Origin: an uncultured virus (IMG/VR IMGVR_UViG_3300023210_000030)
Taxonomy: Duplodnaviria > Heunggongvirae > Uroviricota > Caudoviricetes > Crassvirales
IMG/VR virus record: IMGVR_UViG_3300023210_000030
Length of the DNA stretch: 64,000 nt
Strand: one strand, 5' to 3'
The position numbers and the translations under genes are program-made. The notes under the pieces were generated by a model. That model was not told the origin of the DNA and did no database searches. It saw only the letters and a program-made list of their open reading frames with translations. Below, one piece after another: positions 1 to 64,000 of the stretch. Each line of letters begins with the position of its first letter. The stretch's first letter is position 1.

Positions 1-5
1 AAGGT

Positions 6-476
6 TTGTTGACACGCAGTCGTGAAGAAGGATATAAAATAACTGAGTTAGGTAGATTATTTGCATCCACAGATACACGTGCATATGAGATTGAATTGTG
101 GAAAAGCAAATTCAATAAAGAAAAAGTAAGAAGTAGTAATTACCAAGATTTATATTTAGAATATAAAAATAAGTACAAAGTTCTGAAAAACCATTATGAT
201 GAAAAGAATTCTTTTGCTGATGAAATCATAACTCAGTTCGGTGAGGAATTTGCTATGTCTGATAACAAAGGAAGTTTGCAAGAATATAATGTTGCCGATG
301 ACATTAATGAAATATGCAGAACAACCAAAGCTATTGATGTTGGTGCAAAATTACAAACTTATGATGGTAATTATAATTCTCCATTAAAATCATCACCATC
401 TAATTCAATCATAAATAATTGTCTATCAAATATTCAAAATGAGATAGAGAGTATAAAACATATGTACAAAGAATAA
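6..476 (+). CDS. hypothetical protein (probably 5'-truncated by the window edge)
   Basis: 156-aa ORF at the window start, followed by a hairpin; no recognisable motif. Confidence 0.6.
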   Translation: MLTRSREEGYKITELGRLFASTDTRAYEIELWKSKFNKEKVRSSNYQDLYLEYKNKYKVLKNHYDEKNSFADEIITQFGEEFAMSDNKGSLQEYNVADDINEICRTTKAIDVGAKLQTYDGNYNSPLKSSPSNSIINNCLSNIQNEIESIKHMYKE

Positions 477-491
477 TTGTTTGTTTTTGTT

Positions 492-532
492 CCACGATTA
501 CCTCAAGTCTTGTCAGCTTGGGGTTTTCGTGG
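492..532 (+). terminator. stem-loop (terminator or RNA-processing site)
   Basis: CCACGA-tta-CCTCAAG...CTTGGGG-ttt-TCGTGG inverted repeat just after the stop at 476; no strong U-tract. Confidence 0.5.
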
Positions 533-568
533 TAGTAGGCAATAGTGCTTTAATTAAATGACAAACAA

Positions 569-799
569 ATGAAAAAATTAACTGATTCTGGAAATTTAGA
601 AATAGAAAGAAATGATGTGATTAGATTCACAGAAGTAACTCCAAATAATTTTTGGACTATAAAATGGGAACGTGGAAGTGGTTACGCATATAAAAGTAAA
701 AATGATAGTTGTGTTGGACACGTTAATAAAGATTGGTTGCTTTGGATGATTAAAAAAGGAAGTGCAGAGTTAATCAAGGCAAAAACCACAAAAAAATAA
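569..799 (+). CDS. hypothetical early protein
   Basis: 76-aa ORF with ATG, A-rich leader and a downstream terminator. Confidence 0.7.
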   Translation: MKKLTDSGNLEIERNDVIRFTEVTPNNFWTIKWERGSGYAYKSKNDSCVGHVNKDWLLWMIKKGSAELIKAKTTKK

Positions 800-810
800 A
801 ATAATTTAAG

Positions 811-852
811 GCACGATTTCGTATCCATTTGGGTACGTTTTCGTGTTTTTTC
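811..852 (+). terminator. intrinsic terminator
   Basis: GCACGA-ttt-CGTATCC-attt-GGGTACG-ttt-TCGTG followed by a T-run. Confidence 0.7.
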
Positions 853-864
853 ATATATTACAGA

Positions 865-917
865 TTACGTGGACTTACGTGGACTTACGAGCTCACGTAA
901 TTTACGTGGACTTACGA
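865..917 (+). repeat. 10-bp tandem, iteron-like repeats (TTACGTGGAC)
   Basis: GGACTTACG at 871, 881 and 908, with an inverted CACGTAA at 894-900, followed by an AT-rich tract. Confidence 0.85.
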
Positions 918-1007
918 AAAGATCTGAAAATAAAATTAACTTATATATTAGGTTATTAAGTATTTATTATGTAGTTTAGCAATACTTATTAATTAAATTG
1001 AATTAGA

Positions 1008-1235
1008 ATGAAAACAACGCACCACACTTACGAGTACGATTTGTCTGAAAACAATATTGTTATTGTACATTATGAGCTCTACAAACAAGAAGAAAGTTAA
1101 GACAGATTAACACCTTCAATGGAAACTATAGAAATAATAAAATTAATGCTTAATGGCGAAGATGTGACTTACGAATTAGAAATGTTTTCGTTTGAGAACA
1201 TAGAGTCTAACATAGAAATAAATTTACAAAAATGA
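1008..1235 (+). pseudogene. small early gene interrupted by one in-frame TAA (mutation or base-call error)
   Basis: Hand translation MKTTHHTYEYDLSENNIVIVHYELYKQEES*DRLTPSMETIEIIKLMLNGEDVTYELEMFSFENIESNIEINLQK; TAA at 1098-1100; terminal TGA overlaps the ATG of the next gene (ATGA). Confidence 0.7.
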
Positions 1236-2014
1236 AAATATTAGAATTATTTAGTGGTAGCCGTTCTATTGGAAAGGTTGCCGACTCAAGAAACCACCAC
1301 GTTTTTTCTGTAGACAACGTAGACTATCCAAATACAGATTGGACAGGTGATATATTAGATTGGGACTACCGACTTAATGAAATGAATGTAGGTGAATTAG
1401 ATGAGTTCTATATTCCAGATATGATTTGGGCATCTTGTCCTTGCACCGACTTTTCAGTAGCTTGTATAGGTAAGAAATGGGTTAGTGGACACGAGTTTAA
1501 ACCAAGAGATCCTAATCTTTTAGGCATAGAATTACTCAATAAAACCATAGAAATAATCCAATTTTACTTAGAAAAAAATCCAAACTTAATATGGTTTGTA
1601 GAAAATCCACGTGGTAAAATGAGAAAGTCACCAATGTGGAAAACGATTGAACATCAGAGACATACGGTAACATATTGTTCTTATGGAGACTCAAGAATGA
1701 AGCCTACAGACATATGGACTAATGCATATAATTGGACACCAAAAACAATGTGTAAGAACTTCAAATACAATAATAAAGGAGAGGTTATTAATAGACATTG
1801 TCATCACGATGCATCTCAGCGTGGTAGTACTGTGAGAAAATTACGAGCTCAAGGTATTGATGCAGTAAAAAGAGGAACAGAGTCTTTAAAAAATAATCAC
1901 GAGAGAAGTAAAATTCCTCAAGAATTATGTGAAGAAATAGTATCTGTTATGGAGCATGAGTTACAAGAAATCAGACAAGATGGATGGCTAAGTATAGCTA
2001 AAAGAATATTATAA
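1232..2014 (+). CDS. C5-cytosine DNA methyltransferase (compact phage type)
   Basis: Motif I ILELFSGSRS, catalytic motif IV WASCPC, motif VI FVENP, YCSYG..RMKPTDIW. Confidence 0.85.
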   Translation: MKILELFSGSRSIGKVADSRNHHVFSVDNVDYPNTDWTGDILDWDYRLNEMNVGELDEFYIPDMIWASCPCTDFSVACIGKKWVSGHEFKPRDPNLLGIELLNKTIEIIQFYLEKNPNLIWFVENPRGKMRKSPMWKTIEHQRHTVTYCSYGDSRMKPTDIWTNAYNWTPKTMCKNFKYNNKGEVINRHCHHDASQRGSTVRKLRAQGIDAVKRGTESLKNNHERSKIPQELCEEIVSVMEHELQEIRQDGWLSIAKRIL

Positions 2015-2427
2015 ATAAATTAAAATTAAATAAAATGGGATACAGAAGTAAAGTAATTATAGGAGTAAAAAGTGGAGAGTTATCAAAAGAATTTGATAAC
2101 ATACTAAGAAAACATGATTTTAATACAAAAGATAATGTTATGTTAAAAAAGGATGATTGTCTAAAAATACATACCGAAAATGATGGAATGAAATTTTATA
2201 CATTCAATTACATTAAATGGTACGAGTCAGATGATTGGTGTAAAGAGATTGTTGATTGGTTATGGAAAGTAAATAATGTAATAGGAATAACAGATTCAGA
2301 TGTTTTCTGTATAGGACTTGGAGAAGATGGACAATTACATTCTGAAATAGGAGATCCTTATGAGTATGTAGAGCAAATTAGTGAAATTAACTTAATAGAT
2401 TAAATAAATTAAAATTAAATAAAATGG
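2012..2427 (+). repeat. 27-bp perfect direct repeat flanking one gene
   Basis: TAAATAAATTAAAATTAAATAAAATGG at 2012-2038 and 2401-2427. Confidence 0.85.
2035..2403 (+). CDS. hypothetical phage protein (MGYRS...KWY...IGLGED type)
   Basis: 122-aa ORF with an N-terminal MGYRS motif of a kind recurrent in phage early regions. Confidence 0.8.
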   Translation: MGYRSKVIIGVKSGELSKEFDNILRKHDFNTKDNVMLKKDDCLKIHTENDGMKFYTFNYIKWYESDDWCKEIVDWLWKVNNVIGITDSDVFCIGLGEDGQLHSEIGDPYEYVEQISEINLID

Positions 2428-2690
2428 AAAAAAAAGAAAATGTGTATATTGACAATAGCAGATTTATGGAATTTATAGATGAAATTGTTACACAAATGTT
2501 AGAATTAGAATTTGAAGAATATTATAATAATACAGGATTTGACAATGTTAAAGACAGAGCATACACTTTAACAGATGAAGCAGAGGATTTTTATAATGAA
2601 CGATATGGTGAAATAGAGACAATGGCTAATAAAATAATGGGAGTGTATAAACACAGTGATATGATTACGCATATTTACCCTATTAAATAA
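2424..2690 (+). CDS. hypothetical acidic protein
   Basis: 88-aa ORF with the same leader as the previous gene. Confidence 0.75.
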   Translation: MEKKENVYIDNSRFMEFIDEIVTQMLELEFEEYYNNTGFDNVKDRAYTLTDEAEDFYNERYGEIETMANKIMGVYKHSDMITHIYPIK

Positions 2691-2703
2691 AAAAATTATA
2701 AAT

Positions 2704-2844
2704 ATGAAAGATTACATAGAAAAATATATACTACCCTACGACACTTATGAAAATCAATTATCTTATGAAAGAGGAGAATTAGAATATGATATAGATTATG
2801 TCAAAGAACATATGGAATATAATGAATTATATAAAAATAAATAA
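2704..2844 (+). CDS. small hypothetical protein (46 aa, not in ORF track)
   Basis: Hand translation MKDYIEKYILPYDTYENQLSYERGELEYDIDYVKEHMEYNELYKNK; fills the gap between neighbours. Confidence 0.6.
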   Translation: MKDYIEKYILPYDTYENQLSYERGELEYDIDYVKEHMEYNELYKNK

Positions 2845-2845
2845 T

Positions 2846-3004
2846 ATGGAATTTAAAATAACAATAATATTATCTCACATAGAAAATCAATCTGTGGAAG
2901 ATATGGAATTAAATGCACAAAACTATATTAAAGAGTTCATAGAAGATGATGAGCTCTATATAGAAAGCATAGAAAATATAACTATTAATAAAAAAAAATT
3001 ATGA
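2846..3004 (+). CDS. small hypothetical protein
   Basis: Track ORF 2798..3004; ATG at 2846 directly follows the upstream stop and is the likelier start; ATGA overlap with the next gene. Confidence 0.6.
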   Translation: MEFKITIILSHIENQSVEDMELNAQNYIKEFIEDDELYIESIENITINKKKL

Positions 3005-3195
3005 AAGTAAAAAACCCAAGAAAAGAAATGATAGATTTTATAATGGAGTATGCTGGAGATGAAATAGAATCTATTAATGATGCTTTAAAAATAGCAAAGA
3101 TGACAGATAAAGAATTGAAAGATGATATTGATAATATAATAGAATATTATAAAAGAGAGCATAAGAAAATAATAGAATATAATAAAAGAAAATAA
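3001..3195 (+). CDS. hypothetical protein
   Basis: 64-aa ORF, translationally coupled to the previous gene. Confidence 0.7.
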   Translation: MKVKNPRKEMIDFIMEYAGDEIESINDALKIAKMTDKELKDDIDNIIEYYKREHKKIIEYNKRK

Positions 3196-3205
3196 TTATG
3201 AAGTA

Positions 3206-3260
3206 AGTTTGATTAAATCAAACTAACATCAAACATCAAACTAAATAAATATTAACTTTG
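3206..3260 (+). promoter_or_regulatory. Bacteroidota sigma70 promoter with upstream operator-like repeats
   Basis: -7 box TAACTTTG at 3253-3260; palindrome AGTTTGAT-taa-ATCAAACT at 3206-3224 plus two more ATCAAAC copies at 3228 and 3235. Confidence 0.65.
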
Positions 3261-3274
3261 TTTTAAAAATAATT

Positions 3275-3910
3275 ATGAAAAAATTTATAGTTTCTATTTC
3301 GTGTGATTCTAAAAGTGGATTATATGGGATAAGAGAAAAAGATCGTAATCCTACTACAATAGTTGAAGTAGTAGATGCTCATAGTGAATACTCAATTTTA
3401 CTTAAAAATCTTAACAAGTATAAAAAAGGTGAGAATATTTATTTCTGGAAAACTTATGCTAAACCTATTAAATTTTTATCTCAAGATTATAACCCCAAAG
3501 ACAATGTTGCACATAGATTAAAAAACATTCCATATACACATTTTTATTATATAGAAGACAACAAACTATATATTACTGATGGTTATGTACAGCAAGTTAT
3601 TGTTGTTGTTCCATTTCACACAGATATTTATTCGGTAGCTGTTGATATAGACACTTTAGATCCTAAATTTTTATCTTATGAAATACATACTGCTTTAATT
3701 TCTAATGTAGAAAACATTACAAAGATGTATAATGATTATAATGGACTTACGAGCTCATATGAATATCTTCACAATTCTAATAATATTAGAATACCAAATG
3801 AAAAAATTGATTATAATAAATTTAATTACAAAACAGGAATGGTAAGAGGAGACAGTCATAAGTTTCAAGAAAAAGAAAACTTTTTACATATTGATTTGGT
3901 TGTTAACTAA
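3275..3910 (+). CDS. hypothetical protein
   Basis: 211-aa ORF behind its own promoter; no motif recognised. Confidence 0.8.
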   Translation: MKKFIVSISCDSKSGLYGIREKDRNPTTIVEVVDAHSEYSILLKNLNKYKKGENIYFWKTYAKPIKFLSQDYNPKDNVAHRLKNIPYTHFYYIEDNKLYITDGYVQQVIVVVPFHTDIYSVAVDIDTLDPKFLSYEIHTALISNVENITKMYNDYNGLTSSYEYLHNSNNIRIPNEKIDYNKFNYKTGMVRGDSHKFQEKENFLHIDLVVN

Positions 3911-3949
3911 TTATTATGTATTTTTAAAGTCTGAATTATTATTTTATTA

Positions 3950-4140
3950 AAGGGTTAAGTCTATCAGAGGACTTATTAAATGAGGATCTATTTGTGATCA
4001 ATGCCCAAGCAAGTTAAGTACAGTCACAGATTACCCGAAAAGTAATATTACGGCTGAGACACTTGCAAAACACGAGTTGATGTTAGGCTAAATCAACAAT
4101 GTAATTAGAAACTGTATGGCGTGTTTCTTTCTCGTTTTTT
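3950..4140 (+). ncRNA. candidate structured non-coding RNA (family not recognised)
   Basis: Intergenic, GC-richer than its flanks; nested stems TAAGTC/GACTTA, GCAAGT/ACTTGC enclosing CAGTC/GGCTG and ATTAC/GTAAT, AAACACG/CGTGTTT enclosing GTTGAT/ATCAAC; ends in a T-run. Confidence 0.5.
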
Positions 4141-4161
4141 TATTAACTAATTAAATTAAAA

Positions 4162-4338
4162 ATGGATAAAGAATATTATAAAAAAGTAAGTAACTATAGA
4201 TATAGGGTTTTAAACTATAATGACTGGAAACAGTATATTGAAGAAGAATATAAAAAAACAGCTATAAAAAATATAGATAAAAAAGCTAAAAAACAAAGAG
4301 CTCAAGTTAAAGACAGTCCTTTAAATTTTTGTTTGTAA
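4162..4338 (+). CDS. small hypothetical protein (58 aa, not in ORF track)
   Basis: MDKEYYKKVSNYRYRVLNYNDWKQYIEEEYKK...; TTAAATTAAAA leader. Confidence 0.65.
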   Translation: MDKEYYKKVSNYRYRVLNYNDWKQYIEEEYKKTAIKNIDKKAKKQRAQVKDSPLNFCL

Positions 4339-4478
4339 TGAAAGAGATCAATCAATTAATCAGTGAGGAAAAGTTAAAACCTAATCCAAACAGAAGTTTG
4401 ATTCAAAAGTTACAGCAACAATTAGACAGAATAATAAAAAATAAACAAGAGGGAGAGGACACAACGTCCAAAAAATAA
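4338..4478 (+). CDS. small hypothetical protein (46 aa, not in ORF track)
   Basis: MKEINQLISEEKLKPNPNRSLIQKLQQQLDRII...; TAATG coupling to the previous ORF. Confidence 0.55.
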   Translation: MKEINQLISEEKLKPNPNRSLIQKLQQQLDRIIKNKQEGEDTTSKK

Positions 4479-4673
4479 CTCAATTAGATTTGAAGTTAAT
4501 TTTCTTTCTAACTCTCTCTTGTTTTTAACTTAAAATAGCTGGGAATAATCCCTAACCTTATTGGGTATGTAAGAGTATCCTTAATATTAAATGTTTAGCT
4601 ATTTTAAACCATAAAGGGAGGACATAAACGGCATAAGCCAACAATAAGTTAATACTATTGTCCTCCTTTTATG
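4443..4673 (+). ncRNA. three consecutive multibranch stem-loops
   Basis: Closing stems 4443-4455/4512-4524 (13 bp), 4530-4540/4597-4607 (11 bp) and 4610-4624/4659-4673 (15 bp), each with short internal hairpins. Confidence 0.55.
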
Positions 4674-4691
4674 TAAATTAAATTAAATTAA

Positions 4692-4928
4692 ATGAACGAA
4701 TTATCACAATACTTTGTAGAGCAGTGCAAATCAGCACGAGATCTTAAACTTTACAACATAAAAAACAGATTAAACTTAATAGAGTTTGATAGTTTCTTTA
4801 AAGAAACAAACAAACATATGGTGAATAATAGGCTTATGGAAATTACTCCTAATTATAGAAAAACTGATTTTTCTCGCCCTAAACCAATAAAAAATTGTCT
4901 AAATTACTTAAAACTAAAAAAATATTAA
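4692..4928 (+). CDS. hypothetical protein
   Basis: 78-aa ORF with a (TTAAA)n leader. Confidence 0.7.
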   Translation: MNELSQYFVEQCKSARDLKLYNIKNRLNLIEFDSFFKETNKHMVNNRLMEITPNYRKTDFSRPKPIKNCLNYLKLKKY

Positions 4929-4929
4929 A

Positions 4930-5184
4930 ATGAGCAAAAAAATTGATTTTAAAGATGTTGTTGATGTTCCTAATTATTATATAGGAGACACATACAGAGA
5001 GGGTTACTATCAAGCAAGGTATGTTGTAGAAGATTTTAATTGCACTTGGAACATTGGAAATGTTGTGACTTATTGTCTAAGGAGCTCTGAGAAACACGAG
5101 TCTCCAATAGAGTGTTTGCAAAAATCTATAAATCATCTTAAGTTTGAAATAGAGAGATTAGAAAAATTAAATAAAAAAAAATAA
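4930..5184 (+). CDS. DUF3310-like protein
   Basis: DVPNYY...NIGNVVTYCLRSSEKH...ECLQKSINHLKFEI pattern resembles DUF3310. Confidence 0.7.
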   Translation: MSKKIDFKDVVDVPNYYIGDTYREGYYQARYVVEDFNCTWNIGNVVTYCLRSSEKHESPIECLQKSINHLKFEIERLEKLNKKK

Positions 5185-5185
5185 A

Positions 5186-5479
5186 ATGAAGAAAGAAATA
5201 TTTGATAAATATGCCTCATTAGTCGCTGATCAGTTTTTTATAAAATTGGAAGATATGTTTTCAAAATCACGTGTTCATCCACGTCCAGAGGCAAGACAAA
5301 TGCTTTACTATTTAGCTTTTGAGCGCCCAATTAAAATAGGCAGTATTAGAAGATTTATGGAGGAAAACGGTCTTCCTGTTCAGCATAACACCGTTATGAA
5401 AGGTTATGAAAAAGCAAAAAAATCGGTAGAGCAAGACAAAGATTATAGAGAATTTATAAAAAAAATATCTAATGTATAA
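5186..5479 (+). CDS. DnaA C-terminal (domain IV)-like HTH DNA-binding protein
   Basis: MFSKSR...EARQMLYYLA...HNTVMKGYEK resembles the DnaA domain IV signature. Confidence 0.65.
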   Translation: MKKEIFDKYASLVADQFFIKLEDMFSKSRVHPRPEARQMLYYLAFERPIKIGSIRRFMEENGLPVQHNTVMKGYEKAKKSVEQDKDYREFIKKISNV

Positions 5480-5864
5480 TAAGGAAGATTTATTCTCTCA
5501 GGCTATGGAAGGTAACAATATAAAATTTGAAAAGATTAGTGGTATAAGTTTAATAAATACAGGTTTTAAAATTAGTAAGTACTTAAGCAAAATAGAAATT
5601 TTAAATTGTTCTAAAAGTGGTGATTATTACCAAGAACTTACCGAGCATGAATACAATATATTATATAAAAACGGATGGGAAAAAGGATGCAGACTACTGG
5701 CTTTAGATAATTGCAAACGTAAGGCAGAGCTCATTCAAGATAAAATGAAAAAAGAAGTAAACACAAGAAAAAATGATAAGTTTATTAAGAATTTAAAAAA
5801 TAAAAGAGATCTTATTATGCAAAAATATTCTTATCATTCAAATAAACTAACTAAATTAAATTAA
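5472..5864 (+). CDS. hypothetical protein
   Basis: 130-aa ORF overlapping the upstream stop. Confidence 0.75.
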   Translation: MYNKEDLFSQAMEGNNIKFEKISGISLINTGFKISKYLSKIEILNCSKSGDYYQELTEHEYNILYKNGWEKGCRLLALDNCKRKAELIQDKMKKEVNTRKNDKFIKNLKNKRDLIMQKYSYHSNKLTKLN

Positions 5865-5869
5865 ATAAA

Positions 5870-6445
5870 ATGGAAAAGAAAAACATTTACAAAGCTCTTG
5901 CTAAATTTCAACAAGAAGTACCTGTTCTTTTAAAAGGAACAGATGGTTATGGATACAAGTACATACAACTTGAACACATAATTGCACAAATTAATCCTTT
6001 ATTAAAAAAACATGATCTTGGATTTACTCAGTTAATTGATGGTAGTGGACTTACGACCGTTTTGTTTCATCATCCATCAGGAGAAGATATTTCTTCTTCT
6101 TGCATAATTCCTGAATGCGATATGAAAGGTATGAACAAGTTTCAATCAGCAGGAGCAGGGATTACTTATTTTAGAAGATATGCATTGTCTTCTATGTTAG
6201 GAATTATAAGTGACCAGGACACAGATGCAAAAGTATATACTACTGTAGCCCCTAAAATAAAAGTTAAACCTGAAGAGGCAACTAAAGTAACATTAGAAGT
6301 AGATTCTAAAGATTGGATTAACGTATTAAAGTATATTTCTAAATCTGAAATTAAAGCATTGGGATTGCCTGTTATTGTAGAGCAATTACAACAGAAATTT
6401 AAAATCACTGCTACAACAAAAAAGGAGCTTGCTAAGCATATATAA
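5870..6445 (+). CDS. erf: ERF-family single-strand annealing protein
   Basis: IYKALAKFQQE...YKYIQL...PLLKKHDL; ERF motif QSAGAGITYFRRYALSSMLGI...DTD. Confidence 0.9.
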   Translation: MEKKNIYKALAKFQQEVPVLLKGTDGYGYKYIQLEHIIAQINPLLKKHDLGFTQLIDGSGLTTVLFHHPSGEDISSSCIIPECDMKGMNKFQSAGAGITYFRRYALSSMLGIISDQDTDAKVYTTVAPKIKVKPEEATKVTLEVDSKDWINVLKYISKSEIKALGLPVIVEQLQQKFKITATTKKELAKHI

Positions 6446-7194
6446 TGGAGTTCTTTGATTTAGTAGAGGTTATTAATAAACTTAAAGATGACAGTCTGTA
6501 TTATGGTGATTACGGAAAGCAATGGCTTTCTAATTCTGATATAGGCACATTGATTAATAATCCTAAACAATTTAGGAAGCCTCAAGAAGAAACCAAGGCA
6601 ATGATTGAAGGCAGATACTTTCATACAGCTATGTTAGAGCCTCACAAATTAGATGACTTTATAGTTTTAGATTTAGCAAGTAGAAATACAAAAGCTTACA
6701 AAGAATATGTCATAAACAATGATAAGAAAATTTATTTATTAATAAAAGAAGTGCAGAATTTAAATACCATTGTAGAGGTAATGAAGTCAAACACAGTAAT
6801 GATGTTAAACATATATAATAAGAAAAATTACTTTGAAGTTCCTATGATTAAAGAAATATGTGGGATAGAGTGGAAAGGTAAGGCTGATATTGTATGTGCT
6901 GATAGGCTGATAGATATTAAAACCACATCTGATATATCAAAATTTAAGTTTTCAGCTCGTAAATACAATTATGATAGTCAAGCATACGTGTATCAACAAT
7001 TGTTCGGTAAACCTCTTGTATTCTACGTTATAGACAAGTTAACACACGATTTAGGAATATATGAGCCATCACAAGACTTTTTAGAACGTGGTAGAGAAAA
7101 AGTAGAAAAAGCAGTTGAGATATACAATAAGTTTTATGGACCAAGTGCAGATCCTGCAAATATTAAACAATACATTCATTATGAAACATTATAA
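6445..7194 (+). CDS. RecE/exonuclease VIII-like PD-(D/E)XK exonuclease (DUF3799)
   Basis: LSNSDI, AMIEGRYFHTAMLEP, WKGKADI...IDIKTT, YNYDSQAYVY; adjacent to ERF. Confidence 0.85.
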   Translation: MEFFDLVEVINKLKDDSLYYGDYGKQWLSNSDIGTLINNPKQFRKPQEETKAMIEGRYFHTAMLEPHKLDDFIVLDLASRNTKAYKEYVINNDKKIYLLIKEVQNLNTIVEVMKSNTVMMLNIYNKKNYFEVPMIKEICGIEWKGKADIVCADRLIDIKTTSDISKFKFSARKYNYDSQAYVYQQLFGKPLVFYVIDKLTHDLGIYEPSQDFLERGREKVEKAVEIYNKFYGPSADPANIKQYIHYETL

Positions 7195-7384
7195 AAAAAT
7201 ATACTTTGTCTTTAAGGCATTGTATGTAAAATTAAAAGATTATCTTTCAATCCTTCGTAAAAAAAGGAAAAAAAGAGAAAGATTTATAGTAGAAGTTCCA
7301 ACTACTATGGAAAGTGAAAGCGATAAAAATAAACTTATGGCTGACATTTTAGACATTTTGGAACATCAAATTAAATTACATTAA
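7181..7384 (+). CDS. hypothetical protein
   Basis: Track ORF 7115..7384; in-frame ATG at 7181 is the likelier start. Confidence 0.6.
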   Translation: MKHYKKIYFVFKALYVKLKDYLSILRKKRKKRERFIVEVPTTMESESDKNKLMADILDILEHQIKLH

Positions 7385-7385
7385 A

Positions 7386-7649
7386 ATGGAAGATAAAAAA
7401 ATTTTTGTTGGATCAGGTATATCAAAGTTTGAAGGAAATCTTGTGTCTTGTAGTATATGTCTTTCTGATTTACCGTCAGAGCATATATTTGAATACAATT
7501 CTAAGAAATACATTAAACTGAATGTCCAAAAGAAAAAAGAACAAGATCAGTATGGTAAAACACATTCTGTATCTATTGACACTTGGAAACCTGAAGCTAA
7601 AAAAGAGCCTGTACCAGCTGTTAATTCCAGCGATGACTTACCTTTTTAA
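7386..7649 (+). CDS. putative single-stranded DNA-binding protein
   Basis: Small beta-rich protein with an SSB-type acidic C-terminus DDLPF; recombination context. Confidence 0.65.
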   Translation: MEDKKIFVGSGISKFEGNLVSCSICLSDLPSEHIFEYNSKKYIKLNVQKKKEQDQYGKTHSVSIDTWKPEAKKEPVPAVNSSDDLPF

Positions 7650-7662
7650 AGGTATTTAAAAT

Positions 7663-7700
7663 ATAGAGGGAAGGGATAGTTTCTTTTCCCTCTATTTTTA
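7663..7700 (+). terminator. intrinsic terminator
   Basis: ATAGAGGGAAGGGA-tagtt-TCTTTTCCCTCTAT followed by a T-run. Confidence 0.8.
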
Positions 7701-7786
7701 TTATGTACTTAGGTATATAAAAAAAAAGAATATAATATAATAATAATCAATTAGTTATAAAAAATATAACTTGGAATAAGAATGGA

Positions 7787-10177
7787 ATGCAAATGGAAAT
7801 AACGATATTTAAAGACATAAAAAATACTGATCAACCTTTTTATAGAGAAGTAGAAGTAACATTAGAAAGGATAGAGAAGGGAAATTCAGCTGAGATAGTA
7901 AAAAGAATAAGAGCTGAAAAAGACAAAGAAAGAAGAAATGAAATAAAAAAACTTTTACCAGCTATATGTTTTAGTGGTAAGTTTATTAAAAGAAATGATA
8001 AATCATTAGTAGAACACAGTGGACTTATTTGTTTAGATTTTGATGGGTATAAAACAAACAAAGAGCTCTTACAAGAAAAAGAAATATTATCTAAAAATAA
8101 ATTTGTATTTAGTGTTTTTGTATCTCCAAGTGGTAAGGGATTAAAGGCATTAATAAAGATTCCTGCAATAGTAGAAAACCATAAAAAATATTTTAATTCA
8201 TTACAGAAATATTTAGATTCTCCATATTTTGATGCTACATCTAAAAATGTTTCACGTGTGTGTTATGAAAGTTACGATCCTTTAATTTACGTAAATCCTA
8301 CATCAAGTGTATGGGATAAGATAGAAGAAACAGAATTTGTAGAAGTTATTAAAAACACAGATACACCAACTATTCCCATTACAGATGAAAATAAAATAGT
8401 AGATATTCTACTTAAATGGTGGGAAAAAAAATATGGTTTAAAAAATGGTGAAAGAAATAACAATGTATTTATATTGGCTTCAGCTTTTAATGATTTTGGA
8501 GTTACACAAAACTTAGCAGAATTTATTATGGGTAATTTTGATTCTAAAGATTTTAATCTTAATGAAATTAAAAGAACTATACAGTCTGCATATGCTAACA
8601 CACAAAATTTTGGCTCTAAATATTATGAAGATGAAGACAGAATTAGTTTAGTAAAACAACAGTTAAGAAGAGGTGTATCAAAAAAAGAAATACGATGTCA
8701 GTTACAAGACGAAAACATTGATATTGTAGATATAGAAAACGTTATGGTTCGTCTTGAAGAAGAGCAGTCAGTTCAACAATTTTGGACTAAAAGTGATAAG
8801 GGAGTTGTAAAAATGACACACATACTTTTTAAAAATTTTTTAGAAGACAGTGGATTTTATAAGTTTAATCCTGAAGGCAGTAAAAATTATGTTTTTGTAA
8901 GGGTAACAAATAATCTTATTGATCATACATCTGAAAAAGAAATAAAAGATTTTGTATTAAGTTATTTATTAACTGTTGATGATTTATCAGTATACAATTA
9001 TTTTGCTGAAATGACAAAATATTTTAGAGAAGAGTTTCTTACTTTATTATCAAGTATAAATGTATTTTTTATTGAGGATACTAAATCTACTGCTTACTTA
9101 TATTATATGAATTGTGCAGTTAAAATTACTGTAAATGACATTACATTAATTGATTACATAGATTTAGGTGGTTATGTATGGAGAGACCACGTAATAGACA
9201 GGAGTTTTACAATGTGTAAAGTAGGTAAATGTGATTATAAAACATTTATATCAAATATTTGTGCTGAAAATGAAAGTCGTATAGCTTCAATGGAATCAAC
9301 TATAGGGTATTTACTACATGGTTGGAAAAATTTATCTTATTGTCCTGCTGTAATATTAAATGATGAAGTTATATCTGATAATCCAGAGGGAGGAACAGGT
9401 AAGGGTTTGTTTATGAATGGATTGACTCATATGAAAAAATTAGTAACTATTGATGGTAAATCGTTTACATTTGAAAGGTCATTTGCTTATCAATTAGTAT
9501 CTGCTGATACACAAATTTTATGTTTTGATGATGTAAAAAAATCTTTTGATTTTGAAAGATTGTTTAGTATTATTACAGAGGGAATTACCCTGGAGCGTAA
9601 AAATAAAGACGCAATTAAAATTCCATTTGCTAAATCTCCTAAGGTTGCGCTTACAACGAATTATGCTATTAAAGGTAAGGGGTCAAGCTTTGAAAGAAGA
9701 AAATGGGAATTAGAGCTTGCACAACACTACACTAAAGAATTTACCCCACTTGTAGAGTTTGGTAAACTAATGTTTGGTGAATGGGATGACAATGAATGGT
9801 GTCAGTTTGATAATTATATGATACAAAATTTACAGATATATTTAAACAAAGGTTTGCTAAAAAGTCAATTTGTTAATCTTAAAATTAGAAAGTTATCTGC
9901 TGAAACTTGTCACGAGTTTATTGAATGGTGTGGACTTATTGGAAGTGGAGTACCAAATGATTTATTAAAAGCTAATACAAGAATATTTAAACAGGATTTA
10001 TATGAAGATTTTATTAATGAGCATCCTGATTTTGCTCCTAAATCTAAATTTACTATATCACGTATTAAATTTTGGTCCTGGATTAGATCTTATTCTATAT
10101 TTAAATATGATATAGAATTTGTAGAGGGTAGAAATATGAACGGTAGATATATAGAATTTAAAACAAAAGAAGAATGA
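7787..10177 (+). CDS. primase-helicase (VirE-N/BT4734-like primase domain, PriCT, P-loop helicase)
   Basis: KKLLPAICFSG, HSGLICLDFD, FVSPSGKGLK, GERNN (PriCT), Walker A GGTGKG, Walker B LCFDD. Confidence 0.9.
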   Translation: MQMEITIFKDIKNTDQPFYREVEVTLERIEKGNSAEIVKRIRAEKDKERRNEIKKLLPAICFSGKFIKRNDKSLVEHSGLICLDFDGYKTNKELLQEKEILSKNKFVFSVFVSPSGKGLKALIKIPAIVENHKKYFNSLQKYLDSPYFDATSKNVSRVCYESYDPLIYVNPTSSVWDKIEETEFVEVIKNTDTPTIPITDENKIVDILLKWWEKKYGLKNGERNNNVFILASAFNDFGVTQNLAEFIMGNFDSKDFNLNEIKRTIQSAYANTQNFGSKYYEDEDRISLVKQQLRRGVSKKEIRCQLQDENIDIVDIENVMVRLEEEQSVQQFWTKSDKGVVKMTHILFKNFLEDSGFYKFNPEGSKNYVFVRVTNNLIDHTSEKEIKDFVLSYLLTVDDLSVYNYFAEMTKYFREEFLTLLSSINVFFIEDTKSTAYLYYMNCAVKITVNDITLIDYIDLGGYVWRDHVIDRSFTMCKVGKCDYKTFISNICAENESRIASMESTIGYLLHGWKNLSYCPAVILNDEVISDNPEGGTGKGLFMNGLTHMKKLVTIDGKSFTFERSFAYQLVSADTQILCFDDVKKSFDFERLFSIITEGITLERKNKDAIKIPFAKSPKVALTTNYAIKGKGSSFERRKWELELAQHYTKEFTPLVEFGKLMFGEWDDNEWCQFDNYMIQNLQIYLNKGLLKSQFVNLKIRKLSAETCHEFIEWCGLIGSGVPNDLLKANTRIFKQDLYEDFINEHPDFAPKSKFTISRIKFWSWIRSYSIFKYDIEFVEGRNMNGRYIEFKTKEE

Positions 10178-10809
10178 AGATATTAATAGCTTGTGAAGAG
10201 TCGCAAACCATAACAAACTTATACAGAGAAAAAGGTTATGAAGCATATTCGTGTGACATATTAGAGTGTAGTGGAGGAAATCCACAGTGGCATATAAAAG
10301 GCGATGCTTTAACTTATGCATACAGTGGTGAGTTTGATATGATGATAGCTCATCCACCATGTACTTACTTAGCTGTAAGTGGTGCAAGATGGATGTACAA
10401 CAAAGACGGAAGTGTTAATCAAGAAAGATTAAGCAATCAAAACAAAGCTTTAGATTTTGTAAGAAAATTAATGGATGCACCTATTAATAAAATTGCAGTA
10501 GAAAACCCAATAAGCGTTATAAGTTCTAAAATTAGAAAGCCTGATCAAATAGTACATCCGTATTGGTTTGGAGATAAAGCATCTAAATCTACTTGTTTGT
10601 GGTTAAAAAACTTACCACCACTTACTGCTACTAATATGGTTAGTAAAGGTGAATTTTTTGAATGGGTTGATAAGAAAGGAAAAAAGAAACGTCAAGCACA
10701 ATGGTATATGGATGCGTTAAAAAAAGCAAAGACACCTGAGCAGCGTAGAACATTAAGAAGTAAAACATTTGAAGGTATGGCTAAAGCAATAACAGAACAA
10801 TGGATTTAA
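10174..10809 (+). CDS. C5-cytosine DNA methyltransferase-like protein
   Basis: MKILIACEES, AYSCDI, IAHPPCTY, AVENP, KSTCLWL, RSKTFEGMAKA. Confidence 0.85.
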   Translation: MKILIACEESQTITNLYREKGYEAYSCDILECSGGNPQWHIKGDALTYAYSGEFDMMIAHPPCTYLAVSGARWMYNKDGSVNQERLSNQNKALDFVRKLMDAPINKIAVENPISVISSKIRKPDQIVHPYWFGDKASKSTCLWLKNLPPLTATNMVSKGEFFEWVDKKGKKKRQAQWYMDALKKAKTPEQRRTLRSKTFEGMAKAITEQWI

Positions 10810-12041
10810 AATTTAGAGATTATCAATCAGAGATAATTAAAAAAGCTACTGATATATTTTTATATGGATATAGTAATTTTGTGTATTTAGCTATGGAGGT
10901 TAGAACAGGTAAAACACTAACTGCTTTAGGAATTTGTTCTAATTTAAATGCAAAGAATGTTTTATTTATAACTAAGAAAAAAGCTATTACAAGTATAGAA
11001 CATGACTTTTATTTGTTAAAATCCCCTTATTATTTAGAAGTTATTAATTATGAATCATTACATAAGATTCATCAAACAGGTTGGGATGTAGTTATTTGTG
11101 ATGAATCGCATTCGTTAGGAGCTTTTCCACGTCCTAATAAAAGAGCAAAACAAGTTAAAGAAATATTTAGAAGGTCAAAGCCATATGTTTTGTTTTTATC
11201 AGGAACACCAACACCAGAGTCATACTGTCAAATGTATCATCAAGTTTACGGGGTAGATAATAATCCTTTTTCTAAATACAAAAATTTTTATGCTTTTGCT
11301 AAAACACACGTAAACGTCACTCAGAAGAAGATTAACAGTATGATGATTAATGACTACACAAAAGGATTAAAGTCTATTATGGAGGCTGTAGACCCCTTTA
11401 AAATAAGCTATACACAAAAGAAAGCAGGCTTTAAAACACAGACAGAAGAAAAAATTCTATATGTAGAATTAAATACAGGTACTATAAAATTAATAAATAG
11501 ATTAAAAAAAGACAGAGTATTGGAAGGAGATGGGGAAATACTATTAGCAGATACAGGAGTTAAACTAATGTCTAAAATACATCAATTATGTTCTGGTACT
11601 GTTAAGTTTGAAAGTGGTAACGCAATGACTGTAGATTTTAATAAAGTAAATTTTATTAAAAAATATTTTGACAATAAAAAAATTGCTATTTTTTATAAGT
11701 TTACTCAAGAGTATAAAGCTTTAAAAGAAGTTTATGGTGACAATATAACAAATGATTTAGAAGAATTTAAAACTACAGATAAATGTATAGCTTTGCAAAT
11801 CGTATCAGGAAGAGAAGGAATAAGTTTAAAAGAAGCTGAAGCACTTGTTTATTACAATATAGATTTTAGTGCAACATCTTATTTTCAAAGTCGTGATCGT
11901 ATGACAACTAAAGACAGAGCTTATAATAAAATATATTGGATTTTTAGTCATAACGGAATAGAAAATGATATTTATAAAGCTGTAGTTAAAAAGAAAGATT
12001 ATACCCTATCACATTTTAAAAGAGATTCATTAGATTTGTAA
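10800..12041 (+). CDS. SF2 (SNF2-like) helicase
   Basis: Q motif RDYQ, EVRTGKT, DESH, SGTP, GREGISL, QSRDR. Confidence 0.9.
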   Translation: MDLKFRDYQSEIIKKATDIFLYGYSNFVYLAMEVRTGKTLTALGICSNLNAKNVLFITKKKAITSIEHDFYLLKSPYYLEVINYESLHKIHQTGWDVVICDESHSLGAFPRPNKRAKQVKEIFRRSKPYVLFLSGTPTPESYCQMYHQVYGVDNNPFSKYKNFYAFAKTHVNVTQKKINSMMINDYTKGLKSIMEAVDPFKISYTQKKAGFKTQTEEKILYVELNTGTIKLINRLKKDRVLEGDGEILLADTGVKLMSKIHQLCSGTVKFESGNAMTVDFNKVNFIKKYFDNKKIAIFYKFTQEYKALKEVYGDNITNDLEEFKTTDKCIALQIVSGREGISLKEAEALVYYNIDFSATSYFQSRDRMTTKDRAYNKIYWIFSHNGIENDIYKAVVKKKDYTLSHFKRDSLDL

Positions 12042-12042
12042 A

Positions 12043-12285
12043 ATGACAGAGAATCAAATCCAATTGAAAAGAATAAACCAATTGGAAGATGAAGGCTATT
12101 ATGTTATTAAATTAACAGTAACAAATAGAAATGGGATACCTGATTTAATAGCTATACCTAAAAATTCAGATGTATTATTTTCTGAAATAAAAAAGCCTGA
12201 TGGTAAAGTATCTATGCTACAGAAGTTTAGACTAAAACAATTAAAAGAACATGGAATTAAAACTGAAATCTACAGAGGAGACTAA
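12043..12285 (+). CDS. VRR-NUC nuclease (resolvase-like)
   Basis: TENQIQ...GIPDLI...SEIKKPDGKVSMLQ. Confidence 0.85.
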   Translation: MTENQIQLKRINQLEDEGYYVIKLTVTNRNGIPDLIAIPKNSDVLFSEIKKPDGKVSMLQKFRLKQLKEHGIKTEIYRGD

Positions 12286-12589
12286 ATGGAGTGTGGAAGA
12301 TGAATTTATAGAAAATTTGCAAGAAGAATTTAAAATTGTAAAAGCCATTAAAATAGCTTCTTTTATACAAAATAATTTACAAGAAGTTCCAATAAATTTA
12401 TTGACTTCTCAAATTTTAGGAGGTTGTATTGTTGATATTGATAAAAATAATATAACTTTTGCATTAGAAATTATTAGGCTAAATAAAGGTCCTTCCATCT
12501 TATCAAACATTTGTTTAATCTCTATGGATGAATATCTTGATTTAAGATTATTAAATTGTTATATAAAAAATCCTAATGAATTAGGATAA
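12251..12589 (+). CDS. hypothetical protein
   Basis: 112-aa ORF within the operon. Confidence 0.7.
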   Translation: MELKLKSTEETKWSVEDEFIENLQEEFKIVKAIKIASFIQNNLQEVPINLLTSQILGGCIVDIDKNNITFALEIIRLNKGPSILSNICLISMDEYLDLRLLNCYIKNPNELG

Positions 12590-12603
12590 GATGTATTTTT
12601 TTT

Positions 12604-12611
12604 TATATTTG
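12604..12611 (+). promoter_or_regulatory. Bacteroidota sigma70 -7 element
   Basis: TATATTTG 17 nt upstream of the ATG at 12628. Confidence 0.6.
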
Positions 12612-12627
12612 ATAAAACCAAGTATAA

Positions 12628-12819
12628 ATGTCAAGAATTGCACCAGAAGACCAATCATCTATTAATCATATTAAGTATATTACTAATAATATACATGATT
12701 TTAGTGACGAGCTTTATGAAGATTTAATGGATAGGGAGCATGAAAGTGCAAAGAAAAAAGCTCAGGATTTAATCAAAATTCTTGCTGACTTAATACAATC
12801 ATTAAGTGAGGAAATCTAA
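12628..12819 (+). CDS. hypothetical helical protein
   Basis: 63-aa ORF behind the promoter. Confidence 0.75.
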   Translation: MSRIAPEDQSSINHIKYITNNIHDFSDELYEDLMDREHESAKKKAQDLIKILADLIQSLSEEI

Positions 12820-12849
12820 TAGAATACAAATAATAATAATCTGGCCATC

Positions 12850-13245
12850 ATGAACAAAGAACGAGCAAAAGAATTAGACGTTTTCTGCAAAACAGTTGCA
12901 GAAAGATTTTCAAACAAAACAAGAAGTGGAAACGTAAACAACGAAACATTTAATGTAGATGAAATTATACCTACATCAGATGATTCTGCTGTAGTAAATT
13001 TTAAAAAAAACACAGGTAAGTTAGCTGTAGCTTTTTGTTATTACATTAATAGAGGAAGATCAAAAGGATGGAAATATTTTTTCCCTACTGATGCTCATGT
13101 TGTAGGAATGCAAGCTTTTTCTTACTATAAATTAGAAGCTGAGAGAAAAAATTACAAGAAAAATTTTGAGAAAGAGGCTGTTGAACAGTACAATAGGAAT
13201 AGAGATTACCCTGATCAAATAAAATCATTAGAAGAAATAAATTAA
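12850..13245 (+). CDS. hypothetical protein
   Basis: 131-aa ORF, last gene of the + arm; its stop overlaps the convergent gene. Confidence 0.8.
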   Translation: MNKERAKELDVFCKTVAERFSNKTRSGNVNNETFNVDEIIPTSDDSAVVNFKKNTGKLAVAFCYYINRGRSKGWKYFFPTDAHVVGMQAFSYYKLEAERKNYKKNFEKEAVEQYNRNRDYPDQIKSLEEIN

Positions 13246-13499
13246 TTATATATAATTTGCTTAAGTTTTGTTTGCAAATTTACAATTTCTTGACATTTTT
13301 CATACTCTTCAGTGTAAATAAAATAAGTTAAAAGCTCTTCATAAATAGGATTATTATGTCTTAATGGTTGGTCTTCAGGATTGTGTAAAAACCACAGATC
13401 TGCATCTGAATCTAAAAATTCTTCAATAGTTTTTTTACCTGTTATTAAAAGATAGGTATTGTTAAAACATATGTCTTCGTCAAAATTAGTATGTTCCAT
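13242..13499 (-). CDS. hypothetical protein with a UVR-like C-terminal motif
   Basis: YFIYTEEYEKCQEI; last gene of the - arm. Confidence 0.7.
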   Translation of the reverse strand: MEHTNFDEDICFNNTYLLITGKKTIEEFLDSDADLWFLHNPEDQPLRHNNPIYEELLTYFIYTEEYEKCQEIVNLQTKLKQIIYN

Positions 13500-16400
13500 A
13501 TAATTGATAATATAATTCAGGATTTTCTACTCTCATTACAGATTTACTTTTTAATTTAGTACTGCCTTTTTTATTTCTTTGTAGTTGCTCGTATAATTCA
13601 GGATTAGTTTCTTTAATAAATTTTAAATCTTCTTTTGAATATGACTTACCTAAAGCTGGTTGATATGAAGGACTAATTCCTAACACACTATACACAGCTT
13701 TATCTTGATCCTTATCTGTTGCTCCAAAAATATTATACAGGCCAATAAAAGGGTCTAATTGAGCTCCTAAGCCTATCTCTACAAGAGGTTGTATTCCTTT
13801 AGAAAGACTTTTATCTTTTGTAGCCTTAAATATTTTTCTACTTATAGCCTTATAAGGATTAACAACATCATCACTAAAACCTTTTCTACCTTTTATTTTA
13901 TTAATTCCTTCTTCTGCAGCTGATCCAAAAAGAGGTATTTGATATAATAAGTTTAATCCGTACATTGCATCTTTTACTCTGTTCATTGCTACCTCCTTAT
14001 CTTCATCATCACCTTTTATTAATAAAGCTATATTTGCAGCTAAAGCAAACATTACATTTGCTCCTGCAAAATTTAAAGCTAAAGCTCTAATATCTTTGCT
14101 TTTTACATCTCTAACTTTTCCTTTTTCAGCAATAGACTTCATGATATTAGATTGTGCTTGTAATACCTTATTTATTTGTAAAAACAAAGTACTTCCAAAC
14201 ATTGTAAATGGACGAACAAATGCGCTTTGACTTTGTTGAAGTGGAATTTTATCAGTGTCTCTTCTTGATTGTTGAGTAGCATTATAATTATTAAAAGTTT
14301 CTGCTGCTTTTGCTTTAGACATACCTTTAGATAAATTTCTTTCATAATTTACCATATATCCCATTACTCCCATAACATCTCCTATAACAGTTGGAGAGGC
14401 TGCAGCTTTTTTAAAGAAAGTAACTGCACGATTTATTCTTCCTTCAGCATCAGATCCTGTAAGTCTTTTTTCTATAGGCTTCATAATTCTACTTCCTGAT
14501 TCTAACCTATAAATATCTCCTTCTAAACCTTTACGCAAACGATCAGTAAAATCAGGTGATATTGTTTTAGCTAATCTTATGTAATAAGGAAGGTTAGCAA
14601 TTACTTTAGCCATTCCTATCATAAACTCACCAATATTACCATCATATTCTTCAAAAGCATTTACAAATGATGTAGATTGTTTAAGCAACTGAACTGCCTT
14701 AAAAGATAAAGCAAAACCTGTAAATTTAGTCATTATTTTATCTATAACTGTTCTATTTATCATTCCTGCTTGAGGGTTTAAAGCTAAATTAATAGAGTTA
14801 TATATAGTTTTTTTAACCCCTAATTCAGTTAATAAGGTATTAACAGCAGGAACTTTAAAAATAGCTTCTAAATTTTTAACACCTGGAGCATAAGCTTTAT
14901 ACCGTTCCATTTGTGAAATATGATTTTCTAATGTGTCAGTAAAAGTCTCCTTAGTATCTATTTTACCTGTCAAGTCAGTCCTATTTTTAGTAGCCGAATT
15001 GTTTTCTTGATTAAATACTTGGCTAAAATTACCTCCTTGTAGCTCTTGTTGATTAGCAGCAGAAATACTTTTAGTAGGAAAATAATTTTCCACAGGATTT
15101 AAATTAACATAATTATTTTGTAGATAAACATCATTAATGCTTTCAAAATAATCTGTGCTTAAATACTCTACAATTTTATCTGCAAACTCTATTGCATCTG
15201 TTCCGATAAACTCTTCTATTTGTAGTAATTGTTTTGGACCAAATCCATTAGCTTCTAATTTAATTCTTTGATCAGCGTTTTTAGATAAAGCATAAATTCT
15301 TATTAATTGACCAATATTATATTGGGCTTTAGTTTTATCATTTAACATTAATTCTCTAATCCCAAAAGGTATTTTAGATTTCCAATCTTTAAAGTTTTCT
15401 ATACCAGGGATAGTAGCAGCAATATTATTTAAAATTTCTTGTTGATTGTAATAGCCACTTAAAGCTTTAGTGTGCATTCTATTCATTGCTTGATAAACGT
15501 TTTCATAAAAGAATGTATTCTTTTTAGCAACATTATCTAATAAGTTCATTAGTGTTCCTAAATGAGACATTTGATTTCTAAAAAAATTTGCAATACCTAT
15601 TCCAGATGTAAATTTATATTGATTCCACCAATTTGTTAATTTGTTTTTAAGAGTACCAGAAAACATTTGATTTCTTATCTGATCTATTTTTTCGCTATCA
15701 AGAACTTCTCCTGTTACTTTATCAAATAACTCAGGATGGTTTTCTCTAATTTCTGAAGTTGCTTGATTATAAATATCATTGTTGATTTCAGCTCTTTCTA
15801 AACGTGATGCATTTAACATAGCAATAGAGGCTTTTTTCTCTTGTTTTAATAAATTATATAAATCTTTTACAGCTTCTAATTCTAAGTTTTGTATATTAGA
15901 ATAGGTGTCAAAAGCTAATACTCTATTAATTAATCTAACTTCTGCTACAGTTAATCTTTCATTACGTTTTTCTTTTTCTAAAGCTATATTGGTTGCTTCT
16001 TCGTTAGCTTTAATTTGATTAGATAATTTAGATAAGGCCACTGTTCTTTTGCTTGCCGTCTCTCCTTTTCCAATTGTATTTGGAAGTGTTACAGCTCTGA
16101 TGACATCAATAACATCTTTAAAAAACTCTTTACCTTGGGCTTCTACACTTGTTGCTTTAGGTCTGCTTCCTGTTTCTTTTAAAGCTTTATTAAGAATTTT
16201 TTTCATGTCAAAAATAATATTATTTTTAACTTGATCTCTTTTGCGATTTACTGTTTTTAATACTTTCTCTCCTACAGATAAAATAGAATCAGCATTAGAA
16301 TTAGCTACCAAAGTAAGTAAGTTTTTAACTTCTGATTTAGAATAAGTAGCTTCAGCAGGTAAATATTTATCTATTAATTGCTTAAGTTGTAATTGTACTT

Positions 16401-19400
16401 TTCTTAAATCTATTTCTCCTTGTTTTCTTAAATATAAATCACGTTTTAATCTTGCAATTCTTTTTTTAATTACTTGACTTTTTATATTATTAAGAAAACC
16501 TGCATAACTTATTTCTACCTGAGCTTTAACTGTTTTATATTGTGCTTTAAATATATCATTATTTCTTAGTATCTTTAAAGATTCTTTGGCTACTTGAATA
16601 GAAGTGGCGTTAGGATTTTTTCTCATCCATTTCTTTATTTCATAAGTAATTTCATTAAATAAAGTTTGTCCTTTGTTATCTTCTACACGAGTAAATTCAA
16701 AAGGCATACCAGTGAATTCACCTGTTTTTTGTTCTAATGCAGCTCGTGCAGCATCTACAGTTAATTTTCTGTTGTTACGTAAGTATTCATATATAGCAGC
16801 ATCACTATAATCTCTACCACGAGCTTTTGCTACTACATCATTAACAGTATCTGATTTGTCAAACAAAACAAATACAGAAGTTTTTACTTCACTCATATTA
16901 ACTTCACCTGTCATTGTAGGAACTTGACCTGGGCTATATGTAGAAGTATTTTCTTTACCAAAATTTGGTACTAATACTTCTGAACCAGCTTCTCTGTCTT
17001 GAGGTAAATGTAATATAGGCTTTCCTTCTTTTCCTTCAACTGGTTTACCATTTTCATCAACAATTTTTATAGTCTTATCATAACTTGGATGTTTACTATC
17101 AAAAGTTTTTACTTTTTGATTAACTTCTATAACTCCATATATATCTCCTGTGCTTAATCCTTTAGTGATATTTTCTGCCATTGCTAAAGCTAATAAGTCA
17201 GAAAGACCTTGCTGTAAAGCTTTCCCTGTTTTTGCTTGTACTGTTGATCCTACACCAACTTTTCTTTTAGTATCTCCACCTAAAAACTCAGCTGCCCTCA
17301 ATTGTTGTTCTGAAGTTAACTTAGCTGCTGCTAAAGAATCAGCAATACCTTTTACTATATTACCTCTTGTTTCAAATGTTCCTGATTTTTCATCGCTAAA
17401 TAACTTTACAATATCTTTCTTTATATCTTTTGCACTTTTTCTTAATTTAAAAGGCTTAAACTTTGGAGCAGGTTTCTTGTCTTTTTTAGCTTTTGTTGTT
17501 AGTCTTGCTTGTTCTCTTGTTACCGCCCTACTTACGGCAGCTCTGAATTCAGACGCTGAAAATATATTATTATCTAACATTAAATCTAAAATTTTCATAG
17601 CACCTTGAACACCCGAAGCACTACTCATTAATTTTTGATCTGAACCTTTAGCCAACATCAAAAAAGCTTTACCTTGTTTGTCTATTTGTTTGTTTAAAGC
17701 TTTTACTATTTGTTCTGCAGCTGCTTCAGTTGAAGCCCACACATCTCCAAATTTAGTTACAAAAAATATTCCTCCTGATCCTTCAAATATTTGTTCTCCT
17801 TTATATTTTATTTCACCTGCAAGCATATCATCAGGAGAATGAACAGAAACCTCTACATTATTACCCATGCCTTCAAATATTTCTTTGACAGTTTTAGGTT
17901 CTTTAATCAATCCATCTTTTATATACTCAGCTATCTTTTCATCTTCTGTATATGTGATTTCAAAATCACCATAAATCATTGTCTTTAAAGCAGCTGAAGG
18001 ATTTTTAACATTTTTACCTCCAGCAAATAAATCAAGTTGTTTTACATCTGACTTAGTAATTGTTTCTCCTGTCTGTACTTTACCTGCAATTACGTTTATC
18101 AAGTCAATCATATCTTTATCAGTTGCAATAATATCTTCTGCAGTTAACCCTAACAAATTACTTAACTTACTTAAAAATTTTTGTACAATAGTTTTTTCAG
18201 GAGCTTTTAAAGTAGCCATATTGTTAGCTAAAAAACTAAATACCTCTGCCATGTATTCTTCGTTAGCAAAAGCCATTCTTTTTTTATCTCCTTTGTTATA
18301 TTTTTTATATAAATTAAGGTATTTATCAATTTGTTTTTTTGCTTCAGGACTTAAATCTGCTTTAGCAAGAGCCTTCATCATTCTGTCAGAAAGTGCAGCA
18401 ATTTTAGATTCTGATCCTAACTTATTTTTTAATATAGCATGAAATACTTCGTGTTGTAATACACGTGCATTTGCAATATCAGCATTTATATGTATAATAT
18501 TAGTCTTAGGGTTAAATAATCCAGCTGATCTTACTTTGTTGTTACCTGTAGCGTTTTGATAGTCTGCTTCCGTTTCATGAATAACAACCATTACTTTAGG
18601 TGCTAATCGTTTTAAAGCAGCTAAAGCTCTTTTTGTTGGTTTTATAAATTTCTCTGAACGTTTACGTGATCCTGAATCAGATTCATTTACATAAGCATTA
18701 GGAGCTATAGCTTTTAATTCTTTTACTTTCGCTTTCTTTTGCGTGTCTGTTTTTTGTTTTTCAACTTTTGTATCGGACTCACTTTTTCTGGAAGGGATTT
18801 CAGATTTGGCGTTTCCTTGATCCACCTCTGGAGTAGTTGTGGTTTGTTCTTGGCCAGGTATCGTAGTTGTGCTTTGCTCTGTATTGGCATCTTGTTTAAT
18901 TTCAGTTTTATTTATTATGCTATCATCTAATATAATTATTTCACCCGTTGTTCCATCTTCGTATTTTGTTATAATAGAATCATAACCATCTTTTATTAAA
19001 GCTTTAGATAATGCTTTTCCTTTTTTTCCTTTGTATTTTTTTGATAACTCTCTTTTATATTCAATTTGTGTGTCATCTGTAACTTCAATAACTAATGGCG
19101 ATTTAATATCTGCAGTTCCTGATTCAAAACCATCAGGAGTAAAACCATTATCTTGTGTAATATAAATTCAGCTTGCTTCAACATCTTGTCCAAATTCAGA
19201 ACCCATATCGGGGGACTTTTCTTTGTTTCTATTATACTTTATATTAACAGGTTGATTAGTTTTAATTTCATCTCCTTTAACAACTTTAACCGTCTCTTCT
19301 ACTACTTCTGTTTGATTTTCAGAGGTATTCTCTACCTCTGTTTCTACTTCTATTTCTTCAGCTAAAGATTTTGCTTCTTTTTTTGTCTCAGGTGTAGTCT

Positions 19401-21081
19401 CAACAGTTTCTTTAGTTTCTTTAGTTTCTTTAGTTGTTTCAGTTACTTTTGTTTCTTCAATTGCCTGCATTTCTGCAATTATTTTTTTTCTTCTTTCCTT
19501 AGCAGCCTGTGATTTATTTCCCTCTAATTTATTTAATTCTTCTTGTAAAGGAACTAATTTGTCTAAAGTTTTTTGAGGAATATCAGGTTTAGCATCTAAA
19601 ATTTCTTTTTGAGCGTTTGCTTTTTGTTTTATTTTATTTCTTCTTTCTTCAGCAACTTTTTTTAATTCAGGATTGTTGGTTATAGTAATTTCTGTTGCTG
19701 CAAAATCTTTATCAGAAGAATTGTATACCATATCTTGCATAACATCAGGGTCTACTCTTGTTAAATCTTTTTGAGACTCATCAAACTTACTTTTATTAAT
19801 ATAATATTTTGGAGATTTGTATGCTGATATTGCAAGTGTACCTGGAAGTGTAGCTGTACCTGCCGCACCTTCAAATAATATTTCTGCTGCATCCATTTCT
19901 TGACCTGCTGCAAGTCTACCTCCTATTTCTCCAAGAGACCCTCCTACAGCCTCAATGGCCCCTACTTTAACTCCTGCTTTTAGACTTTTTTTTACGCCAT
20001 ATGCTGCTTTCTTACCTAAAGTTCTTGCCCCTACTTTAATACCTACTTTAGAAGCAATACCATCAATAGCTCCAATAACAGCTCCTCTTGCTGCCGCCCT
20101 ATTTCTTATACTACTCATTGCATCATCACTCTCTAAAACATCTCTTACACCTGCCTCATCAAATTTCAACCCTCTATCTAAAACTTCTTTTTGTAAAAGT
20201 TCTGCAAAAGTCAATCCTGTTTCTAATGTCACACCTGCACCTGCAAAAGCTCCTAAAGCTGTTCCAAGAACAGGAACTGCAGAACCTCCTAAACCTCCTA
20301 CTGCCGCACCTGCTAAAACAGTAGGGTTTAACATAGCGCTAACTGAAGAAACAAATAATTGTCCTATGGTACTTGGGTTAGCAATAACTCCTTTTACCCA
20401 TCCCCATGCACCACCACCATTTTCTGCGTAAATGCGATTAAAATCTTTCATCTCATCAGACACCCCTGCATTTTGCATTCTGCTTTGAGCTGCTAAAAAA
20501 TCTTGAATATCATCTGAAGTAATATCCATTCCCGTCCTGGATTTACCCATAAGTTCTAAAGCTTCATCTACTGTACCTCCTTGCGCTTGCCCTTGAACTC
20601 CTGCACGCCACATATCTCCAAAGAAATCTGTAAATTCATTTTTACCAAAAGTACGCTCTAAAGCTGTGCTTTTTTCTCCTACCGATAAATTTTCCATCTG
20701 AGAGTCAGACCCTATAGGACTATAAGGTTTTACTTCTGCTTGATTAAAATCAAGATTTTGTTCGTTTAAATAAGCCGAAGAAATAGGCTGAACTCCCTCC
20801 TCTTCTTGTAAAACTTCCTCCGTAATTTCCATGTCCCCAGAACCATCTGAATCCACTGGAACGGGTTGAGGCTGATCTTTTTTTTTTACACCTTTATCAA
20901 TACCAAATAAAACACTAAAATCTTGTTCCGAGCCATTATACCCTGTTTCTTTAAAATATTTATAAGTATCTTTTACAGCATTAGGATTTGTCGCCATTAA
21001 TTGCACGTAATCTTCTAAAGAACCTTTATATCCAGTTTCTTTAAAATATTTATATCCGTCTTGTATAGCTTGTTCGTTCAT
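13486..21081 (-). CDS. giant internal virion (ejected, polyvalent-type) protein; one frame with a single in-frame TGA at 19168-19170
   Basis: Track ORFs 19168..21081 and 13486..18825 share a frame and the gap translates without further stops; contains a Gly/Ala-rich hydrophobic segment, an ART-like GYDS...E segment and an HEVFH + EEYMAE metallopeptidase motif. Confidence 0.8.
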
Positions 21082-21086
21082 TATGC

Positions 21087-22826
21087 TTATGTATTGTAAT
21101 TTGATCCTGTTCCGCTATTAGGTGCTGTGTACCCTGGCATATCTTCACCATAAATTTCATTATACTTATCATTATTATATTTATTTATAGCTGGATTTAT
21201 AACATCTGATTGCACAAGTTCCCAAATATTTGCATTTGACCTTCCTCTTATCTTAGGTATTACTAAACGTTCTCCTCCAAGCTCCACAACCATAAATTCA
21301 TCTTCTCTCTTACCGTTCCTTCCTGCACCTTCATATTGTCTTTCAGCTTCTTGCCATGTTTTAAATGAATTTTTTGTTGCTCCATTATTTAAATCTGCAT
21401 CAGGAATACGATAGGCTTTTCCTCTTCCTCCTCTTTGTGAACCACCTACTACAGTGTAATAAACTTCATATGTTTTTTCACCAGTTGATGGGTCTACTAC
21501 TTCTTTAATTGATTTACCATCTATATAATTTATACTTAAACCTTGACCACTATTGTTAAAAAACTGTTGCACTGGCGCTGGAACATATGACTTTGTAGCG
21601 TCATAATAAGTAGATTGTATTTCTGCATCTGTATCAGAACTACCTAAATCCGAAGATCCCCTACCAACATCTTTTTCTAATTCATCTTCTATATAATCAA
21701 GTCCTGTAGTATTTAATTGATTAGGGCCTATCACTCTTGGTTGTGCAAAATCAGGTAACGGTCTTTCTGTTTTTCTCCATAACTCTTCATTTCTACGATC
21801 ATCTACTTTAGAAGACCCATCTCTTGTTCTAACAGCTTTTATTTTACTGTCCATCTGATCTTTCATTACTTCTTCTAAATATTCTTTAGCAGCTAATTCT
21901 TGTTTTGTCCATCTGTCTCCTTTTATAATAGTAGGTTGATTGTCTTCAGAATAGTCTATATGTATAGCATTTTCATTAGTATCATTTAAATCTGTTGTAG
22001 TGTAATAATCTTGACCCATAGAGTCTACCAATACACTTGCAACATCTAAATCTTTAACCATAAATCCATCTATATATTTAGATACCTTAGCTGACTGTCC
22101 TTCCCAGAATTTAGTAGCATCACCAATTTGACCTGCCTCTTTCATAGTAATACCTAAACCATCTACTATAGCACTTGTTCTATCTTGTACATTAAATTTA
22201 TCTAATCTAAAACCTAATCTTTTATTCATCCCTGTAAAAGGCATATGTTTAGAAGGGTCTTTTGGTATACTACCATCTTCATTAGGTCTAACTAAAGAAA
22301 TATCTCCCGATGTAGGGTTTACATATTGCACTAAACCTTTTAAGTTTCCAAAAGCTAATGCTGACTTAGCAAAATTTTGTTCAATTAATGAAGAGCCTGC
22401 AAAATTTGTTGAAGGATCAGCTTTTATACGTTCTTGATATTCTTTATAAGACTTATCATAATTTTTAGCAGCTTTACTAAAATCTGCAAAATTATTTGAA
22501 ATACGATCTCTTGCTTTAGTTAAATCTGTTTGATTAATTAATCCGTCTGTATATAATTTATTTTGTATAGATAAAAACTCTTGAGCTCCACCTGAAGCAT
22601 CAATAACTAAACTATTAAGCGTGTTGTTATCATACTGTTCGTGATCACGCAATGTTCTATTAGCTTCATACGTCTTATCTTCTTCTTCACTTAATTTAAG
22701 TTCTTTTTCTTTTTTTATTGCACTTAATTGAGTTGTTAAACCAGAGGCAACTGTTCCCCAATCAATAGTTGATTTAGTTAAATCTTCAGGAACAAACGTG
22801 TTAAAATTTATATTTTGTCTTGCCAT
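21087..22826 (-). CDS. putative internal virion (ejection) protein
   Basis: 579 aa, helical; lies between the tail genes and the giant protein. Confidence 0.6.
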   Translation of the reverse strand: MARQNINFNTFVPEDLTKSTIDWGTVASGLTTQLSAIKKEKELKLSEEEDKTYEANRTLRDHEQYDNNTLNSLVIDASGGAQEFLSIQNKLYTDGLINQTDLTKARDRISNNFADFSKAAKNYDKSYKEYQERIKADPSTNFAGSSLIEQNFAKSALAFGNLKGLVQYVNPTSGDISLVRPNEDGSIPKDPSKHMPFTGMNKRLGFRLDKFNVQDRTSAIVDGLGITMKEAGQIGDATKFWEGQSAKVSKYIDGFMVKDLDVASVLVDSMGQDYYTTTDLNDTNENAIHIDYSEDNQPTIIKGDRWTKQELAAKEYLEEVMKDQMDSKIKAVRTRDGSSKVDDRRNEELWRKTERPLPDFAQPRVIGPNQLNTTGLDYIEDELEKDVGRGSSDLGSSDTDAEIQSTYYDATKSYVPAPVQQFFNNSGQGLSINYIDGKSIKEVVDPSTGEKTYEVYYTVVGGSQRGGRGKAYRIPDADLNNGATKNSFKTWQEAERQYEGAGRNGKREDEFMVVELGGERLVIPKIRGRSNANIWELVQSDVINPAINKYNNDKYNEIYGEDMPGYTAPNSGTGSNYNT

Positions 22827-22828
22827 AA

Positions 22829-23893
22829 TTAAAATTGTGATTTAATTCCGTACTTAAGTAATATATCATCATAAGATACTTGAGGAAGTGGTACATAACC
22901 TGGTATACCCATATTAGGGTCTTGAGTAGTAGGAGGTGGAGCTAAAGAACCCCCCGCTGCTTGAATTGCAGAATTTCTTTGTTGACCTATAATATTATTT
23001 GGATTTGGACCTGTGTTATAATTCATTTCTACTATAGACTCATCCATCAATTCTTTATCACTTAAACCACCAAGAGTGATAGGCCCTGCATCCATATCTA
23101 TTAACTGATTTAACTGCTTTTTTTGCAAGTCCAATGTGTTTTGAATTACAGGATCACTTCCATCTTTATTTACAGAAGGTTTAGGCATTTCTAATCCTGC
23201 AGGAAGCGTGCCTAAACTCATTAAACCATCTTCAATAGGACCACCGTCTGCATTAAAAAATAAATTTTTATACTGATCAGGATTTGCTGTATAATCTGCA
23301 TAAGATATATTGTTTTTATCTAATGTAGATTTTAAAGCTTTTGTATCTTTACTCATAGGGTTTTCAGGAATATCTTTTGCCAGTGTAGTAGCCATGTTTG
23401 TTAAAGAATTAATACCACTCATAGTAGCCCCCGCCACAACCTGTCTTGTTTGTGCATCTCTTGCTGCCTTATCTTGTAACTGAGCCGTTTCAATAGCTAA
23501 AAGCTGTTGATTTATCTCACTCTGTTCACCCATCTGCAACGCTTCAATTTCTTGTAACCTATCTGTTTGTGAAAGACGAACAGCTTCATTGGCTGCCGTT
23601 TGAGAAGCACCTATTCTTCCTGCTAATGCAGCAACCTCTCTTGGTCCCGCTTCTCTTGCAGCATTTACTAAATCTGCATTTACTTGTAAGTTTTGCTCAA
23701 ACTGCTGTTCATATAAATCTGTATTTAAACTAAGCTTATCAGTAAACTTAACTCCTGCTCTGTCTTTTAATTTCGCCATTTCTTTAGCGGCCTGTCTGTT
23801 TGCTTTTCTATTGTCTTCTGCAGCTTTAGAAGCTTGTGCAAAGCTTAAACCTGCGCTTCCTAAACCAATAGCTATTGTTGTTATTGCTCCCAT
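22829..23893 (-). CDS. putative internal virion (ejection) protein
   Basis: Hydrophobic Gly/Ala N-terminus followed by an Ala/Gln-rich coiled coil, as in podovirus ejection proteins. Confidence 0.65.
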   Translation of the reverse strand: MGAITTIAIGLGSAGLSFAQASKAAEDNRKANRQAAKEMAKLKDRAGVKFTDKLSLNTDLYEQQFEQNLQVNADLVNAAREAGPREVAALAGRIGASQTAANEAVRLSQTDRLQEIEALQMGEQSEINQQLLAIETAQLQDKAARDAQTRQVVAGATMSGINSLTNMATTLAKDIPENPMSKDTKALKSTLDKNNISYADYTANPDQYKNLFFNADGGPIEDGLMSLGTLPAGLEMPKPSVNKDGSDPVIQNTLDLQKKQLNQLIDMDAGPITLGGLSDKELMDESIVEMNYNTGPNPNNIIGQQRNSAIQAAGGSLAPPPTTQDPNMGIPGYVPLPQVSYDDILLKYGIKSQF

Positions 23894-23894
23894 A

Positions 23895-24302
23895 TTATAT
23901 TTTTTTAATCATTTCTGTTGCGTTTGATTCTCCTTCTATGTATCCTAACTCTTTATATAACTCAATTAAAGGTTTATTTTTTAAAAGTGAATATATATAT
24001 TTTTTTCCTAAATTAGAAGATAACGATGTTATTGTTTCTATTAACATATATAAAGCTTCTTTTCTAATTATTTTATTTTTAAATTTAAAATTAGATATAA
24101 CCCACTCTAAAAGAACTACATCAGAATTTGTTATATACATATATGCTGCACATATAGGTTCGTCATTATAATAAACCATATACCCCGTTTCAGGTAAAAA
24201 ATCCTTCGCAGGAGGTGTCCATCTCCAATCATTCCACCAATCACATAACACATTGTCATAATCATCATCGGATAGTGGTTTTATATTAAAACTCATTATC
24301 AC
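23895..24302 (-). CDS. GNAT-fold acetyltransferase-like protein
   Basis: GYMVY...PICAAYMY...LEWVISN...LIELYKELGY; position matches the T7 gp13-like slot before ejection genes. Confidence 0.65.
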   Translation of the reverse strand: MIMSFNIKPLSDDDYDNVLCDWWNDWRWTPPAKDFLPETGYMVYYNDEPICAAYMYITNSDVVLLEWVISNFKFKNKIIRKEALYMLIETITSLSSNLGKKYIYSLLKNKPLIELYKELGYIEGESNATEMIKKI

Positions 24303-24309
24303 AAAGATA
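24302..24309 (-). promoter_or_regulatory. Bacteroidota sigma70 -7 element
   Basis: TATCTTTG on the - strand just upstream of the GNAT gene, which suggests an ATG start at 24296. Confidence 0.6.
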
Positions 24310-24316
24310 ATAAATT

Positions 24317-25078
24317 CTATGGATAACTTTGCATGATGCTACTGCCTACAGAAAACAACTCAACTGGTGTTATTGTTGTTAAAGGAAGCTCTAATGTAAA
24401 TTGTAAAAAATATCCTCTTGCTCCATTTGACTCTGCTATAGGGTTTTTATAATAAAATATAAAGTCTCCAGGATTTAACACTGGGAAAATCCCTGTATAT
24501 AAAACTTCTATACTTTTAGCTTTTTTAGATGTTAGCGTTCCAATTAATGTATTAGATGCTCCCGATTGCAAATATACTTGATCGCCATAATTAATAATAC
24601 TTCCTACATCTTCAGAAAAAGTTAAAGTTATAGTACTTGCAGGTACTGCAGCAGCTGAACTTAATAAATTAGCCAATCCATTAGCAGACCTTAATTTAAA
24701 GTCTAAAGTTTTTGATGTATTTCTTATATAGCTAAACCACTCCCCTTCTTTTTGTTCAAAGTAAGTGTCTAACATAGATCCTGTATTTAAATCTGTAATA
24801 AGTTCTTTACACTCCCAAGCCGCATTACTTTCAAGAGACATTGTTTTAAATACTTTTATTTGTTGAGGTCTAAAATTAAACACTCCTGTAATAGATGAAC
24901 TATATTGTTGTTCGTAATAATTATTTCTTAGTGGATTAGTGTTGTGCCTATAAAGATTACCGCCATCAAAGCTGTAAAAATAACTATTCATTCCCATCAT
25001 GTATTCAGGAATATAAGAGTAAAATGAAGGCCATCCTTTGGACCCTTCGCTATAAGATAAAGTTTCTTCGTTTGCCAT
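24317..25078 (-). CDS. tail nozzle/stabilisation protein, C-terminal part encoded separately
   Basis: TLSYSEGSKGWPSFYSYIP...SFDGGNLYRHN...KVFKTMSLES...EQKEGEWFSYI...RGYF. Confidence 0.6.
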   Translation of the reverse strand: MANEETLSYSEGSKGWPSFYSYIPEYMMGMNSYFYSFDGGNLYRHNTNPLRNNYYEQQYSSSITGVFNFRPQQIKVFKTMSLESNAAWECKELITDLNTGSMLDTYFEQKEGEWFSYIRNTSKTLDFKLRSANGLANLLSSAAAVPASTITLTFSEDVGSIINYGDQVYLQSGASNTLIGTLTSKKAKSIEVLYTGIFPVLNPGDFIFYYKNPIAESNGARGYFLQFTLELPLTTITPVELFSVGSSIMQSYP

Positions 25079-25086
25079 AATTTATT

Positions 25087-25260
25087 TTAACAAGTTTCGC
25101 AATCTCCTAACACTCCTGTTGTTTTATTCCAATATCTTTTAAACCCCCCAAACGCATAAAAATCAGATTCAGCAAAAACAGTTAAGTCTGCATCTAAAAA
25201 AATTGCGGTTGCGCTACAAAAAAAAGTTCCATCAAAAAATATATTTAGTGTCGTTGGCAT
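25087..25260 (-). CDS. small Cys-terminated structural module protein
   Basis: ATG at 25260 right after the nozzle stop; 57 aa ending CETC. Confidence 0.65.
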   Translation of the reverse strand: MPTTLNIFFDGTFFCSATAIFLDADLTVFAESDFYAFGGFKRYWNKTTGVLGDCETC

Positions 25261-25261
25261 T

Positions 25262-28200
25262 TTAACAAGTTTGTGTTTGTGAAGCAATACATATACCGTT
25301 ACTTATTTGTATTACTATATTAGAATTATTACTCCATTGATCTGAAACAGAATACCATCCATCAGCAGGTACATCAGTAGGGTCGCAAGTTGTAAAGTTA
25401 GCATTATAAATCATATTCCCAACCACAGGAATAGGTCCAGCACCATCATGACTTCTTCCTACTAAACTTCCATTATAAGGAAACTGTCCTGAACCATTTA
25501 AACAAGCAGCAAGTGGAGATGCTTGAGGGTCAGCAGTCATAACATTAGGAGTGCATAGCCCAACACAAGTACAAACAAGATTGGTATCACTATCTCTACA
25601 CCCTGCAGCTCCTGTTTTATCTCTCATATCATATACTAATATTACTTGAGGTACATTAACTCGTGTTATAGTATAGCCTTCTCCTGGAGCAACTATTATT
25701 TCAGGAACACCAGTGAGACTGTTTCCTGTCTGTATTAAATTAGGGGCAATAGTAAGAATTTTACCAACAGATCCTGATGCAGCTGTAACAATATCATTAA
25801 CATAAAATGTTAATGTAGTAAAATCTACTGAATTGTCAGCTATATAATTTGCAGGAGCTATTGGTGAATTGGTATTTGAATATGTTGTTAGTGATATTGG
25901 TAAATTAGTGTACTGTGCTTCAAATTTATTGTCTATATTATTAACAACAGTTAAAGGAGTTTTAGTTGATAAATCAGAAATTAAATTTTGATTACACCCT
26001 GCTATGATTGTTCTTTGAGTAAAAGCATACATTTTATGTCCACGACTTGCATCAAACTTAACATTATCTTGATTTGGATAGTCTAATGAGTCTACAAACA
26101 TATTAATTGTTGTTCCCCCATATGGTATTACACCTGAAGAAGCAATACCACTGTCTGATACAATACTTATTGTTCCAAAAGAAGGAGGACAGTCACGTTG
26201 TGATGGGGTTACGTTTCTTGCTAAGTTATTACTTACAGGACTTATATATATTCCATCTGTCCAATTAAATCCAAAATGAAATTGAGGGTTTCTACTTCTT
26301 GGAGCTGCTGCTAAAACATATTGAGTTACAAAAGTGTCAGATTTTGCTGTTATACACTTAGGATCTATACTGTAAGTACATTTTTCAGAAGGTATAACAG
26401 TAATATCTATTGTTGTAGGAAACATAGTTGTTTTAGCAACTTTTAAGCCTCCTGCTCCAGATAATGCTGTTCCTATTGTATCTACACCATTAAATGTTGC
26501 TGTAATATCTAATGTTGCTGTATTTGGATTAGAAATATTATAACCAATATTAACAGTTCCCACTACTGCTCCTACTTCAATGCTAACATTATAAGTTGCT
26601 GATTGCGATTGAGGAGTAATAACTCTTCCGCAAGGAGAAACAGGAGTTTTAACTGGTATTAATTTAGTGTTAGAAGAAAAAACATATTCATCCATGTAAG
26701 GATCATACCCTCCTAATTTTTGTGTATTTAATTGAGTAATAAATTTATCTCTAAAATAAGACCTCATTCCTGTGTCAGAAATAACTGTTAATGATTCATT
26801 ATTAACAGCTCCTCCTGTTAATTGTATTATAGCTCCTCTTTTTGTATCACTAAAATAAATATTCTTACCCCAAGATGTAAAACTTTCAGGATTAAAACTT
26901 ATACCATACTCTTCTATTCGAGCTATTTGTTTTCCTAAAACTTCTGGCACCGAAACTATTGCTCCCCCTCCTACTGAATCGCTAATAATATTTTTACCTG
27001 TTAAAACATAAGATATTCTATCTTCTTGTAATACTAATATATCTGTTTCTCTGGAATGTAATTTCATTACAGGACCAAAGTTTGTTTCTAAATCTGAAAA
27101 ATTTGCTAAACCTAAATTAAATTCATTACTGTTATTTAACCCCGAAGAAGGATAATAAATACCACTATATGTTATACTTGACTGTCTTAGTTGTTTTGCA
27201 TATTCAATATTAGATATAGCTGTTGTTCGTTGTCCTAATGTTAAAGCTTTACCAACTGCACTATCTTCAATTTGATAACTTTCTGCTCCATTGCTAAATG
27301 AAAAACAATTAAAAAATGGTAATTGAATTATTGCAGGAGTTGCAGTAGCAATAGTCTGATTTTGTATATTTCCTTCATGAGCTAAATCTCCATTTAAATC
27401 TGTATCAATATTATACATTTCTGAAGAATCATAAAATAAATTAGGATCAGCATCAGGAGGTAAAGTTTCAAATATTAAAAGATTATCTTGTCCATAAAAC
27501 TCTATATTCATATCTACATGAGCAGGTCTCTTGTCAATTGATGAACCTCCTGATGGTAAATAAGCGTTTAGTTGTAAAAACCATTCTTTTTCTTCAGGGA
27601 CTATTAATGAGCCAGCTGTTCTTTGAAGAAACAAATATTTTAAACCTCCTCTGGTTGTTGGTCTATCTCCTGCACTTAAAAGTCCAAAAGTACCACTATA
27701 AGAAGACGGACTTAAAGAACTACCTCCGTCAATAAATCCAAATGGCGTTGTAGAAGTTGGTGTGTCATTTTCAACTTCAGGTGGTAATATCATTTGTGCT
27801 TGACCATCATTAGATGTTCCGCCTGCATAAGCCTCTATGTTTTCACCTACCCACCATTCTAAAAAATTATCATAGGCTAAAGGACTTACAAATGTCTGAG
27901 ACCATCTCCAGTCAAAACTTGGGTCGCTACCTCCTATAAAAGGATCCCATTCAGTTCTCCAAACTCTAAAACTAATTTTTATAATAGCCCCTTGAGGTAT
28001 AGGTGCTAATTCATATTGTTGAGATGTATCGTTAAAAATTTGAGGTACAGGGTAATTACAAAATGGATATGACCCTTCAGCTCTAATATTAATACCTGGA
28101 TTTTGACCAAAATTTATAGCATCTGTTATGTTTGCTGTAACATTAAAATTATTTGGTTTTATAGACATATATAAACCTGGTAAACTAATGTCAGTAATAA

Positions 28201-30520
28201 ATTCTCCTCGTTCTTTATTTTCTACAGCTAAAACTGTAGCAATTACAGATGTATTTAAAGCTCCTGAATCATCTCTTTTTACGTTAAATTGAGTTCCTTC
28301 TTTTACTAAAGTTTTATCTTCTCCTTCTAAAGCCATCCAAACTATTGAAGTGTCACTTGGGTCTTCATAAAATCTTCTTACATAAATAACATTATATGTT
28401 GCCCTGGATTGTTTTAAAACAAATTTATATTTTTTAGCCCAAAATGGAGGCTTGTTTCTTAAAGTTACGTTAATTCTATTTGTATTTACAGATGAACTTG
28501 AAGGAATAAAAACAGTGTTTTGAGAACTAACTAAAGCTGTAGATGCTCTTCCATAATCATCCATATAGACTAACCCTACCTCATAATCTCTGTTGCTATG
28601 TAAAGATCTTAAATTTTCTTGAAAAATTGGGCTGATTATAGGACGTAAAGGAGGATAAGGTGTAGGAATAGTAGTAACAACATCTTCTAAAACAAATCTA
28701 AAATAATTAAATATTTCAGTTCCTGATACCGTACCATCAAACCGTACAGCAGGAAATGCTATTGAAAAACAATCAAGCACTCCATTAATTTGATTAAACC
28801 TTTTAGCAGTAGGAATGTAAGAAAGTATCGCTGGATTTGTTGGACTGGAAAAACCTTCAAATGCAAATGTATATTGTTCTCCGCCTATAGTTCGTGTATC
28901 TGCTATATCAATCATAGTACGATTAAAAACATCCATAAAAGTTCCTCCTGTAGGCGCATCAGCAATGGCTGTACTTGGGTTTACATTTACACCTACAGCA
29001 TTTCTAAAGTTATCAGAATCTATCATATCAGCAGCAGATAAAAATTCTTGGTTAGCGGTATATGAAAAAGTTAATTTTATAGGATCAATAGCAGTTCCTA
29101 TTACGGCACCATCATTTAAAATTCCTAAGCTAAGAGCAGCCCCTGTTGTTCCTGAAGTTTCTACTGCATAAAATTGCATAGGAAAATCAAATACTGTACC
29201 TTGTTCAATAGGAAGTGGTACAGTAGATAAATCAAAAACTATTCTTGAATAATCAAGTGGACCCACATCATATAATACATAAGGAACAAGACTTACAGGA
29301 GTAAGTGAATAAGTAATTGTAACGGGATTATCATTAGTTAAAGCTAATGAAAATGGAGAGTTTAAATAAACTCCAGTTAAAGGGTCTGAAGTTAATAAAG
29401 CAGAGTAATTAATAGGTATTAGTTGACCGTTAATTGTTGATATATTATATCCTTCAGTATAATTACCCAACATTATTCTATTTCCTTGAATAGTTAAAGC
29501 TTGAGATAATAGGGGAACATTGTCATATTGTCTAAGTAATTCATCAGAACCTAAAGTTCCGTACACTTTACTTGCAGAAAATTGAAATTCTTTTTTCTCG
29601 TTATCATTCCAACCTAATTCACTTTTAACAAAACTTTCTATTATATATATAACATTTGAAGTGGATTCTTTATATAATAATTGTATTTCTAAAACATTTT
29701 TAGGCCCTGTACTATATTCTATTGTTGCAGAATTATATCTATTTATCATCCCATCGTTAATCATAGACTCAGGTTCTATATTAAAAGCTTTAGGCTGAAA
29801 TGCAGCTTGTGTAAATAATGATGTTGCACTATATTGTTTATCTAAATAACGATACCTATAAGCAAAAGATACAAAACGATCATTTAAAAAATTCTCTTCA
29901 TTATTAGTAGTTTCATTAAGAGTTACTGTAGGAACTGCTAAATCAAATTCTCTATTACCTGAAATAGGATTAAAAAAAGAAGAAAATCCTGGTGGTCTAA
30001 CAATAAGACTTATATCATCTTCTGTAAAAGTATCTACACCTCCTGATGGTAATCCGTATTTCCTATTTATATTTATTACCCTTGGAGGATTGTAATTGTC
30101 AGTAAAAAACAACAGCTCTTCCACTAATTGAACTCCTGTAATTAAATAAGAAGGATTAAAATTTAAAACAACAACACTTATAACATGATAAGTTGTTATT
30201 GCTGTAATACTATTATAAGATACAATTAAATTTACTGTAGTTCCATTTGGATTTTTATCATGAACAAACCAGTACATAGTTTCTCTTATAGCGTCTGCAT
30301 ATGCGCCTATACAAGTAGCGTTAACGGACAAAGGATTTCCTCCATACTGTAAAGTAGTTAATTTTTCGTTTCCTTTAGAATTTTCTACAGCTCCAATATC
30401 AGTAGCTTCTGTAGAACCTAATCTAACGTTTAATGCATTTTTGTATTCTCCTGGAGGAATTAAGCGTTCATCAACGCTCTTATTCATTCGCCCTGCTATA
30501 AAATTAGTATTAATATCCAT
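25262..30520 (-). CDS. tail nozzle/stabilisation (muzzle-like) protein
   Basis: NFIAGRMNKSVDERLIPPGEYKNALNVR, LFFTDNYNPPRVINI, FAYRYRY, LHSNRDYEVGLVYMDDYGR, YGISFNPESF, GGYDPY. Confidence 0.8.
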   Translation of the reverse strand: MDINTNFIAGRMNKSVDERLIPPGEYKNALNVRLGSTEATDIGAVENSKGNEKLTTLQYGGNPLSVNATCIGAYADAIRETMYWFVHDKNPNGTTVNLIVSYNSITAITTYHVISVVVLNFNPSYLITGVQLVEELLFFTDNYNPPRVININRKYGLPSGGVDTFTEDDISLIVRPPGFSSFFNPISGNREFDLAVPTVTLNETTNNEENFLNDRFVSFAYRYRYLDKQYSATSLFTQAAFQPKAFNIEPESMINDGMINRYNSATIEYSTGPKNVLEIQLLYKESTSNVIYIIESFVKSELGWNDNEKKEFQFSASKVYGTLGSDELLRQYDNVPLLSQALTIQGNRIMLGNYTEGYNISTINGQLIPINYSALLTSDPLTGVYLNSPFSLALTNDNPVTITYSLTPVSLVPYVLYDVGPLDYSRIVFDLSTVPLPIEQGTVFDFPMQFYAVETSGTTGAALSLGILNDGAVIGTAIDPIKLTFSYTANQEFLSAADMIDSDNFRNAVGVNVNPSTAIADAPTGGTFMDVFNRTMIDIADTRTIGGEQYTFAFEGFSSPTNPAILSYIPTAKRFNQINGVLDCFSIAFPAVRFDGTVSGTEIFNYFRFVLEDVVTTIPTPYPPLRPIISPIFQENLRSLHSNRDYEVGLVYMDDYGRASTALVSSQNTVFIPSSSSVNTNRINVTLRNKPPFWAKKYKFVLKQSRATYNVIYVRRFYEDPSDTSIVWMALEGEDKTLVKEGTQFNVKRDDSGALNTSVIATVLAVENKERGEFITDISLPGLYMSIKPNNFNVTANITDAINFGQNPGINIRAEGSYPFCNYPVPQIFNDTSQQYELAPIPQGAIIKISFRVWRTEWDPFIGGSDPSFDWRWSQTFVSPLAYDNFLEWWVGENIEAYAGGTSNDGQAQMILPPEVENDTPTSTTPFGFIDGGSSLSPSSYSGTFGLLSAGDRPTTRGGLKYLFLQRTAGSLIVPEEKEWFLQLNAYLPSGGSSIDKRPAHVDMNIEFYGQDNLLIFETLPPDADPNLFYDSSEMYNIDTDLNGDLAHEGNIQNQTIATATPAIIQLPFFNCFSFSNGAESYQIEDSAVGKALTLGQRTTAISNIEYAKQLRQSSITYSGIYYPSSGLNNSNEFNLGLANFSDLETNFGPVMKLHSRETDILVLQEDRISYVLTGKNIISDSVGGGAIVSVPEVLGKQIARIEEYGISFNPESFTSWGKNIYFSDTKRGAIIQLTGGAVNNESLTVISDTGMRSYFRDKFITQLNTQKLGGYDPYMDEYVFSSNTKLIPVKTPVSPCGRVITPQSQSATYNVSIEVGAVVGTVNIGYNISNPNTATLDITATFNGVDTIGTALSGAGGLKVAKTTMFPTTIDITVIPSEKCTYSIDPKCITAKSDTFVTQYVLAAAPRSRNPQFHFGFNWTDGIYISPVSNNLARNVTPSQRDCPPSFGTISIVSDSGIASSGVIPYGGTTINMFVDSLDYPNQDNVKFDASRGHKMYAFTQRTIIAGCNQNLISDLSTKTPLTVVNNIDNKFEAQYTNLPISLTTYSNTNSPIAPANYIADNSVDFTTLTFYVNDIVTAASGSVGKILTIAPNLIQTGNSLTGVPEIIVAPGEGYTITRVNVPQVILVYDMRDKTGAAGCRDSDTNLVCTCVGLCTPNVMTADPQASPLAACLNGSGQFPYNGSLVGRSHDGAGPIPVVGNMIYNANFTTCDPTDVPADGWYSVSDQWSNNSNIVIQISNGICIASQTQTC

Positions 30521-30521
30521 A

Positions 30522-31442
30522 TTATTTCAACCATTTGTCTTTACCTCTCATATTCATTAAAAGTCTTCCTGGTTGAATATTACTTAACCTAATTTTTGCA
30601 TTACGTAATAATGAAGATTTATCTTTTCTACTTCTATTAACAACATATTCTTGAACACCTAATTTGTTGTTTAGTAATGAGTATCTAATATATGCATATA
30701 AATATTCTTCAAATAATTTATTTACACTAATAGATGTATCATCACCACTATTCATGCCATCTGAAATATACTCCATAACTACAGAAGATCCTGACATTCC
30801 TGAGCTAAAATATATAGCTCCTGATTGTCTGTCTATAGTAAACGTTGGATTGATATTTGCTGTTTCAGTATTTAAACCAAATCTCCCTCCAATAGCAAAA
30901 GAAAAATACCAATCTCCATCACAACAATATCCTAATTGCCCATTATAAGGCCCAGGTCCTAAATACATTGTTTGTCCACCACCTTTTATACGATCAAGGT
31001 CTAAAAGTGAATTGGCTGGTCTTAAAGCAGTTCCATTAGCATCAAATAAAACTTCAGCAGTTGCATCTTGCAAATAACTCTGAGCATACATTGTTTGAAT
31101 GTTTTCTGATAAAGGAAATAAAGTTCCTTGTTTATATTGTGATATTCTTACATAATTAACATAATCAGGTGGTAAAACAAATCGTATTTGAGAGTCTACA
31201 GTCATTTGTAGAATCTTAATTTGTTTCATAGCATCATAATTTAACTCTTGAATACCTCTTTTTGCATGAAATAAAACTTGATATCTTTCTACGTTATTTA
31301 TTATTTCATTATTTCCTTGATACATTAACATAAAATTGGAAACAATATCATCTAAGCCAACATATTGATATGAACCCCAATTTTTTTCTGTTGGGTTAAC
31401 ACCATTATTTTCATAATATTTATAATCACTAATATATCCCAT
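30522..31442 (-). CDS. tail ring/adaptor protein
   Basis: LPPDYVNYVRIS motif; lies between the capsid and nozzle genes. Confidence 0.65.
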   Translation of the reverse strand: MGYISDYKYYENNGVNPTEKNWGSYQYVGLDDIVSNFMLMYQGNNEIINNVERYQVLFHAKRGIQELNYDAMKQIKILQMTVDSQIRFVLPPDYVNYVRISQYKQGTLFPLSENIQTMYAQSYLQDATAEVLFDANGTALRPANSLLDLDRIKGGGQTMYLGPGPYNGQLGYCCDGDWYFSFAIGGRFGLNTETANINPTFTIDRQSGAIYFSSGMSGSSVVMEYISDGMNSGDDTSISVNKLFEEYLYAYIRYSLLNNKLGVQEYVVNRSRKDKSSLLRNAKIRLSNIQPGRLLMNMRGKDKWLK

Positions 31443-31445
31443 TTC

Positions 31446-32417
31446 TTATACTTGTATTTGATTATCCTGAACTTCTTCTGTTTGTCCAAATTTATACACC
31501 ATATCTTCTCTTATTTCTATTCCTACATATTGACATATTTTTGCTATTAAGCCTGGTTTGTCTGATTCAGGTAATTCAAAATCTTGAAATCCGCTTAAAC
31601 TTGGATTAAATAAAGGCGCTCCTCCTACAAGTAAAGTATTATACGTCCATGCAGGTGCTAAAGGATATCTAACATATTGAGCTTTTATTTCTCCATTATT
31701 CATTATAGTTGAAGGATAAACTGTAATTGTGTTTCCTCCTAAAACATATGAAGGAAATTGTTTTGTTGGTGCTGTTAATGTTGAACTTGTTAAATAAAAT
31801 ATTTTATTTTGACTAACTCTTTCAACTTCCGTTATGTTAGTATTATCATATATAGAATAAGTTTCTCCACCTAATGCAACTAAAAATATTGAATCAGACA
31901 AAGTAAGTTGATTTGTAGTAGGAACAGCTGTTACATAAGCTTCAGCTAAAGCCCCTGCAGTAGTGTTTATTACCAAACTACTGGTAGGTGGAAATTGAGC
32001 AATATTAAACCCACCCAATGGTGTAAATGGTGTGCCTGTAGAATCTAACGTATTAGGTAAATTACCTAAAGCAGTAGTTCCGTTTGCTAATAAAGATGGA
32101 TAATAAAATATTTTATTTATTAAATAATAATCAGCAGGTAAATTAAATGTATTAGAATTTGCTTGAGTTAAAAAAACTTCTTTTGAAAATGAATCTATTA
32201 CCTCTACTAAGCCTTTTACAATATCAGCATATCCTGTTCCTGATTGCCTTTTATTTTCTTTATTAATCCATTGATTATACTGATAAAAATAATCCTCATA
32301 TATATCCAACTGCGCTTGAGTTGCATATAAATTAAAATCTTGAGGAGACAAATATCCGTAATTATTTTTATTAATAATTGCTAATACTGTATTCCTAACT
32401 TCATTTATCATAGCCAT
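31446..32417 (-). CDS. tail ring/adaptor protein with an inserted beta module
   Basis: VLAIINKNNYGYLSPQDFNLYA..AQ, FNLPADYY, YVRYPLAPAW, DFELP. Confidence 0.65.
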   Translation of the reverse strand: MAMINEVRNTVLAIINKNNYGYLSPQDFNLYATQAQLDIYEDYFYQYNQWINKENKRQSGTGYADIVKGLVEVIDSFSKEVFLTQANSNTFNLPADYYLINKIFYYPSLLANGTTALGNLPNTLDSTGTPFTPLGGFNIAQFPPTSSLVINTTAGALAEAYVTAVPTTNQLTLSDSIFLVALGGETYSIYDNTNITEVERVSQNKIFYLTSSTLTAPTKQFPSYVLGGNTITVYPSTIMNNGEIKAQYVRYPLAPAWTYNTLLVGGAPLFNPSLSGFQDFELPESDKPGLIAKICQYVGIEIREDMVYKFGQTEEVQDNQIQV

Positions 32418-32440
32418 AAAAAATACTTTTTAATCTTTTA

Positions 32441-32448
32441 CAAATATA
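32441..32448 (-). promoter_or_regulatory. Bacteroidota sigma70 -7 element
   Basis: TATATTTG on the - strand between the terminator and the ATG at 32417. Confidence 0.65.
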
Positions 32449-32450
32449 GC

Positions 32451-32484
32451 AAAAAAAAAGAGGCTACTTTTTTTGTAGCCTCTT
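32451..32484 (-). terminator. intrinsic terminator
   Basis: AAGAGGCTAC/GTAGCCTCTT stem with a T-tract on the - strand. Confidence 0.85.
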
Positions 32485-32504
32485 CTTAATATTGTGTAAT
32501 TTGG

Positions 32505-33755
32505 TTAGCCTACAACTACTGATTCAACTACAACTTGACTACCGCCAAAGATTGGCATTAGCACTCTTGTTACCGCTGGGCCAGGAGGTTCAGGAAGATT
32601 AATTCCCACTGCACCTCTAACTAAAGCAGTTTCAATAGCTGATGAAACAAGTCTACCCGTTCCTTGATCAGAATGAGTAATAGTAATTGTGTCAGCTGCC
32701 GTATTTATAGAATTCAGATTAACAAGTGTAGTAAAGTTATCACCTCCTCTATCTGTAGATATAATTGAATCTATATTATACATTTTATTAGAAGATGAAG
32801 ATTGGTCAAAAATAGTATAAGCATCAGTATCTCCAAACATTACTGTTGATGAAGTAGTAATTCTAAAGTCATCTACAATAGATAATATAGTTCCCGTAAC
32901 ACCATCTGTAGTATTATCCACCACATCATCTGTAGTAACAGTTGTTAAAAAAGATTGTGTAGAATCATATATTTGAGTTGCTAAAGGTCTTATTTCAAAA
33001 GTATCATCATAACCACCAGGAGCTGTAAAAAGATCAGTAGATATCAATACAGCAGTTTCCGCATTTACTCCTGTAACTGGAGCCAATACAGTAGTTCCAC
33101 TACCTCTTGTTGTATTAGCAACAATATCTCCTGCTTGTATTTTACGACTTGAAAAATTTGCTCCTGTACTATTTAACACACCAAGTTTTCTAATAAAGTA
33201 AGACTCACCACCTACAGGAAAATTTGCTGCTGCCAATGTTAATTCTGTATCACTTTGAATTGACTGAACAGAAGTTACATTTAAAGATGCATTATAAACA
33301 ATGTCGTTATTTTGAACAGGATTTGTTCCTGTTAAAAACAAAGCAGAAGCATCATTTATTTTTGTTGGTGCTGTTGAATTACTTATAGTTGCAATAGTAT
33401 AAGTTGCAAGACCATCACCAGTTGTAATAGTACCTGTGTCTCCTATAGAATAACCTGATCCTACAACAACTACTGCTATAGTGTTAACGTCTACTACTCC
33501 ACCTGTTTGGGTAAATGTTACAAGCATTCCTGTACCACTACCTGGTTGTGCGCCTCCTGTAACTGTAGCCACACCTCCACCTGGAGGTGTAGGGTAGCCC
33601 ACTCCACCTGCAGCATTAGTAGCTGTTGCTGCATTTCCTAACGATGAGTTGGTTCCACTAACCATTGCATTAGCATTCCTTGAAGGAATTACATTTGTCA
33701 TTGTACCAGAGACTGCTTGAGCGTTTACTGGTATTTCTAAATATTTTGCTGACAT
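32505..33755 (-). CDS. putative capsid decoration/structural protein with inserted repeat modules
   Basis: Thr/Gly/Val-rich; N- and C-termini resemble the 120-aa neighbour; three D-x-V-x-N(T/A) repeats and a GSGY module. Confidence 0.65.
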   Translation of the reverse strand: MSAKYLEIPVNAQAVSGTMTNVIPSRNANAMVSGTNSSLGNAATATNAAGGVGYPTPPGGGVATVTGGAQPGSGTGMLVTFTQTGGVVDVNTIAVVVVGSGYSIGDTGTITTGDGLATYTIATISNSTAPTKINDASALFLTGTNPVQNNDIVYNASLNVTSVQSIQSDTELTLAAANFPVGGESYFIRKLGVLNSTGANFSSRKIQAGDIVANTTRGSGTTVLAPVTGVNAETAVLISTDLFTAPGGYDDTFEIRPLATQIYDSTQSFLTTVTTDDVVDNTTDGVTGTILSIVDDFRITTSSTVMFGDTDAYTIFDQSSSSNKMYNIDSIISTDRGGDNFTTLVNLNSINTAADTITITHSDQGTGRLVSSAIETALVRGAVGINLPEPPGPAVTRVLMPIFGGSQVVVESVVVG

Positions 33756-33779
33756 ATTATTATTTTTTTTAAGTTAATA

Positions 33780-34142
33780 TTATGACCAAGCAATACCAGT
33801 TATTACAACGTTTGTATTTGCAGCAAGGGCTGGTAATTCCGCAAATCCAGGTACAAAAAATTGTGCTGTTGGAGTTGTCCATCCTGTTGATAATGCTCTT
33901 GCAATAGAGTCAACAAATAAGTTTCTCATTGCTCTACATTGCTCAGGGTTTGCAGCTGAGTAAGCTGGTAAAGCTGAGTGAGTTACTGTTAAAGTTGTAT
34001 ATCCTGCCGCTTGATTAGCAAAGTTAATTGTTACTGTTGCATTTGTTGCTTGTTCTACAGCCATTACGTTTGTACATGGCATTAAAAGGTCTCCTCCCGC
34101 AATTGTTGCTGCGTTAGAATTAATTAAAAGAAATTTTTCCAT
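33780..34142 (-). CDS. putative capsid decoration/structural protein
   Basis: 120 aa, Ala/Thr-rich, downstream of the major capsid gene; TATATTTG element at 34179-34186 (-). Confidence 0.6.
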   Translation of the reverse strand: MEKFLLINSNAATIAGGDLLMPCTNVMAVEQATNATVTINFANQAAGYTTLTVTHSALPAYSAANPEQCRAMRNLFVDSIARALSTGWTTPTAQFFVPGFAELPALAANTNVVITGIAWS

Positions 34143-34192
34143 AATAAAAATAAGATTAAGGGGTTAGTTAATAAAGTACAAATATAGAGAAA

Positions 34193-34951
34193 TTAATCCT
34201 CTTGATTTAAGCTCTTTTTTAACATTTTATAAGACTCTATTCCTTCATCACTTTGAAAATAAGATGCTACAATATAATAAGGATCTTCTCCAAAAGGCAC
34301 CGTTAACATACGTTTTTTATTTTTCTTATAATTAAAATGTACGTCTTTTTGATTGTTTTTAAATTGCAATACATTTGAACTAAACATTTGAATTACAGTG
34401 TCTTGAAGTTCTAACATAGGGTCATTTAATATATTCATAAAATCTTCTGGAGACTCTTTAGAAAACATTAAAACATCTCTTTTTAATTCTGCTGTTGACA
34501 TTTTATCTACACTACCTCCTAAGAAAACTCTACATACAGTTACAAGTTTATCTATAGATAATTCTTTAGCCATAATTTGAGCGTTAAGTTGCATTTCTGC
34601 TAACTCTAACTCTTCTTGAGCATCTCGTGCATTATTTATTTCTTCAAATACCATGCCGTTTTGTGGATGATAATGTAAAAATTGTTGTAAAACTTGATTT
34701 TGTTTTTCAACAGTTAAAAACCCATCTTCAAATACTACAGGCTCTAATATTGCATTGCCATCTTGCTCATCTTCAAAAGGGGACTTTTGATTACGTGCAT
34801 AACGTAATGGTCTGTTTGTCCCTTTTTCTTCGTCAAAATGTAATAATGGAAATCGTGATGAATGTCTTGACGCTAACATATAAGATAATGGAGCGTCTTG
34901 TCTTGTTAATCTATAAGATTTAGATAAAAATTTTTCGTTTGGTTTTTTCAT
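34193..34951 (-). CDS. hypothetical head-associated protein
   Basis: 252-aa ORF directly after the capsid terminator. Confidence 0.75.
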   Translation of the reverse strand: MKKPNEKFLSKSYRLTRQDAPLSYMLASRHSSRFPLLHFDEEKGTNRPLRYARNQKSPFEDEQDGNAILEPVVFEDGFLTVEKQNQVLQQFLHYHPQNGMVFEEINNARDAQEELELAEMQLNAQIMAKELSIDKLVTVCRVFLGGSVDKMSTAELKRDVLMFSKESPEDFMNILNDPMLELQDTVIQMFSSNVLQFKNNQKDVHFNYKKNKKRMLTVPFGEDPYYIVASYFQSDEGIESYKMLKKSLNQED

Positions 34952-34980
34952 GATAATAATATTTAATTTAATTTAATTTT

Positions 34981-35010
34981 AAAAATAAAGGGGGGACGAA
35001 TCCCCCCTTA
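34981..35010 (-). terminator. intrinsic terminator after the major capsid gene
   Basis: GGGGGGA-TTCG-TCCCCCC on the - strand (UUCG loop) followed by a T-rich tail. Confidence 0.85.
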
Positions 35011-35026
35011 ATTAATTTACTACTGT

Positions 35027-36466
35027 TTAAGAATTGAACAAGAAGAAGTTATTTGCACCTAAAGTACAAACTGCTCTTTCTGTCAAGAAGTTTACTGTCA
35101 TTGCATCTAAATCAGATGTTGCAGCTCCTCCTGCTGACCCTGTAATCCAAGTCTTGTAACGTCTGTCTTCAGTTTCAGAAGCTCTGTATCTAACGTGTAA
35201 GAATGGTCTCTTAGCATTTTTACCTAAGATTTGGTCATAAACTGAAGTTGATCCTGCAGGAACTAAAAGTCCATTCACACCACCACCAGTTAAACCACCT
35301 CTCATTGTAGGATCATTTAGATATTTCCAGTCAGACTTGTAAAAGTCATAACCTCTTCTAAATCCTGTAAAACCTAAGTTTAAAGCCATTTCCTTATCAT
35401 TGTCAAATAGACCATATGAAGTTCCACCCGCTCCGTAAGAGTTTTGTGCAGCTAACATATCATCAATATCAAATGAGAAGTTTCTATTTACAAAAATTAC
35501 ATTTTCTTCAATAGCACCTTGCTTATCAAGTCTTTGAATCATAGAATCAAAACCTGCAAGAGTAGTTGGGTTTCCTCCACCCCAAACATTTCCTCTATTG
35601 TTTACTGCAAAGAATACACCTTCAGAACCAGCGTGTGGGAATGCACCCCCTGTAGCTGAACTTAAGAAAGCTTCTGCACCAGAACCTGTTCCCGCAGGTA
35701 CAGCTTCAATCATTGCAGTTTCCATGTAGTCTTCAAAACGTAGTCTTGTCTCATGCTCAGACTTTAAGTACCATAGGTATCCGTTAGCACCATTTTCAGT
35801 TTGGATTTCTACCCAACCGATTTGAGCCATATCAGAACCAGAAACTTGGTAAGTATCTTTCATAATAATAGGCTTATTAGAAAAGAATACATCATCTGCT
35901 TCTAAAGAACCTTGCATTCCAAGAGATCCTTTTGCAAATTCTGAACCGTAAACAAATACAGTTAAAGTTTGACCTGTTCCAAAAGTTTGTCCACCTGCTT
36001 CGTAATACTCTACTTGAAAAGTATTAGCGCCTGGAGTTGGAGCAACAGAAATAACACCTTTATTAGATAATGTTGAGCCAGGTGTGTTATCAGAAATCAT
36101 AACTGTTTGACCTGCTCTTAATCCAATACTTGTTTGATTAGCAACCAAACCTGGTATGTTTGTATCACTTATTGTTATTACTGCTGTATTTACACCTGCT
36201 GCACCTGCTGAAGCACAGTCTACATATTTAGTATGTAATCGTCCTTGTTCAGCCCACTTAATCATATCTGAGTTAGTTGGCATTTCAGCACCTACCATTC
36301 TTAAGAATGATGCTACTGTTCTATTTCCATAACGTTCAAATTCCTTTTCATAAGTATCTGGAAGATACTGATTTAAGAAATCAAAGTTTGTTATGTAGTT
36401 TGTTGATAACACTTGCTTCTGAGCCGATGGCTGTAAAGCAAATGTTGGGTTTAATTGTACTGACAT
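35027..36466 (-). CDS. major capsid protein
   Basis: 479 aa after portal and scaffold, followed by a strong terminator; QYLPD.YEKEFERYGNRT, WAEQGRLH motifs recalled from Flavobacteriia podovirus capsids. Confidence 0.85.
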   Translation of the reverse strand: MSVQLNPTFALQPSAQKQVLSTNYITNFDFLNQYLPDTYEKEFERYGNRTVASFLRMVGAEMPTNSDMIKWAEQGRLHTKYVDCASAGAAGVNTAVITISDTNIPGLVANQTSIGLRAGQTVMISDNTPGSTLSNKGVISVAPTPGANTFQVEYYEAGGQTFGTGQTLTVFVYGSEFAKGSLGMQGSLEADDVFFSNKPIIMKDTYQVSGSDMAQIGWVEIQTENGANGYLWYLKSEHETRLRFEDYMETAMIEAVPAGTGSGAEAFLSSATGGAFPHAGSEGVFFAVNNRGNVWGGGNPTTLAGFDSMIQRLDKQGAIEENVIFVNRNFSFDIDDMLAAQNSYGAGGTSYGLFDNDKEMALNLGFTGFRRGYDFYKSDWKYLNDPTMRGGLTGGGVNGLLVPAGSTSVYDQILGKNAKRPFLHVRYRASETEDRRYKTWITGSAGGAATSDLDAMTVNFLTERAVCTLGANNFFLFNS

Positions 36467-36488
36467 AATTGTTTAATTTTTTTAAAAT

Positions 36489-37643
36489 TTATACTCGGTT
36501 TATACTTCTAATTTTAAGTCCTCTACCACTGTCTGTATTTCCAACTGCTCTTATTTTTAAGCCGTCTTTAGATACACTTTGAGAAGCTTGTCTAACCTCC
36601 ATATCAATGTTTTTTGATTTTTTTGAAACATTGTCTACAGCGTCAGTCATGCCTTGTTCGTAAAAAAACTTAGCGTATTTTTCAGGATTCATTGCTATTG
36701 ATAACGCTTTATGATATCCTTTTGCATCATTAATTAAACCTTCTTTGTCCATATATTTGTTAACGAAATTGTTAACGTCTTTTTGAACATTTTTTAGTTC
36801 TGATGCATCGCCAGGCTTGTAAGTAAAATTTTTATCCCCTACATTAAATTCAAAACCTTTGAACTCATTGTTGAAAACCTCATCAGTTTTCTTGAGAAAC
36901 CAATCATACTTCTTTTTTTGAACTTCTTGCACAGTATTAGATTCATCTATATAACTCTTATAAGCATTAAATTTTTCTCTGTCTTTATCAGATAACCCAC
37001 CCCCACTTGACTCAAGAGGAATTTTATATTTATCTTTTTGATCATTGAAATACTTCTTTGCTTTCGCAAGTTCTCTTTTTTTAGCTAACTTTCTTTTTTT
37101 AATATCTCTTGGCTCATCTAACTCTTCGTCAAAACTAAATTTATCTTCCAATAAATCTTGAATATCAAAAGTATCCAAACCTTCTTCAATATTAGCATAG
37201 TAATTAGCTAAAACTTGATCATCTTCCATGATACTGTAGTCTTTTTGTAAATTATAAAAGTCTTCAATACCACGTCCTGTTTCTTTTTTATACTTTAAAT
37301 AAGTAGACACATCTTCAGGTAATTCATCGTTGTCTTTTGTTTGCGCAAACAAATCATCTACTGAAGAGATGTCTTTATCATACCTATTTTTAATATAAGA
37401 AAGCACATCTTCGTCACTTAACTCTGACGAGGGAGTTTTTTCTGGTTCAATAACTTCCTCTACTACTTGTTCTTTTGGTTCTTCTGTAGGCTCTGTTACT
37501 TCTTCCTTTTTATTTTTTAAGTCAACTTCTTCTGATTGCATTTCATTCTCATGCTTTTTCAAAAGTTCTGATTCTATTTCTTGTTTAGATTTGTTGTCAT
37601 CAACAAATTCTACTGCCTTAACTTTAATGTTATCTAAGTTCAT
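36489..37643 (-). CDS. putative capsid scaffolding protein
   Basis: Acidic, charged helical protein between portal and capsid; TAACTTTG element at 37666-37673 (-). Confidence 0.7.
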   Translation of the reverse strand: MNLDNIKVKAVEFVDDNKSKQEIESELLKKHENEMQSEEVDLKNKKEEVTEPTEEPKEQVVEEVIEPEKTPSSELSDEDVLSYIKNRYDKDISSVDDLFAQTKDNDELPEDVSTYLKYKKETGRGIEDFYNLQKDYSIMEDDQVLANYYANIEEGLDTFDIQDLLEDKFSFDEELDEPRDIKKRKLAKKRELAKAKKYFNDQKDKYKIPLESSGGGLSDKDREKFNAYKSYIDESNTVQEVQKKKYDWFLKKTDEVFNNEFKGFEFNVGDKNFTYKPGDASELKNVQKDVNNFVNKYMDKEGLINDAKGYHKALSIAMNPEKYAKFFYEQGMTDAVDNVSKKSKNIDMEVRQASQSVSKDGLKIRAVGNTDSGRGLKIRSINRV

Positions 37644-37698
37644 ATTTTATTTAATTTAATTTATACAAAGTTAATAATTATATTAACGGTTATTTAAG

Positions 37699-40137
37699 CT
37701 ATCTTGGGTCAAATTCTGCAAGGTCAAACCCGTCCATACTATCTTCATTTGACTCAAAATTTATAGGAGGCAAATTATTTTTTCTTTGATCAATTAATCT
37801 TGACTGTTCTGAAGATTGCTGACTAATTCTTTGATTTTTTGAAGTTTCTCTATTTTGTTCTCTTGCGTCTATTTGAGATTGTTCAATACCTTTTAACTGC
37901 ATATTCATTTGAAATTCTACTTGCATTAAAGATTCTTTCAAAGCAGCTTCGTTTTTCATTTTTTCAATTTCAAAACCTATCTCTGCTTGTTTAACTTGCA
38001 TTGCTGATTGAGTTTCCATTTGAATTTTTTGCATTGCAATTTGCGCAGCTGCTTGTTGAGACTGCATATTTAATTGTGCTTGCATTTGTTGTTCTTGTTG
38101 CTTTTGCTGCTGGTCTTGCAATTGTTTTTGTTTACGTTTTACTTTTAACAATTGATTACCCATCTTAATGTTTTTTATTTCTCTAATATCAATAGCGTCT
38201 TCTAAATTTATATCTCCTTTAGAAAGAGCTGTTTGAATGTTAGATTCTAATAAAGCTTGTTCTTCTTCATCAGGAGATACTTCAATAAAAATACCAAAAT
38301 CATATATGTAAAGATTTTTAATATCATTTAAAATACCTACATTATATTTTCCTATTTGTTGAGTAAATTCGTCAGCAAAATCAGAATACTCTAAAACATC
38401 TGCTGTCCTAATTGATAATGCTTCTGCTAATGTTTGTGTTAAATATAAACTTCCTTCTAATATATGTCTTGTTGCTGTATTACTATTTAATGCAGCTAAT
38501 TTTTGAACTCCTACTAAAGAATTAGCATCAGGCATACTACCATCTCTTGCTTCATTTAAACCTGTTACTTGTCTAATCATACTCATATAATGATTATAAT
38601 TACCAATTAACATTTGCATTTTTTGTGAACCACTTGATGACGTAAGTTGTGTAATAGGAATTTTTGCATTATTAAATTCACCATCTTGAGTAAAACTTCT
38701 ACCAATAACACTACCTGTTTGAAAATATAATCTTAATGCATCTTCAGGATTGTAGGCATTTCCTGTTCCTAAATCTACTTCATTTAATCCGTCTGCGTCA
38801 ATAAATACACCATCAGGAACTACTCTTGAAATAACTTGTTGTAGTTTTAAATGAGTCATTTGTATTAAATCAGTAAAAGGTATCATTCTTCTTACTAAAG
38901 ATTCAATATTTCCTTTATACATTCTTGGAGCAGTAGCTACATAATTAGGCATAGCATACTGACTTGCAGATTGTGGCCTAACCATATTTTTAGCCAATTC
39001 CCATTTCAATATAATATTTGTTCCCATAACCATTACACCATCATACCAAACATCTATTTTTTTAGTAACTTTCTCAAAATTACCTTCTTCCATCATTTCT
39101 TCGGGAGGATTAAACTCGTCTGTTTTAGGAACTACTTTATAATTTCCTGTAGCTGTTTGTTTCTTTTTATATACAAAAGTATTTGTTGTTTTATAATTAA
39201 AATATAAAAGAGTTACAGTATCTCTATAAAACATAGAGTTTTCATACATTGCAGCTACATTATAATATTGATACCAAGCTTGACTGTATTTTGATATTTC
39301 TTCTAAATCTTCATTTGTTAAATCAGGATTTATTTTTAATAACTCTCCAATTGGAATAGTTTTAATTTCTCCCCAATAAAAACAATCTTTAAAATAAGGA
39401 TCTTCTGTATAACTATAAACAATGTTAGCAGGGTCAACATAATCTACTTTAATTCCATCTCCTAACTGAAACATATGTTTACATACAGAAATTCCTAAAG
39501 TCATTAAATCCATATCACATCTTTTACGGATTTGTGCATAATGATTTTCTTCTAATAAAGTATTTATTGCAACTTCATTTGCTATTTCTATAGCAGGCTT
39601 GTAATTCATTTGCATATATAACTCCATTTCTAAGTCGCTTTCTGGCAACTCATCAGGGTTCATGCTAAATAATTTTACATCAAAATCTTTTTCTATTTGT
39701 TTAAATAAGTCTTTAGATATAACACTTTTTTCAACCATATTTTGAAACTCACCTCTTTTTTCAGAAGACATGGCATCTTGTGCATAAGCTTTTACTGTAA
39801 ACAATCTGTCCGACATACCGTTTACAACTATATCAACAAATTTAGGTATAACAGGAACTGGTGTCCAATCTAAATTTAAATAAGATAAATCTCCGTCTAC
39901 AGCTAATTCATTCTTATATTTTGCAATAGACTGCTCGCCTCTTGCATATAATCTTAATCTATTAAATTCTGCCCATTGACTGTAAAACCTACATTGTTGA
40001 ACTCCTTCTCTTCTGAACCACTCATACTGAATTGCTTGACCTACTTGCAGTCCAAATTCTTTTGTTGCTTTTTTTGAATCTGAAACAAATTGATCAGGAA
40101 ATGCTGCAGATTTTATGTCTATTGTAATTCCTTTCAT
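37699..40137 (-). CDS. portal protein
   Basis: 812 aa directly after the terminase; LDWTPVPVIPKFVDIVVNG; Gln-rich C-terminal barrel-like coil. Confidence 0.85.
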   Translation of the reverse strand: MKGITIDIKSAAFPDQFVSDSKKATKEFGLQVGQAIQYEWFRREGVQQCRFYSQWAEFNRLRLYARGEQSIAKYKNELAVDGDLSYLNLDWTPVPVIPKFVDIVVNGMSDRLFTVKAYAQDAMSSEKRGEFQNMVEKSVISKDLFKQIEKDFDVKLFSMNPDELPESDLEMELYMQMNYKPAIEIANEVAINTLLEENHYAQIRKRCDMDLMTLGISVCKHMFQLGDGIKVDYVDPANIVYSYTEDPYFKDCFYWGEIKTIPIGELLKINPDLTNEDLEEISKYSQAWYQYYNVAAMYENSMFYRDTVTLLYFNYKTTNTFVYKKKQTATGNYKVVPKTDEFNPPEEMMEEGNFEKVTKKIDVWYDGVMVMGTNIILKWELAKNMVRPQSASQYAMPNYVATAPRMYKGNIESLVRRMIPFTDLIQMTHLKLQQVISRVVPDGVFIDADGLNEVDLGTGNAYNPEDALRLYFQTGSVIGRSFTQDGEFNNAKIPITQLTSSSGSQKMQMLIGNYNHYMSMIRQVTGLNEARDGSMPDANSLVGVQKLAALNSNTATRHILEGSLYLTQTLAEALSIRTADVLEYSDFADEFTQQIGKYNVGILNDIKNLYIYDFGIFIEVSPDEEEQALLESNIQTALSKGDINLEDAIDIREIKNIKMGNQLLKVKRKQKQLQDQQQKQQEQQMQAQLNMQSQQAAAQIAMQKIQMETQSAMQVKQAEIGFEIEKMKNEAALKESLMQVEFQMNMQLKGIEQSQIDAREQNRETSKNQRISQQSSEQSRLIDQRKNNLPPINFESNEDSMDGFDLAEFDPR

Positions 40138-42384
40138 TTATCTTATTAGTTGACTAATAGAACTCTCATTGTTATATCTTGCAAAGTTAACACTTATTTT
40201 GGATTTTTCTTTAGTAGGTGTGTAAAGGTGCTTTTGATTAGCCATGATAGCAAGACCTGAACTTATTGCTGCATCAAACTTTGTTCTATTACTAATGTCA
40301 AATTTTGCCCAATCTTCTAAAGTTTTTTGAAAAGGCATATCACCCATTATATTTTCATCTCTAAAAGTACCATCTAAGTCTATTCCTATATGTTTTTCTA
40401 TATAAGATTCTATTGCAGCAGCGTGTGATTGTTTTACATCTTCTGATGAATTTGGAATACCTCCTAATTCTCTTTCTGTCTTAGAAAGTTTATTAAATCT
40501 TTTATCTGGTCTATTCATACAAAAACCTCTATATCCTCTGTTTTTAAAATGATACAATAATCTTGGTTTATTATTTTCACATAAAATCGGCATACCGTAA
40601 AACACGCAAGCCATTAAAACTTCTTCAAAAAATATTTCAGCTGTTTGTGGCCGAGCAATATATTCTAAAAAAAACTGATTACTTGGCGCTTCGTCCATGT
40701 TAAACTTTGTCATTCCATGTAAAGCCCCGTTAGAACCTTTTCCGACAACAACTCCTGATATATCATATGAATCACAACCAAAGGACCCAATATGATCATT
40801 TCCAGGGTATTTAATTCCTTGTTTTAAAAAAACTCTATTTTGTAAGTTTTTATTTGGAGTCCAAGTTACTAAAAATCTTCCACTTTTATTAGGACTAAAA
40901 ATTACTTTACTGTCTTTAACACCATTCTCCCATTGAAAAGATCCTTTTGTAGTATGTTGTCCTAAAATTAAAGAATCATTATAATCAATTTGTTGATATA
41001 TTTTAGTTAAATTAAATAAAGACATTTTAGATTCATCTCTAAAAGCATGAGATTCTGTACGTGGAAATTGTCTGTAAAATTCATTTAAAGCATCAGGATC
41101 AGAAGAAAGAGAATCAACTTCATTTTTCCAATAATCAACAGCGCCAATTTTTATACTTTCTCCATCCATACCAATCACTGGTTTTTCAGGAGTAAATAAA
41201 ACAGGCATACCATATTTATCTATATAGCCTTCAAAATTCCACTCCATAGGAATAAATAAATTATATAATCCTGATTTAGTTTGTCCATTTTGATTTCTTT
41301 TACCTCCGTTTGAATCTTCAAATAATTTTTTAAAATTAGCTCCTCCTTTTTCTAAAGCATTAGAAGTTGATCCCATCATACATTTACCAATAATTTTACT
41401 ACCTAATCTTAAACAAGTTTTGGTTACACGCCAGTTATTTAAAATGTTTTCTGGCCTTTCCCACTTACCACTTTCATCATGTAATAAGTATTGTAACTTT
41501 TCACCATCATAAGAGTTATCCGATGTATTTTTCCAGTCTATTGTGGTGTCTAACCCATCAATATCTTCATCGTCAGTAACATACATATTTTTTTTAGTAA
41601 TTTTAGAAGCAGGAACTCTGTATGCTAATTCAGTTTTTGGTTTATCCATACCATCTTGAATAGGTTTAAAAAAGAATGGATAATTATTAGATATAGGAAC
41701 AACTTTATCTGTAAACATTTTTTTTGCATCAGCTCCTGTTTTAGATAAAATACCTATACGTGCATCTCTTGTAATTGTAGCTTGATTTACTCCTTCACAA
41801 GAACTCATGAAAGAAAACCCAGACCTTCTAATTTTTAAATAACACATTCCAAAAGACCTAACGTCAGCTTTACACGCTTCCCAAAATATATAAAATATTC
41901 TATTGGCTTCTCTAAAATCAGGATGACCAACATCTATTTTTGTCCATTGTAAATACATATAATGTGTTCCAGTAATATATGTAGAAATACCGTTGTTTAA
42001 AAACCAACAACCTTGTTCTCTTTTATTAAATTCAGTTTCTATATAATCAACCCATGAATTTTTAAATGCAACTGGCTGTTCATTCCATTGAAAAATTGTA
42101 GAAATACGTTTTAATGCTTTTGGTAATATTGTAGGAGACCATACTTGATTATCTTTTTTTTCTTTTTGATTATCAAATGTTTTTGGAGTTTTAGGTAGTC
42201 CTATTATAACATTACTAATTTCATAAATATCTCCAAGTGTTCCGTCACGAGAAATGACTACTAATTTATATTTTTCATTATATCCATAACTCCATGTTTT
42301 TGCTTTATTCTTATTTACAAGAACATTTTTAGGAATATAATTTTTTAATATTTTAAATATACTATTTTGATCTTGACTCTGCAA
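40138..42384 (-). CDS. terL: terminase large subunit
   Basis: KIRRSGFS (Walker A variant), LLHDESGKW (Walker B), GSTSN, RQFPRTESHAF, GCDSYD nuclease, FDAAISSGLA. Confidence 0.9.
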   Translation of the reverse strand: MQSQDQNSIFKILKNYIPKNVLVNKNKAKTWSYGYNEKYKLVVISRDGTLGDIYEISNVIIGLPKTPKTFDNQKEKKDNQVWSPTILPKALKRISTIFQWNEQPVAFKNSWVDYIETEFNKREQGCWFLNNGISTYITGTHYMYLQWTKIDVGHPDFREANRIFYIFWEACKADVRSFGMCYLKIRRSGFSFMSSCEGVNQATITRDARIGILSKTGADAKKMFTDKVVPISNNYPFFFKPIQDGMDKPKTELAYRVPASKITKKNMYVTDDEDIDGLDTTIDWKNTSDNSYDGEKLQYLLHDESGKWERPENILNNWRVTKTCLRLGSKIIGKCMMGSTSNALEKGGANFKKLFEDSNGGKRNQNGQTKSGLYNLFIPMEWNFEGYIDKYGMPVLFTPEKPVIGMDGESIKIGAVDYWKNEVDSLSSDPDALNEFYRQFPRTESHAFRDESKMSLFNLTKIYQQIDYNDSLILGQHTTKGSFQWENGVKDSKVIFSPNKSGRFLVTWTPNKNLQNRVFLKQGIKYPGNDHIGSFGCDSYDISGVVVGKGSNGALHGMTKFNMDEAPSNQFFLEYIARPQTAEIFFEEVLMACVFYGMPILCENNKPRLLYHFKNRGYRGFCMNRPDKRFNKLSKTERELGGIPNSSEDVKQSHAAAIESYIEKHIGIDLDGTFRDENIMGDMPFQKTLEDWAKFDISNRTKFDAAISSGLAIMANQKHLYTPTKEKSKISVNFARYNNESSISQLIR

Positions 42385-42640
42385 ATCCTCTTAAAGTATT
42401 AGTTTTAGAATCGGAAACATTTCCATCTAATAAATTTTTTTCTTCTTCTATTTTTTTTAAAATTTCAAAAGCATCCATAATACATAATTTTTTTGTTGCC
42501 GCAGCATTTTTTAATCTATCGGCAGCCAACTCATCTTCTGTATCAAATTTAATAATATCTTCTTTTGCAACTTTTATTAATTGACTTACAGCTTTTTTAC
42601 CAGCTTCTATTATTTGTATTTTTAATTCTTTACTATTCAT
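42362..42640 (-). CDS. hypothetical helical protein, possible terminase small subunit
   Basis: 92 aa overlapping the terL start; assignment from position only. Confidence 0.5.
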   Translation of the reverse strand: MNSKELKIQIIEAGKKAVSQLIKVAKEDIIKFDTEDELAADRLKNAAATKKLCIMDAFEILKKIEEEKNLLDGNVSDSKTNTLRGFAESRSK

Positions 42641-43202
42641 TTAAAATTATAGTTATATTAGGAGTTAACATTCTATAAAGAACCTCTCCATCTACAGTAA
42701 ATTCGTATTCACTATCTGGTTCAAAGATAATTTCATCTCCTTCATTAACGCCTAAAGATAATAATTGTTTGTTAATATATTTAATAACACCAACTAAAGG
42801 TTCATATTTAGAACCTTTATCTATAAAAGATTCTTTTTTTAAGACAGGTTTTACAAAACAATATTTACCATGAGCGTTCCATTTACCATCATGTTTGTAC
42901 AAAAAAAATTGATCTTGTTCTACAAAAAACAAATTTTCTTTAAAAAAACTTTTACCGCTTTTAATATTACCATACATATCGTTGTAAAATTTAAATACAT
43001 TGTGATGCACAAGTAATGTGTCTCCTATTTCTATTTCTCCATTATAATGTAAAGGTAAAGATATAACTGTGGCAAAACGATTTGAAGCCTGATGGTCTTC
43101 TTCGGAAACACTTGTAATAAAATCTAAGCCTCCTATATTTTTAATATTATCGTATCTTCTATTATTATATGGTTCAACTATAAATGAGTATAAAGACCTC
43201 AT
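42633..43202 (-). CDS. tandem GroES-like (two-domain co-chaperonin) protein
   Basis: Two units with GroES-like pattern: FIVEP...ATVISLP...IEIGDTLLV and CFVKPV...GVIKY...GVNEGDEIIF...FTVDGEVLYRM. Confidence 0.6.
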   Translation of the reverse strand: MRSLYSFIVEPYNNRRYDNIKNIGGLDFITSVSEEDHQASNRFATVISLPLHYNGEIEIGDTLLVHHNVFKFYNDMYGNIKSGKSFFKENLFFVEQDQFFLYKHDGKWNAHGKYCFVKPVLKKESFIDKGSKYEPLVGVIKYINKQLLSLGVNEGDEIIFEPDSEYEFTVDGEVLYRMLTPNITIILNE

Positions 43203-43426
43203 TAAAAGTTAATATTATATTCTAAGGTTATAGGCAGAGTATAAAGAAATTCTTTCCAAACAAATATTTCTTTATTCTTTTCTACCCATAATAAATAAGA
43301 TTGAGTTTCGTGTTTTGATTGTATTAAATGTATGCGGTATTTTCCACCTAAAACAGGTTGGCCTACTATGTAGTGCATTGAACCAGATTTATAATCTGAC
43401 CCAACAGAAATTTTTCTAATATCCAT
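43202..43426 (-). CDS. hypothetical protein
   Basis: IRKISVGSDYK..MHYIVGQ; TAATG-coupled to the GroES-like gene. Confidence 0.8.
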   Translation of the reverse strand: MDIRKISVGSDYKSGSMHYIVGQPVLGGKYRIHLIQSKHETQSYLLWVEKNKEIFVWKEFLYTLPITLEYNINF

Positions 43427-43432
43427 TTAATT

Positions 43433-43567
43433 TTATTTTTGTTCCTCTACTAAACCTTTGTTAATCTCCGCTGTAATCTCCTCTACTATAGGTAATGTAC
43501 TAATTGGTAGTGATTGTAGTAAGCGGTTTATATGTTTTATAGATTCTTCATTTAATTCAACTTTCAT
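43433..43567 (-). CDS. small hypothetical protein (44 aa, not in ORF track)
   Basis: MKVELNEESIKHINRLLQSLPISTLPIVEEITAEINKGLVEEQK; (TTAAA)n leader. Confidence 0.65.
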   Translation of the reverse strand: MKVELNEESIKHINRLLQSLPISTLPIVEEITAEINKGLVEEQK

Positions 43568-43582
43568 TTAATTTAATTTAAT

Positions 43583-46500
43583 TTATACTACCGCATCAAG
43601 TGGTATGTAATAGTCAACTCCATTTATTTTTACTGTCCATCTTCCAGATTGAGTAAAAGTTGTAACTGCATCTGTAACTCCTAAATTATGAAGAGCTGTT
43701 CCAATTGCAAGTTGATTAACCGCATCTGTAGATGCTCCTCTACCAATTGCACAACTATTAGCATTAAGGTTACTTGTTCCTTGCCCTATTGATATTGCAT
43801 AATCGGCATCAGCTGAAGCGTTTGCTCCAATAGCTATTGAATAATTTTCATTAGCGGTAGCTTGATTTCCAATACCTATAGCGCCAGTTATTAGACTTGT
43901 GGTACCTCCTCTTGATTGCGGCCCTATAGCAATGTTATCTGATCCTTTTGTTTGTGAAGATCTTCCTATTGCAATATTATCTTCTACTGCATCTGCATTG
44001 TCCATAGCATTTTCACCTATAGCAATATTATAATCACCTGTAACAGTTGCGCTGGCTGCCATAGCATTTTTTCCTATAGCTATTTGATTTGTTCCACCTA
44101 CTCTGTTAATTAAGGCTTGAAATCCTAAAGCAATAGATTCTGAAGTAACCCCTGCTTGCATAGCGCTTTTACCAATTGCTATTGGATTAATATTAGCTTT
44201 ATTTGTTTGAGAAGAATTATTACCAGCATAATACCCTAAAAATACCGCTCCTCCTACTGCTGATGTTGAATTAAACTCTCCTGAATGACCACCTATAGAA
44301 ACATTTCCTATTCCTTGTATTAAATCAGTAACTCCGTTGTCATCACCCGCCTGAGCTTTATATCCTATTGCAACTCTTGCTGTTTCTTCATTAGTACCTA
44401 CTGCAGGTGTGCTATTTGAACCATAAAATAATGCTTGATATCCAATAGCAATGTCAGCCCCACCATATGATTCTTTTGCTGCTTCACATCCTATTGCAAT
44501 ATTATATGTTTGAACTGTAGCAGTTAAAGATTGTGCATCTTTTCCTATTGCTACATTACATTCTCCAAAAGTATTTGCCGCTAATGCATTTAATCCTATT
44601 GCAGTATTAGCCTTTCCATTTATACTATTAGTAGCTGCTAATGCCGAATCACCAATAGCTACATTATTATCACCTAAATTATTAGCTGCTAATGCATTAA
44701 CACCTATTGCTAAGTTTTTAAGTCCTTCTGTATTAGCTGCTAAAGCGCTTGTACCTACTGCAATATTATCTGAACCTCCAAGATTAGCTGTTAATGAACT
44801 TGTTCCAATAGCTACATTATTACTTGTTGTTTGACTGGCCTGTAAGGCACTCGTTCCAAGTGCTATATTACTTCCCCCTGTTAAGTTCCCTGCTAATGCG
44901 CTTGTTCCAAGAGCTATATTACTTCCACCGCTTGATGTTGCCGCTAATGCACTTGTTCCAATAGCTATATTACTACTTGATGATGCTGAAGCTTGTAATG
45001 CATTTGAACCAATAGCAATAGTGTTTGAACCACCTGTTGTTGCTGCACCCGCATTATTACCTATAAATACTGAAGAAGAAGAACTATCATTAATTCCTGC
45101 CGCATCTACATTACTCCATCTATAGGAGCCTCCAACTGCATTATATATAAATCCTTTAGCAAGTCCACCTGAACCTAATACTAAATTATATCCTTGTTTT
45201 GTTGTAACTCCATTTGCTATTGCAACACTTGACTTCGCACCATCAGCAGCATCTTCAGCAAAAATAATACTTCTTTTTAATCCTGCTGCTGTATCAGCGC
45301 CAGAGTCTGCCTTATATATCCATCCCACTGGTTCATCAGGAATAGCAAATGATTTAATAGCTATTTTTAAATTATCAGCTGTAGCTTCTATTCCGTTATA
45401 AAAATTAGTTACACTACCTTCTCCTGCTCCACCACTTCCTGCACCTTCTGTTGTTCCATCTATTTGAAATACTCCTGATGTAGTTATTGCTGTTCCTGCT
45501 GTACCGTCATCTCCTGAAAGCTGTATTGATGTAACTGTACCTGTAGTAAGTGTAGGAAATTCTACAAGAACACCTGTTCCGTCAACATATTGATCTGTTG
45601 TTCCTGTTGAAGTTAATGCTAAAGTTCCAGAAGCTGTTACAGGGCCTCCTGACACTGCAAATGCAGCAGCTCCTGCAGAAGCAGTACCACCTGTTACATT
45701 ATAACTTATATCTACTGATGTTACTGTACCACTTGGAACAGTAGCCCATGTAGCATCTCCTCTTAAGAATTTATCGTAATCTGCTGAAGCTCCTAAAGGC
45801 TGAGGAACTAATCCACTTGTTCCGTCTGCTGGAACACTTGTAGCTCCTTGAAATACACTATATTGTGTGTCCGTTGGTGTTACCCAATTACCAGTCCCTT
45901 GTAAAAATTGTAATTCATTTGCAATTAAAGGAGCTGGAACTGCACCTTTTAATCCATTAGTACCACTTGTTGCTCCTGTAAAGGTATTTATAGTTATATC
46001 AGGTGTTGCTCCACCTGTTGATTGTATTGGTAAAGTTCCTGAAACGGCCGTAACTGTACCGCTTGGGACAGTAGCCCATGTACCGTCTCCTTTTAAATAC
46101 TTAACATTATCGGTTATTCCAGGTGCTGGTACAGCACCTTTTGTTCCTAAACCAACGGTTACACCATCTGAACCTACGAAAGCTGCTAAAGATACTGTAA
46201 CAGTATTAGGAACAGCACTAACAGCTGCTATACTTAATCCATCTGTTGATGTCCCTTTAAAGTTTATTACTTCCCCATCTCCTATCGTTACAGCAGTACC
46301 TCCGTCTCCTTGTATATCAAATCCTGCATAAGAATTGTTAACCGCCCATGTACCGTCTCCTTTTAAAAATTTATTGTAGTCTGTTGCTCCTGATGTTCCT
46401 AATGGTGCTGGAACCCCTCCAGGATTACCATCTACACCACTTGATGCTGCAGTAAATGCATTTAATGTTATGTTAGCTTGATCTGATGCTGCAACACCAC

Positions 46501-49500
46501 CTACTACAGTAATACCTCCTGTACCGTTTAGTGTTAATGTGTCTGTTGCGCTTAGTGTTTGATCGTTACCACTATCTCCTGCAAATATCCAATTTTGATA
46601 ATCATCAGAAGTAGGTAATGTAACAGTCTCAAACTGAACTGCCGTTATATGACCTTGTGTTGATGATGTAATAGTTTTAGCAATAACAAAATCCCCTCCT
46701 GAACCTGGTGATAAAGTTGTAGCCGTAGGGTCAGCTCTTGTTATTGCATCATGGTTAAATGTTACGTTATTTGTTGCAGAAACAGTAGATGTTATATCTG
46801 TACCACTTAAAAAGTTTACTGTTGCACCGCTTGTTATTGTTTGTGTTATTGGTGTTGAAGCATCGTCTGATATTACAAAATCATATGCAGACCCTGCAGG
46901 CGTAGCCCATGTACCATCTCCTTTCAAGAATTTATCGTAATCTGAAGAAGCTTCAAGTGGTGCGGGTACGGCACCACTTGTTCCGTCTGCTGGAACACTT
47001 GTAGCTCCTGTAAAAGTATTTATAGATACCGCTGGTATAGCTGGGTTAGTTACATTATCTAATACTATAGGTAAAACACCTGATACTGATGTTACTGTAC
47101 CACCACCAGCCATTGTTGTCCAACCCGCTGTACTTAAGAACTTTCCGTCATCAGCTACCAAAGGCGCTGGCACACCTCCTTGTAATCCTGGTGTTGCACC
47201 TGGAACATCTGGTGCCGTAAAAGGATCTAAGTTTATTATTAATTTATTTGGGAGTTGCACAGCCCCTGTGTTTGTTGAAATACCAGTTCCCCCCGTAAAT
47301 AAAACTTCTCTTTGATCTGGAACCCCTTGATTTGATGTACCAGCATCTCCTGACATAAACCAAGCATTGTAAGAATCGTTTGTTTCCCAAGTTCCGTCAC
47401 CTTTTAAAAATTTTAGGCTATCATTTATTGTAGGTGCTGGTACGGCACCTATAACACCATCTGCTGGAGTAACAAGGTCTGGCCCTTGAAATGCTTCTAA
47501 ATTAATTGTTGCTATATGGTTAGGGTTTGTTCCTGATACAACTGTATTCAGTCCATCACCCCCTAAAATTGATACATTCTCATCATCAGTTACTTGCTTA
47601 CTTCCTGTATCTCCAATTAATGTCCATCCTAAAAGAGAACCGTTTACATAGGCACTCAAGTCTGAAGCCACTACTTTACTAACTGGTGTCCCACCTACTG
47701 TATTACTTGCATCAGATAGAATAAAAACATCAGTATCAGCCACAGTTGTTACAGTAAGAGAAGTTGCTAATATAAAATTATTAGCAGGAGTAACAAGGTC
47801 AGCATAAATTAATGAAACTATATTTGTCGCAGGATCTATATTTATAGGCACTGTTCCTGTATATGATGAGCCTGGAACAGAAGTCCATGTACCGTCTCCT
47901 TTTAAAAATTTATTAACATCAGCTACTAATGGTTGAGGAACAGTTCCTTTTGAACCATTTGTTAAATTAGAAACGTCTGGCCCTGTAAAATCAGTTATGT
48001 TTAACGCTGGTACAGCTGGGTCAGTTGTTGAGTCTACTGTTAATGGTGCTGATACTGACACTCCTGTTAAAGTACCTGAACCTGAAGGTGTTGCCCATGT
48101 GCCGTCTCCTTTTAAGAATTTATCGTAATCAGTTCCTCCAACTCCAATAGGTGCAGGGACTAATCCTGCTGTTCCATCAGCACCGTTTGGAGGTGATGCA
48201 GATGAGTCTTGAGCTCCAACAAAATTAACGTATTCTGTGTTTGGCGGAGTAACCCATGTGTTATCTGCTCTTAAATATGAAGTTAAAACTGTAGCTCCAT
48301 CTAAAGAGGCTGTAGGAGCAGTTAATCCTACTGTTAAAATATTAGTAGCACTAATATCTAATCCTATGTAATTGTAATCTATAAGATTTATTGTATTTGT
48401 TTGTTCTGTAAATGTTATTGTGTTGTTTGTAACATCTATTGTTCCTCCAGCACTTACAGGGCTTGTAGCTATTGCAAAAGAAGACATTCCTGAACCTGTA
48501 GACGAATCAATAGTAATTACGTTAGCCGCTGTTGTTATTGTTGTACCTCCTGTTCCTAAAAACTCCACTGTATCACTTGAAAAGTCTGATCCTGATAGCA
48601 CTAATTTATTATCAGTATTTCCTATATTTTGAACTGTATATGTTGCATTATTATTTCCTCCCGATATAGTTATTGTATCACCATCTTCATAACCCGCACC
48701 AGGACTATTTATTGAAGTTGCAGTTATTTCTCCTGTAGTTGGATCAACGATAACTATATTTATCGCAAACCCTGATCCTGTTGCGCTATTAGTTGTTGTT
48801 GCAGCAGCCCCTACCGAATAACCTGTTCCTCCACTTACCTGTAAAATATTTAAGCTATCTATTGTCCCTCCTGCTCCTAATTCATATGTTGTATTATTTG
48901 ATGCTGTTCCATTTGTAGCAGAAGTTATTCTTCCGTAAGCATCAACAGTTAAATTAGTATTTGTATAAGACCCTACTGTTACTCCAGTTAATGGTAAATC
49001 AACATCTAACGTTCCTGAAGACGTAATAGGACCACCCGAAACACTTAAAGTACCGAGTGTAGAAGAAATATCAACTGATGTTACAGTACCTCCACCTGCA
49101 GAAGAACTTATAGTTATCTCACCAGCTGGACTACTACTTGATTGAACTAATTTAATATTAGTTCCTTCTTTAAATCTAACAGTACTGCTTCGGCCTGAAG
49201 TATCACTATTTTGTAAATCTTTTGGTCCTGAATTACTACTAATTATTAATCTACAAGGAGTTATACTTGTTCCACCTGAAACAACAAACATTTGATTAAC
49301 AGGATAACCCGTTCCTGGTGTTGTAATTGTTGCTGATTGTACAATACCTCCACTTGTATTTAAGGTAACTATTAATCCTCCTGTACCTACACTAACATTT
49401 GGAGTGGTAGGATCAGTGTATCCCGTACCACCTTGATTAACATCTATTGTAAGAGGTACTTGACCAGTAAAACTATTTAACCAAGATAAATTCCAATCAG

Positions 49501-51175
49501 CTCCATTTGGATTTGAAAATTTTCCTGTAGCATCATAGTATCTATTTGAACTTATTGTATTAATAACAATTTCAGCCGTAATACCTGTAGAACCAGGTAC
49601 CGTAACTCTGTCTCCAGGCAGATAACCTGTTCCTCCTGAAACAACTGAATAATCAGAACTATTAGCAATAGTAGTAGATAATACATTAATTGTAAATCCT
49701 GATCCTTGCCCTGAAACTGTATCACAAACAACGCTGTTTGATGGTGTATAATTATCTCCGTTTGTTGAAATTTGTTCAGTAAGAACAACTCCTGTTCCTG
49801 CAGGAATAGATGTTCCTGTTGTCAGTAAACTTCCTAATACACTTGGTACAGCGGCTGTTCCACCTATTGATGTATTAATATAGTTAGATGTTCCACCTAC
49901 TATAGAAGTTACAACTCCTGACCCTCCTGCTGCTGGTTCCCAAGTTGGTGTAAGAAATGGTCCTGCTGAAGTTAATACTTGACCAGATGTTCCTGAACTT
50001 GCACCTAAATAAATAGGTGTATAATCACCAGGTAAATTTAAAGAACCTCCTACAGATATTATACCCTGTGCAGCAGGAACAGTTACATCACCATTACCTA
50101 CTAATGTTATATTAGCAGATGTACCACTTGCACTATTTCCATTATCTAAAACTTCTTGTAAAGTTAAAGATAATCCACTTACTTGTGTCCACGTAGGAGT
50201 TAATAAATCTCCTTGAGAAGTTAAAACGTAACCCGCTGTTCCTGCGCTTCCCTTAAGTCTTAATTCTGTAAAATCTCCTTGAAAATCTAAAGCTCCACCG
50301 CTAATATTTAAAAATCCTGTTGTTGCTGGAACTGTTGCATCAGCATCTCCTACTACTTTAACAGTACCTAAAAAATTAACTTGTGTATCTGCATCAAAAC
50401 TTGTTGTTGAACCAGTATTAGTTCCAATAAACTCAATGCCTACTCCTGTTAAAACATTATCAAACGATGCAGTTGGAGTACATACATCCTGTAGTGTAGG
50501 AGAAGTTACTGTAGGACTGCTTGTCCATTCTAAACCTGTTTCATCTGAATTTACAGCTAAAAACTGACCATCTGTTCCAAATACTCCGTCAATTTGTAAT
50601 TGTGTTTTTTCTTGTAAATTTAAAGCATATGTTGCTATCACAGCTGCAGGATCACCAATTGTAACAGTATTCTGTATATCAACTATACCATTCCATAATA
50701 AAGAAGTGTTTATGCTTCCTGTTAAAGCTCCTGGTGAAGCAACATCATTGGTGAAATTCATACTACTGTCATCCACCACAAGAGTTCTTGCTGTTACAGT
50801 ATTTCCATTAGCAACAACTTCATCCCAAGTTAAAGTAGTTCCAGGAGCAGGAATCCATGCGATTCCCGTTCCTGTAGAACTTAATACTTGTCCATTTGTA
50901 CCATGACTTCCTTGTGTTCCTGCTGATATTACAGTTGGAAAAACATCTACAGCACTTAAAATACCTGTGCCTGTAAGTGTTATATTGTTAGAAGCGGTAT
51001 TACCTACATTTAAAACAGATTGTAAATCTTGTAATCCTCCCCCACCACCAGAAATTAAATCACTGACTAAAAATGTTACGGTTTTGTTATTATCGTTAAC
51101 ATCAGTTCCTATAAGCAAGTCTGATGCCGAAGGGACGATGGTTGGATATACCGTAGTATTAAATATTTTAGCCAT
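43583..51175 (-). CDS. very long tail fibre/adhesin with a YadA-head-like C-terminus
   Basis: 2530 aa, Thr/Gly-rich; about 10 G.VPAP...KFLKGDGTW repeats; GGTGY modules; many 14-aa N(I/V)AIG..AL repeats. Confidence 0.85.
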   Translation of the reverse strand: MAKIFNTTVYPTIVPSASDLLIGTDVNDNNKTVTFLVSDLISGGGGGLQDLQSVLNVGNTASNNITLTGTGILSAVDVFPTVISAGTQGSHGTNGQVLSSTGTGIAWIPAPGTTLTWDEVVANGNTVTARTLVVDDSSMNFTNDVASPGALTGSINTSLLWNGIVDIQNTVTIGDPAAVIATYALNLQEKTQLQIDGVFGTDGQFLAVNSDETGLEWTSSPTVTSPTLQDVCTPTASFDNVLTGVGIEFIGTNTGSTTSFDADTQVNFLGTVKVVGDADATVPATTGFLNISGGALDFQGDFTELRLKGSAGTAGYVLTSQGDLLTPTWTQVSGLSLTLQEVLDNGNSASGTSANITLVGNGDVTVPAAQGIISVGGSLNLPGDYTPIYLGASSGTSGQVLTSAGPFLTPTWEPAAGGSGVVTSIVGGTSNYINTSIGGTAAVPSVLGSLLTTGTSIPAGTGVVLTEQISTNGDNYTPSNSVVCDTVSGQGSGFTINVLSTTIANSSDYSVVSGGTGYLPGDRVTVPGSTGITAEIVINTISSNRYYDATGKFSNPNGADWNLSWLNSFTGQVPLTIDVNQGGTGYTDPTTPNVSVGTGGLIVTLNTSGGIVQSATITTPGTGYPVNQMFVVSGGTSITPCRLIISSNSGPKDLQNSDTSGRSSTVRFKEGTNIKLVQSSSSPAGEITISSSAGGGTVTSVDISSTLGTLSVSGGPITSSGTLDVDLPLTGVTVGSYTNTNLTVDAYGRITSATNGTASNNTTYELGAGGTIDSLNILQVSGGTGYSVGAAATTTNSATGSGFAINIVIVDPTTGEITATSINSPGAGYEDGDTITISGGNNNATYTVQNIGNTDNKLVLSGSDFSSDTVEFLGTGGTTITTAANVITIDSSTGSGMSSFAIATSPVSAGGTIDVTNNTITFTEQTNTINLIDYNYIGLDISATNILTVGLTAPTASLDGATVLTSYLRADNTWVTPPNTEYVNFVGAQDSSASPPNGADGTAGLVPAPIGVGGTDYDKFLKGDGTWATPSGSGTLTGVSVSAPLTVDSTTDPAVPALNITDFTGPDVSNLTNGSKGTVPQPLVADVNKFLKGDGTWTSVPGSSYTGTVPINIDPATNIVSLIYADLVTPANNFILATSLTVTTVADTDVFILSDASNTVGGTPVSKVVASDLSAYVNGSLLGWTLIGDTGSKQVTDDENVSILGGDGLNTVVSGTNPNHIATINLEAFQGPDLVTPADGVIGAVPAPTINDSLKFLKGDGTWETNDSYNAWFMSGDAGTSNQGVPDQREVLFTGGTGISTNTGAVQLPNKLIINLDPFTAPDVPGATPGLQGGVPAPLVADDGKFLSTAGWTTMAGGGTVTSVSGVLPIVLDNVTNPAIPAVSINTFTGATSVPADGTSGAVPAPLEASSDYDKFLKGDGTWATPAGSAYDFVISDDASTPITQTITSGATVNFLSGTDITSTVSATNNVTFNHDAITRADPTATTLSPGSGGDFVIAKTITSSTQGHITAVQFETVTLPTSDDYQNWIFAGDSGNDQTLSATDTLTLNGTGGITVVGGVAASDQANITLNAFTAASSGVDGNPGGVPAPLGTSGATDYNKFLKGDGTWAVNNSYAGFDIQGDGGTAVTIGDGEVINFKGTSTDGLSIAAVSAVPNTVTVSLAAFVGSDGVTVGLGTKGAVPAPGITDNVKYLKGDGTWATVPSGTVTAVSGTLPIQSTGGATPDITINTFTGATSGTNGLKGAVPAPLIANELQFLQGTGNWVTPTDTQYSVFQGATSVPADGTSGLVPQPLGASADYDKFLRGDATWATVPSGTVTSVDISYNVTGGTASAGAAAFAVSGGPVTASGTLALTSTGTTDQYVDGTGVLVEFPTLTTGTVTSIQLSGDDGTAGTAITTSGVFQIDGTTEGAGSGGAGEGSVTNFYNGIEATADNLKIAIKSFAIPDEPVGWIYKADSGADTAAGLKRSIIFAEDAADGAKSSVAIANGVTTKQGYNLVLGSGGLAKGFIYNAVGGSYRWSNVDAAGINDSSSSSVFIGNNAGAATTGGSNTIAIGSNALQASASSSSNIAIGTSALAATSSGGSNIALGTSALAGNLTGGSNIALGTSALQASQTTSNNVAIGTSSLTANLGGSDNIAVGTSALAANTEGLKNLAIGVNALAANNLGDNNVAIGDSALAATNSINGKANTAIGLNALAANTFGECNVAIGKDAQSLTATVQTYNIAIGCEAAKESYGGADIAIGYQALFYGSNSTPAVGTNEETARVAIGYKAQAGDDNGVTDLIQGIGNVSIGGHSGEFNSTSAVGGAVFLGYYAGNNSSQTNKANINPIAIGKSAMQAGVTSESIALGFQALINRVGGTNQIAIGKNAMAASATVTGDYNIAIGENAMDNADAVEDNIAIGRSSQTKGSDNIAIGPQSRGGTTSLITGAIGIGNQATANENYSIAIGANASADADYAISIGQGTSNLNANSCAIGRGASTDAVNQLAIGTALHNLGVTDAVTTFTQSGRWTVKINGVDYYIPLDAVV

Positions 51176-51187
51176 ATAATTTCATTT

Positions 51188-51460
51188 TTATTTAGTTATT
51201 TCTAACTTTGATTCTGATTCTTTAGGCTTTTCTGTAACTTCACCTGTCTCTAAATTTATAGTTGCATTCTTACCATATTTTTCCATTAGAGGCCCTTCTT
51301 CATTTTTAAAATTTTCTCTTACCTCTTCAATTTTAGTCATTAAAAGTGATTGTTGCAAAAGAGTATCTCCTAATTGCATTTTTAGTTGATTATACTCACC
51401 TTGTAGGGTTTGTAATTTAGTTAATTCTTCTGTTGATAATGATATATCTTTTTTAGCCAT
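51188..51460 (-). CDS. coiled-coil protein, possible fibre assembly chaperone
   Basis: Heptad pattern, KYG..TINLETGE; TATCTTTG element at 51491-51498 (-). Confidence 0.6.
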   Translation of the reverse strand: MAKKDISLSTEELTKLQTLQGEYNQLKMQLGDTLLQQSLLMTKIEEVRENFKNEEGPLMEKYGKNATINLETGEVTEKPKESESKLEITK

Positions 51461-51532
51461 TTTATTTTATTTTATTGGTTATTAATTTAACAAAGATACA
51501 TAATTTTTTTAAAATAATTATTATGATATATT

Positions 51533-51970
51533 TTAACAATTACCTAAAGAACTACTCCAAGCAAGTCCATTCCATTGTCTACAGTTTGTACCATTAGAAT
51601 ACCAACCTCCTGCAGCATAAGAAGTACCAGCCGAATTTGAATAAAGATAAGTTTGAGTCAAGAAATTTGAATAAGTACCAGGAGTATATACAGTTGTAGT
51701 AGTTTCACCTTCACATACTGTTTCGCAACCACCTCCTCTCTCGGCGTCATATTTCGGAGTTATTTCGGTGTTACCACCACCAGCACTTTTACCATAAAAA
51801 TCAGAAAGAGAAATTGTACCACTTGATACACCAGCTAAAGATCTGAAATTTGATTGATTTAAATTTGAGTTAGCATTATAAGCTAAACTAAGTTCTAAAT
51901 TAACTGACCTATTAGTATAGACAGCACCTGTTCCTCCTATTGCTATTAAACCGCTACTTACTAATGTCAC
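51533..51970 (-). CDS. tail fibre-associated (adhesin-like) protein
   Basis: SGTISLSDFYGKS anchor motif typical of proteins following chaperone-bearing fibres; Cys-capped C-terminal module. Confidence 0.7.
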   Translation of the reverse strand: MTLVSSGLIAIGGTGAVYTNRSVNLELSLAYNANSNLNQSNFRSLAGVSSGTISLSDFYGKSAGGGNTEITPKYDAERGGGCETVCEGETTTTVYTPGTYSNFLTQTYLYSNSAGTSYAAGGWYSNGTNCRQWNGLAWSSSLGNC

Positions 51971-53987
51971 TTAATTTTATTTTAAGTTCATCAATTTGTT
52001 TTTGTTGTTCTTTGACCGCTTCAATAAGATAGCCTACTAAATTACCATATGCAACAGATTTTATGCCATCTTCATTCTCATGAGTCATTACTAATTCTGG
52101 TGCTACCTTTTCTAATTCTTGAGCAATAACTCCTGAACTTTCCTTACCATCTTTAGTGAATGAAACACCTCTCATTTCTAAAACTTTAGAACCATCTAAG
52201 GTTTTAATATTATCTTTTAATCTTACATCTGAATAAGCTGAAACATTTCCTGTAGCTGTAAAGTCCCCAGTGTCAGCATCAAAAGTAAACCTTGTAGCAT
52301 TACCACTATTTCCATCTCTTATCTTAAAATCTTCTCCATTGTTTATGTCCATAAACATATCAGAACCACTGAAATACATTTCTACATCATCACCAGTTCC
52401 AAAACGTAATATATCATTATCTGCTAAATCTATAACACCTCTTACATTTAGAGTACTATTAACAGTCCAATTAGTAACAACAGTCGTACTTGAACTTAAG
52501 AAAGGTAGTTCTTGTACCTCAAAAGATCTTGTTTCTCCAGAAGCAGATTCATCTTGACCTATCATTATAAAATCATTCTCACCTATTGATCCTGTTCCTG
52601 ATGGACAATCAGCTATCAATCCTGCTGAACCATAATCAACCGATACTGTAACACCACCTGAAGTTCCTCCGCCTGTTAATCCACTACCTGCAGTTACTCC
52701 TGTAATATCACCAGTATTAGTAGTGTATCCCGCACCGTTTGTTAATTGGTTATTATTAGTAATATCACAATTCAGAGTTACTGAACCACTTGTTCCACCA
52801 CCACTCATTCCTGTACCCGCAGTAACATTTGTTATATCACCTGAATTATTAGTAAATGGTAAATCAGATACATTTCCATAATATATATCACTATCACCTA
52901 CATCACTATATATTATCTTATCTGTTGTTTGTATAGCTGTACCAACAGCAGCTGCACTTGCCAATATAAAATTGTCTGCACCACCATAATCCATATTTAT
53001 GGTTAAGGTTTCGTTGGATGATTGATTTGTTGTAAAATTACCTGAAGCACCCGAATTTACATTTAATCCATCACCACCTGCAATTGTTATAGTTGCATTG
53101 TTTGCTGCTGCAATATCACAATTTAATGTAACTGATCCACTTGTACCACCACCTGACATACCTGTTCCTGCAGTTACTCCTGTAATATCCCCTGCATTTG
53201 TAGTATACCCACTATTATTAGTCCACTGACTAATATCACCACTTTTATTTGTAAAAGTTTGAGTATTGCCAGCCGTAGTAGTACCAGTATTTGTAGTATA
53301 ACCCGCACCGTTTGTTAATTGATTGTTATTTGTAATTGTGGTAGCTAAATTACCTTCTCCTGTTATATATTGAGCCGATGAGCCTACCACATCTATAGCT
53401 AATGTTCCACTTCCTGTTATTGGAGATCCTGAAATATCAAATGCATTACCTGTGTGTGTTTGTGCTACAGATGTTACATCACCTACATTAGTAGTATATC
53501 CACTATTATTAGTCCACTGACTTATATTACCTCCTTTGTTAGTAAACGTCTGAGAATTAGAAGCAGTAGTTGTACCTGTGTTAGTAGTGTAACCTGATCC
53601 GTTTGTTAATTGATTATTGTTAGTTATAGTACAGTTCAAAGTTACTGACCCTGAAGTCCCTCCTCCTGACATACCTGTTCCTGCAGTTACTCCTGTTATA
53701 TCACCTACATTAGTAGTATATCCTGCACCATTTGTAAGCTGATTGTTGTTGGTTATTGTATTATTTAATGTTACACTACCTGATGTACCTCCTCCACTTA
53801 GTCCAGTTCCTGCTACTACTGCTGTTATATCACCCTGTGGTACACCTGCAACAGCATTGTCTACATATAATTTATTAGCAGCGTCTGTATTAGCAGTAAC
53901 AGTATCTACTCCTTGTATTCTACCTGTACCTTCTAAAGTTATTCCTCCTCCAGAGACAGTTAAGTTAGATAAAAAAGTTATAGCCAT
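51954..53987 (-). CDS. tail fibre with a C-terminal intramolecular chaperone (peptidase S74) domain
   Basis: ATGNVSAY-SDVRLKDNIKTL, GVIAQELEKVAPELV, KSVAYGNLVGYLIEAVKE; internal ITNNNQLTNGAGY repeats; TATATTTG element at 54005-54012 (-). Confidence 0.9.
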   Translation of the reverse strand: MAITFLSNLTVSGGGITLEGTGRIQGVDTVTANTDAANKLYVDNAVAGVPQGDITAVVAGTGLSGGGTSGSVTLNNTITNNNQLTNGAGYTTNVGDITGVTAGTGMSGGGTSGSVTLNCTITNNNQLTNGSGYTTNTGTTTASNSQTFTNKGGNISQWTNNSGYTTNVGDVTSVAQTHTGNAFDISGSPITGSGTLAIDVVGSSAQYITGEGNLATTITNNNQLTNGAGYTTNTGTTTAGNTQTFTNKSGDISQWTNNSGYTTNAGDITGVTAGTGMSGGGTSGSVTLNCDIAAANNATITIAGGDGLNVNSGASGNFTTNQSSNETLTINMDYGGADNFILASAAAVGTAIQTTDKIIYSDVGDSDIYYGNVSDLPFTNNSGDITNVTAGTGMSGGGTSGSVTLNCDITNNNQLTNGAGYTTNTGDITGVTAGSGLTGGGTSGGVTVSVDYGSAGLIADCPSGTGSIGENDFIMIGQDESASGETRSFEVQELPFLSSSTTVVTNWTVNSTLNVRGVIDLADNDILRFGTGDDVEMYFSGSDMFMDINNGEDFKIRDGNSGNATRFTFDADTGDFTATGNVSAYSDVRLKDNIKTLDGSKVLEMRGVSFTKDGKESSGVIAQELEKVAPELVMTHENEDGIKSVAYGNLVGYLIEAVKEQQKQIDELKIKLSDISK

Positions 53988-54066
53988 GAAAAATTGAATT
54001 TTTACAAATATACGAATTAAATTAAAAGCGTTTTGCTAATAATTCAATCCGTATATGTAAGTTTTA

Positions 54067-56715
54067 TTAAAGTATCTCTGTAATTAACACTCTAACTTCA
54101 GCATTTCCTAATGCAGTTACAGTTGATAAAGTAACTTGTGATGTACTGTTTCTCTCCACACTTAATTCAACTGTATCATATGGAGATTCATTTCTGTATG
54201 CCTGAACCATAACATCTCTTGTTCCTAAATTGTGAGTTAACACATAAGTAGTTGCAGAATTGTTTCCAATATTAGCAGTAAAGTTATGATTTGTTCCAAT
54301 ACAACTTGTTACCGCAGCACAGAAGTCTGTTATTTGAGAAGCTGGTATTGCAATAGTTGTATTTGACTGACTTGTAACCTGTCCATAAGCATTAGTAGTA
54401 ATAGCTGATGTTTGTGTTGCAGAACCTGAAGAAGTATTTGCTCCAGAATCTAAAGATATTGCTCCTGATGAGTTTATATTAATACCTCCCGATGTTGGAA
54501 CACTTACTATACCTACTGTTGTTGCTGTAGCAATATCTATATTTGCCTGAACCTCAACAAAATCTCCTTGAACAGATGTTCCTGTCGCAGCTGCTGTAGT
54601 ACAAATTACTTGGTCTCCAATAGCTAAAGGTTCTGCTGTATTTCCAAAGAAATTACCCGCAGTTGTTACAACGTAGAAATCACCGACAGCAATTGCTACT
54701 CTCGTAGCACCACTTGTTAAATTAGTTGTTCCACCATCAATAACACCTGTGTTTGCATTAAATCCTCCTTTAAATTCTAATAACCCAACAACTGCTGCGT
54801 TTAATTGATTTACGTTTACAGCGTCAGTTCCTGAAACTCCAGTAGCAAGACCTGTAATTTTATTACTACCCATCGCAATATCTCCATTAGGAGTACCCCA
54901 GGCATTAAGCAGAATGTTACTTGATAAAATTTTAGCATTTGAGCCTCCGTCTACTACAGCTAAGAAATCAGAACCTTTAGTCCATGCAGTTGTTGTAGTT
55001 AACTCGTTTAAGTCTAAGTTAATTGTTACGTCATCTGTTGCACTAACAGCCGTATCAATTCCAACTGAACCTTGTATTGTTACTGTGTTACCATCAGTTA
55101 TAGACTGATTTGAACCACTGTCTGCCGCTAAAGTCCATGAACTCATTGTACCAGTGTTTCCTGTGTACGCTATTGTTACTGCCCCTGTTGCCGATGATAC
55201 GCTAATGTTAGATCCAGCAACCGCTGAAGTAACACCTGTGTTTGTTATTGTTGAAGCTCCAGTTGCACCACTAATAGATATACCCGTTCCTCCTGTATTA
55301 CTTAATACACCATCATTTTGTATATCAAGTATAAATCCATTAGAACTTGTAGTAATACCTGTTCCTCCTTGGAATGTAGCTGTTGAACCTGCTGTTACGT
55401 TTGCCGATGTACCACTGTCTCCAGTTAATAACCATCCACTGTATACAGTAGGTGATGTTGGCATTGTTACAGTCTTAAGATTAAGAGCCGTTATGTGACC
55501 TGTAGTATTAGTAGTTACCGAGTCAACTGATGTAAATGTTCCTGCCGATCCTGGAGAACTTGAACTTGTAGTATCGCTTCTTGATGTAGTATCGTGAGCT
55601 AAAGTTACCGTTCTTGTTCCTCCAATAGAACCGCTAATATATGTTCCGCCGACAACATCTACAACTTCACCGTTAGAAACAGTTTGATTTGTTCCACTTG
55701 TTGATCCAATAGTCCATGAAGACATTGTTCCAGCCCCACCATCAGAAGCAGATGTTATTCTACCTTGAGCGTCTACTGTAATGTCAGCTGAAGTATATGA
55801 TCCTGCTGTTACTGCTGTATTATCAAGAGTTATAGTTAAATCATCTGTTGCACTTGCCGCCGTTGTAATACCAGTTCCGCCAATAAAAGTAGCATTGTTT
55901 CCGTTTGTTATTGATTGACTTCCTGAGTCACCAACCAAATTCCATGAACTCATAGTTCCAGTTCCGCCTGTATATGCAATAGTTACAGCTCCAGTCGCAC
56001 CACTTACTGATATGTTTGATCCTGCTACAGCAGAAGTTACACCAGTGTTTGTTATAGTCATTCCTGAAGCTGTTGTTGCTGTAGAAACTCCTGCTCCCCC
56101 TGATAAATCAACTGTTACTCCGTCACTAACTGTTAAGTTAGTTCCTGAATCACCTTGTAAAGTCCAATTAGTATATCCGCCAGGTACAGACGCCCAAACA
56201 TTATCACCTCTTAAAAATGTAGAACCACTTGGAGTACCTGTTGCAGATAAATCTATAGTACCCATAGTTACAGCACCAGTTGCTGCTGAGTTAGCTGTTC
56301 CTGCCGAAACAAATGTTCCGTTAGCGTTAGTAAAAGTCGTAACCCCTACATTAACCGAGCCGCTTGATGCTGATGTAATTAATCCTTTTGAATCAACAGT
56401 AATACTTGCAAGAGTATAAGATGCTGCAGTAACTCCAGATGCTGGCATATCTACAGATATTGTCCCTGAACTTGTAATTGGTGTGCTTCCAATAGTAAAG
56501 TAATTACTGCTAATTCCTACTGAAGTTACAGTACCCGCATTACTATCTAAAGTTATCCAATTAGACCCATTGTAAAATTTTAAGACATTAGAGTCGGATC
56601 TATATATTAACTGACCTTCTCCAGTTACGGAAGGATCAGAAGTTACGTTTTGTACTTTAAAGTTTTGTAGCTCTGTATTATTGAGCGAGACATTTTGTAA
56701 AAAATTAATTGCCAT
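54067..56715 (-). CDS. tail fibre protein
   Basis: Repeats W.L.GDSG and ITVD..G.ITSAS; KITGLATG..TDAVNVNQL neck motif; C-terminal THNLGTRDV domain. Confidence 0.85.
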   Translation of the reverse strand: MAINFLQNVSLNNTELQNFKVQNVTSDPSVTGEGQLIYRSDSNVLKFYNGSNWITLDSNAGTVTSVGISSNYFTIGSTPITSSGTISVDMPASGVTAASYTLASITVDSKGLITSASSGSVNVGVTTFTNANGTFVSAGTANSAATGAVTMGTIDLSATGTPSGSTFLRGDNVWASVPGGYTNWTLQGDSGTNLTVSDGVTVDLSGGAGVSTATTASGMTITNTGVTSAVAGSNISVSGATGAVTIAYTGGTGTMSSWNLVGDSGSQSITNGNNATFIGGTGITTAASATDDLTITLDNTAVTAGSYTSADITVDAQGRITSASDGGAGTMSSWTIGSTSGTNQTVSNGEVVDVVGGTYISGSIGGTRTVTLAHDTTSRSDTTSSSSPGSAGTFTSVDSVTTNTTGHITALNLKTVTMPTSPTVYSGWLLTGDSGTSANVTAGSTATFQGGTGITTSSNGFILDIQNDGVLSNTGGTGISISGATGASTITNTGVTSAVAGSNISVSSATGAVTIAYTGNTGTMSSWTLAADSGSNQSITDGNTVTIQGSVGIDTAVSATDDVTINLDLNELTTTTAWTKGSDFLAVVDGGSNAKILSSNILLNAWGTPNGDIAMGSNKITGLATGVSGTDAVNVNQLNAAVVGLLEFKGGFNANTGVIDGGTTNLTSGATRVAIAVGDFYVVTTAGNFFGNTAEPLAIGDQVICTTAAATGTSVQGDFVEVQANIDIATATTVGIVSVPTSGGININSSGAISLDSGANTSSGSATQTSAITTNAYGQVTSQSNTTIAIPASQITDFCAAVTSCIGTNHNFTANIGNNSATTYVLTHNLGTRDVMVQAYRNESPYDTVELSVERNSTSQVTLSTVTALGNAEVRVLITEIL

Positions 56716-56735
56716 GTTATCTGTGTTTTATATTG

Positions 56736-57170
56736 TTAAAATTTATAGGTTAAACTTAATTTAAGTTCTCCTTTATCTTCTTCTTCCATTTTACCCATAC
56801 CATCAGCGTCACACATTTCTGCATCATCACTCATGTTGTACATATAAGATGGCTCTATATATAGTTTGTCCCAAACATTTAATGCATATCCAACTCCTAA
56901 AGAAATTTCTTCTTCCTCAGTCATTAATCCATATGCAAATAGTTTTTCTCCTAAAGAATATCTTGCTATTAAATTATAATCATCTCCATTCATCATTATT
57001 CCTGCACTTAATTTTTCCATAGAATACAAAACCCCTATGTTATCTGTTAAGTTATCTAAACTCATTTCTTCTCCGTCAGCTGGAGAACTTATCATACTTG
57101 TTACCATAAATTGTGCTGAAGCTACTGATGTTATTAAACTTAATAATAATACTACTAATATATTTTTCAT
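56736..57170 (-). CDS. outer-membrane beta-barrel protein
   Basis: Signal peptide MKNILVVLLLSLITSVASA-Q; amphipathic strands; C-terminal beta-signal LKLSLTYKF. Confidence 0.75.
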   Translation of the reverse strand: MKNILVVLLLSLITSVASAQFMVTSMISSPADGEEMSLDNLTDNIGVLYSMEKLSAGIMMNGDDYNLIARYSLGEKLFAYGLMTEEEEISLGVGYALNVWDKLYIEPSYMYNMSDDAEMCDADGMGKMEEEDKGELKLSLTYKF

Positions 57171-57185
57171 TTTTGTTTTTTTATG

Positions 57186-57908
57186 TTAATTAAAATACGC
57201 TTTTCCTGTTTGCGCACCGTTAAATGTTATTGTTACTTGATTTAAACTATTGTACTGCACATCACCATATACTATTTCATTTGATGAGCTTACTACACTT
57301 ACTGAAGGATACTTATTTAACCCATGCGTAACTACCCAAGGGTTTGCTGCAACATTTTGACTAAATACATAATTTTTGTCTCCTCCTCCTCCTGGTCCGT
57401 ATGTTAGCAAAGATATAAAATAATCTTTGTTGTTATTTAAGCTTCCCGCACTTGCTGTTAGTGTTAGTCCAATGTTAAAAAAATTTGTTTCAGGATTATC
57501 TTGCGCTACACTATCCCATGTATAAATACCAAAGTTATCAGGACTATCTGTTTGAGAAATTACAACTGTTGAAGCTACTAATGGTACTGAATAATAAGAA
57601 GAAACATCTATATTAGATTCTAACATAAATTTACTTAACATAAAAGTAGTTATATTAGCAAAAGGAACATTACCTGAATCAGAAACGCTAAAAGATATTG
57701 TACCGTTTTCTCTTACCTTACCTGTTTCCCAATTTTGATACCTGTACTTTAAAGCATTTACTTCTATTTTATTATAAGTGTTTAAAAAAACAGCTACATC
57801 GTCAGCTGTAAAGTTTTTAGTAGCTCCAGAGTCTAATGCATCAGTTCCTATCCATTTATCTGCTCCTATTACAACGCTTTGTATTGGATATGAACCTATT
57901 TTAGCCAT
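57186..57908 (-). CDS. virion structural protein (fibre anchor/adaptor)
   Basis: N-terminus resembles that of the 2530-aa fibre; C-terminal WVVTHGLNKYPSV domain. Confidence 0.7.
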   Translation of the reverse strand: MAKIGSYPIQSVVIGADKWIGTDALDSGATKNFTADDVAVFLNTYNKIEVNALKYRYQNWETGKVRENGTISFSVSDSGNVPFANITTFMLSKFMLESNIDVSSYYSVPLVASTVVISQTDSPDNFGIYTWDSVAQDNPETNFFNIGLTLTASAGSLNNNKDYFISLLTYGPGGGGDKNYVFSQNVAANPWVVTHGLNKYPSVSVVSSSNEIVYGDVQYNSLNQVTITFNGAQTGKAYFN

Positions 57909-58305
57909 TATTTATTTTTTTTCCTTTTTCATATGAACGACCACCAAAATATGCCGCTACAACTGTTATAAGCAGAACTTTTAATAAATCTTTCCACTCA
58001 TCGTGAACTACAAAGGTAATAAAACTTGAGTCAATAAAAATAAGCACAATTGTACTAACAATTAAAAAAATTAACACACAGGGCCTAACAGATTTAGATA
58101 ATTTATTGTCTGACATCATATCACTTTCCCATCTTTTAGTAATATTTTCTTGTTCATTTGCTGCTGCTTGATTAAAAAGACTATTCATTTCTTTTTTAAA
58201 AGCAACTTTTTCATCTGAGGTATGAACAAACCTATCAACCATATTACTAACTTTGTCAGCAACTTCAATTCCTTCTTTTCCGAAAAATTTTGTCCAAATA
58301 TTCAT
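57901..58305 (-). CDS. holin (GTA 3TM-holin-like)
   Basis: RWESDMMSD..LSKSVRP, two TM segments, AYFGGRSYEK. Confidence 0.8.
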   Translation of the reverse strand: MNIWTKFFGKEGIEVADKVSNMVDRFVHTSDEKVAFKKEMNSLFNQAAANEQENITKRWESDMMSDNKLSKSVRPCVLIFLIVSTIVLIFIDSSFITFVVHDEWKDLLKVLLITVVAAYFGGRSYEKGKKINNG

Positions 58306-58718
58306 TTTATATTTTTATATTCTTTTTTTGCATCATAACTCGGGCATTTTTTAGTAGAAAAATCTCTATGACCATAAATTTCAGCATTTTTATGAAGTTT
58401 TTTTAAAGTTTTAAGTAGTATTATTAAAGAATCTTTCTGTTCATCTGTTCTTGTGTCTTCCCATTCACTCATATCTTTATTCATTCCCCCAATATAACAA
58501 ATTCCTATGCTATCATAATTATTTCCTTTAACATGAGCTCCATATTTATCTACCATACGCCCATATTCAATAGATCCGTCTAATCTTATTACAAAGTGAT
58601 ACCCTATGTCATCCCAACCGTTACCTTTTACGTGCCAATCTCTTATATCTTCAGCACTAAAATCTTTATGTCTTGGAGTAGCGGAGCAATGAACAATAAT
58701 TTTATCTATTGTTCTCAT
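58302..58718 (-). CDS. endolysin, N-acetylmuramoyl-L-alanine amidase (T7 lysozyme-like)
   Basis: IIVHCSAT, DIGYHF, GAHVKG.N..SIGICYIGG, GHRD, KCPSYD. Confidence 0.95.
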   Translation of the reverse strand: MRTIDKIIVHCSATPRHKDFSAEDIRDWHVKGNGWDDIGYHFVIRLDGSIEYGRMVDKYGAHVKGNNYDSIGICYIGGMNKDMSEWEDTRTDEQKDSLIILLKTLKKLHKNAEIYGHRDFSTKKCPSYDAKKEYKNIK

Positions 58719-58721
58719 TTA

Positions 58722-58985
58722 TTACCTTAATTGATATATCCTATCATCTAACCTTGTTAATGTTTCTTTCATTTCCATCATTTCGGTTTTAATAAAAACT
58801 AATTCTTTTTGAATCTCTATCATATTCTCTATTGGAGTCTGACTTGGAACAGGAAGCTCTTTAGCTTCTTGTATTTGTGCTTGTAAAGAATAATACATTC
58901 CTATCATGCTTCCTACTAACACAATAATAGTAATAAAGTTTTTTGGGCTTAAAGTTACCTTGGTGTTTTCAGAAATATTACTCAT
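58722..58985 (-). CDS. membrane protein (one TM plus coiled coil), lysis-associated
   Basis: TM FITIIVLVGSMIGMYY; immediately upstream of the endolysin. Confidence 0.65.
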   Translation of the reverse strand: MSNISENTKVTLSPKNFITIIVLVGSMIGMYYSLQAQIQEAKELPVPSQTPIENMIEIQKELVFIKTEMMEMKETLTRLDDRIYQLR

Positions 58986-58986
58986 A

Positions 58987-59775
58987 TTACCAAATTGCTA
59001 AACAAACAGCGTGTGATTCAATAGTTGTTCCTGTGGAATACAGTTGTGTTATTTGCACAGGAAGATATTGACCTATAGGGAAATTTAAAAACGTTACATC
59101 GTTTCCAGCTACTGTTTTAACTTTTATTGAAGCCACATATGTTGAAGCTATATCTGATACAGTAGTTGTAGAAGAAACATATAATAAACATCCTTCAGAA
59201 GACTTTCCTTCAGGACCTGGTAATTGACCTCCTAAAAATATAGTATATGAGTCATTAAAAGTAGTGTCAGAACTAAATAAATCATCTTCTAATGTTAAAT
59301 CAACTTCATTATTTACAACTGATACTCTTGTAACACTACCTGTTACAGTATTATAAACAACATCTCCTACAGAAACTCCTTTAGTAACAAATGTTTCTGT
59401 AGTGTCTATTAAATGATTTGGTCTTGCTATTGTATAACTTTCATTTCCATCAGGAAAAGTATCTGCCGCTAATGTTAAGTCTGTAGCTGCTATTGCTGTA
59501 ACTAATGAGCTGTCAGGAGATCCACCACCAGTTTTTCTAATTGCTCTATCACCTATTAATACAGGTAAAGGAACTACTGTAGCTGTAAACTGATCATTTC
59601 CAGTTAATGTAGAGTTTATTAGGTGGTTTAATGTATCTGAATCAGCATTTCCGCTTGCTACACCTGTTGATGTTGATGTTAAAGTTGTTAAATCTGGAGA
59701 AGGAATTGGAATTGTGTTACTTGCAAATACACTTCTTACAAGTCCTGTATTTACGGTTATTTTTGGGTACGCCAT
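58987..59775 (-). CDS. virion structural protein with two inserted beta modules
   Basis: Thr-rich; core GCLLYV...VKTVAGNDVTF...GQYLPVQI..YSTGT. Confidence 0.7.
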   Translation of the reverse strand: MAYPKITVNTGLVRSVFASNTIPIPSPDLTTLTSTSTGVASGNADSDTLNHLINSTLTGNDQFTATVVPLPVLIGDRAIRKTGGGSPDSSLVTAIAATDLTLAADTFPDGNESYTIARPNHLIDTTETFVTKGVSVGDVVYNTVTGSVTRVSVVNNEVDLTLEDDLFSSDTTFNDSYTIFLGGQLPGPEGKSSEGCLLYVSSTTTVSDIASTYVASIKVKTVAGNDVTFLNFPIGQYLPVQITQLYSTGTTIESHAVCLAIW

Positions 59776-59805
59776 TTTTTTTATTTTAGAGGGTTAAAAA
59801 TCTCT

Positions 59806-59979
59806 TTACTTATTATATGGAAACACTCTGTTAAGAGTATCTCTTCTTTGACCACATCCGCAGTCTTTTTTTCCTACAGCTTTAGCCATTCCTTGAGCAA
59901 CCTTATCTAATCCTGTTGCTTTAGTTATTTTAGCTATTGAATCGCCAAGCCCCTTAGATGCATTGTTTATTTTTTGCAT
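59806..59979 (-). CDS. small phage protein (GLGD...CGC..R..LN..FPY), not in ORF track
   Basis: MQKINNASKGLGDSIAKITKATGLDKVAQGMAKAVGKKDCGCGQRRDTLNRVFPYNK. Confidence 0.8.
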   Translation of the reverse strand: MQKINNASKGLGDSIAKITKATGLDKVAQGMAKAVGKKDCGCGQRRDTLNRVFPYNK

Positions 59980-60086
59980 TGACATTTATCATTAGGACAA
60001 ATACCTACATTAAAAGATAAAAATCTCATTAATCCATTCCAACTGCATTTTAAATAATCGTACAACAATTTTATTTTTTCAATCAT
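59967..60086 (-). CDS. small Cys-rich protein (39 aa, not in ORF track)
   Basis: MIEKIKLLYDYLKCSWNGLMRFLSFNVGICPNDKCQCKK. Confidence 0.6.
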   Translation of the reverse strand: MIEKIKLLYDYLKCSWNGLMRFLSFNVGICPNDKCQCKK

Positions 60087-60088
60087 AT

Positions 60089-60295
60089 TTAATTATTTCT
60101 CATTCTGTCATTTATAGAAGTTTTAACTCTTGGCTTTACATATTGAACGTGTGAATCAGGAGCTTCTTCTTGTTTTTTAACAGTTTCTTTTTTTTCTATT
60201 TTACCTGTTGTTTTAAATTCTACCTTTTCTTCATAAGAAAGATTAGAAGGAGAAACAGGATCTTTTTTTAATATATTTTTTCTTTTTTTTCCCAT
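60089..60295 (-). CDS. small basic hypothetical protein
   Basis: 68-aa Lys-rich ORF. Confidence 0.7.
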   Translation of the reverse strand: MGKKRKNILKKDPVSPSNLSYEEKVEFKTTGKIEKKETVKKQEEAPDSHVQYVKPRVKTSINDRMRNN

Positions 60296-60312
60296 TTTAT
60301 TAAATTTAATTT

Positions 60313-60462
60313 TTATCTATTTTTTGCCATTTTTCTAAATGTCTTAGCTAAATTATAACGTTTAGAACCTTTAGGACAAGAGGGACCTCCAAACTTACTA
60401 CCTGTACAAGGCTTGTCAGTTCTCATTCCTTTAGTTGCTTTCTTTATCCAATTATTAGCCAT
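60313..60462 (-). CDS. small basic protein (49 aa, not in ORF track)
   Basis: MANNWIKKATKGMRTDKPCTGSKFGGPSCPKGSKRYNLAKTFRKMAKNR. Confidence 0.75.
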   Translation of the reverse strand: MANNWIKKATKGMRTDKPCTGSKFGGPSCPKGSKRYNLAKTFRKMAKNR

Positions 60463-60464
60463 TA

Positions 60465-60659
60465 CTATCTTAAATGATCGTGTCTAACTACTTTTGCTGT
60501 ATGTCTATATGACATAGATTTGTCAGCTCCGTAAGAATGACCATATTCTTTTTTAGACATTGATTTAGATTCATCTCTTCTATCTTTCATAGATTGAGAT
60601 TTTTTTCCGTTTCTTGATCCTAATGACTCATCAAGTCTGTCGTTATATCCTTGTTTCAT
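60465..60659 (-). CDS. small basic hypothetical protein
   Basis: QGYNDRLDESLG...QSMKDRRDESK. Confidence 0.75.
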   Translation of the reverse strand: MKQGYNDRLDESLGSRNGKKSQSMKDRRDESKSMSKKEYGHSYGADKSMSYRHTAKVVRHDHLR

Positions 60660-60678
60660 AATAATTTTTTTTTCTTAA

Positions 60679-60729
60679 TTAATACCCTTTAGTTTTAACA
60701 GGCTTTTTTTTAATTTTTTTCTTTTTCAT
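60679..60729 (-). CDS. possible Lys-rich micropeptide
   Basis: MKKKKIKKKPVKTKGY directly downstream of TATATTTG at 60744-60751 (-). Confidence 0.45.
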   Translation of the reverse strand: MKKKKIKKKPVKTKGY

Positions 60730-60763
60730 TAATTAATTTTTTACAAATATAATAATTAATTTT

Positions 60764-61063
60764 TTAACATCTCCAGCGTCTTAAAGACATAGCCTTTCTT
60801 GTTGGCCTTCCTTTCTTATCCTTTAATGGACCTTTCATTCCACTCATTCTTGCACAAAAAGATTTTCTACGAGCTGCATCTTTACTTCCTTTTTTTACTT
60901 TACCAGTTACAGCAGTTTGTAATTTACTTCCTGGATTAGCCTTTCTATAAGCTGCTACTCCTTTTTTAGTCATTCCAGCCCCAGACTTAGTAGTCCTATA
61001 GTTTCCTCCTTTGCTTGTTGTTTTACTTATTTGTTTTTTTTTCGTTCTCCCTTTAGTAGCCAT
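60764..61063 (-). CDS. small basic protein, DUF6321-like
   Basis: GMTKKGVAAYRKANPGSKL...RRKSFCARMSG...LRRWRC. Confidence 0.8.
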   Translation of the reverse strand: MATKGRTKKKQISKTTSKGGNYRTTKSGAGMTKKGVAAYRKANPGSKLQTAVTGKVKKGSKDAARRKSFCARMSGMKGPLKDKKGRPTRKAMSLRRWRC

Positions 61064-61215
61064 TATTTATTTTTTGGTAAGGATTTTATTTTTCCATTTT
61101 CTGTTCGTGCATACCTGTGTGTAGCAGTTTCTTTACTTGCTATAAGTGTACCACAATACTTACCACCTCCATATTGCCAACATACTTTTTTACCTGTCCT
61201 ACCTTTTTTAGCCAT
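61063..61215 (-). CDS. small basic protein (50 aa, not in ORF track)
   Basis: MAKKGRTGKKVCWQYGGGKYCGTLIASKETATHRYARTENGKIKSLPKNK; TATCTTTG element at 61235-61242 (-). Confidence 0.75.
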   Translation of the reverse strand: MAKKGRTGKKVCWQYGGGKYCGTLIASKETATHRYARTENGKIKSLPKNK

Positions 61216-61243
61216 TATTTATTTTTTATTTAGACAAAGATAA

Positions 61244-61678
61244 TTATAATTTTATATTCTTTTTAAACCATTTAAATGCTTTACTAACTAAAGTGTTTTG
61301 TTTTTTCTTTTCTATTGCTCTACAATTTATACAAAGAGAATCACTAACAGTAAATCTAACTGTATCTACAATTTGTTTAACAACAATTTTATAATCAAAA
61401 ACTAAACTGTCTTCGCTTATTAATTTTAAATTATTTAATTCATATATACTTTCATTAAATTTTTTTTCAATTTTTTTTATATCTCTTTTTTTTCTCCAAA
61501 GATCTTGCTCAAGTAAAATTTTTTGTTTTTTTTGTTTATTTACTTTTTCTATTGTTCCTTCAGCTGCTAAAAACAAACTATCTAAATTGGGCTGTATAAA
61601 ATCTTTTTTTATTTCAGGCGGTTCTGTTTCTAAGCATGAAGAAAATATTACTAATAATATAAAACATTTATTCTTCAT
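61244..61678 (-). CDS. lipoprotein, putative o-spanin
   Basis: Signal peptide with lipobox FSS-C, coiled coil; overlaps the upstream TM gene. Confidence 0.55.
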   Translation of the reverse strand: MKNKCFILLVIFSSCLETEPPEIKKDFIQPNLDSLFLAAEGTIEKVNKQKKQKILLEQDLWRKKRDIKKIEKKFNESIYELNNLKLISEDSLVFDYKIVVKQIVDTVRFTVSDSLCINCRAIEKKKQNTLVSKAFKWFKKNIKL

Positions 61679-61886
61679 TTATTCCTTGTAGTGTTTCAAT
61701 AAATTTATCATTTAATTTTTTATAATCACTTCGTAAAGTAATTACTTCTTCTTGCAAAGCTTCAATTTGATTAGTAAGAGTAGTTTTATTATCAATATAT
61801 AAATAACCAATAGCAATTAAACAAAAAAATAAAAGACCTGTCACTGGGTTTGCGGCAAAATCTTTAAAATCTATAGGTGATTTCAT
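61668..61886 (-). CDS. membrane-anchored coiled-coil protein, putative i-spanin
   Basis: N-terminal TM plus heptad coil; TATCTTTG element at 61917-61924 (-). Confidence 0.55.
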   Translation of the reverse strand: MKSPIDFKDFAANPVTGLLFFCLIAIGYLYIDNKTTLTNQIEALQEEVITLRSDYKKLNDKFIETLQGINEE

Positions 61887-61937
61887 ATTATTACTATTTC
61901 CATTTTTGTATTTTTACAAAGATATAAATTAAATTAA

Positions 61938-62378
61938 ATGCTTAAGTATAAACACAACTACCTTAAATATTGGAGGATTATACGCTATTGGGTTAAAGCT
62001 AAGTACAATCTTACAACTCCTGACATTGAAATGATTTTATTTTTATATAGCGAAGAGTATTTTAATAAAACAAAGTTTAAAGAGTTTGAGGAATTAATGT
62101 CTTGGGATACAAAAAGATTTGAAAGGTTATTAAAAGAAGGTTGGATTAGTGTTTGGAGAAAAGGTTTTGGTAAACATACAACGCTTTACGAGCTTTCCTA
62201 TAAAGGAAAGCGAGTCGCTAATACAATTTATCGTAAATTAAATGGTGAAGAAATAGCAGAGTCACCTTCAATTAATCCTTTATTTAGAACGGATGCAAGC
62301 TATATGGATAAAGTTTATCGTAATTCCATAAAAGAACTTAACGAGTTTATACAACAACAACGATATCTCTCTCAGTAA
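61938..62378 (+). CDS. winged-helix (MarR-like) DNA-binding protein
   Basis: YNLTTPDIEMILFL...RLLKEGWI...YELSYKGK; the only convincing + strand gene in the late arm. Confidence 0.7.
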   Translation: MLKYKHNYLKYWRIIRYWVKAKYNLTTPDIEMILFLYSEEYFNKTKFKEFEELMSWDTKRFERLLKEGWISVWRKGFGKHTTLYELSYKGKRVANTIYRKLNGEEIAESPSINPLFRTDASYMDKVYRNSIKELNEFIQQQRYLSQ

Positions 62379-62604
62379 TAATAGTAAAAGTATCGTCATG
62401 TATAAGCATACTAAAGCCAGCAGACTTATCATAATAAATAATTTGACCTTCTTCAATCTCTGAGACATCAGTACCTGATTTTATTACCTTACCTTTTTTA
62501 TACCTAAATTCATCTGCGTCTTCTGCAGTAAGAATTAATCCTGATTTAGTTTTTAATTCTTCTTGTATTGGTTTTATTATAACATATTTACCTATTGGTT
62601 TCAT
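62347..62604 (-). CDS. groES: co-chaperonin GroES
   Basis: MKPIGKYVIIKP..EELKTKSGLIL...GKVIKSG...I.ERDI. Confidence 0.9.
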   Translation of the reverse strand: MKPIGKYVIIKPIQEELKTKSGLILTAEDADEFRYKKGKVIKSGTDVSEIEEGQIIYYDKSAGFSMLIHDDTFTIITERDIVVVV

Positions 62605-62606
62605 AT

Positions 62607-62738
62607 TTAACTTTTAAAGATAGCATAAATTTTTATACCGTTCTTGTTATTAATTAATCTACGTTCTACTATTTCTTTTGAAACGACAACCGCAGGTTGG
62701 AGTTTCGGATTTTTTGAGTTAAGCTTTCTTTTCTTCAT
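62607..62738 (-). CDS. small basic protein (43 aa, not in ORF track)
   Basis: MKKRKLNSKNPKLQPAVVVSKEIVERRLINNKNGIKIYAIFKS, between groEL and groES. Confidence 0.6.
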   Translation of the reverse strand: MKKRKLNSKNPKLQPAVVVSKEIVERRLINNKNGIKIYAIFKS

Positions 62739-62804
62739 ATTCTTTTATATTATCCCAAAGCTTGTTCTTTGACATTATTCCTAACAATTTTAGTAAAAAC
62801 TCTA

Positions 62805-64000
62805 TCATGCCCTCATGTTTGTTACTATAGCGTTTGTGCTAAGTATAGTTGTTGCTACACTTATTGCATTAGTCAATGCGTTCTTAGTAACCTTAAGAGG
62901 ATCAATAACACCTAACTTATACATATCTCCATACTTGTTATTCTTAACATCGTACCCATAATTATATTTTTTGTCATATAATTGTTCTATAACTTTATCT
63001 CTATCCTTTCCTGCATTGTCTAATATTTGAATAAGAGGTGAGCGTAATGCAGACTCTAAAATTAAGACTGCATCTTTCTCATCTTGATTTTTAGTTTTAG
63101 CTGCTAACATCATTGATTCTCTAAACAGAGCTATTCCTCCGCCTGCTAATATACCTTCTTCAAGTGCTGATCGTACAGCACACACAGAATCGTCTACCCT
63201 GTCATACTTTTCTTTTTGTTCCATCTCTGAGTTACCTCCCACATATATACACCCAATAGATCCTGCTAAACTTGCTATACGTTCTTTTATAAATTCATTA
63301 GATGCTTTGTCTTTTGTGTTTTTCTTTTGGATTTTTAATTCTGCAATTCTATCGTTTAACTCTGGTGTGCTGTTATCTTTTTTAAATATTACAGATGAAT
63401 GCTCACCTACTATAACTTTATCAGCAACTCCTAAGTCAGAAGTTTGAATTAAACTTAAATCATCTCCTGTTTTTTCAGAAAAGTATGTAGCACCTACTGA
63501 CATAGCTATATCTTGCATAAGCTCATGTTGTTTGTATCCAAACTGTGGTGGCTGAATATTACAGAACTTAAGACCACTACGAACTACATTAGCTGAAAGA
63601 GTATTTACAACGTTAGGAGAGCATGGTGCAATGATTAACAGTTTATCTCCGTTGTTAATTACAGGTTTTAATACATTTTCTATTTGTAAGATGCTACTTA
63701 TTTCTGCATCACAAACTAATATTTTAACATCTTCAAGAATACACTCGTCCTTTTTTTGATTATTAATAAATAAATGAGACGAATAACCTCTTGCAATTTT
63801 TATTCCATTTGTCACATCAGCATATGTTTCAGCGGTCATAGACTTCTCTACAGTTACCATACCGTTAATTCCTACTTGTGTGTAAGCATCTTTAATTATT
63901 TTACCTATAGTCTTATCGTTATTCGCAGAGATAGATGCAACATCTAATAACCTTTCTTCTGTAACTTCTTTAGAAACATTTTGCAAACAACTTATAATAT
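62805..64000 (-). CDS. groEL: chaperonin GroEL (5' part outside the window)
   Basis: VASISANND, VTVEKS, RGYSS..FIN, ERIASL, EKYDRVDD..AVRSALEEGILAGGG, GVIDPLKVTKNAL; frame stays open to the window edge. Confidence 0.95.
   Translation of the reverse strand, partial: IISCLQNVSKEVTEERLLDVASISANNDKTIGKIIKDAYTQVGINGMVTVEKSMTAETYADVTNGIKIARGYSSHLFINNQKKDECILEDVKILVCDAEISSILQIENVLKPVINNGDKLLIIAPCSPNVVNTLSANVVRSGLKFCNIQPPQFGYKQHELMQDIAMSVGATYFSEKTGDDLSLIQTSDLGVADKVIVGEHSSVIFKKDNSTPELNDRIAELKIQKKNTKDKASNEFIKERIASLAGSIGCIYVGGNSEMEQKEKYDRVDDSVCAVRSALEEGILAGGGIALFRESMMLAAKTKNQDEKDAVLILESALRSPLIQILDNAGKDRDKVIEQLYDKKYNYGYDVKNNKYGDMYKLGVIDPLKVTKNALTNAISVATTILSTNAIVTNMRA

Follow-up and report, generated by a model that had tools for sequence, protein, structure and literature searches.

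The locus studied here raises the question of whether an in-frame TGA in a giant virion gene reflects recoding, two adjacent genes, a real mutation or an error in the record. The window, which is the whole stretch of 64,000 nucleotides that was analysed, comes from an uncultured virus assigned to the Crassvirales (IMG/VR IMGVR_UViG_3300023210_000030). The three features at issue are as follows.

13486..21081, minus strand: giant virion gene of 2531 codons for a polyvalent protein, probably an ejection protein (one ORF in the viral contig L001; full-length cluster members; last gene of the virion operon).
19168..19170, minus strand: in-frame TGA, private to this assembly; relatives have GGA, Gly638 (L001, run contigs, scans, cluster members).
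18823..18825, minus strand: GTG of the called 1779-aa ORF, an internal Val753 codon and no start (leader absent; inside the full-length protein of relatives).

Translation of 13486-21081 on the minus strand gave 2532 steps with one internal stop (codon 638, TGA, 19170-19168) and the final TAA. This confirmed the claim of an earlier note on this DNA that the two called ORFs form a single 2531-codon frame with one in-frame TGA, and the peptide quoted there for the gap between the ORFs was reproduced. The TGA is preceded by 648 open codons and followed by 1893. Among the minus-strand stops of the window, just 4 are flanked by at least 80 open codons on both sides. The other three have an ATG within 6 codons; for the TGA at 19170, the nearest following ATG is 193 codons off. 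The GTG at 18825, as the earlier note had said the only start of the downstream ORF and one without an A-rich leader, lacks the A/T-rich leader present ahead of other minus-strand genes. The base change that makes the TGA at codon 638 is G-to-T on the coding strand.

The viral contig L001 differs from the window at 5 of 15,138 bases (99.97% identity). At 19170 it reads GGA, and its locus is a single 2531-aa ORF, the sole amino-acid difference being Gly at 638. In all four public runs compared, from 4 studies (X1, X3, X7 and X9), the contig over +19170 has C there at its full depth, the evidence here consisting of contigs, which drop rare alleles. Runs X1 and X3 carry a flag marking them as potential sources of the window; X7 and X9 carry none. 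Each of 20 public runs from 12 studies contained at least half of the words sampled from the region. These runs are mostly seawater, marine and brine metagenomes, and no RNA run was listed among them. In the two nearest protein clusters, 9 of the 11 members are 2528-2531 aa long and have Gly at the site. The remaining two, a 200-aa fragment and a 1779-aa piece, are both partial, and the codon lies outside them. The 637-aa product was present on only one contig in the protein collection (65,808 bp), and the 1779-aa piece likewise on one 65,808-bp contig. We infer that the contig with both pieces is the window's own assembly.

The wider family was scanned with the site set to NNN, and matches of at least 40 bits were taken as homologs. 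Homologous loci made up 62 of 69 viral matches and 85 of 119 among the metagenome matches listed, so that 41 of the 188 listed matches (7 viral, 34 metagenome) were dropped. The codon was GGN in 62/62 viral and 85/85 metagenome loci. Altogether, GGN was present in 147/147 homologous loci, viral and listed metagenome (GGA 48, GGT 44, GGG 30, GGC 25), some of which are duplicates (46 and 77 distinct peptides, respectively), and a stop codon within the domain was found in 0 of the 147 listed. Three loci with a stop at the codon (L138, L201 and L297) were rejected as homologs; they contain many other stops and do not resemble the domain. An exact 40-nt pattern of the junction had one match in the viral scan, the L001 contig, and matched 0 stretches in the metagenome scan. 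A further 80 Gly-patterned loci and 151 protein stretches were kept out of the stop test, because the pattern demanded Gly and protein databases cannot contain stops. The earlier note had suggested Gly at the interrupted codon and had pointed to related contigs as the place to look. Its suggestion was borne out by the GGA of the near-identical sequences, L001 and 4/4 runs, and by the GGN found across the family.

The codon lies within a domain that we call ART-A, for its likeness to ADP-ribosyltransferases (ARTs).

18904..19257, minus strand: compact ART-fold domain ART-A, residues 609-726 (pLDDT 95.4; fold searches; hhalign; 835 clusters).

A model of ART-A from a 39-sequence alignment reached a pLDDT of 95.4. 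Foldseek with this model returned nothing at E<=0.001 (best E 0.014). The top Foldseek rows were mostly ART domains. A wider fold search returned 43 chains at Z>=2, and 31 of the top 33 were ART folds (PARP, diphtheria-like, RES-type), including 5 chains that we take to be ART folds although their titles do not say so. The best match was middling (Z 5.9, rmsd 3.7, 104 aligned), and the fold call was made because the rows are consistent, not on the Z score itself. The model thus places residues 609-726 in an ART fold. A sequence search of solved structures with ART-A gave nothing at E<=0.001. Relatives of ART-A form 835 clusters (50% identity) at E<=0.001; among the best 150 of them, 59 are at least 1000 aa long and 31 are shorter than 250 aa. 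Gly638 is present in 151/151 aligned stretches, and E635, P662 and L691 are likewise invariant.

We conclude that an error in the library, the sequencing or the consensus is the most likely source of the TGA at codon 638. Phages in the population read GGA here, with no recoding needed. The assessment of the earlier note, that an error or variant was at least as likely as readthrough, is supported by the GGA in relatives and run assemblies. One other base resembles that at 19170. Position 23606 carries the same C>A change, is silent and differs from L001 and all 4 runs; it is the only other such base among the listed differences in the 10.2 kb compared. C>A changes are the pattern of oxidative damage. 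The two private changes fit oxidative damage to the library, and are too few for proof. Broken copies of this gene are common in these assemblies: 3 of the 33 ortholog loci are frameshifted, at a different place in each, 21 have complete ORFs of 2023-3127 aa, and 9 run off the locus.

An unlikely alternative is that the TGA is a real nonsense allele private to this phage, in a defective genome sustained via co-infection, relieved by leaky UGA decoding, or sampled once. It would account for TGA being the consensus base of a long assembly, the 65,808-bp contig with the 637-aa product; also in its favour, UGA followed by A is known to leak in bacteria. However, the allele would hit the invariant Gly (151/151 aligned stretches) and cost about 1,890 residues, yet this part is kept in 21/21 complete ortholog ORFs. 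Moreover, a second carrier was absent from the 4 runs, from the matches listed in the viral and metagenome scans, and from the protein clusters.

Programmed readthrough giving 637-aa and 2531-aa forms had been proposed as possible in the earlier note, which named GGN at this codon in reads or relatives as the observation that would refute it. Relatives do have GGA or GGN, and by that yardstick readthrough, very improbable in our judgement, is refuted. The long open frame on either side and the TGA-A context would suit it, but a stop at the site was present in 0/147 homologous loci listed and in 0/4 runs. The stop is not at a domain boundary but 30 residues into a folded domain of 118 residues, just ahead of a core strand, and therefore the short product would carry only a piece of this domain at its end. 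The RNA of 19050-19200, the one stretch folded, was no more stable than its shuffled versions (z = +0.45). Also against readthrough, the amino acid usually inserted at a UGA that is read through is Trp, Cys or Arg, not Gly. In phage structural readthrough of the Qbeta A1 type, a conserved stop comes after a complete domain. The likeness to that system, in that a UGA separates two parts of a virion protein in the same frame, is superficial, whereas the difference is that the stop here occurs in one assembly and inside a domain.

Two separately initiated genes of 637 aa and 1779 aa are likewise very hard to credit. A 1770-aa protein on a 23.7-kb contig (P0193) was called from the same GTG, but it is 99.7% identical to P0194, from a lineage that has another cassette and encodes the protein in a single 2632-aa ORF. 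No leader precedes the GTG, most of a conserved folded domain is encoded by the 114 codons that separate the two ORFs, and the gene is a single ORF in L001, L002 and L008. Decoding of TGA as Gly (NCBI table 25 type) has a negligible chance of being correct: it would match the conserved residue at codon 638, but in-frame TGA accounts for 1 of 16,102 codons (24 ORFs) against 1,370 GGN, TGA terminates 3 other ORFs of 40 checked, and no tRNA genes were found in the window.

At this locus, a single gene encodes a polyvalent virion protein of 2531 aa. Its stop, private to one assembly, has no significance for recoding. The locus is a clean example of a one-base lesion that splits a giant phage gene into database entries of 637 and 1779 aa.

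The window is that of a tailed phage, with terminase, portal, structural and tail genes, primase, helicase, holin and amidase. Among cultured phages, the terminase is best matched by those of Flavobacterium elemo phages (44.8%) and Cellulophaga phages (about 36%), an indication of a host in the Flavobacteriaceae. The giant gene is the last of the virion operon, after the terminase, portal and structural genes. Further features of the protein and its neighbourhood are listed here.

19438..20694, minus strand: N-terminal conserved block, residues 130-548, phrog_32588 of unknown function (E 1.4e-62; 33 related loci).
18202..18639, minus strand: zincin-like metallopeptidase region with HExxH at residues 877-881 and a later EEYMAE stretch (motif in 15/33 ortholog loci).
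21087..22826, minus strand: 579-aa gene directly upstream, by its position a probable second ejection protein (450- and 644-aa genes there in two relatives).
22829..23893, minus strand: 354-aa virion structural protein, a probable small ejection protein (phrog_13764, E 7e-8; contains 23606).

No Pfam family scored above its cut-off anywhere in the 2531-aa protein, and the 579-aa gene had no PHROG or Pfam match. The Pfam Zn_peptidase match to the HExxH region is weak (E 0.048, below cut-off), and the metallopeptidase (MPTase) call is made on the motif. Elemovirus gp18 (Flavobacterium phage elemoE_6-9C, YP_010109083.1) likewise ends a virion operon after the same gene layout and is 27.5% identical to residues 830-1342 of the giant protein (E 5e-28). 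It differs in its length of 3694 aa, and with 20% of the query covered and a terminase identity of 44.8% it is a distant relative. In T7- and P22-like podophages, a trio of genes in this position encodes the ejection proteins. By analogy, the giant protein is likely to be packaged in the head and injected as podophage ejection proteins are, judging from gene position and from the annotation of the Elemovirus ortholog as a "structural protein". The HExxH peptidase may then release domains.

The giant protein joins an ART-fold module and an HExxH region within 2531 aa and is encoded among virion genes. The gene is that of a phage polyvalent protein, a known class, and the phage is related to Flavobacteriaceae podophages. 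According to Iyer et al. (2017; PMC5512222), MPTase is the commonest partner in polyvalent proteins, and the proteins described resemble ours in being giant virion-operon proteins with an HExxH metallopeptidase region and an ART-like domain. In contrast to those proteins, the ART-like module here is shorter, and the strand-1 residue given as His in the paper is Arg. A second paper describes polyvalent proteins as likely injected (PMC9503650).

We also compared ART-A with the polyvalent ARTs. In local mode, hhalign aligned it to an ART-PolyVal-like profile with a probability of 96.4% (pairwise E 1.1e-9, C-terminal 71 columns), and in global mode with 26%, the profile consisting of 44 stretches from our own matches. 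The Pfam ART-PolyVal family (PF18760, curated cut-off 31.2 bits) gave nothing at E<=1 against ART-A itself and matched 2 of 39 members of the ART-A family at E<=0.1 (best 3e-4). An ESM Atlas neighbour of ART-A (score 0.93) had 12% PF18760 members. ART-A has in common with ART-PolyVal (PF18760; Tox-ART-HYD2 clade) the P-L/NP, GYD and final E-I-V pattern, but differs by a signature of its own, N-x-E-K-A-P and F-G-Q-D-[VI]-E-P-x-G-x-Y. Members of the ART-A family often lie beside a canonical ART-PolyVal domain within one protein, and 8 of 18 homologs scanned were in proteins with ART-PolyVal, LPD, PBECR5, ddrB-ParB or RadC domains.

PMC5512222 presents polyvalent ARTs as His-Tyr-Asp enzymes (strands 1, 2 and 5) that probably modify host proteins. 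Y640 (Y 142, F 9 of 151) and D701 (150/150) are conserved in ART-A, in a register taken from the pattern, the global alignment being of low confidence. Strand-1 position 618, placed in the same way, is R in 57, K in 53 and H in 32 of 145 sequences, with Arg in the window. An ejection protein of cyanopodophage A4, pre-ejectosome chain 9k3a_B (PMC12002296), aligns with the ART-A model over its residues 1419-1599 (Z 5.1, rmsd 5.2, 96 aligned), but the two are 8% identical, and "ADP-ribosyl" or "NAD" has 0 occurrences in the main text of that paper. The ART-like domain of polyvalent kind proposed in the earlier note is thus supported by the fold searches and the profile comparison, and Pfam misses the domain. 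By fold and context, ART-A resembles a polyvalent ART and is a putative enzyme. The module would act early in infection and modify a host target with the use of NAD+. Neither the ART-A subfamily nor readthrough in these phages was found described in the literature searched, with subscription papers mostly outside it.

ART-A sits in a slot at which closely related phages differ.

18898..19312, minus strand: exchangeable cassette slot (blastn breakpoints against contig L002; six ortholog states; alternative junction in run X7).

Contig L002 is 97% identical to the window on both flanks, with unrelated sequence between window positions 19312 and 18897, and has a single 2632-aa ORF. Close orthologs show six states of the slot: ART-A, a second ART-like type, the second type with module B, B, C with B, and empty. 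Both window-type and B-type right junctions were present in run X7. The match of the second ART-like type to the ART-PolyVal-like profile was weak (E about 0.001 among 33 sequences), and so was that of ART-A. Module B had no usable Atlas match and no significant Pfam match, and its single-sequence model reached a pLDDT of 45. At the level of sequence comparison, these states demonstrate that the module in the slot is exchangeable. The slot varies and may even be empty, so the giant protein can do without the module. The part downstream of the stop is lost in 0/21 complete orthologs. The ART module would be swapped under host-phage conflict.

Tentatively, ART-A may be a widespread minimal ART subfamily missed by Pfam and active as an injected enzyme, and the slot an effector-switching locus that sets which host defences are overcome; we judge this less likely than not. 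If it is true, the payload differs among near-identical marine phages, even within a single sample, the options being two ART types, two unknown modules and no module. Of modest value are a well-folded, compact ART-like family missed by Pfam and slot alleles in 97%-identical phages, from which a small set of candidate injected effectors of marine Flavobacteriaceae phages can be put to the test. We also note that ART-A is 95.7% identical between P0151 and P0001, proteins that are 80% identical as a whole, and this high identity may reflect either purifying selection or recent exchange.

The exchangeable position occupied in the window by ART-A, the compact ART-fold domain of the giant virion protein (slot, 18898-19312, minus strand), was found in six states across close orthologs (loci L009-L017 and proteins P0153-P0157).

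Slot states in the window and in close orthologs
ART-A: window
Second ART-like type: L011, L012
Second ART-like type plus module B: L010
Module B alone: L013, L014, P0153, P0154
Module C plus module B: L009
Empty: L016, L017

Both the window-type and the B-type right junctions were present in the public sequencing run X7, and another run (X9) contained a further dissimilar junction at 19348. In the 97%-identical relative L002, the right junction of the cassette that carries module B (about 2780-2800) agreed at 19 of 21 bases with the word G-D-E-I-K-T-N, which precedes ART-A (window 19278-19257). Judging from the sequence, it is possible that this word provides microhomology for cassette exchange.

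Residues 961-1400 of the giant protein (window 16882-18201) shared 50.5% identity with P0001, a giant protein that also carries ART-A, compared with 90-96% for the ART-A module and its neighbouring segments. On these alignments, residues 961-1400 are a second mosaic segment of the protein.

ART-A-type domains were also found in other proteins. A large phage unrelated to that of the window (246.8-kb contig) encodes a 328-aa protein (L003 2270-3256, L004 7863-8849) that joins one such domain in tandem with a canonical ART-PolyVal domain, and the adjoining gene has AAA_33 and tRNA_lig_CPD matches. P0104, a protein of 4957 aa, combines one ART-A domain with 13 ART-PolyVal-like stretches. By structural alignment, the ART-fold model matched residues 1419-1599 of a cyanophage A4 ejection protein (PDB 9k3a_B) with Z 5.1; protein length suggests that this chain is gp27. 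ADP-ribosylation is not mentioned in the main text of the cyanophage A4 structure paper (PMC12002296).

Frameshifts were present in 3 of 33 ortholog loci (L019, L028, L029), at a different position in each. L029 differed by a 2-base gap from L040, to which it is 99.87% identical, and L019 differed from L020 by two indels of 23 and 32 bases. At 23606, the window has a silent base unlike that in the near-identical contig L001 and in all four sequencing runs compared; the change is C>A, the same type as the stop at 19170.

Other genes of the window included the following.

42633-43202, GroES-like gene (phrog_13932)
43583-51175, 2530-aa ORF, the second giant one, with matches to tail spike and YadA head
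62805-63986, GroEL-like gene (phrog_5725), cut off by the window end

The similar lengths of the 2530-aa ORF and the studied giant gene look coincidental. The phage measures about 66 kb, and its GroEL-like and GroES-like genes are separated by 19 kb.
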